NCBI GenBank assembly: GCA_900088475.1 | Contig: FLMG01001623.1 | Location: forward strand, 1 to 64,000 | Length of the DNA stretch: 64,000 nt | Source of the DNA: Hyphochytrium catenoides | Lineage: Eukaryota > Protista > Hyphochytriomycota | Direction: 5' to 3' | Part shown: positions 1 through 64,000 of the stretch, piece by piece | Layout of the letters: every line of letters begins with the position of its first letter | Numbering within the stretch: the stretch's first letter is position 1 | The notes under the pieces: model-generated | Databases searched by the model: none | Seen by the model: only the letters and a program-made list of their open reading frames with translations | Told to the model about the DNA's origin: nothing | Program-made: the position numbers and the translations under genes

Positions 1-1
1 T

Positions 2-889
2 TCTTCTTTCCCGACACCGGCCCCTACCACTGGTGAGCCAAGCCCTACAGCTTCTACTCCATCTTCGGTTCTTTCTGAAGAAGCTCCAACTACGACGCCC
101 CCTGTGCCGATATCTACCTCTTCAACTATTCCTCCTACCTCGCCTACTGCGTCTGCTACATCTCCGCCGACTACGGCTCTTAACCCTGAGCCTTCTACTA
201 CTCCTACCCCTGGGCCTTCTACGACTACCACTTCTCCCTTGGTGTTCACTACTCCTGAACCTGTTTCTGCGACTACTGCCCCTGTCTCTCCGGCTGCTTC
301 CACCACGGCGTCTCCTCCCCCTATCCATACTGACTCTCCAACTTCTGCCCCTCCTGCCTCCTTTACCTCTGCCTCTACAGCTCCTCCTACCCCTGCACCT
401 ACGGCTGAACGCAGTACCTCGACACCTAGGGAAGTCTCTACCCCAGCTCCTACACCCACTCCGACCTCTTCAGACCCAAAACCAACGACTGAGATGTCAA
501 GCCCTCCATCAGACAGTCCCACCGTCAGTCTGGTGGCGCCTTCTCCTTCCTCCCCATCTTCAACACCGACAGAAACCGCGCCGTCCAATGCGGATACCTC
601 AGGGAGCAATCTCACTCTTCCGGATAAAGATCTCAATCCCACATCATCTACCCCTACATCTCCGCAGCAGGAAGACCAGTCCCAACAAGGAGAAAAGGTC
701 AGCGGCGAGGAGCCGGCTCCAACTACGAAGCCTGCTGAAAGAAAAGAAAGCACTGCTCAGGAGACAGCTCCTTTTAGCCCAAGTCAGTCCCCGGTCAGCT
801 CCGCAAATATCTCCTCTAGTAGGTGGTTCTCGATGACATGTCTCTTCCTGACCTCTGTCATCATTAGATTGTCCAGTGACCTCCTTTAG
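2..889 (+). CDS. Ser/Thr/Pro-rich mucin-like surface protein, 3' part (5' end outside window), possible GPI signal
   Basis: Frame open from base 2 (SSFPTPAPTTGEPSP...) to TAG at 887-889. Extreme S/T/P bias; ends in small residues plus a hydrophobic tail (SSANISSSRWFSMTCLFLTSVIIRLSSDLL). Confidence 0.75.
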   Translation, partial: SSFPTPAPTTGEPSPTASTPSSVLSEEAPTTTPPVPISTSSTIPPTSPTASATSPPTTALNPEPSTTPTPGPSTTTTSPLVFTTPEPVSATTAPVSPAASTTASPPPIHTDSPTSAPPASFTSASTAPPTPAPTAERSTSTPREVSTPAPTPTPTSSDPKPTTEMSSPPSDSPTVSLVAPSPSSPSSTPTETAPSNADTSGSNLTLPDKDLNPTSSTPTSPQQEDQSQQGEKVSGEEPAPTTKPAERKESTAQETAPFSPSQSPVSSANISSSRWFSMTCLFLTSVIIRLSSDLL

Positions 890-2094
890 GGAGTAAGTCG
901 CATAGGAGTTAGATGTCTACTTCCCTTCTGTTATTTATTGCAAGGCGTATAGCCCTGCCTGGTAGATGTATAGCAAAACGTGTAAGGCATAATAAGCTGA
1001 GTATAAAACTTCAGACCGACAAACACATTGCACCAAGCATTCCTGTTCTCCGGCTGCGATCTGGTACCGTCAGTGGCTCAACTGCTAAAGGAGGCTGGCA
1101 GTGCCTTGCTACTCAATGCGGTATGGCTTTAATAGAGTAGCCCTTCTGTGGCCAGAGTCTTCTCTCTAGCGCAGTCTCCTGAAGCCCGAGCTAAGCGTCA
1201 CCCTAGCCACTTTTAGCTGTGAGGAAGCACGGCCATGGGACTATCACCTTCTAGGCAGGACGCTACATCCTCGGGCAGGAAGGTTCCGTTCTGGTGGTCC
1301 GTCGTCTCAGAGACCGGAAGGAGGAAGACTTCTGAATCTATTGAATAGCGCCCTTCTATGATCACATTTCTGTCTTACCCATGCCTTGGCGAGAAAGACA
1401 CTTATGACAGAGTCCCAGTATTCAAAGGGGAAGGTCCAATTGGGCACTACGCCAAAATGCTTGGAAGCTAGTGCTAGTAGCGAAAGTGGCAGATCACTTG
1501 TTCCAATCTCACCATATGCCTGCCGTACAAGGATCGCTACTTCCTAGGCTAACCCTTACACTCATCAGGTGCTAGGGACTGCTCTCTTCGCAGTGTCCAC
1601 GAAGCTCCTCATGCCCCTGCTTCACCAAGATCCTCTGATGCTCAAGCTCAAGCAGGTTTGCCCTATAATAAGAACAGGTGAAGGCGGCGGCAATCGTCAT
1701 GCAAGAAAAGGCAATCTGTTTGCTTAGGGAGGCTGATTGCTGATTGCTTATTGGTGGTTATTCTGAATATAGTTTATTTACGTTGCTTTGGTTTTGAATA
1801 ATATCATTCTCAGATCTCCTCCAGGGGCGGGTGATGGATATTGTTGGCGGCTTCCACCATCCAGACAGAGATCATGATCGCGATGAGAAGAGAGCTCGAG
1901 GCTCGAGCCGATGATCATCTTCTATCCTGTTCGCTGTCCGCTTCAGTCCCGTCGGCCAAACAAGGCACAGCTCAGCTGTGACAAGTGAAGATTCGGCAAT
2001 ATCTTAGCCCTAACTTTAATCAGTACAACCGGAGATCTTCCGTGCAGCTAGACATTTGCCGCCAATCCTTGGTTGGCTGGTGAAAACCCTAGCC

Positions 2095-4721
2095 ATGTCC
2101 TCCTTCTCCTCCCAGCGGAAAAACTTGGACTTCAGTTCCTTGTATGAAGACTCCTTGCAGCTCACTACTCACATTGATAATGATGGTATCCCCATCCTGC
2201 AGAGAGGCCTGGATCAGCTCGGGGATGCATCCAAGGCCTTGGCACAGGTTAGCCGCTGTATCCGCAATCGCTTACCCTAAAGTGTTCTCATTCCTTCGTT
2301 GTATCGCGCCCGTCTTCCAAAGAGCGCTGAGTCAGACCTTCAGCATTTGGCCCGCGAGGGAGAAAAGCCAGACTTTTCCTTGAAAGCCAACTTTCTCCTA
2401 GCTGGACGAGGTTTTGACGCGGAGAAGCTTGGTCGCGAGCTTAGGGCTGTAGAACTCAAAACATCATATGAGCCTCTGCAGCCCCTCGGGGACACGGTAT
2501 GGTCTACTCTATATTATCATTGACGGCCTGCGTTTGCTCTTGCGTTTCACTCCCATATTATCCTGAATCTCCCCCACTGGAGGGTAGCCCACCAATCGTT
2601 GCCTCCTGTGTCTCTCGCATGTCCTCGGAAGCGCTTTACTTGATATTGTCTTGCCCTTGAAAACTCTTTGTTGAGTCCCTATGAGTTACCGTTCGCTTAC
2701 TCAACACCCCACAGGACATTGAAGGATACCTTCGCCATCATCACGAGATGATCATCGTGACTGCCATAGATGAGGCGAAAGCCTGCACGAGAGCGGAGTG
2801 GAAGAAGAATATGGACCAGTATAGGGAGGAAGAGTGGGAACTTGCCAAGGGCAAGATGTTAGAGTCTCTGGGACAAAGAAGAGGAAAGTGGGGCCAGTTG
2901 GTTAAGGGAATGGCTAGGAGTGAAGAGTCTGACTCGAAGAGGTTAGAGAAGTTCTTCACTCCTCCGCCAGATAGGAGAGCCAGAGATATGGCTCTCTCCT
3001 CCTCTACACCGTCTGCCCTCAGCTTTGATGGTCTGTCCTTGGTCTCAGAAGGAGGCGAAAGGGCGCCCTCCTCGCGGAGCAACCTCTCACCTGCTATGAA
3101 GCAGTATGCGATCGCTGTTCAAGCCCTAAACAGCTCCAGAAGTCCTCACATGAAGAGCGACTTGGATGTTCTCTCCTTGTTGATGAAAGTATCAGAAGAC
3201 CAGGTATCTCCGGGCACAGCTGACTCTAGAGCAAGAGAGACCCTTAAGATGTGGAAGACTCTCCGGAGCATTCTATTCGATGGCAGACCAACAGAAAGAG
3301 GAGAGAGCGGCGGAAGATATGAGCAGGTGTTTCAGGAAGAGTATGCTGCCCGATCTCCAGTCCTTCAGCAGCAGTTTATCCGGGGAGCACTCCAAGCCCT
3401 AGAGAAAGAGTATCTCATGCACATCCAGCTGAAAGTGAAAAGTAAAGGGGCAGCAGTCGGTGGCATTCCCTCTCTCTTTCCTGTCGTTAAAGCTTGGATA
3501 GGCCTCATGTTCGACCTACAGAAGCTTCCAGCTTACCTAGAGAACGGTCCTTTCTTTGACGGTGCTCCGCTCTGGCCTCAGGTCTACTACTTTTTGCGCT
3601 GTGGGCAAGCAGGAGAAGCAGCAAAGCTTGTCAAGGAATGCAGACGCGCAGGGATAGCGGGCATAGAGGACTGTATTATCTCTGCTCTAGAGCTCTTTCA
3701 CCAAGAACAGCAGTCGTCCCCTTCAGACCTAGGGTTCCAGGGCTCAGATGCTTCTCTAAGGGAGCTCTCACAGGAGCTTTCCTCTCTTTACTTCCGAATG
3801 TCCTCTAACCGAGGAGAAGGGCTACTGGACCCCTTCAAGAAGATGATTGTTAACGTTCTAGGGAGAGTCGATATCTCCCACTCCGTTCAGGAGGTGGCCT
3901 CTACCATGGAGGACTTTATGTGGGAGAAGCTTCTCTTTGTACGCTCTTCGTCTCTACCTGCCTCTCTTCCCAGGGCATCTGGAGCATCTCCGGCTCCTCT
4001 CTCTGTAGGTTCTCTTGCTGCATCTCTTCGTGGGTTTGGTCCAAGTCATTTTGATAGGAGCGGGAGAAGCCCTCTGGTCTATTTCAAAGTGCTAGTGCTG
4101 GTCCAAGAATTTGAAAGAGCTATAGAGTATCTAGCCAATGCCGGGCTGATTGTGGAGGCTGTGCATTTTGCTCTTGCGTTATACTTCTACGGCGCCCTGT
4201 CTACGGTGGAGCAAACAAAGACCGACGCCCTTGTGGAGTGGAAAGAGAGAGAGGCAATGCGAGAAGGTGACGAGAGCTACACCGCTGGTCTTCTCGTAAA
4301 CCGGCCAAGTAGCTCCCGACCTTCCCTAGACTTTGCCAAGCTTCTCCGGCAATACATCCATCTGTTTGCTCGATCAGATACTAAGGAAGCTGCAGAATAC
4401 TTGCTGGTGGTCAGAGATGAGACGACAAGGTGCCCATCCTTCCCTTGACAAGAAGCTGTTTTAATCTAAGCTTTTCTACCGTTGCGCACTTCCTGCTTCC
4501 TTTTTTAACGAAGCGTGCAACTTCCCCTCTTTCGCTTTAGCGTTCTCATGCCACGGTTTTATGTTCTCCCAGCTTGCCTTAGCAGTGTCCGCTCTCCCTG
4601 TGACGATCCTCATGTAACTCTTCCCTACCTTTACTCCGCCATGTTATCCATTCAAGTTATGCTCACTACAGCTCACAGCCATCCCTCCTTCCCCACTCAA
4701 CTCTCCCATCCGCTTCCCTGG

Positions 4722-4767
<46 letters not shown>

Positions 4768-6350
4768 NNNNNNNNNNNNNNNNNNNNNTGGTCGCCGGAC
4801 ATCGGGCTGCCTCGATGCCCGCCTCACTAAAGAAGTTATTCGGTGGATCGTGCATGAGGCCGCTCGCGAAGCTGAGGTAAACAGCTACCAGGTCTTTACA
4901 TCGGCTGTGTCTCTGCTTCCGCAATGATAGTGCTGGATCCCCTGGGGTTAACTCTTCTTTATCTGTTCTAATGCTTGGCGGCGAGTCCCTTTCCCTTTCT
5001 TTCAAGTTTGAATCTCCTTACGTGACGCTCTTTGTCTATCCAACTCTCCCTTGCACATAGTTTCAAGGTCGGGCTCAGGATGCTCTTGAACTGTATCTCT
5101 GTGGTGGTGAGATTGTCGAAGTGGTCACTATACTTAGCGCTCAGCTTAGCATGGTGCTCGCACCTCCACACCCTGCTCGAGATTTATGGAAGAATGTAGC
5201 TTTCTCTTTCACATCTACGTACCTCTCTGCCCAGTTTGCCAGAGAGCTGGTAAGCTCTTCTTCCTTATTCTTCACCCTCTCTTCGGTTCGAGTGGATCCG
5301 CCCTCCGTCTTCCTTACGATTATACCTCTCTCTGCCTCTGCTCCTCCCTATCAGACTGGTCAAAGAGCTTGTTGCCTGCAGACTTGGCTCACACATTTCT
5401 ACACCTCCTCCTGGCAGCTCAATACCCGGCCGCAAGCGGGCCACACCTTTCAGCTTCTACTCAACTTGGCAGTATTCTTCGACCAGCTGCAGACAGGGCA
5501 GGTGGAGCAGGCGGTTGAGACTCTTGACAAACTGCAGATCGTACCGGCGACCACTGACCCCGGAGATCTTGCGTCAAAGGTCAGTGCTAAGCCATTCTTG
5601 ATTCTCATTATGTTCTTGATTCTCGTTCTAAACGCTCGGGTACATCTTCAAGTCGGCGAAGAGGCAGCGAGAGAGTGTGGGGAGAGACACAGTGTGTGTG
5701 TGTGCACGCGTGTGTGTATGAGAGGGGAGGGAGGAGAGGGGCAGGGAGTGAGAAAAAGAAGAAGAGATAGAGAAACACAGCCTCCAGGTTGTATACGTGG
5801 AGCTCGTAAACTTCCTTGGCTTGATATCCAACTTCTTAATCTGAGAATTATTCTTGAACTTCTCTCTCTTGCCTGACTTCCCATGCAATGCACCTATTCA
5901 CGCTTCTTCTCAACAGGAGGAGCAGTTTGACCTGCTGGACCCACTCGTGAGGAAGAGCTTTCATAGTATCCTGTTAGGTTACATGGATTGCCTCTACCGA
6001 GTGTATCAGAACTTGAAGAGAGGGAAGGCAGCTCGTGATGACGACAGGTGAAGCAGATCACTTTTCTAGGACCTGTATCGATTTCTTCCCATCGTTGGCG
6101 TATCGGCCTTGCTGCTGCCTCTCCGCAAAGACCGTTGTTCCCTGTCGCGTCGATTTGAACCTGGAGTCATAGCTTAAGCTTCTTCACCGTTCCTTCTGCA
6201 ATATGCTGCTCACGTTGTTATATCGTGTGCAGGCTCCGTGCGGTAAAGCTCCGAGCACAAGCTTTGGTGACGTTCGCTGGGCTGCTGAAGTATCGCCTGC
6301 CTGAGGATACAAACGCTCGCCTTACACGCTTGGAGGTTATGATGATGTAA
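2095..6350 (+). CDS. NUP93: Nuclear pore complex protein Nup93/Nic96 (multi-exon)
   Basis: Spliced exons approx. 2095-2247, 2323-2496, 2715-4429, about 4789-4876 (after an N gap), 5061-5249, 5418-5579, 5916-6047, 6233-6350. Motifs: KANFLLAGRGFD, SYEPLQPLGDT|DIEGYLRHHHEMIIVTAIDEAK, PLWPQVYYFLRCG, TMEDFMWEKL, EAVHFALAL, and C-terminal RAQALVTFAGLLKYRLPEDTNARLTRLEVMMM*. Confidence 0.92.
4722..4767. repeat. (CT)n microsatellite in a Nup93 intron, adjoining the N gap at 4768-4788
   Basis: Direct reading. Confidence 0.9.
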
Positions 6351-7040
6351 CAAGGACCTATGAGGAAAAGGAAGCCACTGGAGTGAGGAAATAATTATCG
6401 ATCGGCAGGCCGAGCTCACTCAAGAGAGTGAGGGCAAGATGGTGAGCACTGCCGAGCTGGAGCAAAGGTTGTGCCCACACAGGGCTAGCGCAGGGCGGAG
6501 AAGCAGTATCCTCTATAGTCGCATCTGGGGACGTGCTATATGTTATATACAACGAGCTTGTCAGAGCAGATAAAGTGAAGAGATTTGGTCAAAGACATCT
6601 AGGCAGCTAGTACAAGGGACCTCAGGTGACACTTGTTACGTTAGACCCTCAAACGAGGGGATGATCGTCCTGTACACTCTGTCTGGTTTATATATAAACC
6701 TCTTAATCCGGACGCTTTGTTATATTGGACCCCAGTCTTCTTACCGCTCCTGGGTCCTGGGTTCCTCGCCTGTTCTAGGTCTTACGTTCTGCCTGATCTG
6801 CAAGAGATTGAACCTTGGCTAGCGGAAGAAAGAGCAGCTAAGGTAGACAACGAAGAGCCTCTTAACCTATCTTGCGACCACTTCTAAACTGCTATAGCTC
6901 TTTCTGCAACTGTTAACTGGGCCTGGCTAAGGAGTTAAAGTCGGTGCCTTAAAAGACAGGGCTCTGCCCTAGTCTTCACTGTCTTTGAGATAAGCTGGAC
7001 TCATAAGGTTCAATATAGAAAATAGAACGCTTGAAAAGCC

Positions 7041-9229
7041 TTACAGAGAGCGGGTGGTGTGGCCTCTGAGGGTGATGAGCACAAGGAGAGTCAACCCGAG
7101 ACCAATTGAGAAACCCATTCCCAGCGTCCACCATCTCTGAGGTTCGCTCCAAGGATCTGAGCGTCTCCTCTTCTTCTCACTTTCCCCATGTCTCATCTTC
7201 CGTTCCTCTGTACTATAGCTAGGGGTAGACGGTGCAGAAGGCTGAGTGAAGTTCCGCTCATGGTAAGGATTTCCAAGATAGTGGGAAGGTGCCGGTGGAA
7301 TGGGGTTTTGAGGTGGCTGATAACTCATCTCACGTGCAGGTGGCGTGGCGGGAAGAGAGTTAGGGTAAGACAGAGGGTACTGGACCTGGGAGGACTGAGG
7401 CTGCTGGGCGGAAGAAGAGCCGTACAGAGCAGCAGAAGAAGAATGTGGAGGAGGAGGAAGAGATAAGGAGTGCTGAGGCTGCAGGTCTTTCCTCTCGCTG
7501 CTCCCTCTACTCTGCTGCTGCTCTAGTTTCCGACTTCTTCCTGAACGCTTCCTTGCCACGCCCGAGGACCGTTGTTGAGATGATATCTCCGTGCCAAGCT
7601 CCGGCGAAGACGACAGAGAAGCGCTGGCCAGCATGCCGTTCTGGAGACCTGAGTGTCGCCCTCTCGGTGTCTGTGCGAGGGCTTCATCTTCTCCTTCTTC
7701 TCTGCCTTGGATACGCTCCCTCTCCTCTTCCTTAACTTGTCTTATTGGAGTTTCTGGTCTGTTGGGCTCTCTCATACTCTGCTTCTCCCGCTCTCGATTA
7801 TCCCGTGTCTCAAGCTCCGGACTAGGTCTTCTTTTTGGTCGGGCAGCTGGCTCCTTCCGTCTTGCTACTTTGCTAGAGGATTTCTTAGGCGCCTCTCCTC
7901 GGACGTCCCTCTCTGCTTCTTCATTGTTGTTATTAGGAGCTTTTCTTTCTTGCTTGTCCTTTCTTTCCCTTCTCTGTCTTCTCTGACGTCCTTCCTCATG
8001 GTCGTTAGAAAGGCCAATCTTCAGAGTTCCCACACTTGAGAGGCTTTCTTTGGACATAGAACGAGAGAGGGCCTTTCCCCCTGCTGATGTCATGGCTGAT
8101 GAAGAAGAGGAGGACGATAAGGAAAGAGATCCTAGCTCTCTCTTGCCCACGGCACCGTGCTCTGGGCTTATGAAACGGAGCTTTAGCGGCCGTTCAGTAG
8201 AGGCTCTGAGCCTCTCCACGCAGTCCTGGAAAGCGATTCTTTCCAGAGAAAGGTCCTTGATATGCGTCACCCGCAGTCCTTTCCTTAGTAAGAACTGCTC
8301 CTGATCGGGCCGGAGGAGGCTATTATAGACTTCACAGGCACCTTGACTGCCATTGCCGTCCTAGAACGAGGAGAAGGCCAGACATTAGCGAGTCTGCTAT
8401 TAAGAACAGACAAGGGCTCATGGAGAGCTCGAATGGAGCCAGTCTCGATATAGGAGGTGTGGAAGGGGAATAGAGAGCTATAAAGAGATAGACAGAAAAA
8501 GGTGGGAGGAGAAAGAGAGAGAGACAGACCCTGGCTGAAAAGTTAGATTTGTCTGGTGTGAGCGAACAAGAGGCAAAGAATGCGGGGGACGGGGTTGAGA
8601 TGGAAGAGAGCGAGCGAGAAACAGACATAGAGAGAGAAAGTGTGTGTGAGAGAGAAGGAAGATAGAGGAAGAAAGAGAGAGACTTTGACTCCGCTCTACC
8701 TTCAGGATCTGGTGTACCTCCATGGCGTAGTATCCATTTCCCGTGTCTGGCTCCTTAGCCTGGATGAAGCTCATGCCAAGTTTCTGAGTGGGGAAGCTGA
8801 CCTTGAAGGCCACTCGCCAGGGAGAGACTGGACGACAGGGCGAAGATGAGGAGAGAGACCAGAACGTTGGGTAAGACATGAAGAGGTCGAGCGGATTAAG
8901 CCAAGAGATAGCAAGATAAGGGGGAGGCAGACCGAGGGAGGGAAGACCAAGGCAAACACGTGCCGGTGTGCGTGAGAGAGAGAGGAAGAGACAGAGAGGG
9001 GTGGAAAGAGACAGAGAGACAAACTCCATCGCCAAGAAAGGGGTGAGAGAGAGTATATGACGAAACAGAATGGGAAGAGCTAGAGAAAGACAGAGATGAC
9101 GGTGCAATGGTTACATTCTTCTCCTGGTCCCTGGTAGCTTGGGTCGTCAATGCCCCGCTGTTTCGGGTCAGCAAGCTGAAGAGACGTCAGATCTACAGCG
9201 CTCGCACTGCTGGCAAGAATCTGCGCCAT
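7041..9229 (-). CDS. PDZ-like domain protein with long disordered region and a single C-terminal transmembrane helix
   Basis: Exons 9229-9115, 8827-8700 and 8360-7041 join in frame: FKVSFPTQKLGMSFIQ...MEVHQILK|DGNGSQGACEVYN...LRKGLRVTHIKDLSLERIAFQDCVERLRASTERPLKLRF (PDZ pattern, KLGM loop). C-terminus WWTLGMGFSIGLGLTLLVLITLRGHTTRSL*. Confidence 0.7.
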
Positions 9230-9585
9230 AGTGAGGGCTCCCGCTGGGTAAATACAGCGCACACTTAGGGTTCTTCTGGCACTTTTCTTCTGCTCGTCGC
9301 CGGTTCTGCGCCTTTTACTTCTTCACAGTCCATCTACTCAATGAAGATTCTTCGCACCTTTGGGCCAAGCTGTGCGACAGAGCTTCAGAACTCAATGGCT
9401 AAGAATGTCATCTGCACTGAGCATCTTAGAGCCTGGCGCCTGCCTTCCGATCCCTCCTCTCAAGAGTTAGACTGGTTCCGGCGAAGAGCTCATACTTTAA
9501 GAGGTTGGGCTCCTTAACTGTTCCCTCTCGAGTCCTCAGGAGCTTTTTAGCCCTCCTCCTCTGCCTTAATGGTGGCTTCATCCTT

Positions 9586-9587
9586 CT

Positions 9588-9666
<79 letters not shown>

Positions 9667-9740
9667 CTGTCTCTCTCTCTCTGTCTCTCTCTCACTCTCT
9701 CTCTCTTTCTCTCTCCCACTCACTCTCTTTCTCTCTCTCT
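9586..9740. repeat. Compound (CT)n/(ATCT)n microsatellite
   Basis: CT run followed by about 13 ATCT units and degenerate CT. Confidence 0.9.
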
Positions 9741-10040
9741 GTCTACCATTGTCTAGCTCCTCTTCCCCTCTCCTCCTGGAATCTCTTCCTCTCTCTCTCC
9801 TCTCTCTCTGTCTTGCGCTGTCTCCGTCTCTCTTCATCTCTTGCTCTCTTCTTTGGCCTTTCCCTCTCTTGGTATCTCCCCTGCCCTTTCCTCACATAGA
9901 TCAGAAGCCACTCCTGGACACTTCAAGGTGGGTAGGATCACCGTGTCCTAGTAGTTCGCCTACAATGAGGGATGGGTGGGGCACGGATATCCGTTACGAA
10001 CCTGACAGCCCGGGACCCTTATGACCGTGGATGATGATGA

Positions 10041-10074
<34 letters not shown>

Positions 10075-10411
10075 TTGTCTTCTCCTCAATCTTTATCTCT
10101 CTTTCCTTTCATTTATTTCTCTCTCTTTCCCTTTCTTTCTCTCTCTCTCTCTCCGGGATAACTCTCTTCGTAGGAAGTCAGTTTTTTAAAAAGCTCTTTT
10201 CTCTCTCTTCCTCGACGGACCCTTCTCACGACACCTTTCATCCAGTAGCCAGCCCTCTCACAAAATGTTCATCGTCCTCTTTCAAATGACTCTCTTTCTT
10301 CTTCTGAGGTTACTCTTTTCCCTTGTTAAGAGCGGACTGCTTGATCTTAATGGAGATACGACGTGTAGGTCAGACGCAGAAGGAAGATATGAACTGGCAT
10401 CTAGTCGGGAC

Positions 10412-13400
10412 TTAGAGTTCTTCCTTCTCGTCCTTCGCTTTCTTCTTCTTCTTTCTTCTCTTCTTTCTACCACTCTTCTTTTCCTTCTCTTTGTTGGCTG
10501 CTTCTTCCTCTTTCTTCTTTGCTCTCTCTTTCTTGCGCTGCTCCTCTTCTAACTTGAGCTGCTTCTCCAGTTCTTCCTTGGCTTTCCGCTCTTCGGCAAG
10601 AATCTCTGCCATGACATCGTCGATATCTTCTTCTGGCTGCGTATCGACTGCTCCTCCGTCTCCTCCCAATCCAACTGGCTCTTCCTCACACTTTTTGTCT
10701 TCGAGCATCGGCTCAGCGCTCAACGGGGAGATGGCAATCCTTCCCTGAAGCACTCCGCGAAGGAATGTTCGCAGTCTGTCAACACTCATGATACCGACAT
10801 AGACAGCGTACCTACGGCCATAGAGTTATAAAGATTAGAAAAGGTTGCACTGGCCAGAAACCACAGAGTAGAGGAAGTAAACTTGGCAAACCAAAGATAG
10901 ACAACTCAGCAAATGGGTTAGTCAAGGGCAGGACCAATCTCTGCAAGCTAGTTTCTAGCGAGCAACGTCATCACCGACAGAGACAAAAGAACATGGTCAC
11001 AGGGCTGAGGTACTAGCAAAAGGGTCTAGCATAGAGACATTTGGAGTCTTACTTTCGCTTCTTGGGAGAGAGCACGACGACGGTGGGAATATTGTCATAC
11101 TGGATATTGAAGGTAGAGACGAAGGAAGATTGACACCTCCCATCGACCCACACGAACTTGAAAGGCTCTCCTTGCTTACGGCTCTCTTGCGCGACCTACG
11201 AAGCACGCAAGGAACAATAGGTGAGTGCTAAGGAGAGGTTGACAAAGGACAGCAATACTCCATACGAGAGTTGACTATAACAAGCGGTAGCGCTGGAGGT
11301 TACATATTGCTGTCAGCATCTCTTACCTTGGTAATTAGATCCAGCTCCTTCGCTGCCACCTCCTCCTGGAAACCGAGTAGTGGCGTAAAAGATTGAAGAA
11401 GCAGCGTTCCAATAGGTATTGGTATGACATGCACGGAAAGGGGATATGCAGAGGGGTGATGACGGCAACATGTCGTCAGCAACAACTAAGGTTTAAGGTC
11501 GACCAAGGTCGACATAGAAGAGAGGTGAAAATCGTACCCCTAAACTGGCGCCATTCAAGACACCAATGACGCAGAGAGCCTGGTCGGCACATTCCTTCTC
11601 ATAGTTGTCAAACGTGAGCTCAGAGATGGAGTCCAGCGGCTCGTCGGTTGCAAAGCTGGTCTCACTTTCCTCAGGAGGAGCAAACAGCTGTTTGTGCAAC
11701 TAGGAGCAGCAGCATGGGCATGTCAGGGGTTTATATAGTAGATGGACGTCGGCCGGGGAGTAGGTAAAGGAGACGCTGAGCCCAAAGAGTGCATATAAGG
11801 TTGCACCAAAGTAAGACGGCACAAGTAAGCCGTAAGCCGACTGGGATAACAGTGATGGCAAGATGATATGTGCGAGTGTAAGCAAGAACTTACCGTAGTA
11901 ATTGCGGAGCCAAGTGCCTGAAAAGAGTAAGCTCCATTCGGCCCCTTTTCAAGGCGGAGGGCCTGCATCCCGACCTTGTCTTCTCCATCCGTCCGTTGAG
12001 TTGGAATCATGGCCAGTATTGCTGGCAGCTTAGCTATACCAAACTGGGCCTTGGTTGTCTGTAGACGAGAGAGATTAAATTCATGACGAGGACTTTATAA
12101 TGTTGAACCAGCAGAAAAGCAGTGATTCTGTTCGCAAGGGATAATCTACCCTATAAATTAAACAAAGTACAAACAGGAAGAGAACTGTTGTGTGAGGATA
12201 AAAAATGCGCAGGTCTCCGGACTAACGCGCGTAAGACATACAGCCAAGCCGCATACGCTACCTCATCTGGATTTGGCACGAGTATGATAGTAGACTCATT
12301 CTGGTAGGCCAAGGCAACGGACTTCAGCAGAGCCGAGGGCTCAGATTGCTTTGACAGGCAAACGATAGGTAGTTTTTTCTCAGTCTGGAGAAACAGCCAT
12401 CAGGGTTGCAGGACGACAGAGGTAAGAGTACTGTGGGTGCTTGCTGCCGATAACCGGGACGAAACTTACGACAGAAGCTCCCACAGCTAGTTGAAGTTGC
12501 TCAGTTCCGGAGGCGAGGGACACATAGTCGGGTATCGACTCGCCAGCTTCCTTTTTTGCCTGCTCCAGAGAAGAAACCTTCTTGCCAAGCTGCAAAATGG
12601 AGAGATCAGCTTCCGATGTAATGAGAAAGGTAACATGGAGGGAAGAGGTACTTCAAGGGTGAAAAGGCATGACGTCACCCAGCAGCCGAGAGCGGAGTCT
12701 ACATACAATCAAGCACTGGTTAAGAAATATATGAGAACACACTCCAGGGTTTCTGGAAGTGTTATGACAACGAGTCTAGAGCAAGATTGAAGCGCCGCAC
12801 CTTTTCATCCTTAGCACCGCTTCTAGAATACGGATACACCAGTATACCTGGTCCTTTCTTCTTCTGACAGAGGTCAACGAACCTTTCACAGTTGACAGCT
12901 CCAACCTTGATGAGACCTATCGTACATTCTTGTCAGAACAGTGCATTTGGTCTTTATCGTGCTTTCTATCTTTCATCCTGCTTCAGTTTGCTTTGCCTAT
13001 ATCATGACATATTGCCATGTCTGTTTACTTTATTTGTATCTGCATTCCCTAGGGACGCCCCAAGGTGAGCCTGTTACTCCGGCCTAAGCCGCTTACCTGC
13101 GTTAGCGACGCTCTGGGCAAAGCGGCTCCACGACGATGAAGCGAGGTCAATGGTAGCATCACCCCCATTGAAGACGACGATCCAGCTTTCTTTGCTTTTT
13201 AGTACCTACGAATGTGAACGGAGTTTAGCAGAGTCTAAATAAACTCTCTGGCATCCTGTCGTATGAGCTAGGTCGACAGATATACCTGGGCCTTGTAGCT
13301 CTCTTCTGTGAGCTCTTCATGGTGTTTGGGAGCTGCAATCGTTTCTTGCTTGCGGAACTGACATTTGTCACAATGGCCGTTAGGGGAATAGTTGGGTATC

Positions 13401-14463
13401 AGATATCGAAGAGAACAGCGGCCTTACTTCCTGCAAGAAGCCGAGTAGGCCCTCGAAGCTAAGATCCTCCTTGTCGAAGGAAGAAACCTCATCCTCTTCA
13501 TTCTTTCCTTTCCTCCCAAGTTTGTGAACCACAATGACACGAGGGAACTTGTCAACATTGAAGCGTTCAATCAGCCTGAATTGACACCCGACTATTGAGT
13601 CCGTGGGGTGTCACCGGTGAGAAAAGGACGGACGTACTCATTTTCTCCCTTCTCCACCTCTGCAAAGACCAAGCCGCGTCCAGACAAGCGAACTGAGAGC
13701 GCTTTGTACATCGGTGCCGTCGTCTTCCTAGAAGTAAAGAGGACAACCGTGGAGTTGCCGCTCTTTTCGTTACGTCGTACGAACGTCTCAAAATCTGCCT
13801 GTTCTCGGGGCAACCCGCTTAGCAGTGAACAACGGAGCTTGATGGCTTCACTTAACTCACCCCTGTAAGTCTTGTCACGGACGAAGGCATAGCTTTTCCA
13901 GCAAATGAGGTAAGGGCTCTGGCGGTCCGTGGCCCGTCATAGATGGCATGCTGAATGACATCTGGTCAGACCACCGCACCTTTCTAGTAGAGGGTACACT
14001 GCTTTCCTTACCTCGCGAAAGATTTTGTTGGTGTACGGATTTTTCTGAGGCTCTGCCGTAAATGCCTGAGGATCGAGAGCCACACTTTAGTGCAGAGTAT
14101 CCTGGCTCTGCGCTTTTCACCTACCAGGATTGTAGGATAGCCCTGAACATTAAAGTGCCTTGCTAGCTTCTCATTCTGCGGCAAAGTGGCATCGATTGCT
14201 GCAAAGTTGGCCAGGTTGTTCATCTCTGTCGCAGCTTTTTCGTATTCGGGAGCTAGCTGCTTGCAGTGTCCACACCACGGGGCGTAGAACTCGACGAGCC
14301 ACATCTCATTACTTTCCATCACTCGGCGATTAAAGTCTTTCTCGGTCAACATAATCACCTTGGAGTTATCATCCTCATAAAATGCAGATACGAAGCTTGC
14401 TGTGCCCGTGAGCAGTAGCAACACCGCCAACCAGCCCCGTGGCCATCTGGCCAGAGGGCCCAT
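10412..14463 (-). CDS. ER protein disulfide isomerase family protein: one WCGHC domain plus several thioredoxin-like domains, KEEL retention signal (multi-exon)
   Basis: Signal peptide MGPLARWPRGWLAVLLLLTGTASFVSA, then WLVEFYAPWCGHCKQLAPEYEKAA and VQGYPTI. Later exons show thioredoxin-fold patterns (TVVLFTSRKTTAPMYKALS, LIKVGAVNCERFVDLC, QFGIAKLPAILAMIP, LCVIGVLNG). Charged tail ends KAKDEKEEL*. Confidence 0.85.
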
Positions 14464-15051
14464 ACTTAGGCTAAAGTAATTAGTAGAGCTAGGGTCTAGG
14501 CGAAGCAGGCGGCGCTTTCTTGCGCTAGCTAAGCTTTTTGGCTGCCAGCCCAATTGTGGTTTGAAGGAGGCGGCTCCTTGGGCAGAGCTTCCGGACGCGT
14601 ATACAAAAAGCCTGTAGGGGATGCCACGTAAACTGATGTAGTGTGATGTGTGATCTGTATGATGATGTTTCGTGTACTCGTAGGACATTTGGTGAATCTT
14701 GTACGCTGTACATCTTGTACACTTGTACAGTAGGTTGTACGCCTTCTGCTTCAACTTGCCCATCTCCTTGTGTGGTAGAAGAACGATCTTCAGATCTCAA
14801 CTGTTTATTTGAACAGTAGTGACGGTGGTGGGCAGGATGAAGCGAGATTGCAAAGATGCAATCTCCTCAACACAGTTCCGTCGTCGCTGGAAACGCTCAC
14901 TGCATGGATGGTATGCCAGTCACTTCTTCATCACTAATTGGCCCTGATGCTATCAAGACGGCGCGGCAATGAGCGCGAGAGTGAAGGAAGGCAATGATGA
15001 CTGCCCTAAAGGTCTCTCTTGAGAATCTACCTTGTCCCATGCCAAAGATTT

Positions 15052-16315
15052 TTAGTGCCTCATCGACTTTGATTTTACCTGGCGCAGCTTCTTCTTCAAG
15101 CTCCATTCAGTGTAAACTACTCTTTTTGCCCGGTCTCGAAGTGACCGTTGCTCGTTGGAAGGAGGGCACTTCGAGTCACTGGCGAGAGGGCCATTCCGTT
15201 CCTTCTTCTCTCGCTTTTGTTCTTCACTGCTGGCGATGGCATTACTACTTCCTTTATTTTCCTTCTCCATCTCGTTGCATGGCTGATTTCGCAAAGATTG
15301 GGCTCGTCCAGAAGGTTGAAACTCCTTCCTTGGTCGAGTTGTGTGAGTACTATTATGCTTGCTGCGTGCCGCCTGCATATGCAAAAAGACGCGAATAAGG
15401 CGACTATGACTTTCACTTGCGTAGTCCTATAATCATACTCCTCGCTCGTACCGTAGCCACTCGGTTGCAGCCTGCCGTCTTGAAGCCAGACTTCTTGTTT
15501 TTTCGCAGCTTGGTGTGGAGCATCACTACAGCAACGACAAGCAACATACAATACGTTACTGGAGAGGGCCTTCATTAGCACAAAGCCCAGGAGGCTGCCT
15601 GTTAGCAATATCTGACAAATTTCTGTATCTTGCTTGAGCAAATCTCGACGGATAAGGGTAAGCTCTTGCTGGGCTGATAATTATAAGGAGATGAAAATTA
15701 GTGTCACATGTGGCAAAGCTAGCGTTACATGTGGCAACGTTAGAGGTCTTAGAACCAGAAATGCGCAGCAGTATGTGACCAAATCGTACCAGCACCTAGT
15801 TTTTGAAGGGCCTCATTCTACAGAGGTGATAGATGGCAGAAACGTCGGGTCAATCCTGGATAACTTGTGTCCATGTGGCTCTAAGGCTAGAGAAGCCTTA
15901 CCAAGGCTTTTGCTAAGTCACGATTTTCCTTCTGAACGGCCGAAAGCGGTGCGTGGTTGGTTCCTTGTGCTATCTTTCGTGGTATCTGCTCCGCATTCTT
16001 TGTCTCCTCTAGTGTCTGCTATCATGTGCTGAATTAGTCCGCTACCAAGCTACTGGGTACAGTGAGAATCAATCTCACCTTGCACCGTGCTTCGCTCCGT
16101 TGCCCAGTCATGGTCGGGGTTGCGCTCAGGCTGCGACGCATCCTCTTCTGCGCCGTTTGGACGTCTGCCACGAGAGCACGATCCGTAAAAAGTTTGTTTC
16201 TGTCTACTGGTGAAGGGTTATCTGTGGCTAGATGTGCAGTGTTTGGCAGTGCTTGGACTGCCTCATTAGCCATAGCAGCAGCATATTGCCTTCGCCCTTG
16301 GTATGTACTCATCAT
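15052..16315 (-). CDS. Hypothetical multi-exon coiled-coil protein (3' end uncertain)
   Basis: Chain of GT-AG-flanked segments, e.g. intron 16078-16016 joins ...EARCK|TLEETKNAEQ...AVQKENRDLAKAL, then NEALQKLG, QQELTLIRRDLLKQDTEI, AARSKHN...KKKLRQ. One donor is unresolved and I recognise no domain. Confidence 0.4.
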
Positions 16316-17246
16316 TCTATGATGCCGGTAGGATTTTTTGCAGAAGGTACATCAACGAGACATCTTCTTCACACTCATCGCATGACGGTTAGTAGACAGT
16401 TGTCGTCAAGAAAGGTCCTCGCTCAAGCAGACAATTATTGTTTATGACCAGCGATGCCTCACAGCGCATACCGTCAAAGCTTCACATTATCATTCAAGAC
16501 CGGAAGCCTCTCAGTAACATTCAAGACCGACAATGATGGTGGAAAAGCGCGCTGATTCACGCTGCAGTAACATTGAGCAATCGAAAATAGATTTTCGTTA
16601 CGATTAAGGACAGCCTTTAAGCCAATCGGAAATCCTTTCTAGTCCGAATTGAGATTCTTAAAAGGTGTAACGCCCATCAGAAAGCGACCTCTAGACGGGC
16701 TTGCCGGTCCCCATTCCTATTCAGATCCTTATAAAGAGTGGTCTTCATGCAGTTCTTATTCGTTCATTTGCGACTGGCAGCGCGGAGAATTTATAAAGTA
16801 AATGACGATTCTGATCAGCAAAAGCCATAGAACTCACCAAGAATCATTCTGGCAAGAAGAAGAAAAACGACACTCCTTGTAATCAGAACGGCGAGTTAAC
16901 TATTCCCACAGCCTCATCTGGCGAATTTCCTATTCCTAACAAGAGACATCTCGAAGTTCTTTGCAGAAACTGTGGCCCATCCACCCTCACCATTGCCTAA
17001 GATAAAATCGTCCCCTCGTCGTTCTCCACCCATCACCATTCCTTCCAAAAAGTAACTTCAACCTTCAACTCCAGCGAGTAAACGGCGGAAGACAGAATCT
17101 GGGGAAGCCTTTATAAGCTCTTTGAAGCTCGTAGCCCGTGTTGCTGGAGCTTCGAGCCTCGGGCATTGCGAGCCTGTTTAGACTTTTCCCTGTTTGTTGC
17201 AAGTCAGCTGCAGATCCTAAGTGATTTGACAGCTCCATTATATACG

Positions 17247-20200
17247 ATGCGAAGCTTTGGAGTAGCTTGGAAGGGACAGGGGCCCGCTAACTTGGCACCT
17301 AAAGCTGGGGATGTCTTCGGCTTTGTTACTTTCAGTGGACGGCAAGTATACGCTCCACTTGCAGCCTTTGGGACACAATCGCTTCAGTCACCACTTAAGG
17401 GGAGATTGGTGATAGTAGACCCACTGGAGGCTGAGGCGACCGTGAAAAACGCTGAGGATGTGAGTCATTTTCACTGAAGTGCCTCTTTATGTTGCTGAGA
17501 ACAGCGCTGCCCTCCAGGTCCGTGGAGCAGTTGCACTGGTCATGCGTGGTAGTTGCACATTTCCTGTTAAGGCCCGAAGGGTTCAGGAAGCTGGGGCTGT
17601 GGCTTTGATTGTCGCCAACAATGAGGCCGATAAGCCCGCAGAGGCGTTCAAGATGGGAGAGATTCAGCCTGGTGAGGCTGCTGACATACGCATACCGTGC
17701 GTCATGCTCTCTTATGAGAATGTTCAGGTTTACCCATCATCGATTGCGAAGTCCATGATACGATATTCTAACTAATTATCTGTAGGAGCTACTCGTGTGG
17801 GCACATTCTACAAACGACGCGAGTGTCTCCCTCGAGTTGTTACTTGGTCGCGAAGCCGCTGTGGCGTTTCAAAGGGAGAAAGAACGGAAAGGGCCCTCCA
17901 TGGTAAGCCATATCCCCTTCCTAGCGTTTGGCCAAAATGACCATCACCTAACAAAAACGGACAGAACATTGATCCTCCACCGTCGCTACTTGACAGCCAG
18001 CTCTTAAGTCACTTTTTTCAAAAGTCTGAACGACTCTTCAAGTTCCTCGAGACCCCTCCAGCACGTAGCCCAGAGGCACCTGCGACAACAGATGAATCCA
18101 GGCATAAAACTGTACAAACTTCAGACTCTTCGAAGACCTCTATTCTCTCACCATCCGGGGCTGGAAATGGCAACAAAGACGAGTCTCATGGGCAGGGTGA
18201 TGGTGCAATGAATGAACATACCACTGCTGCAGCCAGGCCGATGTATGCTTTTGCCCGATGGGCCACTGGCACTAGTGGATTCAACATGCATTACGCCCCT
18301 CTAGCAGATTTTGGTGCCCCTGATTCCTGTATTGTCATAAGCGGCANNNNNNNNNNNNACAATGACCAGCAGTGTCCTCAATCAGCGTTTGTTATGGGCG
18401 TTGATAATCTGCCGGTTGAGCATATCCGCATTCCATCGGCAAGTTTCACAACGCTAGCTAAATGGTCTTACACTACTCTCACACAATGTGCCTGTAGGTC
18501 ATGATCTCATATGAGGTCCATCAGAAGCTCCTTAAGAACTTTCCTTCATGCTTAAGCATTGTGGTTCTCCAGGGGGAGGCTGCAGGCGGCGTACTAGGTA
18601 TTGATGACGCGGAATGGGTCCTCCAGAAGCCAATGAAGCCTCCTAGAACGATGCCACCGCTTCATCGGTAGGTTATAAACCCTACTCTGACTGAAATAGA
18701 GAGCCTTAGTCTATTTACATCTAGGGCTTGCCTTCAGGGCCACGTAGAGTTCGTCGAGCAACTGTTAAAGGGTTCAGTAGAGGTCAATGAGCGGGATCTA
18801 AAGCGCTTCACACCTTTGCATTATGCTGTGATCTCTGGAACCGCGAACGTCGTCGATATGCTGCTTGGGAAGAAGGCAGATGTCAACGCTCAGGTACATA
18901 AACGAATCGCGAGGCCATAATGTTCCAAACTAATCATCTCCGCAGGATTTAGCGGGACAAACACCCCTACATCACGCTTGTAGGGAGGGTGACGAAAATA
19001 TAGTTGAGAAACTCCTTGGCCATATGGCTAGATTCAACGTGCCAGATGTGGGCAAGCAGACTCCACTTCACCTGGCCTGCTCTAACGGAAACACTGCGAT
19101 TGTGGAGCTCCTGATGGCAGCTAGTGCCACGGTAGGGCGCGAGGGAAAGTATGAGTTTCATGGCGTGGACCAGCTGGACGCGGACCAGTGTACCCCTCTA
19201 CATCGCGCGTGTGAGGTAATAAATGACGATTCTCAGAAGCTGCAAGAGATCGGTGGGCTGACGCTATGTACAGGCAGGTAATGCAGAGTCAGCCCTATAC
19301 CTCTTAGCGGCTGGAGCACGGTATGACCTTAAGGATAAGAACGGCAAGACAGCGCTGCATCACGTCTGTCAGGCTATTAACAAGCCGGGGAAGTCAAGTT
19401 CAGCGCTAGAAGTAATTGAGAGGCTAATTTCAATGGGCGCAACAATGGAGGAGCAAGAAGGTCAAAGCGCTGCCCTTGACCTAGTCCAAAACAAACAACT
19501 AAGAAGAGACCTAGAAATCGCTTATCTGCGTAAACAAGCGAACCTTCAGAGACAAGCCTTGGATGTCCTGAGGGAAGATAAGGACAATTTGCAGGTGTGC
19601 GCTATTGCATTCTTCCAATCAATTTTTTTGCAACGCTCTTACGCTGCTGGGATAAACGCAGAAACTGCTGGCAAACTATGTAAGTCAGCAGATTCAAACA
19701 CAATTCAGACTGCAAGCTTCAATGAAAGAGCGCGAGGACATGAAGATACAGTTGCAGTCTCAGAATGTACAGCTTCAGCAACTACAGCTGCAGATGAAGA
19801 CGACACTGCAGTTTCTCCAAAAACTAAATGCAACGGTGGAAAGTAAGTTAACTTATTGAAACGCTAACTCCGCATGAGCTAATGGGGTTGGTTCATCACG
19901 GACTTTAAACAGGCCAAGGTTTAGGTATAAGCGGAGGGTCGGGGTGTGCGCCGCCGACAAGCATTGCTGTTGAGGCGGTTCAGATTTCGGACAACCTCAT
20001 GGATGACGGGAGTCGGGCGGAGGAGTCCGCTCTAGCACGGGATATTGCCAAAAAGCACAGACGTAATAAGGGTAAGGAGACCTCGCTAACTTCAATTATT
20101 GAAGAGGTGTAGTTGACATACTATCCAGACTACCAGAACGCTGTACTATACTTCAGGAAGTCCTTGAGCATTATGCCCTTGCCCGGTGTCCAGAAACTAC

Positions 20201-21937
20201 TTGATAAGGCTGTGGCAGAGTTGAAGGAAGACCAGAAGCGCAAAGCTGCGGAGCGAGCAGCTAGGTACCAACATCGGTGATTTACTGCTGTTCAAGGGCA
20301 TTAGACCTTAAACACGTGTACTTTTAGTCGAAAGGCTGAGACAAAGGAGGGCTTAGTGCGGCGCTATAAGAATACACTGCTTCGCAGCGGGTGCCCTGCA
20401 TCAGCTCTAGAAGCTATTGAGGTAGTTTGAAGGATGGTCTGCACATCTAACTCTATCCGGTCCGATAAAGCTCATTCTTCCTGCAGGCGGAAATCTTGAA
20501 GCTCGATACGTTGGACGAAGGGTCCCAGGAGTACATTTTGGCTAGAGATTGGCTAGACTGGCTTGTAGCTATGCCTTGGGGCGGTGACGTCCTTGAGGCT
20601 GTAAATATAGAAACATTCACGAAGGTAATTTAACTTCCGGCCGAGATTGTTATGTACGCTCGTCGTCTCTTACACGGGTATTCAGCTCGAAGAAGCACAG
20701 AGGCTCGATGAACTCCAGAAGCATAACGGCTTGGCTCTACGGATACAGGTTCAGAAACCCACCAAATTGACACCATTGGCCAAGTCTAACAATTGCGCTG
20801 TCACTCAGTCCTGGTGGAAAAGAGCTAAAAGAGTCCGTGACCAGCAAAGATGGAAATGCGCATCCGGGGTCCAGGCCTTATGGAGAGGATATCGATTGCG
20901 ACAACATCTCCCGTCAATAAGGGAGAAACTTCTTTCGGAGAAAGAGGGGAACGGATCCAGCGATACGGGTAGAGAAGCACTGACTTTTCTGACAGGGCTT
21001 GTAGAGTCTGATCGGGAAGTTTTCCTTAGGATCAATGGGCTATAATGAGGATGAAGACGAGCTGCTCTTTGACGCTGAAAAGGTATTCAGGGAGATGACA
21101 GAAAAGAACCACCTCCTTTTCCCTCCCAGAGAGCAGCTCGCTGAAACTATTGCCGCCGATGTCGACCGCCTTATTCCACCTCGCCTCCGACACTGCAAAC
21201 TGATGGTGGGAGTGCTATTATGGCAGGTATTCGTTGTTCCCTGTATAATGTGAAGCATGTTTTGTTTGCTTGATCAACTCTTCCGTGATTGTGATCATCC
21301 AGTGAAGTAGTTATTGGGTTATGCTTATCTCGTAGTGCCTTCTTCGGTAATGCCATCTCTAGACTCATCTCATACCTACAACATTAAAGCAGTGATTACA
21401 CTTTTCTAAATGGCTTGCTTTATGGTCTCACTTTTAGACTCCTGTCCTGTCCGATTTGGGCGCGGAAGAAAAGGAGCGTTTCCACATTCTTCAAGTGATT
21501 GATGCCAGCTCAGCAACGTTACCTGTTGAACTCGATAGCCAGCCAGCCGACAATCAGGGATATTATTGCTGGAACAGGTTGGAATACCCTCTTTTTGCTA
21601 CCACTGTCCCCTCATCTTCTTGAGGGCTACTGCCCTTTCTTCAACCTTAACGCGTTTCTAAGGAGCGTTTAGTGTATACTGATCGGCCTTCATTATCAGA
21701 TGGGGAGTCATTGGCACCAGGGGCCAGATGTCTATCAAGGGCCCTTACAATTTGGAAGGAGCTATGCGAGAGTTCAAGAAGCGATATTTTGAGAAGACCC
21801 TCAATCAATGGGGAACAGCTAGGGAAGAGTTCGTTCTTAGCTCACACCACTTTAAGCCAATCCTGTTCCCTATCCATGGAACCAAGTCTATCAGTGCGGA
21901 CGACAGAGAAAGAGCTCCACTGGCGGCGGCTTCTTAG
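17247..21937 (+). CDS. Multidomain protein: 2x PA domain, ankyrin repeats, coiled coil, TPR-like helix pair, Lon-type helical bundle, 2x IQ, C-terminal WGR domain
   Basis: About 17 exons joined in consistent phase. PA1: GAVALVMRGSCTFPVKARRVQEAGAVALIVANN...IRIPCVMLS. PA2 is broken by an N gap but ends IRIPS|VMISYE. Ankyrin: TPLHYAV, TPLHHAC, TPLHLAC, TPLHRAC, TALHHVC. IQ: IQ|SWWKR and VQALWRGYRLRQ. WGR: RFHILQVID...YYCWNR|WGVIGTRGQMSIKGPYNLEGAMREFKKRYFEKTLNQW. Stop TAG at 21935-21937. Confidence 0.8.
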
Positions 21938-22301
21938 TGATGTCACCGCTTCGGCCATGTCTTTTAGTATTTATTTTCCTTCGTCATTGTTGGTGAGATC
22001 CTTGGGGACAGTTTCCCGTCTGCCAGGTTACCTCGCACACAGAGCCGCCAGCCCCTTTTCCCCCTCCTCTCACTCTAGCCATTTCTTCCCTGTGACCACC
22101 TGTTGCACCCAATGTCCTCTTACCGTCTCATGTGACTTCTCAACCAACTCTCTTTTAAAATTGGAGGATATCGTTTCCGTGTCATTCGCCATGAGCCAAG
22201 TCTTTCCTCACACTCTTTTACGATCAAATCTATCATTTGTTAACTTTCGTTATGGCATAACAAGTGTACAAGCGTTCGGTTATATACACTAACAAATACA
22301 A

Positions 22302-23009
22302 CTACTCGTGATCTCCATCATGCCCGTGCCCGTGGCACTTGGGAACAATGCAGCCACTAGTAGACATGCAGTCTCTACGATGAAGAGCCACCAGCGTCTG
22401 CCAAAAATGGCAGGCTCTGCACGGTGACTCACCACTAGGAAGGCATTTATGCTGCTTCACCTTCTCAACTAAACGTCTTGTCGAGCGGCAGAGCATCCTG
22501 TCGCAGCCATCGCATGTAGAGATGTGGTGCAGGCCTTTGCGGACCGACTGGACCTTCAAAACCAGTTCTCGAAGCTTTCTATTGCTATCGCAGCGCTGTT
22601 CGAAGGCCTCCAATGTCTGAAAGGCCTTGCTCCGGACGACAACATCCTCTCCCACGTCGCCGCCTCCAACAGCAGGTCGACGGCTGATAGACGAATGGCT
22701 TAAAAGCTGGAAAATGTTGCGCCTCGTACCGACTTCTGAGGGTTTTTTGGGACGCAAGCTGATGACGCCTGGCCTTTTCCTAGCAATTCTAACCTTTCGT
22801 GGTGAATTTTGAGAGGGTACCAGGGCCAAGGGCACGCTTCGCATGACATCCGCTCCGAGATGCGGGAAAGTTGTTGGCAGCTCCTGCTGTAGAGGTGGTG
22901 CCATGCTCTCGGTCCCTGGCTCCAATATCATGGGAATAGCTACAACAACGTCATCTTGCTTCAAGAAGGGAAGCGCTTCGCCAATGGTGTTGTGCTTGAC
23001 AGTCTGCAT
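22302..23009 (-). CDS. Small stand-alone TAZ-type zinc finger protein
   Basis: Single 235-aa ORF. C-terminal LHHISTCDGCDRMLC...QHKC...PCRAC...LVALHRRDCMSTSGCIVPKC follows the TAZ H-x3-C-xn-C-xn-C triplet pattern. Confidence 0.7.
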   Translation of the reverse strand: MQTVKHNTIGEALPFLKQDDVVVAIPMILEPGTESMAPPLQQELPTTFPHLGADVMRSVPLALVPSQNSPRKVRIARKRPGVISLRPKKPSEVGTRRNIFQLLSHSSISRRPAVGGGDVGEDVVVRSKAFQTLEAFEQRCDSNRKLRELVLKVQSVRKGLHHISTCDGCDRMLCRSTRRLVEKVKQHKCLPSGESPCRACHFWQTLVALHRRDCMSTSGCIVPKCHGHGHDGDHE

Positions 23010-23806
23010 GTTGTCCAGAACTTCAAAGCTGCTTTCTCAAAATTGCTCAGGCACGGTCACTGCAAGCCGGCTAGATAGGCCGAGTCTCTTACGCGCAAAG
23101 TGAAGAAGCTGCGTCCTATTCGATACGACGTGGAAGAATGTTGTGTGAGATCGAGTCTCAAGAAGTCTGTGCGGTCTCTTCTTGAGCTTTCGGTTCGATA
23201 GATCGGCAAATGAGATGTGGACTTCTTGATCTCAGAAGGATGTAGAGTTCTTGAGAGCTCAATGTTCGTTGGCAATCTTTTGGCTTTTTGATCGACCGTG
23301 GGTTTTGGGGATTGCCTCCCAGACTCACAGCGCCAAGCTCCACACATCAACAATCTCACCACCGCCAAGTTATTGAGATGACGTTATCTGTGGGGAAGTG
23401 GCAAGACAGAGTTCGTAAGAGGAATGCCTATGATACACTGAAGAGGTGAACGGGCGAGACAGAGGCGTAAAGAGGTATAATGGCAAGCTCTGATGTGGGT
23501 GTAGAGAGTGGCGGTATGTGGACAATAATCATATTGGGTAAAAAGACCTAGCAGACAAGAGACAGAGCATGCGGGAGAGACAAAGCAGACAGAGAAAAAG
23601 CACGGACAAAATGAGGTAGAGACAGAGACAGATAACAAAGGAAGAAGGACGTACAGACGAGAGCCGCAATTTCCCCGAAGGTGGCAGAAGCAAGAGGAGT
23701 TTTCTAGACGACAGAAGAGTTCTAACCTCCCAAGCCAGGCAGAAAAAGGGTCAAGAAAGGCAAGAAAATTCCCCTTCTCCCTGAGGAATCCTAAATCCTA
23801 GCCCTA

Positions 23807-23849
23807 TGATTGGCTAGTTGAGACTGATCTGCAAACTTCTAGCCAATCA
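23807..23849. promoter_or_regulatory. Inverted pair of CCAAT boxes
   Basis: TGATTGGCTAG (23807-23817) and its exact reverse complement CTAGCCAATCA (23839-23849), about 800 nt upstream of the TAZ gene ATG. Confidence 0.4.
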
Positions 23850-25027
23850 GGGATCATTAGGTTCCACAGTCAACCTCTATACTGTAACAGGTTCCTGGGC
23901 TTTGTCCACTTCCCCTGTCCAGAAATCAGTAGTAAAATTCTCAGCAACGTTTCTTTGCCACAAGGAATATTTCGAATGACCTCTGGTTTAGTTATGTCTC
24001 CAGCAATGTAAACAAGGAAACCTTCGTTAGCTATACAACGTGGTGGAATCTTTCAAATGTTATTCTGGGGTTTGAGAGAGTTCTTGTGGTAGTTTTCTGA
24101 GAGGATGTTGAGGGAGAGGAAGGTTAGATGTGGAAGTTGATGAGTGAGAGACAGAGACAAAGAGAGATTTCCCCTGGACTCGTCAAAATAGAAGACAATC
24201 CCATCATTTAACGAGCAAGCCGTGAGACAGACGTTGTAAGAGAGACAAAGACCATACAAAAAGACGTTGGGGGAGTACAAAGATGATGGACCATCGCGAT
24301 GTTGATGCGTGACATTCTGTATGAAGACACAGATCCTTCACAGTAAGAGACAGAGTCGCCATAGGGCCGTCATTATCCTTGAAGAGGCGAGGGAGAGATA
24401 GAGACGGCGGATGCACCAGAGACTCAGACAGATTGGAACAGCGTTGTGTGGACAGTGGACAGAGATCCAGAAGAGAAAAACAGGTGGAGAATTGGGTCGA
24501 GAGCGCGACGAGCTTCCTCCACAAAGAACGCGAGGGAAGAGAAGAAGGAAAGAGGTAGACCCAGTGATATGATGATAGCACTGAGGGTGGGCTCTCCATG
24601 CCGCGGTTGTGACCAGTTGACCATAGTAGTGGCGAACGGGGTCAACGTCCGTGGCAGACATTAGGATAAAGGCTAATTCTGTGCAGCTGAAGTGATTCGC
24701 AGTTGGCGATCACCTCTGCTCTCCAGGAGGGCGGGCTACCCACAATGCCCTGCTGCAGGGATACATGTGCGTGGGGCGTGCGGCCCATAATCATGGACAG
24801 TGATGAAAGATGTGGACAATAGGGCACACCAGCCCAAACCTAACGGCATCCAACCATCCAACTAGTTCAATTATCAGAGCTAGCAATTAGTAGATAAAGG
24901 TACAAGGGATGGGGACATTGAAACGTATCAGCAAGGTGGCGGCGCTAAATAGAGCCTACTTTCCCTGGCTTGCATTCTAAAGCAAAATAAATAAGAGCCC
25001 TCAGTGTGACCTCTTTTCTTTCTCTCT

Positions 25028-28000
25028 CTATAAATCCACCTCTTCCTCGTCCACGATGTCGGGAATGTCAGCCACGCTCAATCCTGTGGATAAGCCAAAG
25101 CCGTTAACAAAAAGAACTGGAATGTATGAAGGGGACCCTACGGAAGTGCAGCTGACAGTTGCATAAGTGGGATAGAGCTAGCAAGGGATAGGCTTAGGAT
25201 GAGTGATTGAAGGGCGGGCTTACCTGTTACGTAAGATAGAAAATAGATAGGATCTTTGCTAAGTACTTTGATCAGGCCCGGGAATTTGCCCTGCACTTCT
25301 CGCCGCATCTCATTGAGCACAGCGCCAGGAGAATGGCGAACTTTTGCCTATGGTGGTTGACAGGTAAAGGAGAATACGAAGGAACAGGATTCCAAGCCAT
25401 CAACAGAAACGTTGAGCATTGCCTCGTACGGTGCTCACCTGGAGCTGAACAAGGCTTCCCCGAGCCTGGATCTCCTTGCGATAGGCCTCTGCTGCCTCCT
25501 TCTCCTTCCCCTTGAGATGCCCTAATCCTTTGCTTCTAGCCCTCGAACCTCCCTTCTCGGGGCCAGAGCTGCCTGCCAGTCGTGGACTTGAAGATCGCTC
25601 GACCAGAGTATCCCCACAGTCGTCATCGTACTGCTTCACCTTGGCCTTGAAAGGAAAAGGGAGAGCCTAGGTCTTAGAATGTAGGTTATTAGTAGGGAGA
25701 GCAACATCGAATTGTCGAGAAGTGTTTATACGAGCATAAACCTCCCACATATCGCCAAAGTCGTTACGTAAGGCCATGTCTTACCCGTAGCTCGTCAATA
25801 CTCCTTCGATTATGGCCCTGCATAACGTTCTCTGCAGTCCTCCTGTCTGACGTGAGCTGGGTGGAGCCTTGACTCCCGACAGTTCGCTCTTCATCGATAG
25901 GGCTATAAGATCCGCCAAATAAAGGGCTGAAAGGGGAATTAGCCGCTGATAAAGGGCCCTCGCCTTCCTGACGTGCTTTCGCCTGGGCCAGAGAGGGTCG
26001 CGTGAGGTGCAAGTGATACTAGTGGACAGAAAGGGTGGCCGTAGACCGAAAGGAAAAGGATGAAAGAGAGAGGGAGCTATTTTAAGGGCTGATCTTCTCA
26101 AAGATCGCGCTCACCCGCAGATCTTGAATGCCAGTTTGAATTTTCTCGCGGTATGTTTTTGCACTCAAAGCTTCTCTCCGTTTGTCTAAAAGTAACTCGT
26201 CTGATGGCGTCGAAGTGCCAGAAGTGGAGCCTCCACAAAGGGGTCGACCTCCAGTTGTGAGCGTTAAGCCTTTCTCTTCGTTTTCTCGCACTTTCGCCTA
26301 GAGCCAACGCTGTTAGACAGTGCAGAGAATGACAGGCTGGAGTGAGAGCAGGAAGGAAGGCAAGAAAGAGAAGTGGACGCTCGTTACCCGGAGCTCTTCG
26401 ATGTTTGAGTGAATCTGTCTCCGATAGGGGCCCATCGTATCCTTTTCCATACCGTCTACACTCTTCTCGCTCTTTACAACTGGAGAAACCACTTTAGGTT
26501 CCCAGCTTACACCGAATAGTGGACTGGGAGGAGAGTGACCACCAGATTCTACGACTGCTGCCTTGCTGCTTTCATAGCTTGGCAGTGCATGACTCACGTC
26601 TATCTTTGATGGGGCACCTTCCAATGCACGTGATCCCACTCCAACAGAGCCTTCCCCACCTCTTGTTGGACGCATTGGACTGACGCCGCCCGTAGGTGCA
26701 CTGCTGGGAGAAAAGCGGCGATCTGCGCTCACTCGCTGGTGGCTGGATCTTATGGGTGAGTAGTACATTTGGCTGCCTAGAGGATGGAGATGCTGGTGGG
26801 TGGCATTACTAGGTTCTCTTGCGTGTATGCCGCCAGGATGTCGTACTGGACTTAAGCCCAACTCATGTCCTTCAGTTAACGAGCGCTTCTGCCTCTCAAG
26901 CTCCGTGTCCCTGGCGGAGGGGGGAACTATGAAGCTTCTGCTTTGGGTCTTTGATACTGCCAAAGGGAATTCTCCGATCTGCTCTGTCGACATGGAGGGA
27001 GCGCTATGGCGGCCCCCCGCCTCTTTCAGGGCCAACCCTGGTACATTCTGCTCCAAGGAATATCCTGTATCGGCCTCTAGATTAGCCTCCTGAAGAGCAT
27101 TGACCCAATCGTCTCGCTCTTGACTTGTAGGCGCCTACATAGTAACTCATCAGAGTTTAATCCTATCACCCCTCAGCAGACGCAACACGGCATGTGACGG
27201 GTGATTGTACGCAAGTATCTAACAAGGGACGGCACTCACCCCTAGAAAGTACGTCCGGTTACTACCGGTGCATCTGGTTCCTCTTGGAGCTATTGAGAAG
27301 AAGTAATAGCCCCGATATCTCTAGGAGAAGCGAGAAATAGTAACGATCTCCATCCTGCACTGTGACCAAGGTCATTTTTGACGTACCGAAGGAATGTCGG
27401 GCATATTAGTGTTGATTAGGCGGATCTGCTTGTCCTAAGTACCAAGATAGCGTTATGTGTAGGCGCAAGAGAAAGGAGAAACAAGATTTAGCCGATTAAG
27501 CTGTTCACACAAAGGATGAGGCATTCAGTACGGAGAAGGAAGGAGAGGTGAGTACGACTGAGTCAGCAAACAAGGAAAAAAAGAAGAGGGAGGCAGAGAG
27601 TAAAGAGGAAAGGAAGGGCTTGTCCATATGCCTGTTTTGTAGGGAAGTACCCACTAGAGAACTCTCACTAGCTAAGATGGGAGTAACCCAAGTGCGTAGA
27701 CTAGCTGTCACCTGCAAGGAAATCTGGTCAAGCGGAGACACCTCCCTCTCCGACTCGTAGTACTTCAGATGTCCGTCTCGAAGGTTAAAGAATCTGAGCG
27801 ACGCTGCTTAGTGACTTCTGATAGTACTCCATGAGCCAGCCATGTTTGCATTTCATCCTTTCCTCACCACTCTTCCCCTCACCATCCAATGCCTTTTGCT
27901 GTGCAGCAAGTGTGTTTCCTCTCTCCCAAACCCCGACCTACTTCGTGACTCCATTTATTCGCCTCCGACGTGCCGCTTACCTCTCTTTCCAGCTTGCCAC

Positions 28001-31000
28001 TTGCCCGCCCTGGAGCGTCCGAGAGGAGTTAGCTACCCTTCTCCAGCGCAGAGAGAGAGAGGAGAAGCTTACCATCTTAATGAGTTTACCCGTCTTTCTA
28101 ACCCTAAAAGCCTGCTGCTGCATCGGTCTAGGTGGAGAAGACCTCGCATTCTTTGCTCTATCTATTATCGTTAGTAAGGAAGACTGAGCTGGCTTAGAAT
28201 CGGAACTAACCTTCCTAATACATCCTCTCGAACGACGCTAGACGTAACAACTGGCAGAGTAAGAGCCTGCGGCTCCTGTCCAGGATGGGGGTCAAAGAGT
28301 ATAATCAACTGCTGGACCCTGTAAAGGTGTGCGTTCTTCATCGCATTGTCTAGCTCGGAAGTCTCCAAAACATAGGGTCCAGAGCCAAGGAAGTTCGTGT
28401 TGAGCTGCGCCCTAAACATCTTTGTCCTGGAATTCTGGGCATGGTGGAAGCCCAAAATTGTGAAGTCGCCTTTTACATCTCGATTCGGTTGAAACATGAT
28501 AGAGGCGTCTGCAGATGTAATTGATGGAGCAGAAGGAGAAACGAGTGGAGCCAAGGACGGTTACGTTCGCAGAACCTGGACACGAGACCAACATGGGGGA
28601 CATCAAGCGAGAAGGACGAACTATATAGAGGAACAAGGACTTTGAAAAGGTTTGAACGAACCGGAAAAGATGGCCAAGAAAGTAAGTAAACGGACGCGCT
28701 CAGGCATGTTAGGACGGGCAGAAGAGTAGAGTGCTAGGGAGGTTATCCGTGTAAGAAAGAGTCTATTCTCCACGGTACTCACATTCTGAGCCATCTGAAG
28801 GGTACGTCACACCATGATCATCTCTCCCGCTATTGAAGAGTACTTTAACCTCTCCATTTCCTACTCCAGGCTGCACTTCCTCTACAATCAGCACAGGGGA
28901 TGAGGAGCCGTTGAAACTTTCTTGACCTCTCCTGATGTCCAGAATGATCTGGTTGATGCGGACACGGGCGGGTTGAGTGATGAAGCGTGGACAGCGGCTT
29001 GGATCAATAGCTTCCCTCCTCTCTCTTCGAAGCATCTGAAAAAGCAGTAATGAGCTTCCAAAGAACTGCTTGAACCAAAGGTAAAGCTAACCACGACCGC
29101 CACAAGCATTTGTACGAAGCACAAGGGAAAGTGAGAGTCTAGATGAAGAAGAGAAGGCATCGTGCAGGTGAAAGCAAGGAGCTTGGAGCTGCACTCCAAT
29201 AAGTATTAGGAGGTGCAAATAATAGAGAAGCGAGTTTTCCATCACGACTGTCCTACCTCTGCAAAGTAATAAATATATCGCAACTGGGAAGGATTCTCCA
29301 CACCTTGGCCTCGCTGCAATCGGAAGTGCTTGGCCGCCTCCTGCACTTTAGCCAGAACCGCTTGTTCGTTCTGTAGTTCTTCCAGCCTTCGTTGTGGGTG
29401 AGAGGAGAGACAAGCAGGCTAAGAATTGAGAGATAGAGGAGAATTGTGATCGCATTTAAGAGTGAATGACAAAGGACGGAAAGTAAGCAGCCTCACGGCG
29501 AGCTTGAAAGGTTCTAAGGAAAAGGGAGAAAGAGACACAAGACAATAACAAAGTCCGGTCGACAGAAGTGTAAACATTTAAGGGCTAACCCAAGCTAATC
29601 GCATCGCAAGGGATGTGCTGAGAACAAGAGAGAGAAAGCTCTCCTACCTTCCAAAAATGCCCGCATATAGCATGTAACTAACGAGCACTAGTCCCGTCCG
29701 GCCCTGTTATGCCACAGTGCAGGTCGAGCCCCGCATATCAGCATGTTTAGTGGGACAAGGCAGAGATACAGAAAAAGGCAAAGACAAGCATTCCTTCCCT
29801 ACCTTTCCTGCTAAACAATGCACCACTGCCACGTGATCCTCCCTTGCCTCTACCCACCGATCGATCTCCCTAACTGCTTCCCAAAGCAACTTCAAACTGG
29901 GGGCGAAGTGGTCCGGAAAAAAGTACTCTTTAACCTAAGCAGAGCGGGCAGGGTTGTCACTGGAAATTTAGGACAAGGAAAGAATCAGCCGCTATAAGGA
30001 GCAGGATAACGATGAGGAAGAATAGCACCCAGGTGATGAGAGAAGAGGCTGCCCTGGCTAAGGCGGAGCGAGGAGGAGTATGACGAGGGCTTCAGCGCAG
30101 TTGGCGCTAGAAGACTGTATCGCTTATATCTGGCCTTACCTGGCGGTGAAACTTCTCATAGTCGTAGACTCTATATATACGGAAGATGGACAGAACGGGT
30201 GAGGACAGACGGAGGTAAAAAGTGCAATGAAGGGAGGAAGGCGAGTAGTTAAAGCACGAGGCGTCAAGGCCCCTGCACCGCTCATGGACAGGTTGCAAGG
30301 CCGCGAAAGAATCCCACGCGGATTGAGAGACAGAGTGAAGTAGGTGGAGAGACATAGGTCAAGAGGTCAGGTTAAAGTAACTTAGCACAGAGAGGGCGCG
30401 GGGCATCATCGAGAAGATGATGTTTGAGAAGAAGAACACGTTATAAAGGAAGTGAAAGCAAGCCTGAGCGTAGAACGGAACTCTGTCCCCGTAGTTCACA
30501 GAGGAGGAGGAGGCAGGGGAGGAAGATGTGCTCTACGTTCATTCCCAGAAGTTGTCTCCTACCTTCCACTAAGGTTAAAGACTTGATAACTGTCAGGATA
30601 GCTTCTGTCTAGATATCCCGCCACCTATCAAGAAAGAGGTTACTTTCTCTGTGTACCCCTTTCCTTGTTTGCCTTTTTTTTCTCGCGAATGCACCGTGTG
30701 CGCAAAGGCTTCCATCTACCCCTAAATGTCTCCTTTCTCCCGTGAGGTGGTGGCTAACTATTCAGCAGGCTGTGACTAGCTCCTTAGCTCTTCCCGTCCT
30801 CCAGCCTTTTGCCCCCAGGTACTCTTGTCCTAGCTCCTCCATCCGCCTTCTGCTCACTTTTTTTCCTCTTTCAGTCAGTCAACCCCACTTCTTCTAGTAC
30901 ACCGCTGTGTTGCGACTCCCTCTTCTTTCCTTCTCTCCTTTTCCCACACTTTCCAGCCTTATACAAGGGCTGACCTCATTGATATCGTTCCTGATTACTT

Positions 31001-31127
31001 TCTCGATGCCGCTGGCAGGGAAGGACATTGCGATCAGATTTCGGTGGATTCTGGTCAGGTCAAGATCGACTCCATCCTCCCGTAGGCGATTCCGGGGCCC
31101 AGAAAAGTAGGAACGGATAAGATTCAT
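25028..31127 (-). CDS. PTEN-like phosphoinositide phosphatase with C2 domain, PH domain and repeat-containing tail (multi-exon)
   Basis: N-terminus RNRLREDGVDLDLTRIHRNLIAMSFPA; VFNLS; YDYEKF; FPDHFAP; VVHCLAGK|GRTG; GVENPSQLRYIYYF. C2: DVKGDF...KMFRAQLNTNF...ELDNA. PH: KTGKLIKM|GGQVASWKER|FFNLRDGHLKYYES...RTYFLG|APTSQERDDWVNALQ. Ends IVDEEEVDL* (TAG at 25030-25028). Confidence 0.85.
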
Positions 31128-31371
31128 TTCTCTCCGCCTTCGCTTCCCTGCGCCTTTTTGCTGTCTCGTTCTCTGAATGTCCCTCTTCGCTCTCTTTCAG
31201 TAGGTGTGCCCACCCTTCTACACCTAAAAGCAGAAGAGAGAGCAACCGCTTTCCTTTATCTCCGCTCTTATACGTCGTGCTCCCAGGGATGAAAGGCTAA
31301 AACCTGCAGAGCCAAGCTGCTTGACTCTTCTTGCTGCTGCTTGCTGCACGCCTTCCAAACCTTACTGCCGC

Positions 31372-31548
31372 CCAAGCTAGCACCGCTGACCGCTAACTAC
31401 TGCTGCTGTTGCCAAGCTAGCACCGCTGACCCCTAACCATTGCTGCTGTTGCCCAAGCTAGCACCGCTGACCGCTTACCACTGCTGCTGTTGTCCAAGCT
31501 AGCACCGCTGACGGCTGATCGCTAACCACTGCTGCTGCTGCCCTAGCT
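31372..31548. repeat. Minisatellite, 4 copies of a 40-41 bp unit
   Basis: Units start at 31372, 31412, 31453 and 31494; consensus CCAAGCTAGCACCGCTGACCGCTAACCACTGCTGCTGTTG(C). Confidence 0.9.
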
Positions 31549-33386
31549 GTCCTTGGTCCTTGGCACCCACGCACACTCATCCAGCTTCTTCAACGTCTTC
31601 CACCTGGCAGCAGCTGCTTCTGTCGTCGTTCTTCTTGAGAGTCGGCGGATGAGGGGAAGCAAGCGAGCGAGTGCAGAAGCGTCCAACCGGAACTGAACGC
31701 TGTGTACGACGCTCATCTGTGGTGTACACGGCTAACAACATCGTACAGTCAGAAGCCCCTACAGTGTCCATTGTGGGCGGGAGTGCGTTGTTGTTGTTCC
31801 TCATCGGCAGAGAGCAAGGGGAAGGGACGTTATGGAGGTGTACGCCAGCTACACCCTCAGTGTCTTCATCACAAGGCCCAAGGAGGAGGAGGAGGAGTGT
31901 GGGGCGGCTGACGCGGCGCTGGAAGGAAGAGATGAAGACGATGATGAAGATGCGATAATGTGGCTCATACATCGAGGGAAGGGAGACGGCGAGGCTCATA
32001 TAGTTAATAGGGAGAGGTGATTGAGAAGTGATGGCGAGGAGGTGTCTCGGCAAGGATAGTGATCTATTAGATGCATGGGTAACGAAGCTCATAATAGAGG
32101 GAGGAGGAAGAAGTGAGGCATGATGCGAAGGGAGGAAGAATTGAGAAGCGATAGGAAGGAGTGGGCGGCAAGATGGATAGAGATGCGCCTCGATCCATCA
32201 GATGGATGAGGAAAAGAAGCTCATAGAGGAAAGGGGGAGGAAGATGTGAGGCGTGATGCTCAAGGAGGAAGAATTGAGAAGCGATAACAAGAAGGTGACT
32301 GGTAGTGACGATGCCCCCTCGATTCCCCCTATTGATCAAGGATGCAAGGTTGATTGCCGAGGAGGAAGGTGCGGCGCCATGGCGAGGAGTTGAGGCATTG
32401 ATAGAGGAAATAAATGTGCCCTGAATCATCAGATCCTGATGGAAGAGAGTTCTATAAAGGACGAAGTGATAAGGAGATGTCCCTCGATCACTAGACCCTT
32501 GATGGCACCCAGAGGCCTCTTTTAAGCGTCCTACAGGTTGACACAGTCATTGCACAGGCTAAAGGAATCTCTTGCTGTGGAAGGGATGGCTTATTGGCTT
32601 TGATGGTTAGCCTCGTCGTCTTTCTCTTGCAATTCAGCAGCTCGACGATGCTTCTTCATACTCTCTCTTAACCCATCTAAGAAGTTGGTAGCTATCAGGC
32701 AATCTACCTCTCTAAAATCATCAGCAATGGTGAAGGGAGTCGTGACCTTCCATACCTTGCGACCTATGAGCTTCATCTCGCTTCTTAGGTCGTCTCGGTT
32801 GGATGCTCTCGTCACAATGCCGTAGATCAAATGCTGGCATCTTACTTTGTTCTTCTTTCTCTATATTTTGTTCCTTTTTCCTCAATGGCAAACTAGTCCA
32901 TGTATATGCCAGACCTTGTAAGATCCACGACTATTCCCATAACGGAACTTCGGCTGATCAATGGAGAACTCCAAGCGCTGCCTGCCTGGCCGTAAGGATT
33001 TCGCTATTGTGAAGGTCTTGAAAAGCTGATGGAGGAGAGTCACCCTAGGAGAAGACGACGCTATTCTGAAGCCCAAAAAGAAGTCGTTTGGAGCCACTAA
33101 GGTGATCAGCTATTGGCAGGAATCTCAGAAGACGGATGCGTGCTCTGATTGGGCTTTCCGAGGTTCGGGACTACTAAGACTTGCATCTGATGAGAGGTGT
33201 ACAAGAGGTCCTATCTGCTCTCCTGGAGTATCATCACGGCGGGAGTGACCTTGTGGGAGAAACGTCCGCCCTTTGCTTTGGCGACTGTTGAGGAGTTTAC
33301 TTCTGCCTGCTACCGATGCAGCTCTGCTTCTGACTGCCGATGCGCCTTCTCGTCGATTCATTCCTTAATAAATGACCCTTGAGCTA

Positions 33387-34870
33387 TCAGGCCTCAATCA
33401 GAAGAGCATACCGATTCAGCAACGTATCCTCTGTCAAGGCTTTCACTCCTTCTTCTTCTACTGTCAATATGACGGTAATGTCTCCAGACTCCGGCCCCTG
33501 CATCACTCGGAAGAATCCGGGGGGCAGCCGACCTCCGCCTGACGTCGCAACGAAAGGCTTTCCCCACCCAAGGTCAAACCTGGCGCTTTCAAGATGAGCC
33601 TGACACCAATTCGTGCCCACAACATCGGCGGCGAAAGTAATTCGACCTGGAGGTTCAGCATTCTTTGGATCCTCAAAGAAGAGAATCTTTTGAGCTATGG
33701 CTTCCGGTGCAAGTTGACGGTTTATCGCTTTCCGGATTTCAGTAGCAACATGAGACGCAGACTCACAAGTGGTCGAGAGTAGGTCAGATCGAGAGGCCGT
33801 TGTAACGACCAAAATATTGAGATTCCCAAAGTACTGCCTGGCAACGGCGGCGCTGGGAGACCTGTACCGTCCATCAGCCGCCATCGCCAGGACTTGGCTT
33901 CCAGGCTCATCGGATAATACAGACCTTGAGATCTTTGCGACATATGCGCGAGCAATTGCACCCCATAGAAGAGCGGAGAGTGCATCATTAGATGATATAT
34001 ACAGACCACCAGCTGCGGAAGACGCCGGAACCGTGAGGTCACGCTTGAGTTGCATGACCGCGTTTGGCGTAAACTTCCATCTTGTGATTGCCGAAGGAGG
34101 AAATGAAGGTAACGTGCTTGATGGAGTTGAAGAAGAGACAGCAAAGGGTGGCGGAGGGCTTGTTGGCAGTGAAGCGGTAGCAGTATTCAACCCAGGAAAG
34201 AATCGACCAGGAGTACGAGACCAGTCATCGGGAAGTCTGGAACAATCAGCACTTTGGCCTCGAGCTATTTGAGCCCAAACTTCGAGAAAATTGAGGAAAC
34301 CCCGTAAGTCACTGACTTGGTGATGCATGGAAGTGGCTAGGGCAATCGTTCCGCAGGAGAACTTGAGTCAGAATCAAGCGTCAGACTGGCGGCAATGGAT
34401 GATGCAGACGCGAGGGACATACTTACTTGCGTCAGTTTGACTGCTAATGCACTTGCGGGTGTAGGAAGGAAGACCTCAGGTCTGGGAGATATGTCGTCAG
34501 TATCAGCTTCGAACTGCGTTTCTTTCACTGCAACGACGAAAGGGGTCTCCAGACATGGGGGACTCATATCGATGCAAGCTTTGCCCCCGTCTCCACAATC
34601 AGCTCGCACAGTTCCGGCAGCTGGTGGGAAGAGTGCAAGAGCTTTAGCAAGAGAGAATCTTAGTCAATCAGCAACAACCTCAAGGCTAAACGGTGGGCGG
34701 TGGTAGAACTGGTGTATGCTGATGTGCACAGGGCCACTGAACAGATCCAGACCATGCAACGCAATCGGAGATGGATTTATCATTGATGGGCTACTAGTGC
34801 CTTCATCATTGGCGGGGTGGACTACTGTCAACAGGTCCCTGCTGAGTTCGGATCTTTTCCAGTCATTGGC
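33387..34870 (-). pseudogene. BAHD-family acyltransferase interrupted by an in-frame TGA (pseudogene, sequence error or readthrough)
   Basis: IALHGLDL...EVVAD*LRFSLAKALALFPPAAGTV with the stop at 34666-34664. Intron 34426-34362 joins VKLTQ|FSCGTIALATSMHHQVSD (HxxxD). Also ISSNDALSALLW, ADGRYR, YFGN and DLGWGKP (DFGWG variant). Confidence 0.7.
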
Positions 34871-35961
34871 TTGGTAGAAGTAGGAGGAGTGGCTGTAGTA
34901 TTGGGTCAATGGTGACAATGGACGACGGATCGTGATTACCTCGCGCGGCCCGCGGCCCTGATGCACGAACGGACGATGATTGTTCCCTGGCAGAGGAGAG
35001 GAAAGTGGCTATTGCTGCTTACAGGCCGTATCGACCTTACAGAGTAACAATGCCGCAACGGTATAAGGGGTTGTAAGGGGAAGAAGAGTCAGATGAGCGT
35101 TAGTAGCTGCAAGCTTCCCAGACCTTGGCAGGCTAGTCAAAGAGAAAGTCAAAAAGTGTAGGTGAAGATTGCCACTGGATCTTTCTCCAATAAAATTGTG
35201 TACCAGTCCTGGACGGGAGAGGTGACAGCCAAGCAGGGGCGAGAGTGTTGGTCACTACAGGTTCCAGCCTAATAATAACGGCCAAGCCAGTACTTCGGAC
35301 AGCCAAACTTCCTTAAGAGTGATTGTCATCTTCGGTGTGGATGAGTTATTATGATGCAATGGCATGATCCGAGACCCTGCAAGTGGTGTTTATGGTGTTT
35401 ATCAAGTCACCATCCAGATCTTGAGTTCCTGGCGCTGTTGCTGCTGTCTGACGCCACAGTCCTTCAACGAGACAGACTGACCAACGTAAGTCTGGCTGAC
35501 TCTTGACTGCAGATGACGAACACCAAGACTTGACATCTTGAGAGCACATTGTGGAAGATGGGTGGTTCACCAAACTGAGACACGACTGCCGTGCACTTTC
35601 ACGGACAAGACTCATATGCAGCAGATTGCAAAGCGGTTATACCCTGGTGGTCAGACCTGCAACCACTATAGCACAAGTTACGGCACCTTCCGATGACAGC
35701 GCTGAACCTGACATTTCAAGGATTAGAGCTAAAGCCTTCGGTTGTACCTAACATGCTTCACATGTGTGACTATGGGTGGCGTCTCATTCAATCTTTGGGC
35801 TCAGGACGAAGCAGGCACACGACCTGTCTCTTTGTTGGCGCCTTTTCTTGCTTATATTCAGATGTGCTAGACAAAGCTAGGGCCCTATCATTTCTGAATG
35901 GAGTCAGGTAGAGCAGATCCTTCGATCACAATCTCTATTGACGTGAGTTAATTCTCCACAA

Positions 35962-38216
35962 TCAGCTCATGGGAGTCTCGGTTTGCAGAAGGGGCGGATG
36001 CTCAGCCACAACTAACGTCTTGGCTCTGGCTCGACGGTAGACTGCTCTGACTCGTAGCATAAGTAAGACCGTCAGTATCATCGTCAAGGTCATGATCACG
36101 TTGATCCATCTGTTATCAATGACTGATGGTTTGGGGTGGAGGCATTGACAACAAAGAGTTATTACGCGTCAAGATGACAAGTAGTGGAACAGTGGCACTC
36201 ACGTGGGCTCACGAAAAGCGTGATGACCGTGAAAGCGTTACTAATCATGGCTATAAAGCCTACGAGGTAAAGATATTGCTTAGTCCAGAAGAGACGATGT
36301 GCGTCACTGACTGAGTACTTGAAAAGATACCTGCAGATGTACCTTCCTGCACGGGATAGGTAAGCTCAGCACTCAGCTCAAGAAAAAGTGGAGTCCCTGC
36401 CCCTTGACAAAAGCCTGACACAACGGGGCAGTGTTTATTAGCAGATTTGTCAAGCCAGAATCACCATAAGAAGTAGCTAGCAGATCATGGGCTTACCAGC
36501 GACAGTGATTGCCACGTATATGGATAACATCGTCGCCTTATACAGCGGGCGTGTTGCAAAGGGGGTTGGGAAGCTCAGAGTGAACCACAAGCATGCAAGG
36601 AAGGCAGCCAGGTTGGAAAAGATAATCATGCTCTTATAGCGGTGCTTGAAGTACCTAACTCACTGGTTAGCCCGGGCTCGAGGAGACGACAGAGAACATG
36701 TGCGTATGACGATGACTTACCCATCAGCCAGCTTTGCCACGATGATGGCACCTATGCAACCACTGAAGGAATTGAGAAACTGAAGCATTCCCACCTAAAC
36801 AACGGGAGTCAGCAATAGGCCAGTACGGCTTAGGGTGAATGTTATCATAGAGCCTCACCTGAGAGCTACTATAACCTAGCGGATTCAATATGTTCTGCAG
36901 AACTCCAAGCCACGCAGCAGAAACCCCGCTGACAAGATGAAGATATTGTCTTTCAGTGACTCCATCTATGGCACACGTCTCAAGTTTGTAACTTACTACT
37001 GAATTCCGCATGCAAAGGCGACCTGCAGAAAGTCTGAGTTGCGCACCACCCGGTCGACACCCTCCCAGAAGCTGATACTCTCTCTAAGAGACTTGGTGCT
37101 GGCTACTCGCCGCAGGGGATTGGGTGGCAGGACCGGGCTGCTTGGGAAGTGAAGAAGGACGAGGCCGAAACAAACCGAGGCTACAACGAACTGGAGCCAC
37201 ATTATCTTTGCCAGTCCATAGGGCTGAAGAGCGAGCTCCGGTGAGGCAAGATACCCAAATTGACAGCCAACACTACTTGAAAAGCTAGCGATGGCGGTGG
37301 CCATAGTCCTCTGATTGTCAGGAAACCAAGCTGAGGATATCTCGGTAGGGGTTGCCTGAAGTTTCGCAGCCTGGTTATGACTTTCCTAAAGTTGTGCCGA
37401 AACATAATTCAGAACTGACTTACCGAAGCGCCTGGACCCGCAGCAGCGTTAAAAATCTGTCCTGCGTGAAGAAGAAGAAGGATCATTCCCGGAGATTGCC
37501 TGACATGCAGAGCCTCGATGAAGGGCAGGAGTCTCAAAAGAGCGCCGACCGCGGTGAGGAAAGTGCCTATCAAGATAGTCTGCACGTGGGTTGAAAACGT
37601 TAGATATTTCTCTTTCTAATAGTCCAGCTGTCTCCAAGCAGTACCTTTCTCAGCCCATCCTTCTGCGACAGAACCCACCCGATCCATATGCCGGCTGGCA
37701 GGTAGACAATAGAGCTGTCATGCAGAAATGTCAGAGCTGATGCAGCCAGACAGAACAAAGATTAGTCTCTGCCATCTTACCCCCAGTTCAAGAGCAGGTC
37801 TACTGTCCCATCGGTGATCCGCACTTGAGGGAAGTACTATATAACCAGGTTGTATGAGAAGTGCGGGAACATCAGGACTTCATTGGCGCATCTACCTGTC
37901 GAAGCTCCGTCGGTATGGCAGAAAAGGTCATCCAAGCGTAGCTCTGGATGAAGTTGAAGCAAGAGAAGACCATCAATATGTACCACTTCTGCCACTTCGT
38001 CTGCCAAGTTCCCGCACCGTCTTCTGTCACAACAATGGGGATTGTCTCTAGGAGAGGACTGTCAAGGCTCTCATCATCCGTCAGGCTAGCAAGAAGCTCA
38101 TCGTACAAGCTACTGGCATCCTCTGCGACGCTTCTTCCAACACCTGTCTTGGACCTAAGTCCGTAAGATTGATCTTTGAAGTCCTCGCGCAGCTGGGCAT
38201 AGGAGTGGGATGTCAT
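35962..38216 (-). CDS. MFS transporter, SLC49 (FLVCR/DIRC2)-like (multi-exon)
   Basis: KWYILMVFSCFNFIQSYAWMTFSAIP; VDLLLNWG; GLRK; HAGQIFNAAAGP; HFPSSPVLPP; PLFLELSAELTYPVQEGTSAG. C-terminal EHPPLL is an ExxxLL sorting motif. Stop TGA at 35964-35962. Confidence 0.85.
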
Positions 38217-40168
38217 TGGTCCTATTCTTCTGGCGAAGAGAAGACTGGTTACCGCTTAGGTAGAGCAAGAAGGTAGAATGCAGCGGTCCATTATCTTCGC
38301 TCCTTCATTAGAACTTTGGTCGCAGCTTGGCTCGATCGTCATCCACCCCCTTGGGCCTCGAGGCTTGAAAGTCTGCCGACGCTACATCCACCGAGAGAGA
38401 GAGAGGCAGGTGAAGATCGCTAACGGGAGGAAGCGCTACTCTCTCCCGCTGACCATCTTATTCTGCCCGGACGCGGTTTCTCGTCTGTTAATTCTCATGC
38501 TCTTCTTCACGAGGCCGCAGCGGACGCGGTGTCTCATCTGTCAGCTCTCATGCTCTTCAGATTCAGGAGTCCAGGCATTCTTTAGCATCTCTTCATCAGA
38601 CATTGAAAACCAGAGTGCTGCCTCACTACAAGCCGTCACCGTCTCCCGTCCAGCTTCAACATCTAAAAGCCGCCAACGACATGTCCTCGTTCTCCCTTTT
38701 GCTGTTCATAGCTCAAGCAAGTCTCATACAGTTTCGAGCACTTTCTGCTCTGTCAAAGAAGCCAGGATAACTGCTGCTTGGCCATCATCCGCAGCAAGCT
38801 TCAGCAGCACAGTGAGAAAGAAGTCACGTGTCGGAGATTGATTGCGCGCCGGTGTTTGAAGTCTGGGAACCTCTTTAGACTGTGAGAATAAGTTGACAAC
38901 AGCCAAAGTATTAGTCTGTGAGTGGCCACTACTACTACTGAGCTTGATCGGCCACATTTCAGCTGCCACAACATCTGGTTACGTTGCTCCTTAGACGATG
39001 ACGACTGTGCGTTCTTGCCACCCGATGCAGTTAGAGCTCTCTTCTCAGCTCTATTATGTGTGTGGGTTCAGAAACTTCCTTTGCTATCTGTCATATAGCT
39101 AAAGCCCGTACGGGTACGAGCTCCTGAAAACTGAGACATTATACTGAGCAGCAAATCTAGAGATAATGCAGATTTCTCACTCAGAGAGAATAAGGAGCAA
39201 AGTGCTTTCCAATGAGCACAGAGATGAGCTGGAATGAGACTCCAGTGCCCCTACGTAGAACGATACCAGCAACTGCTGACTTTCCAAGCTCAGCATAACA
39301 ATATGAAAAATGATGATGGCCCCTGGCCTAATCTCACTACCTATGATATCCACTGGACGCGAAGGATGTTGTCACAAGAGGTTGGTCACATCATCATATT
39401 GTTGTCTTCCCCCCAGCAGTCAAAGGATGAAGATTGGAGGTGATGCTGGAGGAGGAAGACTTACGCTCTACATGGGACTCCCGGAGCCGGGCACTTCTAG
39501 CAGGTTTCTATCAGTTATGGAGGCTGGATATGATGGTGCTGGAAGGATAGCAGTGACAAGAGAGGCAGCACCGTGTACCCTGTACGTCCGATGGTCTATC
39601 AAGTGCTTGTCGTTGTAGAGACGAAAGCTTTGTTTTTTCTGTGTCAAGACGCTGAAATCAGGGGCCTAGTAGTATCGTGCCGACCAACAGGAAAAGCATG
39701 CTCTTGTGATGTCAAAGCCGAAGCCGCCCTAGTCGATGGACGTCGAGATAAGAAGGGGTTGATAATTGGAAGGAAAGTCCTTGTACTTGGACATGTCTGC
39801 AATAGAAGAGGGCCTCAGTACCATCGTGGTGATGGGGAGGATCTTCTGTTTCTTGCATGAATGCGATAACCATATAATTAGCTGTCATCATTAGTCAGTA
39901 AACAGAGCTAGTTCGAGCAAGAACATAACGGACAGGTCGGAGACAAGCAGAACAATCTGACTCTGCAACAAGGGCGAATGAGGTCAAAAATCTGAGGAAG
40001 TGATCGGGAGTAGCGTAGACAAGCAACTCTAGCTACCCCTAAAGCCGCTTTTTGGTGTCTCAAGCGTAGTAGGGAAGGAACTTGGCGGCCGACAAAGCTC
40101 TTACGATGGCATTTATGGCTAAGGTTACAGCAATATCATCTTCTATAGTAGAAATGCCTTCATTCCGC

Positions 40169-40185
40169 TTAGGGTTAGGGTTAGG
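40169..40185 (+). repeat. Short interstitial telomere-like repeat (TTAGGG)2TTAGG
   Basis: Direct reading; an opposite-strand AAACCCTAA lies at 40238-40246. Confidence 0.5.
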
Positions 40186-42981
40186 AGAGGACCTCAACTG
40201 CTCTCCGCGGCTCAATGACGACTACTTGTAGCATAACAAACCCTAAGCAACTCAGTAGGCGTACAACCAACTCTTGCCAGGCATCCAGCAAAGTGACCAA
40301 CAGCTAAACCTCCAATAGAGCTGGCCTGCGCTTATTTTAGGCTAATAATTTATCCCACTTACTACTGCGTAAACATCATCCCATAGATGCTAGAGAGGTC
40401 GCACTTTTCAAAGAGCCTTGCATGCAAAACGGTGGCAAGGTTCAGCACTGCCACCGTAGAGCTACCAGGTGTAACGCTAATGTCAGCAATATATGGGCCC
40501 TGTAATGCTTACTCTGTGCACCTCCTTTCTGAGATGAGTGTCCATCGACATCTCCACCCGCCAATCGCAGTGGGTGTTTCATCCGTCCTTTGTGCCAGCG
40601 AGCCAAATTGCCGATGCTATGAAGGGGCCTTCCTCTGCTAATTCTGATAAGAGCTACCAAATATAGAGATTATGATGCATCCATGAGAGTGACCCAGAGT
40701 TCAGTGCTGGGCATTCTATCGTTAAACTGAGATTGCGGGGATGCGGATAGAGTGTCAGCATAACTGAGATAAAGATCGCAGTGATGCGGGTGACAGAACC
40801 CTCAAAGCTTGTTGGCAATATGATGCAGCCAGAATGTATATGCTCTCAGGAGGAGAGCGAGAGGATCATCCTAGTTTTGAAGGGTCATTGGCCTCTGATG
40901 GAGACAGGTCAGTGCGATCCCAGCGCAGTCTCCGCAGGTGATGACTCAGGTATGCATGGGACCTACGAGTGGGTTGCTTATGACCAACAAGGAGCATAAG
41001 CCAGAATGTAAAGCTCCGTATCTTCGCAAGGATGATGCAGTGAGCAAGGAAGTATACTGACTAGTCTTCTTGCTTTCACCTGTCCTGTCCGATGAGGAAG
41101 AAGGAAGGTTCCAGGTTGCACTGGATAGTCTTTGGAGAAGATCCGTAGATCAATAGAGTCAGCGGACGTGAGACAGACAGACAGAGAGGGAAGGGAGTCT
41201 TGAGAAGATACTCCCGATGAACCGAACATACCATCTCGATAGTCCCAAGTCACTCTCGTCGTCTCAATTTGTCGCTACCTGAACACATTGGGTTCATGTC
41301 TATACTCACTTTACAGTGACAGATGAAACCTGATGCATATAGGCATCTAATGGCCCCGGCCCTTAACCTGAAATAGTCGCAATGGACGATACCTGGTGCA
41401 TGTTCTATTCCTTGTGTGGGACTTTGAGGGACCAAACACCTGAGAATTATGCAGTGAGATAGATGACGGCAGAAGGCGAAGGTGACGACTGCTCTTCGTT
41501 CCCAATCCACGAACGCCATTCCTTCTTCGTCACTTTCAGCGCTGATATACCACACATCGAGATTTATTCGTAATATGTAGCCTTGGGTCCCCTGTACTGG
41601 CAGTCCTGGCAGCAGCCACCCAGCCGCCCTCACACATTACAAATAATAGTTGACGACTATTCAGTATATACTATGTCATTGTGTTGTAGTAAATACTGTA
41701 CAAGACTGGGTGTCGGCTGGTCTCTGCTGTAGTTTCGAAAAGAGGTTGCTGTTCTACATCATAACCACATTCTACAGTTCCTGCTGGCCATTTTTACCCT
41801 GCAGCACGTAATATGAAAGCAGATGGCTAAAGGTAAGAAGGGCACTCTCCAACTTTGAAAAAAAACTAGTAAAAAGGGCCTTTAGACGATGTCACAGTAT
41901 GGAGCACTGGAAACTTTAATCTGGCGAAAAATGCTGTTCCAGGCTTAAAGAGCGACAGATTTGGGCAACCAGAGCAGTCCAGGACCTTTGAGTTTACCGT
42001 ATAATCAACCTCCAAACACACCACAAGCAGCTCAAGAGATAGGGGTAAAGAACAACACTTCTACCAACACAAAAATTTCAAGTGCCCACCCGTTCTCTCT
42101 GTGACACATCTTGCCCTACAAACTCTATAGTAATAACATTCCCTTGATCGCAATATAAAACAAAGGGATAGACACAAAGACTTGTAACAGACAGAGAAAC
42201 TAACAGGAGAAAAGAGAAGAGATGGGGGTCAGAAATTGGCGGTGGTTGGACTGGACTGGCCCTTGTTTATGTCTTAGACCCTAGGCCTCTCAGGTGCTTC
42301 TGAAACAGTCCACACCTTGATTCTCTCGCCTCTGATTATGGAACTTCGTCGCTCTCGGCGTACCTTGCCGAAGTATCCCCCAGAACACGAACAGCTCCTG
42401 ATGCTCAGTCTATTACTATGGCTTGAAAGCATAGGATGATAGGCTAAGGACGACGGATAGAACATTACTCGGACTGGCAGAGTGGGGAGAGGCCCTGGCT
42501 ACCCACCCGTACGGGTTATCCTAATGCGCCAGCAGAAAATTATGCTGTTACGCGGGGGCAGGGAGGTGCTGGCGTCCGCATCATGCCTTCATTGACAGGC
42601 GCCGCTGGACTGGACATTGGCTGCCAGGCCCAGCTAGCCATGCTCATCTCTCCTCTCTGTCTTCCACTCTCCTCCTCGTTTGTCACTTCATCGCTTCTCC
42701 TGTGAATGAATGCTGGTCATCGTCCCTCCATTGCCTCAGTCAGCAAGAGAGGGAACCTTGGTCTTTCACATCAGAGTGGACTGTGTATTGTCCAAGCAGA
42801 TCTACTGATCCAGGTCACTCCACACTCAACGTGCACAGCTCATAAAGACCGCGCCTCACTTCAAGATTTGCAGAGGACGCAGAACGCAACCCCAGAGCTC
42901 TGTAGCCACTAGTCAACACAGATTGTTCTCTCAGAAAGCAGTAGCAACACAGAGCTAGCTAGCTGTGCACAGCGCGGAATA

Positions 42982-44100
42982 ATGAGCCCAAAGAATGAGA
43001 ACCGTGGAAGCTTTGGCACCGATCCTTCAAGTCCCTCCGGAAGTGACAGCAGAAACAACCGCTACAAGGTTCTCGTCACGGGCGGTGCTGGGTACATTGG
43101 CAGCCATACCGTGGTAGAGTTGTTAGACGCTGGCGTTTACGATGTCGTAATCGTTGACAATCTCTGCAACTCGTCAGAAGAGAGTGTCCGTCGTGTCAGG
43201 AAAATCACTAATACTGACCAACAGAGCCTGCCATTCTACCAGGTAGACATACGAGACCGCGAGGGCCTCTCAGCGGTCTTTGAAAAGGAGGGCCCCATTG
43301 ATTTCGTCATACACTTTGCGGGTTTGAAGTCCGTCACTGAGTCCAATGACAAGCCTATTGAATACTTTGACGTAAACTTTTCCGGCACTATGAGCCTGCT
43401 ATCTGTGATGGACCAGCATGAGTGCCGTAAGGTCGTCTTCTCGTCGTCCGCAACAGTGTATGGGACGGCACCTTCTCCCATCAGCGAGGACGCCCCAGTT
43501 GGAGTTGGCATCACTAACCCCTATGGGCGGAGCAAGCTGCTTGTTGAGGATGCTCTCCGGTCACTTCATGACTCTCCCGTTGGGTCGAAGTGGGGCATAG
43601 TCATGCTGCGTTACTTTAACCCAGTTGGAGCCCACGAGAGCGGTATGATTGGGGAAAGCCCCAATGGACCCCCGAACAACTTGATGCCCTACGTCTCGCA
43701 AGTTGCCGTGGGTGTCCGTCCTGTCCTGACTGTCTTTGGCGATGATTGGGAGACACGCGATGGTTCTGGAGCACGAGACTTCATCCATGTAGTGGATTTG
43801 GCTCGCGGCCATGTGGCGTCTCTTAGACGCCTCCAGGATTCTGAAGGCACCTGCGACGTCTATAATCTTGGCTGCGGAAATAGTATCACGGTACTGGAGA
43901 TGGTTCGAGCCATGGAGAAGGCTTCAAAGAAGCAGGTACCCTACAAATTTGGACCCCGTAGACCTGGAGATCTGGGAGAGGTTTACTCTTGTCCGGACCT
44001 GGCCATGAAGGAGCTTGGATGGAAAGCAGAGAAGACTGTGGATGATATGTGTGAAGATGTCTGGCGCTGGCAGAGCAGAAATCCAAAGGGTTATAACTGA
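42982..44100 (+). CDS. GALE: UDP-glucose 4-epimerase (intronless)
   Basis: VLVTGGAGYIGSHT, VIHFAGLKSV, FSSSATVYG, NPYGRSK, LRYFNPVGAHESG, PNNLMPYV, RDFIHVVDLA, RRPGD, WRWQSRNPKGY. Confidence 0.97.
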   Translation: MSPKNENRGSFGTDPSSPSGSDSRNNRYKVLVTGGAGYIGSHTVVELLDAGVYDVVIVDNLCNSSEESVRRVRKITNTDQQSLPFYQVDIRDREGLSAVFEKEGPIDFVIHFAGLKSVTESNDKPIEYFDVNFSGTMSLLSVMDQHECRKVVFSSSATVYGTAPSPISEDAPVGVGITNPYGRSKLLVEDALRSLHDSPVGSKWGIVMLRYFNPVGAHESGMIGESPNGPPNNLMPYVSQVAVGVRPVLTVFGDDWETRDGSGARDFIHVVDLARGHVASLRRLQDSEGTCDVYNLGCGNSITVLEMVRAMEKASKKQVPYKFGPRRPGDLGEVYSCPDLAMKELGWKAEKTVDDMCEDVWRWQSRNPKGYN

Positions 44101-45460
44101 GCAGCACGCCTCCATCCCGCGTTTGGCGATGACCTACGGTGCCTAGATTCTTGGTAGCGTCCGCTTACATCCTTTGCCAAGGGTCGTAAAGGGGCAAACA
44201 AGCGCCTAGACATGTCTTTTATTTATGATGACAGATCTAAGACGGAACAGGTAGTGACGGCGATAGTAGTGCTGGAGCTCTCCTGGTCCTCTTACAGCTG
44301 GAAATCCTGTTTGCAGGAAGAGTTAGATTTACCCATGCTCTCCGCATTTATAACTGTTAAAAGAAAGTCGGTTGACCTCTCACTGCTCTTTTATTTCTGC
44401 TTCTTGTTTAATCTTTGCTGCATCTTAGTCAAGCACAGCTTCAAACAGCTGCCTGCAAATGTAATCCTAGCTCCAATGACCGAGTCGGGCCTATCCCGGG
44501 CTTCAAATACTACCCTTCCTTGCTACCGATGACTATTTAGCAGGCTCTTGGTCGCCAAAGGCTTTGTAGAATATTATAAAAGCCTACCCTGCCATTCGGA
44601 AGCCCCTTACGCCCACGGCACAGATATCACCCTTCGCTTGGAGGTCACGTCACAGTGCAACAGCTTTTGAGCAGGGTACTCGTCTTAGCTCTCGGAAGAG
44701 CAATCGTAAGATCATGCAGCGCAAAGAAGCTGGATGTCTGATGTTTCCCTGCAGCTAACGAGAGCCCGATTTTTTCCCGCTGAAGAGGCCCCTGCCAATC
44801 GTCTTCGCGCGATAGCGCTAAGTAAGCAGCTAGGCATTCGGGCAACCATCACCTCGTACTTTAGGCTTTGCTGATACCGAAAAACCACGTGCCTACCCCC
44901 TACAGAGCTCGTAAGCAGGCTGTCACGCGGAACTGTGCTTTCTCACGCTTTGGGCTCTTCGCTAAGAACATTGTCTACGATTGAGCTCCAGTGCCATAAG
45001 CCGTGGCTCGCTACTACGAGCCACCAGCCCAGACGAAGGCCATGAAGCGGAAGATGGAAGAGCCTGCCTGCAGAGGATCTGGCAGTGCCTGAGAGATGCT
45101 TCTGAAGTTCTGAAGGTTCGCCGACTCAATGAAGACAAGAATCAGCTATATTCCGAACCAGGGCACCATTAGTCCCGCCTATTCCATTACAGACAGCCTT
45201 TGGTTCTGAATAGTGTTGAGGAGTTGTATCACTCGTCCGCAGAGAAAGGACAAACCAAGATAGCTGCATCATCGCTGGTCAGTCTGCCCCTGCTGCTCTT
45301 CTGCCCTCTCATCCATTGTCTAAGAGCTCTCCAGAGCCCATCAGAGGAGTCGTTTCAGGTGAAGAAGTCTCCACAGCGTAAGAAGCTCGGTCAACTGGCC
45401 GTGTTTCACGCTTACCAACAGAGAGGACTCCTACAGCGAGTGTGGGCAACCACCGACAGA

Positions 45461-47767
45461 ATGGGGGAGTTTGCCCCTGAAGTTCGGTTAGACTTCGATG
45501 AAGGGCCAGAGCTAGACGAAGAAGTCATTCAGGATCTTCTCCGCAAGTTGAATCATACCCAGGATAGCGTGCAATCAATAGCGAAGACGTTGATAAAGTA
45601 TCCAAGTGAAGCGGCGACCATCGTAGAACTATGGTGAAAGCGCGTGACAATTTAAAGTCTCTATGCATCATTGTCTTACACTGAGCTGGCCTATATCACA
45701 GGTTAGAGCAGCTGGAAGAGAGGGACTCTGGAAGAAGGCTGCCCTTCCTCTACCTTGCCAATGACATTCTACAGCGCCAAGAGAAGGCGGACAACCCCTT
45801 TGAGCTGGAGTTCCTACCCGTGAGTATAGAGTCTACGTCTGGCGCCTCAGCTCTTCCTAACTAGCCATGCTGCTGGCGACTGTGTAGGTTATGGATCAGG
45901 CGATCCGGCTTCTTTGTGAGAACAAGGGCAATATCAATCCCACTAGAAGAGTGCTGCATGTCTGGGCTGATCGATCCGTCTTCCCCAAGGTAAACTTCTG
46001 CAGCGCACTCTGCCTCCTGCATATGACAAGATGGTCAACCGCAGCTGCTCCCCCAATGATAGGAATTTCTCGAACGTCTGAAGGAGCACTTCGCAGACGA
46101 CGTCGAAGATCTAAAGCAATCTCTTCGGGGGTCCGTCGAAGCTCTGCCTCCAGTCCAGCAGAACTCTTCCGTATCACTAAGGTCGCAGAAGGTTACTCCG
46201 CGAATGGTACATATTATCTGTCTCAAACTCTGATTATCGTTTCCTTTGTCTCATTGGCCTTTCTAACATATCTCCTATTCAGTGTCTTTCTGGCCGTAGC
46301 TGTCGCTACTCTTCCGGTCTCTATCTCTGCCTCTCATTGCCTTGACCGTCCTACGCCGCCGCCTTCTCATTTCTTATCGCTTTGGTTATGACTGCAGCTC
46401 CATCCAGCTTCAAGGGCCCTGATTGCATTTGAAGAGAATGAGGCCATTATAGGTTTTCTGAAGGAAAAGTGAGTTAATAACAGGCATGGTTAGCTGTCAG
46501 GCGTGCTTATCATGGCTAACCTTGGCTCTTCAGGATTGATAAACTGGACGCTGAGGTTCTCGACGACAGCCTCACTTCAGTATCTGATGTCTTGCAAAGG
46601 GCTAGCGACAGCTCTGCCAATGAGTTCAGGAAAAAGGTAGAGGAGGCACTTAAGCTGTTGACCAAGTATAAGGCAAGTTGACGAATGGTTGAAGCTCCTT
46701 CAAGTTTTTGCTCTCATTATCTCTCATTGCGAAGCTCTTAACCACTCTTGTTATCCTTCCTTGACGCAGGAATACTTGGACTTGCGAGGGAAACTCGCTG
46801 GCGAACTAGAAGATGCACTGACTCAGGCCATCGGTACTGAGGTAAGGTAGCCTAGAGAGAAGTAAGTGATAGATAATGGTCTTCAGTATATGACGGAGAG
46901 GCAAGAGCTAGGCGAATAGTAAGCCGGAGCACTAGATATTTCAGCAATCAAGCGAAGAAACGGGGTAAATGCCGTCGTGCTCTGTTTTAAGGGCAGGGGA
47001 CACTGTAATGGCTACATTTCCTAGCTGAATGAAGTTAAGGCCAACTGTAAGGGCATGTGGGGAGAAGGTGGAACTGCCGCGAAGCTAACTGACAACCTCC
47101 CACACTGTTCAGAGCCAAATTATAGACCTCAATACAAAGAGACGCTTGGTAAGAATCATTCATTGTCAGCGAAATATTGTGGGCTTGTTATTGACTGAAG
47201 CGACGTAAACAGGAATGTGAGGTCATTACGGAACAGCTAGATAACCTTCAGAAGAAGCAACAGGAGAACCCAAGCTTGGTATGAAGTTTGTTTTAGTACT
47301 TGAGTGACTTTTTACCTAGGACTGACTTGTGTTGAGCAGTGGGAGGAGAAACGAAAGGCCTGTTTGGAAGCTCGCAGACTCAGAATGGAAGAAGCGGAGA
47401 AAGCTAGGCAGGAGAAGAAGCGAAAGCAAGAGGAAGAGGCCATGGCAGCCGTGGCGAGCATCGTAAGCCCTAGAGCCTCCCAACAGGAGGAAGAAGAGAG
47501 TCAATCGAACCAACAGTAAGTACTCTCATTTCTTCGTCCACGTAGTAGGCCGTTCGTCTTATTTCCGTTTGCTACTAGGCCTGAAGCCTCAACTAATGCA
47601 AGGGCAGCCAGATTGGTCTGGCATCCGTAAGTACCTCTCGATGTGCTCCATTTCTCGTTTTCTGGAGCAAAGGCTCTCCATTCTAACCGTTCTCCTGCTT
47701 GGGATACAGTGCGCTGAAGGAGTATGTGGAGCTGCCTCGGGAGTTAGAGGCGTGGAGAGAGCATTGA
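45461..47767 (+). CDS. RNA Pol II CTD-interacting domain protein, RPRD1/Rtt103-like, with coiled coil (multi-exon)
   Basis: LRKLNHTQDSVQSIAK...IVELW|LEQL...RRLPFLYLANDILQ...RRVLHVWADRSVF (CID), followed by coiled-coil exons. Last exons read LVWHP|ALKEYVELPRELEAWREH* (TGA at 47765-47767). Confidence 0.82.
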
Positions 47768-47946
47768 GGCCACTGCAGACTGCATCTCTCCGATCTCGAA
47801 GGATAAGAGCTACTGAGTTCGCTGTATTATCTATTATGTAACATACAAACAAATTGCCTATGGTAGCGGCCCAGTTACCGCTTTACTTCTTCCCTCACCG
47901 TTGACGCCTGCCCCATCGCCACCTACACTCTCTCCTTCGCTTTCGC

Positions 47947-49008
47947 CTACTGCGTAGCACTCACGCGCTTATCCTTGAGAAAGCCAAGCTCAACAAGGTT
48001 GTTACCAGTATCTACAATGCTTTCCTTTGCAGGCTTAAACGTCGCTCCAAGCTCTTGCACAATCTTATCATGGCTGAAGGAGTACGCTCTACCACTGTAT
48101 GAGCGGATATACTGGCCCGCCTGTCCTTTCTGCGTGTAGGAATATAGCCAGGCAATAGGCTTAGGCAGGACGATATTGGCGGGCAGCGGGTACTTTTGGA
48201 AGCCATTTTCCTTGAAGGTCTTGCTAATATCCAGAAGCTCCAGCGACTCATTGACGGAGAGATACCTTCCCTTTGCTGCCTTGTTCTCCATAGCAAGAAT
48301 GTGATGCTCAGCTGTGTCTCTGACGTCGACTATGGGATAACTCATCTTGAAGACCGCGGGTGCCGCGCCAGTCAAGAACTGATAGAGGATGGAAACAGAC
48401 GGGTTCAGCGTCTTAGTGAAGGACGGGCCTATCACGGTCCCAGGGTGGATAGTCACGAGCTCAAATTTCTTCTCTGCTGGTAGTTCGTCCACAAATTTCC
48501 ATGCGGCCTTCTCTGCCTCTACCTTACTGAAGCAGTACGGATTGTTGGTAAGAGATGAACTGGTATTCCAGTTGCTCTCATCGAAGACAGTTCCATCCGC
48601 AGGGCTGTCCTGCTGGATAGCAGCGATAGAGCTCGTCAGGACGACCTTCTTCACCGACCCCGCCTTCTCACAAGCACGAAGAACGTTAAGCGTGCCCTTC
48701 AGAGCAGGATCTACGAGGTCTGTTTGTGCGTTCTTGGCTGCCATCGTATACGGAGAGGCTGTGTGGAGGACATATTCGATGCCCACGCAGGCAGCATCGT
48801 AGGCGCCTTCAGTAAGCAGGTCCGCCTCTACAAGCTCCAGATTTTCAGCATTGGTGAAGGCCTTGAGATGCGCTCCTTTCTCCACACCTCTCACGGTGCC
48901 TCTTACTTTGTATCCTCGTTCCAGAAGGGATTTGACGATCCAGGATGCGATATATCCATTCGCTCCGGTGACTAGTACTGGAGCTTCAGTGATGCGTGAA
49001 GAGGCCAT
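47947..49008 (-). CDS. Extended SDR, dihydroflavonol reductase/cinnamoyl-CoA reductase-like aldehyde reductase (intronless)
   Basis: VLVTGANGYIAS, VRGTVR, VLHTASP, VDPALKGTLNVL, VLTSSIAA, YCFSKVEAEKAAW (YxxxK), VDVRDTAEHHI. Confidence 0.93.
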   Translation of the reverse strand: MASSRITEAPVLVTGANGYIASWIVKSLLERGYKVRGTVRGVEKGAHLKAFTNAENLELVEADLLTEGAYDAACVGIEYVLHTASPYTMAAKNAQTDLVDPALKGTLNVLRACEKAGSVKKVVLTSSIAAIQQDSPADGTVFDESNWNTSSSLTNNPYCFSKVEAEKAAWKFVDELPAEKKFELVTIHPGTVIGPSFTKTLNPSVSILYQFLTGAAPAVFKMSYPIVDVRDTAEHHILAMENKAAKGRYLSVNESLELLDISKTFKENGFQKYPLPANIVLPKPIAWLYSYTQKGQAGQYIRSYSGRAYSFSHDKIVQELGATFKPAKESIVDTGNNLVELGFLKDKRVSATQ

Positions 49009-50906
49009 TGTTCCGGCAAAGATGGGGTCTTGGAGTCTCTACTAATAGAGTACTTGTCTGAGCTCTATAAAAGCGCTTTCTAGCTTTGAGCTCGTGAGTA
49101 TATGGGCTCGGGGAAAAGTGGGAATGTTGTCCATGCTGCTTCAGAAGCTGAACCAGTGGAACTATACCCTTCTCCCTCTCGGTCTTAACCTGGGGCTGTC
49201 CCTTTCCCTTGTTCCCTGATGGCCCAAAAGATCTCCTTGACGATCCAGAGCCCGTCCGCCCTCCGCTAAAGCCCTGATCCTGGTTGCCCTCGCACCATCC
49301 TCCCTCCCACCGCTCTCTCAAGCAGCACACAGACAGTTGACAGATGTGCCGTTACGGATCAGTCTGGTGCGTTCCTTTAGTCAATCACCTGGACATCCTC
49401 CCTGTCCCCCCACAGAAATTGCCGTTAGCGGTATTAGACTTTACATAGATTACCGGAGGTTGACATGGAGTGAAAATATCGTTAACGGTGACCCAAAATG
49501 TGGGTACAATATTTGTCAACGGCTCTGTAAAATAACGGCAAGAATGGTAAGAATGTGAAGAAAGGGTAGGATCGTATGCAATACTCCTTTCGACGGACCT
49601 CTCCAGTCATTGGACTTTGGTCTTGGTGATCGCATTTTTGACTTCACTCTGTCTCCTTCAAAGGGTCACTCTGTCTCTCGACTAGACAGTGTTATCTCCA
49701 TCTTCACGCTTTCTCTCCCATCTAAATGGTCTCTCTCTCCCCCATGGCCAGTGTTCGAAAGGACAGACACCCTTTGGGTGGGTTCTGACGTTCAGAACAT
49801 CTGACTCTGAAACGACCCAAGCACGGCACTAACTTTGGACAGTAGACGGCTAAACTCGGGCATATAGCAGACATATCTCAGCTGATTTGGACACAAGTAC
49901 TCACTACTTTCGGAGGGAGCGACGTCTATCCCACACCGTGATGAGGCGGCGTCAGAGATTGCACTGCTTGCGCTGCCCTTTGCCTTTCGCAGAGGCGGAC
50001 AGGCAAGTAGGGACAGCGATGAAGCTCCTGATGAAAGGAGGGAAGATCCGATAGATGCGACTGATCGTTAGACGTTGTTCTTGAGATGTGCCGTCATAGC
50101 TGTACAGGTGGTTCATCAACGTCGTCTCTTATGTTGATTGATTGACACGCTCGCCATGTCTGCGAGCTGTTGTTTGTCGAAGGGTAACTCGCAGGGCCCG
50201 CCAGGAGAGAAGGTAGTTCGCATAGCTCTCAAAGAGCTGCCTATGACGGCGACCTCTTTACATTGATCAGTGTTTGATGACTAAAGTTGAGGGCGATAGG
50301 CAGCAGCATTTTGTAAGGCGCTCAAAGCAGATCGAATAGTGGTTGCGGAAACTTGCCTTTGGTTTGAAAGAGTGGAATATGGCAGAGGGAGGTTCCATGT
50401 TAGAGTCTAAAGCGGGAAGCTCCCTTCAGCGGTGCAGGTACAAATCGCGAGAACATCTATCCCGAACATTGGCGTTCGCAGATCTGCAAAGGATCTCCGA
50501 CAGATCCTTTCTCTTATTTGTGTTTGTCAACACCAACATTCCTCATTCAGTGCACACCTATCCGTTCAGTCCTGCTCTGAGGTCTATCGACAGCGTGGCC
50601 TTACCTTGCGCTGGACTGATGGGCCTTATGTTCGACTGAGTGGCTCCTGGTAGGGGTATCTCTGAATCTGTACTGCGCAGTTCGGCTGAGAGATAAGTGC
50701 TAAGAAAGAAGTCGCATGTGGTTAAGAGGTCAGAAGATGCGAATGAAGCAGTTCATAGTAACCTCTCGAAATAAAGAAAGCAAATTTATTGATATAGACA
50801 GCGCCAGGGCTGGCAGCGTACAAGCTCTCCTTCCCTTTCTCTCTCCCCTAAAAAGTTGCCGCTTCCTTCCTCTGTGTAGCATAGCTCTTCTATCCTCTCA
50901 TGCTCT

Positions 50907-53900
50907 CTATAACACGAAGGACTCACAGTGAAGGTGAACAACAACCTTTTGCAGCCGTAGGCCATGAACTGCCTGCTGAGCCTGACTAACCCAAAGATCT
51001 GGTCCACTCGTCACTAAGGCGATACTCGACATTCTGTCTGGACGTGACGAGGCCAGTTGAATGGCATATTCTTGCACTAATGCAGGTATGTCAGGTCTGC
51101 CAATAAACACTTGCAGCGGGGCTGGCATCTTCAGCATTTCTCTAATATCCTCTGGGTCTCTTCCGGTGAAGAAGATCTGCACCTCTTTCCTATAGATGGT
51201 ATATAAGTCCACCGTGGACTTGAGCGTCTCTTGGAACTCTAAAGCCATTGACGAGCTAGCTGTGGCCCAGCAAAGGATAAGCTTCTGATCCGCACCTGCT
51301 CTATCGGCAAACAAGCTAAGCATAGGCGTCACTCCAATACCTGCACCCATAAAAAGCACCAGATCATAGCGGTGGAGCTGTAGACTGGGGTTGCCATAGG
51401 GTCCAGACACGTAAATCTGTTTATCCTTCAGCATGCCACTGCGAGCCAGGAGGTACATCTTCGCCGTAAAGTTGTTCCTTGAGCTCTCCTTCATCAGAAT
51501 AGTGAACTCGCAGGAGTCGCCCTTCTTCTTCTCTTTGTTCCGCTTCGCAGACAGCTTCATATCATCGTGTTGCGGTGACATGGTGGGCGCACCTCGGGCC
51601 TGCATGACGGTGCCGGGCTTTTTAATGGGCTCCATATCATCGCCCTCTCCGTTAGAGTTGTTTGCTAACTCCATGAAGTCTGGAGGGCCTATCGGGTTGA
51701 TACTAAAGGCCCTACGCTCTGGTTCTGCATTTCTACATTCGTCCATATAGTAGTCAGCGCCCGACGGTGAGGTATTGTTAGGAGTGCCTTTTGGAACCAC
51801 CATCTGCGGTGAGGCTGTATCTGCTCCTGTTTCTCTCCTTCGCCTCAGTTTAGGAAGATAAGCTCCGAATATCCTTGCTATGGGTCCTCTGTGCTTGTGG
51901 AGAGAGACGTTGACCGCTCGCTCCGGCACTGATACGATAGAAAAAGGATGCGGTACCAGGGAAATGGACGGTACCATGATGAAGATGTAGTCTCCTCCCT
52001 TAAATTCGAAGTTTTTCTTCTTGATGATGAGCCTGACAAAGTTACCCTCCCGGCCTCCGCCCAGGGCCTTACAGTCCACGATCTTGGCCGGCCTTGTGAG
52101 GAGATCTAGGCCCACAAGGATCCAGTCAACCAATAGGAGGACTATTGACGGAATCATCATCATCAATAGGTAGTTGTTCTTTCGGTTATGAAGGAGAGAC
52201 ATAGCCACCACCGCATAGGAGGTTAACAGGTGCGAATAGTAGAAAACGCTGAACATTAGCCTGCGGACGAGAGGCATAGAGCCGGTGACCAGCACAATGA
52301 GGAGGAAGAAGGTGATGAAGCCTGCCATCCCGCTCTGTTCAAACATCTGCCAAGTGGTGAAGATCTTGAAGCCAATGTTGGTCATTGTGGTGAAGGTGAC
52401 AATCATCGTCCCACCGTGAACCAGAGCCATGAGACCAAACACTGTTCCGAGTCCTCGATGCAGCACCAGCGCTCTCTCATAGGAAATGCCTGTAGTCCTG
52501 ACGAAGAAGCTGTACTTAGTCACCGGCAAGAGGATCAGAGACAGCGGCATGAAGCACGTCATTCCCAAAGCGCGGGCCCAAGGCACTGCTCCACCGTAAC
52601 CTAGCGGGATATCCTTGAAGAACATATAGCTCCAATAGTACCAGATGCCCAGCGTGACAAGAAAGCCAACCACAATGAGTAGCTGACCCCAAGAGACAGC
52701 CCAGAGTTGTGGCAGAAAAATTCGTAGCAAGAAACTGTTTGGGATGTTGTTCATCACGCGATGATGGTGCAGGAAGGCGCGAACTGGGCTATAGGGGTCC
52801 TTCAAATGGTTCAACGTAATTGCCCCTGCGAAGAAGAGAATAACATAGATGCCATACGCATAGGCGTGGTAAGGGAAGGGCATCTGGATCTGATGAGTCC
52901 CAGCAACGTCCACCATGAAGTCTTCTTCGATCTCTGCCGCTCTATCTACATCGTTGGTCTTGCCTCTCGTGTTGACCGTTAGAACCCGAGTTGTGGAGTT
53001 ATCGGCCAGCTCTGCAGTGACGTTGAAGTTGGCGCTGATAACGCTGATGTCATAGGCAGAACTCGGATCTAGTGACCGCAGATAGACGGACCCAGCCTGA
53101 CGAGGCACTTCAATTGTACGAGAGAACGAAGAATCCTTAGCTTTGAAGGTGATTTGAAGGGAGCAGACACATGTCTCTCGTGGCTTGGGATCCCAAGAGA
53201 GCTTGATTGCTGTCTTTCCGACGGCCGTTGTGACCTCCAACGGCTTCGGCTTGCTGAAGCGGCATGAGGGCCTTGAAGTCCGAACTGTGGGGCCTCCAGG
53301 ATGTGAGATATCATAGGTATAGTCCGGTTCATCTCCAGGGTTCCAGATGCAGCACGGATCTCCTAGCTCGTCGCCGTTCGTGAGTCCGTCAAAGTCCGAA
53401 TCCTGCAACGCAGAGTGATAAGTCCAGAGGTATAACGCAACAAAGAGAGCTAGACGAGTAGCTGCCGTGTGACATTCAATGAAGACTGTCTCTCCTTCCT
53501 TGGTGTGTAAGGGAAAGATGTATATAGATACAGAGGGAGAGACACATAGAGAGAACTTACCGCTAAACAGAGCCCAGTCGTCCACTGGTGAAAGGCGTAT
53601 GTGGCGGGTTGTCCAAGCACTTTGAACTCCGGAGGGATGATTTGTGGCAGCTGCGGGAACCCCAATTTTCTATGGACATGGGCATAGTCCTCTCCTCGTT
53701 CTTCAAGGAGAGATTGACCCTTCTCTTCCACAACCTCTCCATCTGGAAGAGACTTTTGGTTCATCTCCTGCAGTCTCCGGGCAAAGCCCATCTGTTCAGG
53801 TGTGGCATAAATGGGAATGTACCCTCCAAAAGCCAACCCAAAGAGGTTTGGAACTGTACCAGGTCCGCCTCTGCAAGTGACATGTCCAACGGCGCCGCAC

Positions 53901-54058
53901 GGCCCTCCAAAACAATCTGCCCCAGGCAAACATGGAACATTTACTGCGTTTGGGATTCTTCTCAGGTACATCCGACGCCCCTCCACGTCTCTGACCGTAA
54001 GCCATGAACAGGCAAGAGTCAGGCAGAGCAAGACCACTGCGAGTCTGTTTGAACCCAT
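50907..54058 (-). CDS. Ferric reductase-type flavocytochrome with an N-terminal secreted temptin-like domain and an FN3 domain
   Basis: Exons 54058-53561 and 53402-50907. Signal peptide; RIPNAVNV...AVGH...NLFGLAF...WTTGLCLA|DSDFDGLTNGDELGDPCCIW...ISHPG (temptin); FN3 (IKLSWDP...LDPSSAYDISVISAN). Heme His pairs HRGLG...VH and SHLL...LH; HPFSI, GPYG, GAGIGVTPMLS, SGP, CESF. Confidence 0.88.
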
Positions 54059-56461
54059 CTTGGCGGTCTCAATGACCCTAAGCGTTGTGGCGTCTCCAAT
54101 GAAGAAAGTAGCTAGAAATGGATGAGCTTTTAAAAAAAATTGAGCTAACCAATCATTAGCCTCTACAATGGTGAGCTGAACACCATGATGCCTGGTAAGA
54201 AGACACTGCCTAATCCTCAGAGTTTGCAGAACGTCAGGCAAAGGCTCAGAGATCGAAGTAAAGGAAGAAAGTGATACTAATGCAGACAGATAGCAGCCCA
54301 AACGGAGACCGCGTATATGTTATGCACACAATTGAACGAGAGTTTTTTCCAAGCAGCAGAAAAGTGTTTGAGAGGTACGAAAGGTTGATAGCAATGTGTC
54401 CTGAAGCTCAATGCGCCAGGGATGGTTGCCGCCGAGATAGTTGCTACCGCAGTGCTGAGATGATACCAATGATGGTTTTTATGTAAGGAAACTGTGTAAC
54501 ATGTCTGTACTTAGAAAACCCTTCCAGCGCAGCTGCAGTGTGCTCAGGCTAGAAGCGGTAGTGGCGATAGAGAGGGTATTGATAGGCAAATAATAAGCAG
54601 CCCTCGTAACATCCAAAGTGGAGCGCAACAGACCTGCTCCTTCTTCCTCCTATGGTTCTATCGCGCGTCTCATGATGATATGTCGACGGAAGACGGCTTT
54701 GTTGGTAAGACAAGCATTTCCTAGTAGCAAAAGTTAACAGGAGAGAAAGGGGAGGAGGAGTATCTTCTCAGCATCTAAAAGTTCTCGAGGTAGCAGCAGG
54801 GTCATCGTTCTATCGTGGTGAAGTTCCCTTTCATATCTTCCCGTTCATCCCAGGTCGTTCTACCCTCTAAAAACATAACAGAGCCCTAAACAGCTCTTCC
54901 AGTGAGACAGGCGCACCAGCACATCTGAGACACCTGGGATTTTGGGTCAGGACCGAGGTCGAGGGAGGCTCAACCTCGTGCTCAAGGATGCCACAAAAGC
55001 GAAGGTTTGGTCAAGGCAAGGGGCAAATGAAGAACAACAGAATCAAAGAGCCTGTCGACAAACTGACATTCTTCTGGGCTTCACTTCCTTTTCCCCTATC
55101 GCAGCTTGTGAATCAGGGCGGACGGGCCATTCGGTTCTGGTGCACCAGCATTAGTTGGAGCTAAAACGGTAGTGCTGAGCTCCTCATTATTTAGTTGGGT
55201 TGAACAGCCCTAAGAACGTGCCCCTGAAGCCTAACAACGCCTTGCTACTCTACGTCAGCTTTCTAAAGAATGACAAAATTTATTATAGGAGGTGTTTTCA
55301 CAAGGGAAGACGATGGCAAAGGACTGAGACGGGTGGGAGCTTGAGAACAGAGAAATCATCAGGCCTGANNNNNNNNNNNNNNNNNNNNNNNNNNNNNNNN
55401 NNNNNNNNNNNNNNNNNNNNNNNNNNNNNNCTCCTCTTTTCCTTTTCGTTTCATGGTCAATCCTAGCTTGTACCTTTGGTCTCCCATACCTCTGCAAATA
55501 ATAAGTCTACTCTACCTTCTTCTAGTACTCACTATCTCTCCTCTGCTATGTTGAACTTTCGAACGACCTACTACGTGCAGCTTCACGATGTGTCTGAGCA
55601 GCTGTCTGAGGTTCAGGAGACCACATCTCAGGGCAGCACAAGCTCGGTTTTCATAAATCATAGAAGGAGGAACGGTGGGTTTGGTATGGGCGGCCGCTTC
55701 GAGAAAGAACGATGTGGTGCTGCCCCACCAGCAAGTGATAGCGCTTCTCTTCGATCGTGCCTCCCGGTGAGCCCCATCATGCTCTCCCGAAGGGATGTCC
55801 TACTAGAACATGTCTAGGTAGCGGGTAAACAACTACTAGGTGGGAGAACCTGGGTTTTGTCGAGGTTCTGGTAAGAAAAATCTTTTCTTCTAGGCAGCTC
55901 TGGGCAACATCACCGTAGGCTGCGAGGACGAGATGAGGACAGGGTGCACTGCTGATGGTGAACAAGGGGCCCCGCTACTACGAAAGGAAGTAGTCTTGAT
56001 TTTGGGGCAATTAGGTTTCCGGTGCAGAGAATCCCCAGCTCTCAGATCAACCGAGCAAATCAAAGAAACAGACCGACCATGGGAGATGTTGGCATAGCTA
56101 CTAAGAAGTAGAACTATATGGATAGAGACGTCTCTTAACGTAATCTTGGCAGCCCTGCAGCAGGAATGGGGATATTGAGGGCACATGCCCCCCAAATATT
56201 GCCTGAGCTGTCGAGCCCAGATGCGACAATCTGCTGATCAGCTGAACTGCAACGAAGGCGTGCATTCACTACTTTACGAACTATTGGGCATTAACTCTGC
56301 CCTTTCTCCTGATAATACTAAGGTTGCATTCGTTAATCTTCAACACATAGAAGATGATTATATCCCTTCAGCTCCCCAGGGTACTATGACAACCTTTGCT
56401 TTGTACTACTTTGTACTATAAGAACTACTCGGGGTACTCATCAGCTCCACGTCGCTGACAG

Positions 56462-58479
56462 CTAAAGCTGCTCTGGGAAGCACGAACCAATCTTGGCCCT
56501 GTACGAAGCATTTAGGATTAAAATTTCCGTTAGTCAGCTCTTGTCTTACCAAAGGCTCGGTGGGGGTCATGGATTACCTGCTCATCTCCCTCCCGATGCG
56601 GAATATTTTGATATTGAGATAATAGTCATGGATCTGTACTGCATTATCTGTCTCCCCAAGGAAGAAGAACAGCGTGTATAGAGCCACCTCAAACTCAGGG
56701 CTGACGCCAATAAAGCTGTAGACGAGATGGATTAGCCTCGATCCAGACGGTACTAAATGATAAGACAATATGCTACCTTGTGGAGACTGGCTTCAGGTCA
56801 CGCTCCCACTCAAATTGAAGAGAAAGGACATGATCGGTAGCTTCAGGTTGTCGCCCACCGTGGCTCTGTGGTACTGATTAGCCAAATTTAAGTTGCTATT
56901 CCAGCGCTTGACTTACCCTTCTAGGGAGAATAAAGCCACGATAGTCGAAGCGCCCTTTCTTCTCCTCAAAATACATCTGGATCCAGTTGTGGAAGCCTAT
57001 CACTTTGCCCTAACGTACATGGGTTCAGATGGCGGGCCATCAGATTGTCATTGGGAGGCCTTACATCGCGCTCCTCTCCTACGAAGACGTGCTCGAAGCC
57101 TGAGGAGTCATCTTGCACCTCTCTGCGATAGAGGTGGAACCTGAGTAGCAGTTCGATGTGTTATGAAGTGTACGAAGTCGGGGATAGAGGTAGAGATATT
57201 TTAAACTGGGTAGCGCGAGAGAGCAGCATTAGGGGTAAAGAAGAACTACGGATGAAGCAAATCTTTTTTTTTTCACCCTACCACTTCTTATGGAGCTCTT
57301 GCTTGAAGTCAGCCATCGAGCCCTGGAAGGCACGCCGTGCTACTAGATATCTACGAACGCGAATTGTGAGGACCGACCCTATGCTGGCTAACACCTGCGT
57401 CTTTACTTGGCAGTCAAGCACGGGAATAGAATTGAGAGATGCAGATAGAGAATGGTTCAATTAATGGAAGGGTAAGAAAGTGGAGGTATAAGGAGGAGTT
57501 CTCCCCCAAAGGGGGAAGCGTGATGGCTGGCAACCTATATGTGTATTGCAGGCAAGGAGTCTGCAATATGGCATCCAAGAAGTCAGAAGTCTCCTTCTTC
57601 TCTTCCATCGTCACGTATTCTGCTGTACCTGCCTGCAGCAATCAGACAGTCAATTGCGAGAAGTAGTGTCTAGCCTGGTGTGACAAATGGCCTACCGCCT
57701 TTTGATAGTTATCGAGAAGCGCGATGAACTTCGCGTATGTTGGACGCCGGAGCGCCTATTGAGACCAGCATTAACAATACTTTCAAAAAGCAGCAGAAGA
57801 GGACAAAGTTGCTGGTGGACCTCGTCTCGAACGTAGCGAAACAGCGGGTGGCGAGCTTCATCCCCTCTCTCGTGTACCCTCTTTCCTCCTTGAAGATCAA
57901 GTTCATAATCCCTTCCGGGTTGGCATCTAATGAACAGGGACGGTGCGAGTCAGACCTCTGACCCTGACCATTAACTCAGAGAGACAGGAAGATAAGAGAG
58001 AGAGACACGGAACTCTGTCTGACCTGTTCACATCAATGTCCCATAGCTTCTGGGCTGCGGCGCTCAGGTCTCTCAGCTCCCGATCTGTGGAGAGGCGTAA
58101 GCCCACCGGTATTGTTACAAAGTCCTTGACAGGACAAACCTGTGGGCTCGATACTTGGTCTCGCCATTCCTTCTTTTTGTGTCAAGTCCCAGTGATCGCC
58201 GTCTGCAAGGCACACACATCGCTTGTCAGGGGAAAGAGGCCACACGGAATGCCCCAATGAGTCAGCAACTCTACCTGGGTGAGGACTAAAGTTCTGCCTG
58301 AGTAACTGAAGGCAAAGAGGAAGAAGGTACAATGAGAGCACGGCAAGTATGAAGCCGATGGCCAAGTGTCTAACTCCTGCCACAGTCTCTACTCGTCTCT
58401 CTCTTATGTCAGGCTGCTTTGCTACCCTTCCTAATGCCGTTCTTTTGCCCTCCGAAGCCTGATGCCCGGAGTCTACCAT
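56462..58479 (-). CDS. ENDOU: EndoU/XendoU family uridylate-specific endoribonuclease (multi-exon; start at 58479 or 58167)
   Basis: ELRDLSAAAQKLWDIDVNR; PTYAKFIALLDNY; DSSGFEHVFVGE; GFHNWIQMYFEEK; LQFEWERDLKPVSTS|FIGVSPEFEVALYT; KIGSCFP. Catalytic His/His/Lys are intact. Stop TAG at 56464-56462. Confidence 0.9.
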
Positions 58480-58783
58480 CCAAGTCTATAAGAAGGTTCA
58501 CTGTGTCCTGAAAGGCAAGCAAGAGTCTACTGAAGAGAGCCAAACTGGCCAGTCGCGCAAGGCTGGGTCTAGAGTTTGGAGAGCCATATAGATGTCCAGG
58601 GCCTAGAAAGTGGCAACAAGCTGGCAGGAGGGCAAACGAAAGAAAGGTTACGATCAAAGATACGGAGCAGCACACAGCTCGGAAGGAAGAAAAGCGTTTG
58701 AGACAGAGTGAGCAAGTAGGGGAGGGAAAAGGGAAGGNNNNNNNNNNNNNNNNNNNNNNNNNNNNNNNNNNNNNNNNNNNNNN

Positions 58784-58816
<33 letters not shown>

Positions 58817-59305
58817 GCAATCTGATGACAGGAGTAGAAGCCGTTAACGTCGAGTAGGTCACGTAACGTCTCCTTTTTCCTTTGTTCGACAGACATAGAG
58901 ACAGATCAGACATTATTAGCGGGCTCGATCAGGTGGAAAGTAGTGAGATCCACCGCTCCCAGCAGTGCATAGCATTGGATACTACTGGCGGATCTTTGAC
59001 AGGCCCTAGCCTCAAGAGGAGAAGAACATATGTTTCACACAAGCAGATGTATTACGAATGATGTCTAGCCACAGTCTACTCTTGCGTGTTCTGGGATAGC
59101 CGCTCAACGCAGCTGCAGTCATTGCACGGTTGGTTCGAAGCTGCCGTCCCTAGGCCTCCTTACACTTCCAAGTTAGGAGCTAGCATCCCTTCTTGGTTGG
59201 CGCTCAAAAAGAAGTAAGCCTTATCTTTGTATGAACTCCTCAATAGATGATTCAACTGAGCCACCAATGGTTTGAGCAAGGGCTAGATTAGCAGGCCCAA
59301 TGTGC

Positions 59306-61320
59306 TTACAACTGGGGAGGGTTTTCCATGGTGTCCGCACGAGCGAAAGGTAGAAATAGAGTGATACTGATCCTGTTCACAACCCTTCCTCTCAGATGGC
59401 CTTTACTGAACTGGGGACAAGACGTCTATGTACTGGCTATCCAGGACCTTGTCCTTGCTCGTGCCAGCATGGAAGCTAGCGCATCTTGGAACTTGCTCGG
59501 AGATGTGACAGTAATCTGTATGTCGCTAATCCTAAATGAGCTGCGAGACATAAGAAAAGCCTTTAAGTCGCAGGATCTTCAGTGGATAAGGAACACCGTC
59601 ATTCTTACTCTAATAAGCACCGGTCATCGACTTGTTCATCTAAGCTTTCTCGATTCTTTGATCTTGCGAGCTCCGCCTCAGTAGCTGATATCCGAGCGCC
59701 CTGTTTCCCATCCCGCAACTGATGACAGATTGAGCGTAACACGGCTTCATCATCGCCTGAGGCAGACACGAATGTTAGAAGCTAGCACCTATTATTTCCT
59801 TTCTCGCTTCATACCGCAGATCACCACGAAGCCGGGCAGCGTTGAGCAGCTAAGGAAATCTAGTCGAGTCTGAACGTCGCTCACACTTGAGGCCAAGGAG
59901 ATATTGAAGCAGGTAGGCGACATTTCTGCCTCTTCTAGGCGAGTTAGAGTCACCTCAGCGCTTCGCTTCTTTCATAGCAGTTAGATTCCGGGAATGAGTA
60001 GATACTTTGACGCTTGGCTCACCATCAACGACAAAATGCTTCTGCTACCGCCAATAAATAATAAAGATACACTCAACATTTTCCCGGATGTCCCTGTTTA
60101 GCGCCTATCATTCAGTTCAAGATGCAATAAACGTAGTAACGACGTGCATCGCCTTACCATTCAGTTGTTCCGGTTCAGTTAATGTCGGACTGCTACGCCC
60201 GTCGCGTTCTAAGGAGCCATCTTGTAGCGTGTATGCAGGTAGGTAATATTCCGTCCCGTCTGACGCGGTCCTCCGCAGAGCATCATTCTTCTTTGTATTG
60301 AGTACATCCCCAAGTGACGTGTACCTGTGGCCAGATGCGGTTAAGGAGCGCTTCCTTTTTCTATCTTGCTGTGTAAGTTACCTACCCTTGGTCATACAGG
60401 GAAGGATAGTCTAGTCCGCAGCCACGCAGAAAGGTCCACACGTGAGGGTACTCCCACTGGAGAATGGGATTCACTCTCATTAGCGGAGGCCATCCTGGGG
60501 TGCTAGGGCAGAAGAACTGCATCTTGTCTAAACGTGGACTACTATTATCTCGGGAACTAGTTGAACGAGAGACGAGAGACGCACCTGAGTGAGGATCACC
60601 CTTCCGGACACCCATGAACACTGACTTGATGCTTCGCTTCTCGATCATGTGACGCAGGCCGTCCTCATATTTGCATGTGTATGTGTTCCCGCATAGTTTG
60701 TACCTGAGGCAGCAGGCAGTGCTTTCTTAGGGGCTGATGACTGCTGGCACGATACAAACTATAGAACCTGCTGCAGATCTGCTTCATAAACTCATCAATC
60801 TCAGGAAACTGGTTCTCGTGATGGAAGTATATTATCGGAATGGATCTGAACTTGATGATAGCGTCCTCGTAGACTCTTGAGCTCTGTTCTGACGTTCCCT
60901 CACTTCCTAATTCTGAAAGAGTGATAAGTATTGCTGGGAAGAGATACACATTATGGAGTCTAATAGTGCACCTTGCTTAATGGCCATCTGACAATGCCTT
61001 AAGACTCCAAGTCGCACAATGTGTAGAAGTACGGTTGCGTCCTGAAAGCAGCGATATTCAAATGACGTGCGAGCCCTTTGTGGCTCCGGCAAACAACCTA
61101 CCTTGCCACCGTTGAAGCTTATGGCACATGTATTGGGATCATACAAGGCAAGACACCGTTCAACAGTGTATAGGGCTTGTTCTAATACCTGCTGGAATGA
61201 TTCATCACTATCCTGAAGAGCCTGTGACAATTTCTCAAGTTCAACGAGCTCATCAATGTCTTTTTCAGTTGGTGTTGCCTCTGATGCCGCCAGGTCGGCA
61301 ACGGCGCATGAGGCCTGCAT
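59306..61320 (-). CDS. FLAD1: FAD synthetase (PAPS reductase family FMN adenylyltransferase); core about 60160-61320, C-terminal extension tentative
   Basis: AISFNGGK|DATVLLH, FPEIDEFM, VFMGVRKGDPH, PGWPPLMRVNPILQWEYPHVWTFL, YPSLYDQG|YTSLG, YLPAYTL...ERDGR. Further GT-AG exons can be chained to a TAA at 59308-59306, with one uncertain junction. Confidence 0.82.
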
Positions 61321-62451
61321 TCTCCTCACTCTTTTGGCAGCTGGAGACAGTATATAGGATACGTCCTACAATGGCTCAAATGTGCTTCTTCGCGGGTCGT
61401 CTAGCCACATATCACCTAGTCGCGATCTTAACTAATGCCCCTTTTCCCTTCTATGACTGGCTAGGCCAAATCGTACTACCCCCGACCTGGTTTTCAGAAG
61501 TCAACTGAGTACATCTGCCAACACTGGGAGCCTGGCAATTGACAGGGCTCTACTTCCCCGTTCCTGGCAAGCTCCTCGTCATAGAACCACTCTCATCGTT
61601 GACTCACAATCACCCTTCATCGACTGCTGCTGCTGCGGCGTAGCTATAGTTCTAGCTGTTGATGCTGCTTGCTGTGGTGGCAGGACTATGGTTGCACACA
61701 AAGGTGAGCATCAGAAAGACAGCAAGACAGCAAGCCAGAAAGAGATATCCCAAGAATCACAACAGCTTTGATCCTTCAGCATGATCTTATTTCAGTTATC
61801 ATAGTGCTTCGGGTAACGGACAATCCATGGCACTGCAGAGTATGAGGTGTCGTCCAGCTTTTTACCAGCGTTCTATGCTGTGGCGACGTGGCGACCTTCG
61901 ACTGAGGGTGGTTTAGACTCAATCAGCTTGAGATGTTGATGAGACGGGGCCCGTCCCAGCCTTCTTATCAGCGCTCTATGGGTGGCGACATCTGACTGAT
62001 GAGGATGTTGAGACTCACTTAGCACCTTATTAATTATGGCCACCCAGATCAGAAGAAGGTAGACGGAAATGGAGAGTGTCGATTTCTCTTCCAGAATTTC
62101 TGAACTCTAAAGTTTTTGATGTCGTTGGGTGCAGTAAGACTGACCGAGTCTATTGTAGCATAGTGTCTCCTCATTTAAAAGTTACCGCTGTCTGTGTGGG
62201 GCTAAAGAGAATAAGAGACCTGCTACATCACCCACAGACTCAGTTGGTCGGATTTTCAGTGCAGTTGACCTCGTGAAGTGGCTTACCCTAGTCCTAACCC
62301 TGACCAGGATGGGCACTGTTGATTTTTTTGGCATGGGGCCGCTGGAAATGTGACTCTTCTCGATGATTTGCTCCTTACGCCGCTGCTTTGACTTTTGAGC
62401 ATCATCGCTGGCTGAACCTCTCAGCCGCCCCTTTGCGGCAGAATACGCCCG

Positions 62452-63288
62452 TCATGCCCTGCACTCTCGTTCTTGAGGAGTCTCAGAACAGCACTGTTTG
62501 CATGGTCGGATAAGTGTCCCCGCCTTGTCGTATTTGCAATAAGGTCCGATGCCAGGCTGAAAGTGGCAATCCCCTGTATTGGTCATTGAGCAGCTTTGAC
62601 ACCGTAGGCTGTTGACTGTGGCTGCCCCCTCCTCCCCGTACCAACTCCAGAGCAGATCCATCTCACAAGGCAAACAGGGCTCCGCCTCCGAACACGCCAA
62701 TCCCTGTGGACAATTGCGAAATTAGGTTCACAGCTGTCAATAGAAACAGGATTTTGAAGCTCATCACCTCGCCTCTATTGCAGTCCCTGGTGTAGTTGAG
62801 TGCCGTTGCAACGGAAGGACAGGGGTTCCGGTGCTCCGTTGCCTGATTCTTGTTTCCATCAACGACCTGAGTGCTGCTTACTTTGCCTCCCTTCGTGCTT
62901 AAAAGGCAATCGATCCGCATATTCGAGACAAATGACCTAGAGTTTCGAGTCAACCGAATCCCCGCATAATAGATATGGTAATACTGGACCAGCACCATCG
63001 CAGTCACGATACCTGCAGCCGTTTGCTTACGGACTGAGAACCCATAGTCATAATCATAAAGCAAAGACCTTACTTACCCATCACAGCCTTTTGGCCATTC
63101 CGGTACGACTTTCTACCATCAGGAGAACAGCAGCTGACCAGCCCTATCACCGCTACGAAGAGCAGTAAACAAGCAAAGGTCAAGCTGGCGATCTCCTCCA
63201 TGACAGCATATGATTTCAAAGCATTTAGCTGTTTAAGTGAGGTTGCAGCATAGCTGAACTTCTGTGGCACACCCAGCACTACGTCCAT
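62452..63288 (-). CDS. Hypothetical membrane protein with two TM helices and a Cys-rich C-terminal domain (5' end uncertain)
   Basis: Four exons join in phase: TM IASLTFACLLLFVAVIGLV; TM AAGIVTAMVLVQYYHIYYAGI; then CPSV...DCNRGE|GLACSEAEPCLPC...CQSCSMTNTGDCHFQPGIGPYC...PCKQCCSE. Confidence 0.6.
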
Positions 63289-64000
63289 AGTGCGAGAGGA
63301 CTATACCTATCAGAGAGTATTAAGGGAATACTGGGCCAACAGGTGCAGGCAGCGTCAGTGACAGGGGACAGGTATGAGAATCGGAGTGCTGCTAAGCCTA
63401 AGGTCTTCGGGCTTATGCCACAGACGTGGGCTGCATCAACCTTTCCGTTTCCCACGACCTCGCGCGGGATAGTCATCGCAGCATAGAGACCAAGCGACCA
63501 GACTTCATGATCTCCGTCTTACACCCTGCGGTTGGCATCAAGAATCAAGACCTAACTACTCGCCATTGACGAGCGAGCACTCTAGCTCATAGCCTCAACA
63601 ATGGAAGGAGGAACAACGATGGAGTGGAAGAGAGAATGATGGATTACAGTATGCCCTTTCAGCAGGCAATGCAAACCTCCCCCAGGAGCTTTGTGTCAGG
63701 AAGACCGTTACTGGGCAGGATTCTGATCCATCATCTCTCTTCTAATCTCCGTCCAGAAAGCTGTATGCTGGCCTTGATCCAAACTCCTCGGTTGTTGAGG
63801 AGCAGGATAGAAGCTCCAGGTCCTCGACGCAATGGCTGATAGAGTCTCTCTGGTGACTCCCATTGGTCTGCCCTTGAATTTTCCGAAGCTTGAGGCAGCA
63901 AGCCGGCAGGATGCGCTTGTTGAATAGGGAGGATGGCAGACAATAGCTCAACGGGAACAGCTGGCGACGATAAGGAACTCCAGGCAGAGAGAGGCGCCCT

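What the first reader, a model, noticed from the sequence alone, without database searches (positions are those of the whole stretch)
17247..21937. One gene joining two PA domains, ankyrin repeats, TPR, a Lon-protease helix, IQ motifs and a WGR domain
Seen: the separate ORFs from 17166 to 21937 splice into one frame. Introns 20969-21029 (DTG|SMGY), 21227-21437 and 21578-21699 (CWNR|WGV) join cleanly. Known: PA domains normally sit in luminal or extracellular proteases and sorting receptors. WGR domains bind nucleic acid in PARP1-3 and some bacterial proteins. IQ motifs bind calmodulin. Here there is no evident signal peptide, no protease catalytic domain and no PARP catalytic domain, and the WGR motif reads WGV. 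Inference: a catalytically empty cytosolic or nuclear scaffold linking peptide recognition, Ca2+/calmodulin and nucleic-acid or poly(ADP-ribose) sensing. I know no characterised protein with this architecture.
Basis: partly seen in the sequence, partly recalled or inferred. Interest (0 to 1): 0.85.

Follow-up and report, generated by a model that had tools for sequence, protein, structure and literature searches.

The report
Conserved oomycete-lineage PA-ankyrin-WGR scaffold gene
The ORFs do splice into one real 17-exon gene for a large enzyme-less protein with an odd domain mix; unstudied single-copy counterparts are already in the public databases for water moulds such as Phytophthora.

Summary
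Observation confirmed. Window 17247-21937 (+) splices through 16 introns into one frame of about 1170 codons. Fourteen introns are 52-70 nt; one uses a GC donor.

Domain tests:
- PA, ankyrin and WGR pass Pfam cut-offs; IQ passes barely.
- The Lon piece is 41% identical to the Lon three-helix bundle.
- TPR is sub-threshold.
- The second PA domain is real, but its core lies in the assembly gap. About 54 residues are missing, so the in-frame reading across the 12 N means nothing.

One gene, not several. An ankyrin repeat spans the exon 5/6 junction. A 1117-aa intron-less metagenomic ortholog carries the whole architecture in one ORF.

It is not an orphan. About 35 single-copy orthologs exist, and all named ones are oomycetes. 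They are auto-annotated only, and I found no paper on them.

Both PA domains keep the RGxCxF loop that binds peptide C-termini in plant sorting receptors. The WGR arginine and most PARP2 DNA contacts are not conserved, so DNA or PAR sensing is doubtful. The most likely role is a soluble, non-catalytic adaptor; this is inferred, not shown.

No RNA run was listed. The scan had noted this same stretch before, not other DNA.

The parts
17247..21937 (+). Whole coding region: 17 exons, 16 introns, about 1170 codons as assembled (about 1220 once the gap is filled)
   Evidence: Splice model. Collinear with the intron-less 1117-aa ortholog P0012 (BLASTP 37% identity, model aa 23-1155) and with oomycete orthologs.
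17247..17902 (+). PA domain 1 (exons 1-3), with RGSCTF cargo-loop motif in exon 2
   Evidence: Pfam PA 57.4 bits on exon 2. RGxCxF kept in 11 of 12 family members. The start Met aligns with the start of the orthologs, and no ortholog shown has a hydrophobic N-terminal leader.
17965..18667 (+). Variable acidic/Ser-rich linker, then PA domain 2 (exons 4-5), interrupted by the assembly gap. Intron 4 has a GC donor.
   Evidence: Internal duplication of PA1. The IPS|VMISY junction is ungapped against all 11 orthologs.
18347..18358 (.). Assembly gap (12 N) that hides about 54 codons of the PA2 core, including its RGxCxF loop
   Evidence: P0012 has 54 residues opposite the gap. The flanks align to PA1 35-59 and 105-165.
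18647..19450 (+). Ankyrin repeat block. The first repeat starts in exon 5 and runs on through exons 6-8.
   Evidence: Pfam Ank and Ank_2 on exons 6-8. A 39-aa peptide across the exon 5/6 junction scores Ank 27.1 bits, E 4.4e-6.
19451..19842 (+). Long helical, probably coiled-coil, segment (end of exon 8 and exon 9) with conserved LRRE.EV.YLR and QLQ.QM..LQ motifs
   Evidence: Family alignment. That it is a coiled coil is inferred from the sequence pattern; no coiled-coil predictor was run.
20020..20215 (+). Single TPR-like helix pair (exons 10-11) with conserved YF..SL.L.PLPGV.RLL
   Evidence: TPR_2 at 21.4 and 19.9 bits in the orthologs, below the cut-off of 27. The motif is conserved across the family.
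20358..20591 (+). Lon-protease-like three-helix bundle (exons 12-13), motif W..WL..LPW
   Evidence: PDB LONP1/LonA hits, E 3e-4. 41% identity over 56 aa to Lon residues 265-320, which lie between LON_substr_bdg and AAA. 502 metagenomic loci match only this Lon-like piece (Lon identity inferred, not checked by domain scan). AF2 model: top 50 PDB folds are all Lon, including the LonA 3-helix-bundle fragment 4ypn.
20686..20968 (+). IQ region (exon 14). The canonical IQ motif lies at about 20854-20910; a degenerate one lies upstream.
   Evidence: Pfam IQ 21.2 bits against cut-off 20.3. IQxxxRGxxxR-type motif kept in the family; the central RG is in 11 of 12. Modelled as one long helix in the ortholog.
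21030..21226 (+). Acidic linker and pre-WGR segment (exon 15)
   Evidence: Aligns with P0012 and with pre-WGR residues of a PARP homolog.
21438..21868 (+). C-terminal WGR-like domain (exons 16-17, split by the 122-nt intron 16), motif RWGV instead of RWGR
   Evidence: Pfam WGR 33.4 bits. PARP3 WGR 2eoc, E 1e-4. AF2 model of the ortholog: top 30 PDB matches are all PARP1/2/3 WGR, target TM 0.65-0.78 for isolated WGR chains, rmsd 1.7-2.8 A except one NMR entry.

Best explanation
Window 17247-21937 is a single 17-exon protein-coding gene. It is the ortholog, in this oomycete relative, of a single-copy family found across oomycetes.

Domain order: PA - linker - PA - about 6 ankyrin repeats - long helical or coiled-coil segment - one TPR-like hairpin - Lon-type three-helix bundle - two IQ motifs - acidic linker - C-terminal WGR-like domain.

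No member has a signal peptide, a membrane segment, a protease domain, or a PARP regulatory or catalytic domain.

Most likely mode of action (inferred, not shown): a soluble, non-enzymatic adaptor.
- The two PA domains, which keep the RGxCxF loop, would capture free C-termini or short peptides of client proteins.
- The ankyrin and TPR-like parts would bind partners.
- The coiled coil plus the Lon-type bundle would form an oligomerising stalk.
- The IQ helix would carry calmodulin or a calmodulin-like light chain.
- The WGR-like domain has lost the PARP-type DNA-break contacts, so it would serve as a repurposed interaction or structural module rather than a canonical DNA-nick sensor.

Shown: gene structure, domain identities, conservation and taxonomic range. 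Inferred: every binding activity, the location in the cell and the oligomeric state.
For: Gene unity:
- One frame runs through 16 introns with canonical sites.
- Domains are split by introns: PA1 by introns 1-2, PA2 by intron 4, WGR by intron 16.
- The exon 5/6 junction peptide is an ankyrin repeat (27.1 bits).
- P0012 carries the whole architecture in one 1117-aa ORF on three independent contigs.
- Six exon junctions (introns 1, 4, 5, 7, 10, 12) sit in stretches that are gap-free in all or all but one of the 12 aligned sequences.

Family:
- Searches with P0012 and with the family profile gave about 35 orthologs with mostly 75-99% coverage, then a cliff to generic ankyrin proteins.
- The tree mirrors oomycete taxonomy and places the window with P0012 and P0119 (support 100/99).

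Domains. The C-termini of the oomycete orthologs match a PARP WGR profile (hhalign probability 97.7%, E 1.8e-12).

Functional motifs:
- RGxCxF is kept in PA1 in 11 of 12 and in PA2 in 11 of 11. In plant VSR1 this loop's Arg binds the cargo C-terminal carboxylate (PMC8740768).
- W..WL..LPW is kept in all 11 sequences that cover that region, and the IQ motif's RG in 11 of 12.

Soluble and non-catalytic: no TM segment, short non-hydrophobic N-termini in the orthologs, and no enzyme domain in Pfam.
Against: - There is no transcript evidence for this locus; no RNA run was listed.
- The assembly gap hides about 54 codons, so an inactivating change there cannot be excluded.
- No binding activity has been tested for any family member.
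- PA domains are otherwise almost always luminal or extracellular. A cytosolic peptide-binding role is therefore an extrapolation from VSR1.
- IQ reaches the Pfam cut-off by less than 1 bit in the window, and is below it in the orthologs scanned (13.2-20.1 bits).
- The window protein and P0012 keep more PARP2 DNA-contact equivalents than the crown oomycetes do (Trp, Gln, three basic positions). Some nucleic-acid affinity in this lineage is not excluded.
Confidence: 0.6

Rival explanations
1. One reading: the WGR domain is still a nucleic-acid-end or poly(ADP-ribose) sensor. The protein would then couple DNA or PAR sensing to Ca2+/calmodulin and peptide recognition.
For: A genuine WGR fold. The window and P0012 keep equivalents of PARP2 W151, Q159, K130 (as R/K), K179 (as R/K) and K183. 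The RWG core is invariant.
Against: The WGR Arg (PARP2 R153) is V here and is Arg in only 1 of 12 family members. Its partner N127 is lost, Y201 (the 5'-phosphate contact) is never Tyr, and K179 and K183 are mostly non-basic in Peronosporales (contact list from PMC6294510). The conserved positions look like fold core. No family member carries another DNA-binding or PAR-related domain.
Confidence: 0.2
2. Two or more neighbouring genes, for example a PA-PA gene and an Ank-to-WGR gene, wrongly joined by in-silico splicing.
For: No RNA evidence at this locus. In-frame stops follow the donors of exons 5 and 13 if those introns are read through.
Against: The exon 5/6 junction rebuilds an ankyrin repeat. 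Exon 14 has no in-frame ATG. P0012 and about 35 orthologs encode the full architecture as one protein, with no introns in P0012. The junctions align without gaps.
Confidence: 0.03
3. The copy in this genome is a decaying pseudogene whose defect is hidden in the assembly gap.
For: About 160 nt or more of coding sequence is unread, and no expression data exist.
Against: All 1164 readable codons are open across 16 introns. The conserved motifs are intact. The window's end branch is long (1.61 against a median of 0.3). Its clade partners are long too (0.96 and 3.35), so this fits a divergent lineage as well as decay.
Confidence: 0.05
4. The N-terminal PA domains are luminal or extracellular, as in sorting receptors, because of an unrecognised upstream signal-peptide exon.
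For: PA domains are typically luminal. The frame stays open for 147 nt upstream of the ATG, and AG dinucleotides occur there.
Against: No TM segment separates the PA part from the Ank/IQ/WGR part. The orthologs shown start within a few residues of the same position, without hydrophobic leaders, and intron-less P0012 starts with MKERVFGF.
Confidence: 0.03

Closest known systems
Uncharacterised oomycete 'PA domain-containing protein' family. Examples: Thraustotheca clavata THRCLA_01151, Saprolegnia diclina VS20 hypothetical protein, Phytophthora infestans PITG_20558 (partial model), and an Aphanomyces astaci entry named 'WGR domain-containing protein' in UniRef.
   Same: Full-length collinear similarity (24-32% identity by BLASTP, 28-32% in the MAFFT alignment). 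The same domain order and the same conserved motifs: RGxCxF twice, W..WL..LPW, IQxxxRGxxxR and RWG. Single copy, and the tree follows taxonomy.
   Different: The window gene is intron-rich (16 introns) and belongs to a separate deep clade with two metagenomic sequences. Its WGR domain is less degenerate and passes the Pfam cut-off, whereas most oomycete orthologs do not.
PARP1/2/3 (WGR-PRD-catalytic), including clade 1A PARPs of Dictyostelium, fungi and Paramecium, which have ankyrin repeats before the WGR (PMC2964712)
   Same: WGR fold, best matched by PARP3 and PARP2 WGR. Clade 1A PARPs also place ankyrin repeats upstream of a WGR.
   Different: No PRD and no catalytic domain; the protein ends soon after the WGR in all orthologs. 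The WGR Arg and most DNA contacts are lost. The PA, Lon-bundle and IQ parts are absent from PARPs.
LonA / LONP1 protease
   Same: About 56 residues are homologous to the three-helix bundle that precedes the AAA+ module: 41% identity, with a matching predicted fold.
   Different: No Lon substrate-binding N domain, AAA+ module or S16 protease domain.
Plant vacuolar sorting receptors and RMR / PA-TM-RING proteins (PA-domain cargo receptors)
   Same: PA fold with the RGxCxF cargo-binding loop.
   Different: No signal peptide, TM segment, EGF or RING. The PA domain is duplicated and fused to domain types that are typically cytosolic (general knowledge of these families).
Ankyrin-plus-IQ scaffolds such as inversin, and TPR-ankyrin-coiled-coil proteins (TANC). 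Named from general knowledge, not tested here.
   Same: Non-catalytic combinations of ankyrin repeats with IQ or TPR and coiled-coil elements.
   Different: No sequence relationship was detected beyond the repeats. None has a PA domain, a Lon bundle or a WGR.

Membership tests
Oomycete-lineage PA-Ank-WGR family (UniRef 'PA domain-containing protein') | Collinear similarity over nearly the full length | tested here: met
   BLASTP of the spliced model: P0012 37% identity over model aa 23-1155; oomycete orthologs 24-32%, most spanning about aa 24-1120 or more. MAFFT identities 28-42%.
Oomycete-lineage PA-Ank-WGR family (UniRef 'PA domain-containing protein') | Two N-terminal PA domains, each with RGxCxF | tested here: inconclusive
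   PA1 is met (RGSCTF, Pfam 57 bits). Both flanks of PA2 are present, but its RGxCxF core lies in the assembly gap.
Oomycete-lineage PA-Ank-WGR family (UniRef 'PA domain-containing protein') | Family motifs W..WL..LPW, IQxxxRGxxxR and C-terminal RWG | tested here: met
   All three are present in the window protein, with VQ in place of IQ in the IQ motif.
Oomycete-lineage PA-Ank-WGR family (UniRef 'PA domain-containing protein') | Groups inside the family in a tree | tested here: met
   Clade with P0012 and P0119 at 100/99, sister by midpoint rooting to Saprolegniales plus Peronosporales-type orthologs. The root is not established.
PARP1-3 type ADP-ribosyltransferases | WGR fold | tested here: met
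   Pfam WGR 33.4 bits. Foldseek top 30 are all PARP WGR.
PARP1-3 type ADP-ribosyltransferases | PARP regulatory (PRD) and catalytic domains | tested here: not met
   No PF02877 or PF00644 hit in the window pieces or in P0012-P0022. The stop lies 23 codons after the last position that aligns with the ortholog L001 (aa 1147), and a convergent ORF follows from 22302.
PARP1-3 type ADP-ribosyltransferases | WGR Arg and the DNA-break contact set | tested here: not met
   Arg is replaced by Val. Of 10 mapped PARP2 positions, 5 are retained or conservatively replaced in the window, and only Trp is invariant across the family.
LonA protease | Three-helix bundle preceding the AAA+ module | tested here: met
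   41% identity over 56 aa to Lon residues 265-320. Fold matches to Lon chains, including 4ypn. The MSA used for the model contained Lon sequences, which may bias the fold match.
LonA protease | LON substrate-binding N domain, AAA+ ATPase and S16 protease domain | tested here: not met
   No such Pfam hits, whereas the true Lon P0011 has all of them.
PA-domain cargo receptors (VSR, RMR, PA-TM-RING) | PA domain with RGxCxF loop | tested here: met
   the loop's function is taken from PMC8740768.
PA-domain cargo receptors (VSR, RMR, PA-TM-RING) | Signal peptide and transmembrane anchor | tested here: not met
   Maximum 19-residue hydropathy 1.52, and a polar N-terminus in the window and the orthologs. 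No dedicated signal-peptide predictor was available.
IQ calmodulin-binding motif | Match to the IQ profile or the IQxxxRGxxxR consensus | tested here: met
   Pfam IQ 21.2 bits against cut-off 20.3. The consensus is conserved, with the central RG in 11 of 12. Calmodulin binding itself cannot be tested with these tools.
TPR repeat proteins | Profile match above threshold, normally three or more tandem repeats | tested here: inconclusive
   A single motif: TPR_2 at 21.4 and 19.9 bits in the orthologs against cut-off 27, and no hit on the window exon pieces.

The most novel reading that the evidence does not exclude
The whole family, not just this gene, could be a new kind of non-catalytic sensor-scaffold specific to the oomycete lineage. 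In that reading, cytosolic PA domains read protein C-termini, and a WGR module that has lost its partner PARP domains has been re-used. It would be carried on a Lon-derived stalk and regulated by calmodulin. This would be the first cytosolic PA-domain receptor, and the first defined role for a WGR outside PARPs in eukaryotes.
Probability: 0.25. Interest if true: 0.6.

Novelty: new member of a known kind. Interest (0 to 1): 0.4.

Why it matters
The gene shows that an unusual domain combination is not an annotation artefact. It is an old, single-copy, vertically inherited protein of oomycetes and their relatives, a group that includes major crop and fish pathogens.

Three points are new relative to the database annotation:
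- The Lon-type three-helix bundle is not annotated in any of the entries retrieved here.
- The C-terminal WGR homology is missed by Pfam in most oomycete members.
- PA domains with an intact cargo loop occur here in a protein that has no signal peptide or membrane anchor.

If the PA domains do bind peptide C-termini in the cytosol, the known biology of PA domains would widen. The family also offers a natural case of a WGR domain evolving without a PARP partner.

As it stands this is a well-supported gene model and family assignment with a speculative function. It is not a mechanistic discovery.

Tried and rejected
- RNA evidence: the look-up of sequencing runs listed no RNA run.
- Exhaustive HMMER with the WGR exon against 1.84 billion representatives gave only a 196-aa fragment plus generic PARP/WGR proteins. 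This first looked like an orphan. The fragment's cluster mate P0012 then opened up the family.
- The word-index search with the 473-aa metagenomic ORF found only a Lon protease, because of the length window.
- A JGI metagenome scan with the TPR-motif patterns found nothing.
- The scan with the Lon-motif patterns returned 502 loci that match only the Lon-like piece and align as Lon (not domain-scanned), and no ortholog.
- ESM Atlas searches found no ortholog cluster.
- Rfam found nothing in the window or in the two long introns.
- Paper searches for the family names and for PITG_20558 were blank.
- Considered and rejected: a relic of an Ank-WGR-PRD-PARP (clade 1A) gene with a decayed catalytic end. 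Only 364 nt lie between the stop and the convergent ORF at 22302, and the intron-less ortholog also stops soon after its WGR-like domain, with an EF-Ts gene a few hundred nt downstream.
- The Cys/His-rich downstream ORF looked TAZ-like by eye but has no Pfam hit.

Full report
**What is in the sequence**

Translating the three forward frames between 17100 and 22300 gives a chain of open segments. These can be joined by 16 introns into one frame of 1169 codons plus stop. Fifteen donors are GT and all acceptors are AG. Intron 4 uses GCAAGT. Fourteen introns are 52-70 nt; the last two are 211 and 122 nt. The window has about 50% G+C and carries several short N runs.

**The assembly gap, tested first**

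The 12 N at 18347-18358 lie inside exon 4, in the second PA domain.
- The residues before the gap align with PA domain 1 at about positions 35-59 (shared YAPLA.FG).
- The residues after it align with PA1 105-165, with score 69 against 27.6 +/- 5.0 for shuffles.
- The full-length ortholog found later has 54 residues opposite the gap, including the RGxCxF loop.

So both flanks belong to the same domain of the same gene, but about 160 nt or more are unread. This could include an intron, as in PA1. The frame happens to stay open across 12 N, and that is not evidence of anything.

**Domain checks**

Spliced proteins could not be handed to the tools, so each exon was searched by reference.

| Domain | Result |
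|---|---|
| PA (exon 2) | Pfam 57.4 bits |
| Ankyrin (exons 6-8) | Pfam families up to 80.7 bits |
| IQ (exon 14) | 21.2 bits, cut-off 20.3 |
| WGR (exon 17, C-terminal half only) | 33.4 bits, cut-off 22 |
| WGR, nearest solved relative | PARP3 WGR 2eoc, E 1e-4 |
| Lon piece (exon 13) | no Pfam model; LONP1/LonA chains in PDB, E about 3e-4 |
| TPR | one sub-threshold motif in the orthologs, 21.4 and 19.9 bits against 27 |

The equivalent stretch of the ortholog is 41% identical over 56 residues to residues 265-320 of a JGI Lon protease. That stretch sits between the LON_substr_bdg and AAA domains. It corresponds to the three-helix bundle in front of the AAA+ module.

AlphaFold models of the ortholog support both folds.
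- The WGR part has pLDDT of about 90. Its top 30 PDB matches are all PARP1/2/3 WGR domains.
- For the helical part, the top 50 matches are all Lon, including the LonA 3-helix-bundle fragment 4ypn. That MSA contained Lon sequences, which may bias the match.

No segment is hydrophobic enough to be a membrane span, and the N-terminus is polar.

**Is it one gene?**

No RNA run was listed for this stretch, so the argument is comparative and internal.

Internal evidence:
- Several domains are split by the predicted introns.
- Exon 5 carries both the last strand of PA2 and the start of the first ankyrin repeat.
- A 39-residue peptide across the exon 5/6 junction scores as an ankyrin repeat (27.1 bits, E 4.4e-6).
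- Exon 14 has no in-frame ATG, so it cannot start a separate gene.

Comparative evidence came in steps.
1. An exhaustive HMMER search with the WGR exon found only one ortholog-like hit, the 196-aa fragment P0001.
2. Its contig L001 holds an intron-less ORF that is collinear with model residues 422-1147 (37% identity).
3. P0001's 90% cluster contains P0012, a 1117-aa protein called as a single gene on three independent metagenome or Logan contigs.
4. By Pfam, P0012 has PA (two stretches), Ank, a TPR-like motif and WGR. It bridges the scaffold gap in L001.
5. It starts at the position equivalent to the window's ATG, without a leader peptide.
6. Six of the window's exon junctions (introns 1, 4, 5, 7, 10, 12) fall in stretches that are gap-free in all or all but one of the 12 aligned sequences. 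These include the GC-donor intron 4 (IPS|VMISY). The junction at intron 16 is also well conserved.

**The family**

Using P0012, and then a profile of ten members, as query returned about 35 proteins, most of them 1000-1350 residues long and covering 75-99% of the query. Below them the scores drop sharply to generic ankyrin proteins.

Every named member is an oomycete: Phytophthora (many species, including P. infestans PITG_20558), Nothophytophthora, Pythium, Globisporangium, Lagenidium, Saprolegnia, Achlya, Thraustotheca and Aphanomyces.

The names are automatic or misleading: 'PA domain-containing protein', 'hypothetical protein', 'Ankycorbin', 'Ankyrin repeat and SOCS box protein 13'. One Aphanomyces astaci entry is called 'WGR domain-containing protein'.

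A maximum-likelihood tree follows oomycete taxonomy, almost always with one sequence per species. It places the window protein with P0012 and a Logan sequence in a third clade (100/99). This fits an earlier scan note that the organism is a close relative of oomycetes (s1-333875). I did not otherwise test that note.

Most oomycete members fall below the Pfam WGR cut-off. Their C-termini nevertheless match a PARP WGR profile with hhalign (probability 97.7%, E 1.8e-12).

Paper searches for the family names and for PITG_20558 found nothing.

**What the conservation says about function**

| Feature | Conservation |
|---|---|
| RGxCxF, PA1 | 11 of 12 |
| RGxCxF, PA2 | 11 of 11 (the window's copy lies in the gap) |
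| Lon-bundle motif W..WL..LPW | all 11 sequences that cover the region |
| IQxxxRGxxxR | central RG in 11 of 12 |
| RWG in the WGR-like domain | invariant |
| Arg of 'WGR' (PARP2 R153) | 1 of 12 |
| Partner of that Arg (N127) | lost |
| 5'-phosphate contact (Y201) | never Tyr |
| K179 and K183 equivalents | mostly non-basic in Peronosporales |

In Arabidopsis VSR1 the Arg of the RGxCxF loop binds the C-terminal carboxylate of the cargo peptide (PMC8740768). The PARP2 contact list is from PMC6294510. Mapping of the N-terminal contacts rests on the conserved NNNKFY/KFHILQ block together with my recollection of the human PARP2 sequence. That recollection agrees with the paper's residue numbering.

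The window protein and P0012 keep more of these positions than the crown oomycetes do: Trp, Gln and three basic positions.

**Most likely mechanism**

The protein is most likely a soluble, non-enzymatic adaptor.
- Two PA domains would act as readers of peptide C-termini.
- Ankyrin and TPR-like surfaces would bind partners.
- A coiled coil plus the Lon-type bundle would act as a stalk or oligomerisation element.
- An IQ helix would carry calmodulin or a related light chain.
- The WGR-derived end domain would have a conserved role that is probably not canonical DNA-break sensing.

Gene structure, domain identity, conservation and taxonomic range are shown. All activities, the localisation and the oligomeric state are inferred. 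I put about 0.95 on the gene and family statements and about 0.4 on the functional picture.

**Comparison with known systems**

It shares a fold with the PARP WGR domain but fails PARP membership, because it has no PRD, no catalytic domain and has lost the contact residues. Clade 1A PARPs also combine ankyrin repeats with a WGR (PMC2964712). However, both the window gene and the intron-less ortholog end soon after the WGR, so a recently truncated PARP is unlikely.

It shares one small sub-domain with Lon and fails every other Lon feature. It shares the PA cargo loop with the plant sorting receptors, but lacks their signal peptide and membrane anchor.

**Verdict**

The architecture is genuinely unusual and unstudied, but it is not unique to this genome. 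It is a new, intron-rich, deep-branching member of an existing and uncharacterised oomycete-lineage family. Interest is moderate.

Noticed in passing
window 14011-14763 (- strand): Upstream divergent neighbour: an ORF with a hydrophobic leader-like stretch and a thioredoxin domain carrying a CGHC motif (Pfam Thioredoxin 87 bits). It looks like an exon of a protein disulfide isomerase-like gene. About 2.5 kb separate it from the PA-Ank-WGR start, and I recognised no gene in between.
   Followed up: partly
window 22305-23009 (- strand): Convergent downstream ORF of 235 aa, rich in Cys and His near its C-terminal end. It looked like a TAZ-type zinc finger by eye but has no Pfam hit at E <= 0.001. 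Its stop lies 364 nt from the stop of the PA-Ank-WGR gene.
   Followed up: partly
window 18439-18497: Intron 4 uses a GC-AG splice pair (donor GCAAGT). The junction is supported by an ungapped IPS|VMISY alignment in all 11 orthologs.
   Followed up: yes
window 21227-21437 and 21578-21699: The last two introns (211 and 122 nt) are two to four times the usual length of about 58 nt. Rfam finds no RNA family in them, even at E <= 1. What the extra length holds is unknown.
   Followed up: partly
L082 2850-9359; L083 1632-2630: In the metagenomic relative that carries P0012, the gene sits next to a cluster of four GH5 cellulase-family genes. It is followed by EF-Ts (with an N-terminal extension, probably mitochondrial), FKBP-TPR and Josephin genes, all apparently without introns and closely packed. 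This suggests a compact, intron-poor eukaryote related to the window organism.
   Followed up: no
same genome, other windows (scan notes s1-352559, s1-365098, s1-352587): Other first-stage notes report further PA-domain fusions without a signal peptide or catalytic partner in this genome: PA-coiled coil-isochorismatase, and a PA domain inside an RNF126-like RING protein. If real, cytosolic use of PA domains may be a wider habit of this lineage.
   Followed up: no

Follow-up and report, generated by a model that had tools for sequence, protein, structure and literature searches.

What is a piece of the Lon protease doing in a protein that has no protease? This question is raised by a gene on a 64,000-nucleotide stretch of DNA from the hyphochytrid Hyphochytrium catenoides (contig FLMG01001623.1, positions 1 to 64,000 of the forward strand), which we analysed and which is termed "the window" in the following. 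In a first-pass annotation of the window two short peptides of this gene had been ascribed to the segment of Lon located just before the AAA+ domain, and it had been proposed that a Lon fragment was co-opted as an interaction module, possibly as a decoy or regulator of Lon. In Lon this segment is a three-helix bundle, referred to as 3H, as NTD3H, or as helices α8-α10 of the HI(CC) domain (PMC8519571, PMC6722904, PMC7239648). It comes after a long helix (PMC8519571) and forms a rigid extension of the ATPase, with Y294 and W297 (numbering of Y. pestis Lon) docking Y456 of the ATPase hairpin and with M284 lining the entry pore (PMC7239648).

Results

Organisation of the gene

The stretch is eukaryotic and intron-rich, and the gene is located on its plus strand. 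Its domains follow each other in the order PA, PA, ankyrin, coiled coil, bundle, IQ and WGR, giving a protein of about 1000 residues. The first PA domain (17349..17772) is recognised by Pfam (PF02225, E 1.2e-16) and is collinear with P0010, a homologue from Phytophthora infestans described below. The second, PA-like domain (18103..18504) was located by tblastn with residues 114-186 of P0010. It is broken by a 12-N assembly gap (18347-18358), which makes it unreadable in full, and Pfam was silent on both halves flanking this gap. Further runs of N are found in the window at 4768-4788, 55369-55430 and 58738-58783. Ankyrin repeats (18708..19450; Pfam Ank/Ank_2, with E-values down to 1e-22) and a coiled-coil-like, Gln-rich helical region containing the motifs LRRDLEI.YLR and QLQLQM (19500..19843) come next, both being collinear with the homologue L010 and with P0009 and P0010, two of the Phytophthora proteins.

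The exon at 20129..20264 starts with a TPR-like helix and continues with a charged, coiled-coil-like helix that runs into the bundle; Pfam detected no TPR in 19909-20262, and the label is to be read as TPR-like only. This exon matches the following one, exon A, in frame and splice phase and, like L010 and the Phytophthora proteins, with which it is collinear, contains the motif PLPGVQ/H/N. Exon A (20328..20421) encodes helix I and the beginning of helix II of a Lon-type three-helix bundle, its first base completing a Ser codon opened by the 'ag' at 20263-20264. Exon B (20487..20624) comprises 46 codons, is in phase 0 at both ends and encodes the end of helix II, a turn, helix III with W-L-D-W-L...P-W-G, and the start of a linker. 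The linker helices and the IQ motifs reside in exon C (20686..20968). The best of these motifs, at 20854-20910, reaches 21.2 bits in Pfam (PF00612, E 2.2e-4), above the gathering cut-off of 20.3, and is predicted to bind calmodulin. The C-terminal end of the gene is an exon encoding a WGR domain (21683..21934; PF05406, E 4e-10), which scores 40.1 bits against a cut-off of 22 and covers positions 31-77 of the 79 in the profile.

Four consecutive GT-AG introns of 57-65 nt separate these exons around the bundle: 20072-20128, 20265..20327 (63 nt), 20422..20486 (65 nt, phase 0) and 20625..20685 (61 nt, phase 0). The two peptides originally reported, at 20341-20421 and 20487-20582, proved exact on translation, the true exon limits being slightly wider. 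We thus confirmed 20328-20421 and 20487-20624 as two in-frame coding exons, their predicted splicing being based on phase, splice sites and homologues.

Two open reading frames on the minus strand flank the gene. The one upstream (14008-14763) carries a thioredoxin/PDI-type W-C-G-H-C motif, and the other (22302-23009, 235 aa) converges on the 3' end of the gene and has a terminal Cys/His-rich stretch.

Sequence similarity to Lon

The exons were searched singly, and the uninterrupted homologues L010 and P0007-P0011 were used in place of the spliced window protein. A phmmer search of all PDB sequences with exon B alone returned 35 rows, almost all of which are Lon. The best matches were chains of mitochondrial LONP1 (E 3.2e-4), aligned at LONP1 441-472, and the non-Lon rows were a designed repeat protein without a single significant stretch and two antibodies with E >0.6. 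Among the NCBIfam models exon B matched TIGR00763 'lon', which represents full-length Lon, at positions 278-319 of 795 with an E-value of 2.4e-5. The Lon profile match anticipated in the first-pass annotation is thus significant for exon B; exon A alone gave no Lon match. Exon A is assigned to the bundle because it is collinear with the homologues without a gap, being 37% identical to residues 25-51 of ORF2 of L010. When this uninterrupted homologue was compared with TIGR00763 (L010:1247-1600), the match extended over positions 249-322 with an E-value of 3.4e-11 and included the residues equivalent to exon A.

Searching the PDB with a profile of seven family members, none of which is a Lon (alignment A5), we obtained 32 Lon sequences and no other significant match, the best being human LONP1 413-476 (E 5.5e-9). 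The pieces from Phytophthora, each compared separately with TIGR00763, aligned at positions ~250-311 with E-values from 9e-5 to 0.03. The alignment of the segment to Lon is free of gaps over about 60 residues, and across the family the Lon profile matches stop at TIGR00763 position 310-322, indicating that the homology ends a few residues past P-W-G. Pfam gave no match on the segment, and it holds no model for that part of Lon. These results show that exons A and B code for a genuine homologue of the N-terminal three-helix bundle of LonA (NTD3H), comprising about 65 residues, and the assignment of the peptides to the part of Lon just before AAA+ was correct.

Exon C alone gave no Lon match. 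An equivalence of its KHNGL with DHYGL of Lon was considered and rejected, as the profile matches have ended by position 310-322 of TIGR00763.

Predicted fold of the bundle

A first AF2 model had been calculated from an alignment with Lon rows and was therefore partly circular; it was remade without them from two family rows, and both models agree. The Lon-free model consists of three helices with a pLDDT of 83-91 across the helices. In a Foldseek search of the PDB with this model the top 50 matches were all Lon, with a probability of 1.00, and superposed with an rmsd of 0.7-2.2 Å (mostly 0.7-1.5) over 49-58 columns and a TM-score by query of 0.62-0.74. The corresponding E-values were just 3e-3 to 1e-1, a range to be expected when about 55 residues are compared. 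Both models are predictions, and since AF2 was trained on Lon structures this comparison of folds is not fully independent of them. Of the ten rows given by a search of the ESM Atlas by shape, nine were clusters of Lon or of Lon fragments and one was an unnamed AAA-bearing cluster. The ESM Atlas search by features found nothing, and a metagenome scan retrieved bacterial Lon (L011) only.

Homologues and conservation

In a HMMER search of 1.84 billion proteins exon B had six matches, namely four Lon fragments, one spurious repeat protein, and P0006, a non-Lon protein in which the bundle is followed by IQ-like motifs. P0006 is encoded on L010, a 2.3-kb intronless, transcript-like contig assembled from a public sequencing run, on which ankyrin repeats and a coiled coil are followed by a PLPGVQ motif, the bundle, IQ-like motifs and a WGR-like tail. 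Between the coiled coil and the bundle the reading frame of L010 shifts at an A7 run (L010:1241-1250), so that two ORFs of 438 and 292 aa are called; this shift is probably an error of assembly or sequencing. L010 is collinear with 18708-20609 of the window, from the ankyrin repeats to the bundle. The junction of exons A and B corresponds to a contiguous, gap-free stretch in the intronless L010, supporting the predicted splicing. Identity to L010 amounts to 37-40% in the bundle segment as compared to 33-42% in the ankyrin and coil parts.

When ORF2 of L010 was used as the seed of a word search, only itself was retrieved; with the non-ankyrin part of L010 as the seed, the search led to a protein of Phytophthora pseudosyringae. 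From there, relatives were reached in P. cactorum, P. palmivora (P0009), P. infestans (PITG_20558, P0010) and P. sojae. All five Phytophthora proteins contain the bundle, in the form C-R-W-V-E-W...L-P-W-G, and P0010 and P0009 map collinearly onto the window in tblastn, beginning with the first PA domain (17349) and extending as far as the bundle. These hypothetical proteins (PITG_20558, PHYPSEUDO_002599, PHYSODRAFT_375398 and relatives), annotated as PA domain- or ankyrin repeat-containing, are orthologues of the window gene and have the collinear order PA, PA, ankyrin, coiled coil, helical motif, bundle, IQ and WGR-like tail in common with it. Thus, the gene represents a conserved pseudofungal family and not an oddity of one genome, and retention of the bundle in orthologues, which the first-pass annotation had asked about, is seen in L010 and the five Phytophthora proteins. 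The papers searched make no mention of PITG_20558.

The tails of L010 and P0009 are 30% identical (E 1e-34). Neither the IQ-containing nor the WGR-containing exon of the window could be aligned by BLASTP with the tail of L010 or P0009. In P0009:740-800 and at residues ~265-310 of L010 ORF2 the tails exhibit a WGR-like pattern, W-x-R-W-G/W...G-P-Y-E, that escapes detection by Pfam at E 0.01; the WGR of the Phytophthora tails is thus below Pfam detection, unlike that of the window.

Seven columns of the family alignment are invariant (E, K, L, E, W, P, W), and each of them is at a signature position of Lon. At the position of Y294 all seven rows have a Trp, at the position of W297 six of the seven do, and P-W is invariant; in the window and L010 both positions are occupied by Trp. 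The pore residue M284 of Lon reads as Gly in the alignment in both the window and L010. The bundles of Phytophthora are more diverged than that of the window, with C-R-W-V-E-W instead of A-R-D-W-L-D-W, and have lower Lon scores.

ATPase and protease domains, and the Lon genes of the genome

A Walker A motif (G-x4-G-K-S/T) is absent from every frame between 15 and 25 kb, and none of the plus-strand reading frames downstream of the bundle matched AAA (PF00004), Lon_lid or Lon_C. Likewise, neither Walker A nor AAA+ is present in the uninterrupted Phytophthora and L010 proteins. On the other side of the bundle, no exon-sized frame of the gene matched PF02190, the N-terminal substrate-binding domain of Lon, and the TIGR00763 matches never begin before position ~249. 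The earlier observation that the bundle is followed by IQ motifs, and not by Walker A or the Lon protease domain, therefore holds, and from the absence of these domains the protein carrying the bundle is predicted to have neither ATPase nor protease function. The PA domains do not alter this picture. Domains of this type are common in non-proteases and do not indicate a protease-related function; the suggestion that the protein combines two kinds of protease accessory module goes back to a coincidence of names.

Genome-wide, Lon_C (PF05362) was found on contigs C121 and C3031 only. Each of these contigs harbours an ordinary Lon gene in which Walker A and the motif of the catalytic Ser are present (C3031:130000-139999, L009, and C121:39000-48500, L008). 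One of the encoded proteins is of the mitochondrial LONP1 type (NYLDWLTQLPW); the other one reads TYLEWISDLPW and may be peroxisomal. When the family profile was run against the genome of the window, it matched exon B and the mitochondrial-type Lon exon, and nothing else.

Age and origin of the bundle

As Phytophthora has the same protein, the borrowing of the bundle predates the split between oomycetes and hyphochytrids. The family appears to date at least to the common ancestor of both groups, the bundle having been kept since.

With every query the mitochondrial type of Lon scored best. Piecewise ungapped comparison of the window with the two Lon proteins of its own genome gave 16 identities in 42 positions for the mitochondrial type and 10 in 44 for the other one. 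The likeliest source, judged by these similarities, is a partial copy of a LONP1-type gene, about 65 residues being too few to prove the origin or to give a reliable tree. The introns in the bundle regions of the two Lon genes differ from each other and from those of the window gene, no intron being shared with either of them, with one intron boundary of the mitochondrial-type gene not exactly fixed. Thus, no trace of the copying event is left in the intron positions.

Discussion

What, then, does the bundle contribute to a protein without a motor? We consider it likely that the gene encodes a conserved, detached Lon bundle that arose as a partial copy of a LONP1-type gene and was fused into a scaffold protein, in which it serves as a rigid adaptor. 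An ancestral partial copy of Lon, closest to the mitochondrial LONP1 type, would have been joined to the scaffold, and its product would be a small, autonomously folding and rigid module. In the window gene the bundle is preceded by a charged helix, and an IQ-bearing helix follows where Lon has its ATPase, so that the bundle may cap a helical stalk as it does after the long helix of Lon. The conserved aromatic surface, made up of the Trp residues at the positions of Y294 and W297 and of P-W, would then face a new docking partner, which most likely is located in the same chain, where the candidates are the conserved linker and the IQ helix, a predicted calmodulin binder that takes the place of AAA+.

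Alternatively, the partner might be a Lon or another machine of the HCLR clade. The orphan bundle could bind the AAA+ ring of such a machine in trans, using the pocket in which the hairpin is docked in cis, and could thereby either modulate the machine or recruit it to clients of the PA and ankyrin domains. The preservation of both aromatic positions that contact Y456 in Lon (Trp in seven of seven and in six of seven rows) would fit such a decoy or regulator, as would the two intact Lon genes of the genome. However, in Lon each protomer already holds a bundle of its own, docked rigidly in cis, so that no obvious free site is available. Moreover, the pore residue M284 is replaced by Gly in the window and L010, and the aromatic residues may have been kept merely for the packing of the bundle itself. 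No evidence for a mitochondrial location was found, and ankyrin repeats, IQ motifs and WGR domains are typical of cytosolic or nuclear proteins. The role as decoy or regulator put forward in the first-pass annotation thus gained no support, and we regard it as very unlikely. Slightly less likely still is a more specific version, in which the bundle keeps its aromatic pocket to dock an AAA+ hairpin in trans and acts as an adaptor that is controlled by calmodulin via the IQ motifs, bringing PA or ankyrin clients to Lon or another HCLR-clade unfoldase. If this docking in trans were true, eukaryotes would possess an AAA+ adaptor that has been made from part of the very machine it serves.

Two further readings deny the bundle a role or its ancestry. 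The Lon-like stretch might be a relic, decaying or optional, that is spliced out or contributes nothing, and indeed the published gene set apparently lacks the exons, given that the library of 1.84 billion proteins contained no self-match. This explanation is at odds with the open frames and with phases that are consistent across four consecutive GT-AG introns; in addition, identity to L010 is similar in the segment and in the flanking domains (37-40% versus 33-42%), five Phytophthora proteins contain the segment, and its family-invariant positions are Lon signature residues. Its probability is accordingly lower than that of binding in trans. The lowest probability of all, close to none, is that of a chance or convergent helical motif without common descent from Lon. 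In its favour are the shortness of the segment, the absence of a Pfam model and the lack of matches for exon A alone; against it, three independent queries find Lon alone and at the same place (E 2.4e-5, 3.4e-11 and 5.5e-9), the alignment to Lon extends over about 60 residues without a gap, and the predicted model superposes at about 1 Å.

The conserved, detached bundle can be compared directly with the NTD3H of LonA proteases (MEROPS S16; residues 253-305 in E. coli and Y. pestis Lon, ~413-476 in human LONP1), which corresponds to α8-α10 of E. coli Lon and makes up the C-terminal part of HI(CC). Both have the signature E-x2-K-L, S-x-E, aromatic-L-D/E-W-L and P-W, a topology of three helices, and a place right after a long charged helix. 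In contrast to LonA, the bundle of the window has no AAA+ or protease after it and no Lon N domain or conserved long-helix motif before it, has Gly in place of M284 and Trp in place of Y294, and is succeeded by IQ motifs where LonA has its ATPase. The solved structures of Lon treat the bundle as a rigid, inseparable extension of the ATPase, whereas here it is detached and has been kept without the motor across the split between oomycetes and hyphochytrids. Nature thus provides an experiment in which one can ask whether the bundle folds and functions on its own, and to what its invariant aromatic surface binds in the absence of the ATPase hairpin. In addition, a domain missing from the annotation can now be assigned to a protein family that is conserved, but uncharacterised, in the plant pathogens of the genus Phytophthora. 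The value of the finding lies in this domain annotation and in a modest case of structural evolution; by itself it opens no long-standing question.

The reuse of Lon pieces in non-proteases is already known. LONRF1-3 and cereblon are eukaryotic non-proteases with a Lon N-terminal (PF02190) domain and set a precedent for a piece of Lon being kept as a binding or structural module without ATPase or protease. The piece that is reused differs, however: LONRF1-3 and cereblon contain the β-rich N domain and lack the three-helix bundle, whereas the reverse is true for the window gene, in which PF02190 is missing.

Row 9 of the ESM Atlas shape search is a bacterial cluster of 69 members with proteins of ~306 aa, Acidobacteriota being the commonest source. 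These proteins have PF02190 as their only domain and align to the bundle at 1.7 Å; they could be natural proteins that consist of the Lon N-terminal part only, including the bundle, or truncated gene calls.

What the first reader, a model, noticed from the sequence alone, without database searches (positions are those of the whole stretch)
50907..54058. Temptin-FN3-ferric reductase fusion: a possible ligand-capturing surface redox enzyme
Seen: removing intron 53560-53403 fuses a signal peptide and temptin-like domain (IPN...GH...N-x-FG-x2-F...WT-x2-LC-x2-DSD-x-DG-x2-NG-x-ELGDP-x-C-x-W...SHPG) to FN3, TM helices, and FAD/NADPH domains. Known: temptin is an Aplysia pheromone-complex protein, and the domain also precedes copper monooxygenases. 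Both heme His pairs here are 14 residues apart, as in yeast FRE1 (gp91phox TM5 is 13 apart), and TM4 has AG rather than the NOX TG motif, so it is FRE-type. The CGP motif reads SGP, and a ~135-aa low-complexity insert splits the FAD domain. Inference: an extracellular, possibly Ca/metal-binding head on an FN3 stalk presents a ligand or partner enzyme to a transmembrane electron chain.
Basis: partly seen in the sequence, partly recalled or inferred. Interest (0 to 1): 0.78.

Follow-up and report, generated by a model that had tools for sequence, protein, structure and literature searches.

The report
Temptin-headed ferric-reductase-type membrane flavocytochrome gene
This is a real two-exon protist gene for a membrane enzyme that carries electrons from NADPH inside the cell to the outside. 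It has an unusual calcium-loop "temptin" head on a fibronectin stalk, a design shared by many uncharacterised protist proteins that I found in no paper.

Summary
On the minus strand, exon 1 (54058-53561) and exon 2 (53402-50907) are joined across a phase-0 GT-AG intron of 158 nt. The product is 997 aa: signal peptide, Temptin_C, FN3, an extra TM helix, a six-helix ferric-reductase domain with four haem histidines, then FAD and NADPH domains.

No RNA run was listed, so the splice rests on comparison. Uninterrupted homologues carry the junction motif contiguously, and a profile built from homologues alone runs across the junction.

At least 41 database cluster representatives share the temptin-plus-reductase design. 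They include Cafeteria, Cyanophora, Galdieria, Colponema and Ploeotia. All are uncharacterised, and no paper I searched describes the design.

By the published NOX-versus-FRE signature the protein is FRE-type: Met replaces NOX2 His119 and Ala replaces Thr178. His spacing is not diagnostic, because it varies within the family.

The temptin fold has no match in the PDB. In relatives temptin sits at the distal tip, like Reeler, sometimes ahead of DOMON domains. This fits a binding or docking head rather than a proven redox relay.

This scan already reported a paralogue on another piece of the same genome (s1-331069).

The parts
53561..54058 (-). Exon 1 (166 codons): start codon, signal peptide and the N-terminal two thirds of the temptin domain
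   Evidence: frame, ATG; Temptin_C profile 2-47; hydrophobic segment 7-25
53403..53560 (-). Intron, 158 nt, GTAAGT...TTGCAG, phase 0; holds an in-frame stop if retained
   Evidence: junction supported; no RNA evidence
50907..53402 (-). Exon 2 (831 codons plus TAG): end of temptin, FN3, 7 TM helices, FAD and NADPH domains
53286..53983 (-). Temptin domain, spliced residues about 26-205 (the span includes the intron)
53603..53821 (-). Lineage-specific loop of about 70 residues inside the temptin domain (residues about 80-152), between N-x-FG-x2-F and the conserved Trp. Several relatives have inserts at the same place
   Evidence: coding-frame score weak but best in frame
53367..53402 (-). EF-hand-like calcium loop D167-S-D-F-D-G-L-T-N-G-D-E178, the first residues of exon 2
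   Evidence: D, D, D, E invariant in 55 temptin domains
52965..53255 (-). FN3 domain, residues about 216-312
   Evidence: 27.6 bits, cut-off 25; beta-sandwich strands, pLDDT about 85-90
52803..52868 (-). Extra transmembrane helix TM0 (residues 345-366), which puts the head outside the cell
52107..52700 (-). Six-helix ferric-reductase domain (residues about 401-598) with haem ligands H481, H495, H557, H571. M499 stands at the NOX2 His119 position; A526-G527 stand at Thr178-Gly179
51396..52088 (-). FAD-binding domain (HPFS at 651-654), split by the insert
51522..51899 (-). Disordered low-complexity insert in the FAD domain, residues 668-793
   Evidence: pLDDT 30-44
50910..51383 (-). NADPH-binding domain: GAGIGVTP at 852-859, S965-G-P in place of C-G-P, C-terminal E-S-F

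Best explanation
**What it is.** An intact nuclear gene for a 997-residue type-I, seven-helix membrane flavocytochrome of the ferric-reductase (FRE) branch of the FRD superfamily.

**How it works.** Cytosolic NADPH reduces FAD. Electrons then cross the membrane through two b-type haems held by H481/H557 and H495/H571. They leave at the outer face to an extracellular acceptor, most probably a chelated Fe(III) or Cu(II) species rather than O2.

**The head.** Outside the membrane, on one FN3 domain, sits a disulphide-rich temptin domain with an EF-hand-like calcium loop. It most likely acts as a distal binding or docking module that brings a substrate, wall or matrix component, or partner protein to the outer haem. 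It is probably not an electron relay itself.

**Shown here:** the gene model (by comparison only), the domains, the topology logic, the cofactor motifs, and the lack of the NOX signature.

**Inferred:** the electron acceptor, calcium binding, and the role of the head.
For: - **Architecture and motifs:**
- **Fold:** the exon-2 model has pLDDT 79.7. Its best structural matches are NOX2, DUOX1, NOX5 and SpNOX, at E 1e-18 to 1e-10.
- **Topology:** signal peptide plus 7 hydrophobic helices, with K/R-rich predicted inside loops.
- **FRE-type call:** Zhang 2013 (PMC3591440) names NOX2 His119 and Thr178 as marks of ROS-making NOX. Here they are Met499 and Ala526. None of the 34 temptin-bearing relatives with a full TM domain has His or Thr at those positions. 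Pfam reports no EF-hand or other cytosolic regulatory domain.
- **Conserved design:** 41 of the 151 best cluster representatives carry temptin ahead of the reductase domain. Two are transcriptome-derived full ORFs, from Ploeotia and Colponema.
- **Head as distal module:** the nearest relatives without temptin have Reeler-FN3-EGF-DOMON heads. P0057 and P0049 have temptin at the tip followed by DOMON domains.
- **Calcium loop:** D-x-D-x-D-G-x-x-N-G-x-E is invariant or nearly so in 55 temptin domains.
Against: - No RNA evidence for the splice or for expression.
- No enzyme of this clade has been assayed, and the NOX/FRE signature is a correlate, not a proof.
- The Arg matching NOX2 Arg54 is kept.
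- The only solved structures in the superfamily are NOX and DUOX types, so fold matches cannot separate the two activities.
- This protein alone among 69 relatives has Ser for the Cys of the C-G-P motif, which might lower or change activity.
- The temptin domain has one invariant His (in the G-H motif) of unknown role, so a metal site cannot be excluded.
- The closest relative is only 29% identical.
Confidence: 0.6

Rival explanations
1. It is a ROS-generating oxidase built like DUOX: an ectodomain, an extra TM helix and a NOX core. On this reading it reduces O2 to superoxide or H2O2 at the outer haem, and the temptin head shapes or uses the product.
For: - Best sequence and fold matches among solved structures are NOX5, NOX2 and DUOX1.
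- The Arg matching NOX2 Arg54 is conserved.
- Many close relatives have the NOX-like 14/13 His spacing.
- Zhang 2013 notes that some members lacking His119 may still make ROS, for example NOXC and the preNOX group.
- The extra-TM layout parallels DUOX.
Against: - His119 and Thr178 equivalents are absent here and in all 34 relatives checked.
- No EF-hands and no peroxidase-like domain.
- No FRE or FRO structure was among the PDB matches, so the NOX matches may simply be the only solved relatives.
- The nearest clade described in the literature is the DOMON-bearing eFRE group, which is counted as metalloreductases.
Confidence: 0.15
2. It is an electron supplier for a secreted or surface redox enzyme, such as a copper monooxygenase or an LPMO-like protein. 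The temptin head would dock that partner, possibly by temptin-temptin or calcium-dependent contact.
For: - Temptin heads copper type II monooxygenases in lophotrochozoans, where it stands in the place of DOMON (PMC2762978; Atlas clusters).
- A first-reader note reports a temptin-cytochrome b561 fusion in this same genome (s1-349996, untested).
- Atlas clusters also pair temptin with MopE-type metal motifs and a lipid desaturase.
- Free-standing temptins exist in Phytophthora and many protists.
- The title of Cummins et al. 2007, listed among the references printed, calls Aplysia temptin the 'glue' of a protein complex.
Against: - No partner has been identified.
- No temptin-copper-monooxygenase gene has been shown in this genome.
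- Domain co-occurrence is circumstantial.
- Temptin also sits on bacterial Ig/HYR surface proteins with no redox link.
Confidence: 0.17
3. The gene model is wrong, or the gene is decaying. Either there are two separate products (a small secreted temptin fragment and a reductase), or the enzyme is inactive because of the C965S change and the large inserts.
For: - No RNA support.
- The Ser for the C-G-P Cys is unique among 69 relatives.
- There are two large inserts, in the temptin loop and in the FAD domain.
- The protein lies on a long branch, with at most 29% identity to any relative.
Against: - Neither exon alone holds a whole temptin domain, and the profile runs through the junction.
- The read-through product stops 36 codons into the intron.
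- All other cofactor motifs and all four haem histidines are intact.
- A 997-codon frame is open.
- Inserts at the same temptin loop occur in relatives.
Confidence: 0.08

Closest known systems
DOMON-bearing eukaryotic ferric reductases (eFRE clade of Zhang et al. 2013, model M10: Naegleria gruberi paralogues, Albugo laibachii F0X089, Phytophthora infestans D0MUZ3)
   Same: - FRE-type core lacking the NOX signature.
- N-terminal extracellular module ahead of the reductase domain.
- Found in stramenopiles.
- Among the 150 best hits, relatives without temptin carry DOMON, Reeler, FN3 and EGF heads.
   Different: - This protein has no DOMON.
- Its head is temptin plus one FN3, a combination not mentioned in that paper: temptin 0 occurrences, fibronectin 0.
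DUOX (dual oxidase)
   Same: Signal peptide, extracellular domain, one extra TM helix, then the six-helix haem domain and the FAD/NADPH domains. It is a structural match (description).
   Different: - No peroxidase-like domain and no EF-hands.
- NOX signature His119 and Thr178 are absent.
- Only about 12-13% identity in the structural alignment.
Saccharomyces FRE1 and plant FRO ferric-chelate reductases
   Same: - NADPH/FAD/bis-haem transmembrane reductase.
The FRE1 value itself is from memory and was not checked.
- Lacks the NOX signature.
   Different: - No temptin or FN3 ectodomain in FRE1 or FRO.
Lophotrochozoan temptin-DBH-like copper monooxygenase and the Aplysia pheromone temptin
   Same: The same Temptin_C domain at the N-terminus of an extracellular redox enzyme (PMC2762978; Atlas clusters).
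   Different: There the catalytic partner is a soluble copper monooxygenase, or nothing at all. Here it is a membrane flavocytochrome.
FRRS1/SDR2 and plant CYBDOM proteins (Reeler and/or DOMON plus cytochrome b561)
   Same: Extracellular accessory modules on a transmembrane two-haem electron carrier. CYBDOM HYP1 has been shown to reduce ferric and cupric substrates (PMC10784544).
   Different: A different membrane core (b561, driven by ascorbate) and different heads.

Membership tests
FRD superfamily, eukaryotic three-domain core (Ferric_reduct + FAD_binding_8 + NAD_binding_6) | All three Pfam domains present above the gathering scores, in that order | tested here: met
   53.9, 32.7 and 25.9 bits against cut-offs of 28, 22 and 22.2
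FRD superfamily, eukaryotic three-domain core (Ferric_reduct + FAD_binding_8 + NAD_binding_6) | Two pairs of haem-ligating histidines, in TM3 and TM5 | tested here: met
   H481/H495 and H557/H571. These columns are invariant in 115 relatives, apart from alignment gaps at the last one
FRD superfamily, eukaryotic three-domain core (Ferric_reduct + FAD_binding_8 + NAD_binding_6) | Cofactor motifs HPF[ST], GxGxxP, CGP, and a C-terminal aromatic residue | tested here: inconclusive
   HPFS, GAGIGVTP and E-S-F are present. CGP reads SGP, unique among 69 relatives
NOX group (ROS-generating NADPH oxidases, Zhang et al. 2013 signature) | His at the NOX2 His119 position (four residues after the outer TM3 haem His) | tested here: not met
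   Met499. The csNOX5 alignment shows H-x3-H against H-x3-M. The family columns hold no His
NOX group (ROS-generating NADPH oxidases, Zhang et al. 2013 signature) | Thr178-Gly179 dipeptide in TM4 | tested here: not met
   Ala526-Gly527
NOX group (ROS-generating NADPH oxidases, Zhang et al. 2013 signature) | NADPH-dependent superoxide or H2O2 production | not testable with these tools
   needs an enzyme assay
Eukaryotic FRE-type metalloreductases | Three-domain core without the NOX signature and without EF-hands | tested here: met
Eukaryotic FRE-type metalloreductases | Reduction of Fe(III) or Cu(II) chelates at the cell surface | not testable with these tools
   needs expression and an assay
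Temptin_C (PF24784) | Match to the Pfam profile above the gathering score | tested here: met
   Exon 2 alone scores 40 bits against a cut-off of 27, and exon 1 adds profile positions 2-47. The spliced product scores 98.7 bits against a profile of 18 homologues
Temptin_C (PF24784) | Conserved core: P-N, G-H, Trp, the DxDxDGxxNGxELGD loop, and the Cys pattern | tested here: met
Temptin_C (PF24784) | Calcium binding, and the partner-binding ('glue') function of Aplysia temptin | not testable with these tools
   sequence pattern only
DUOX | Extracellular peroxidase-homology domain and cytosolic EF-hands | tested here: not met
   no such Pfam hits at E up to 1
DOMON-bearing eFRE clade | One or more extracellular DOMON domains | tested here: not met
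   No DOMON hit in this protein. DOMON is present in relatives P0101, P0097, P0058, P0057 and P0049

The most novel reading that the evidence does not exclude
Temptin is not primarily a pheromone fold. It is an ancient extracellular accessory module of trans-membrane electron-transport systems, across eukaryotes and partly in bacteria. It occupies the same distal position as Reeler and keeps the same company as DOMON: FRE-type reductases, cytochrome b561 and copper monooxygenases. On this reading it is a calcium-dependent docking site that couples the membrane electron exit to a specific extracellular acceptor or partner enzyme, and the mollusc pheromone would be a freed copy of this module.
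Probability: 0.25. Interest if true: 0.75.

Novelty: new variant of a known kind. Interest (0 to 1): 0.5.

Why it matters
**For the enzymes.** Ferric reductases and NADPH oxidases are studied mainly in yeast, plants and animals. What their extracellular decorations do is largely unknown.

**For temptin.** Temptin has had only a pheromone-complex role in sea slugs.
- Temptin heads an FRE-type reductase in protists from several supergroups.
- Relatives of that reductase carry Reeler or DOMON heads in the same position, and some carry temptin and DOMON together.

These two findings give temptin a testable molecular context: surface redox chemistry and metal handling. They also add a branch to the modular FRD superfamily.

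**For experiments.** The gene is a ready construct for asking whether an ectodomain sets the acceptor specificity of a transmembrane electron chain.

Tried and rejected
- **RNA support.** The look-up of sequencing runs listed no RNA run.
- **Word-index protein searches.** The search with the P0001 temptin region found only itself. The exhaustive profile search was therefore needed.
- **ESM Atlas.** A search by features with P0002 gave nothing usable.
- **Temptin fold search.** A confident model (pLDDT 90.6) gave no Foldseek match at E up to 10 and no VIA match at Z 2 or more. The structure therefore gave no functional lead.
- **Hidden intron behind the 70-residue temptin loop.** I considered this. 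The in-frame GT..AG candidates either have weak donors or would delete the conserved N-x-FG motif. Relatives have inserts at the same loop. I rejected it, though without RNA proof.
- **His-pair spacing as a NOX/FRE discriminator.** Rejected, because both 13 and 14 occur within the family.
- **Single origin of the fusion.** A tree of 115 TM domains is too poorly resolved: 55 of 112 inner branches are open. Temptin presence is clustered (13 changes against about 29 in shuffles) but does not form one clade.
- **Spliced protein in the tools.** It could not be handed to the fold or family tools by reference. The exons were searched apart, and P0001 was used as a proxy for the temptin fold.
- **Gene neighbours.** They are unrelated: epimerase/dehydratase genes.
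Full report
**Gene model.**
On the minus strand an ATG at 54058 opens a 166-codon exon ending at 53561.
- A 158-nt intron follows (53560-53403, GTAAGT...TTGCAG, phase 0). Exon 2 runs from 53402 to the TAG at 50909-50907. The product is 997 residues.
- If the intron were retained, translation would stop 36 codons into it.
- No RNA run was listed for this stretch, so the junction rests on comparison.
- Pfam's Temptin_C profile is cut by the intron: positions 2-47 in exon 1, and 62-97 in exon 2 at 40 bits against a cut-off of 27.
- Two homologues encoded as single uninterrupted ORFs (P0001, P0002) carry the junction motif QW..C..DSDGDG..NGDELGD contiguously.
- A profile built from 18 homologous temptin domains, without this gene, scores the spliced product at 98.7 bits. 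Exon 1 alone scores 31.5, exon 2 alone 52.0 and the read-through 31.0. One aligned piece crosses residues 156-202 without a gap.
- I take the splice as well supported but not proven.

**Anatomy.**
- Signal peptide: hydrophobic segment at residues 7-25.
- Temptin domain: about 26-205.
- FN3: about 216-312 (27.6 bits, and a beta-sandwich in the model).
- An extra helix TM0: 345-366.
- Six-helix ferric-reductase domain: about 401-598.
- FAD domain with HPFS, then an NADPH domain with GAGIGVTP and a C-terminal E-S-F.
- Seven helices, with K/R-rich loops on the predicted inside, put the head outside and the dehydrogenase in the cytosol.
- The exon-2 product folds with mean pLDDT 79.7.
- The model matches NOX2, DUOX1, NOX5 and SpNOX at E 1e-18 to 1e-10.
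- The temptin domain carries a lineage-specific loop of about 70 residues. It lies between N-x-FG-x2-F and the conserved Trp. Several relatives have inserts at the same spot. A hidden intron there is unlikely.

**NOX or FRE?**
- Zhang et al. 2013 (PMC3591440) single out NOX2 His119, Thr178 and Gly179 as marks of ROS-making oxidases, as opposed to presumptive metalloreductases.
- Here the equivalents are Met499, Ala526 and Gly527. The alignment to csNOX5 shows H-x3-H against H-x3-M.
- None of the 34 temptin-bearing relatives with a full TM domain has His or Thr at those columns.
- Pfam reports no EF-hands.
However, many close relatives have 14/13, so spacing does not classify the family.
- The Arg matching NOX2 Arg54 is kept.
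- This protein is the only one of 69 relatives with Ser in place of the Cys of C-G-P.

**How common is the fusion?**
- An exhaustive profile search gave 9954 FRD hits.
- Of the 151 cluster representatives listed, 41 carry a temptin domain ahead of the reductase domain.
- Named sources include Ploeotia vitrea and Colponema vietnamica transcripts, two Cyanophora paradoxa genes, Galdieria phlegrea, and Cafeteria roenbergensis (KAA0177850.1, 'hypothetical protein'). Two more come from EukProt without a species name (prefixes Clim_ and Hpha_), and one cluster includes a TARA Oceans scaffold.
- All are unnamed or carry generic names.
- This gene's nearest relative is only 29% identical.
- A tree of the TM domains is too weakly resolved to count origins.
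- This scan had already reported a temptin-FN3-reductase gene on another piece of this genome (s1-331069). My count agrees with the earlier follow-up's 'about 30 relatives'.

**What is the head for?**
- A confident model of the temptin domain has no counterpart in the PDB, by Foldseek or by an exhaustive VIA search. The model used P0001 as a proxy and reached pLDDT 90.6.
- Across 55 temptin domains the invariant or nearly invariant residues are P-N, G-H, one Trp, two Cys and the loop D-x-D-x-D-G-x-x-N-G-x-E-L-G-D. That loop has the spacing of an EF-hand calcium loop. Calcium binding is inferred from this pattern only.
- Context is more telling than structure:
  - Relatives without temptin among the 150 best hits carry Reeler, FN3, EGF and DOMON heads. 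This is the DOMON-eFRE clade that Zhang 2013 described from Naegleria, Albugo and Phytophthora.
  - Two family members have temptin at the tip followed by DOMON domains.
  - Elsewhere temptin heads copper type II monooxygenases, in the place where DBH has DOMON (PMC2762978).
  - It also co-occurs with MopE-type metal motifs, a lipid desaturase and bacterial surface Ig domains.
- Temptin therefore behaves as a distal tip module of extracellular redox proteins. Positionally it resembles Reeler, and it is not a simple stand-in for the DOMON haem relay.
- CYBDOM proteins give a tested precedent for ferric and cupric reduction by a decorated transmembrane haem carrier (PMC10784544).

**Literature.**
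- 45 papers in the library use the word temptin. Those listed deal with molluscs, annelids and other animals, apart from a Phytophthora secretome paper that only cites the 2007 temptin paper and one unrelated preprint.
- In a combined search for temptin with NADPH oxidase, b561, ferric or DOMON, none of the 15 listed papers held the word temptin.
- Zhang 2013 mentions neither temptin nor fibronectin.

**Verdict.**
- A real and ordinary-looking gene, but a member of an undescribed, widely spread variant of FRE-type reductases.
- Most likely it is an NADPH-driven surface metalloreductase with a calcium-stabilised binding head (confidence 0.6).
- The rivals are a DUOX-like oxidase, an electron supplier for a docked partner enzyme, and a wrong or decaying gene model.

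Noticed in passing
P0057 (1244 aa, EukProt transcript) and P0049 (1943 aa): These family members combine temptin at the N-terminal tip with DOMON domains before the reductase core. P0057 has three DOMON domains. P0049 has Fn3_assoc/CHB_HEX_C plus one DOMON. Temptin and DOMON therefore co-occur and are not simple alternatives.
   Followed up: partly
P0014 (2323 aa): Pfam finds a complete Ferric_reduct-FAD-NAD unit within the first 1760 residues, and the profile search matched a further reductase domain at 1755-1976. This is either a tandem double reductase or a merged gene call.
   Followed up: no
ESM Atlas clusters found with the temptin model; P0202: Temptin_C also occurs in bacteria. It is found with MopE-type metal-binding motifs in Myxococcota, with Ig-like/HYR surface domains in Verrucomicrobiota, and in a Krumholzibacteriales MAG protein. 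A haptophyte cluster joins it to a lipid desaturase.
   Followed up: no
Alignment A2 (temptin domains of 18 family members): By eye, in about seven of the 18 sequences a His precedes the conserved R-x-Y-L motif, at about where the signal peptide should end. That would leave an N-terminal His near the invariant G-H. The window's protein has Arg there. A copper His-brace in part of the family is conceivable but untested.
   Followed up: no
window 42982-44100 (+) and 47947-49008 (-): Two NAD-dependent epimerase/dehydratase-family ORFs lie downstream of the gene. The first is like GDP-mannose 4,6-dehydratase. There is no evident link to the reductase.
   Followed up: no
window 51008-51006 (-), residue S965: This is the only Ser among 69 aligned relatives at the Cys of the C-G-P nucleotide-site motif (64 have Cys).
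   Followed up: partly
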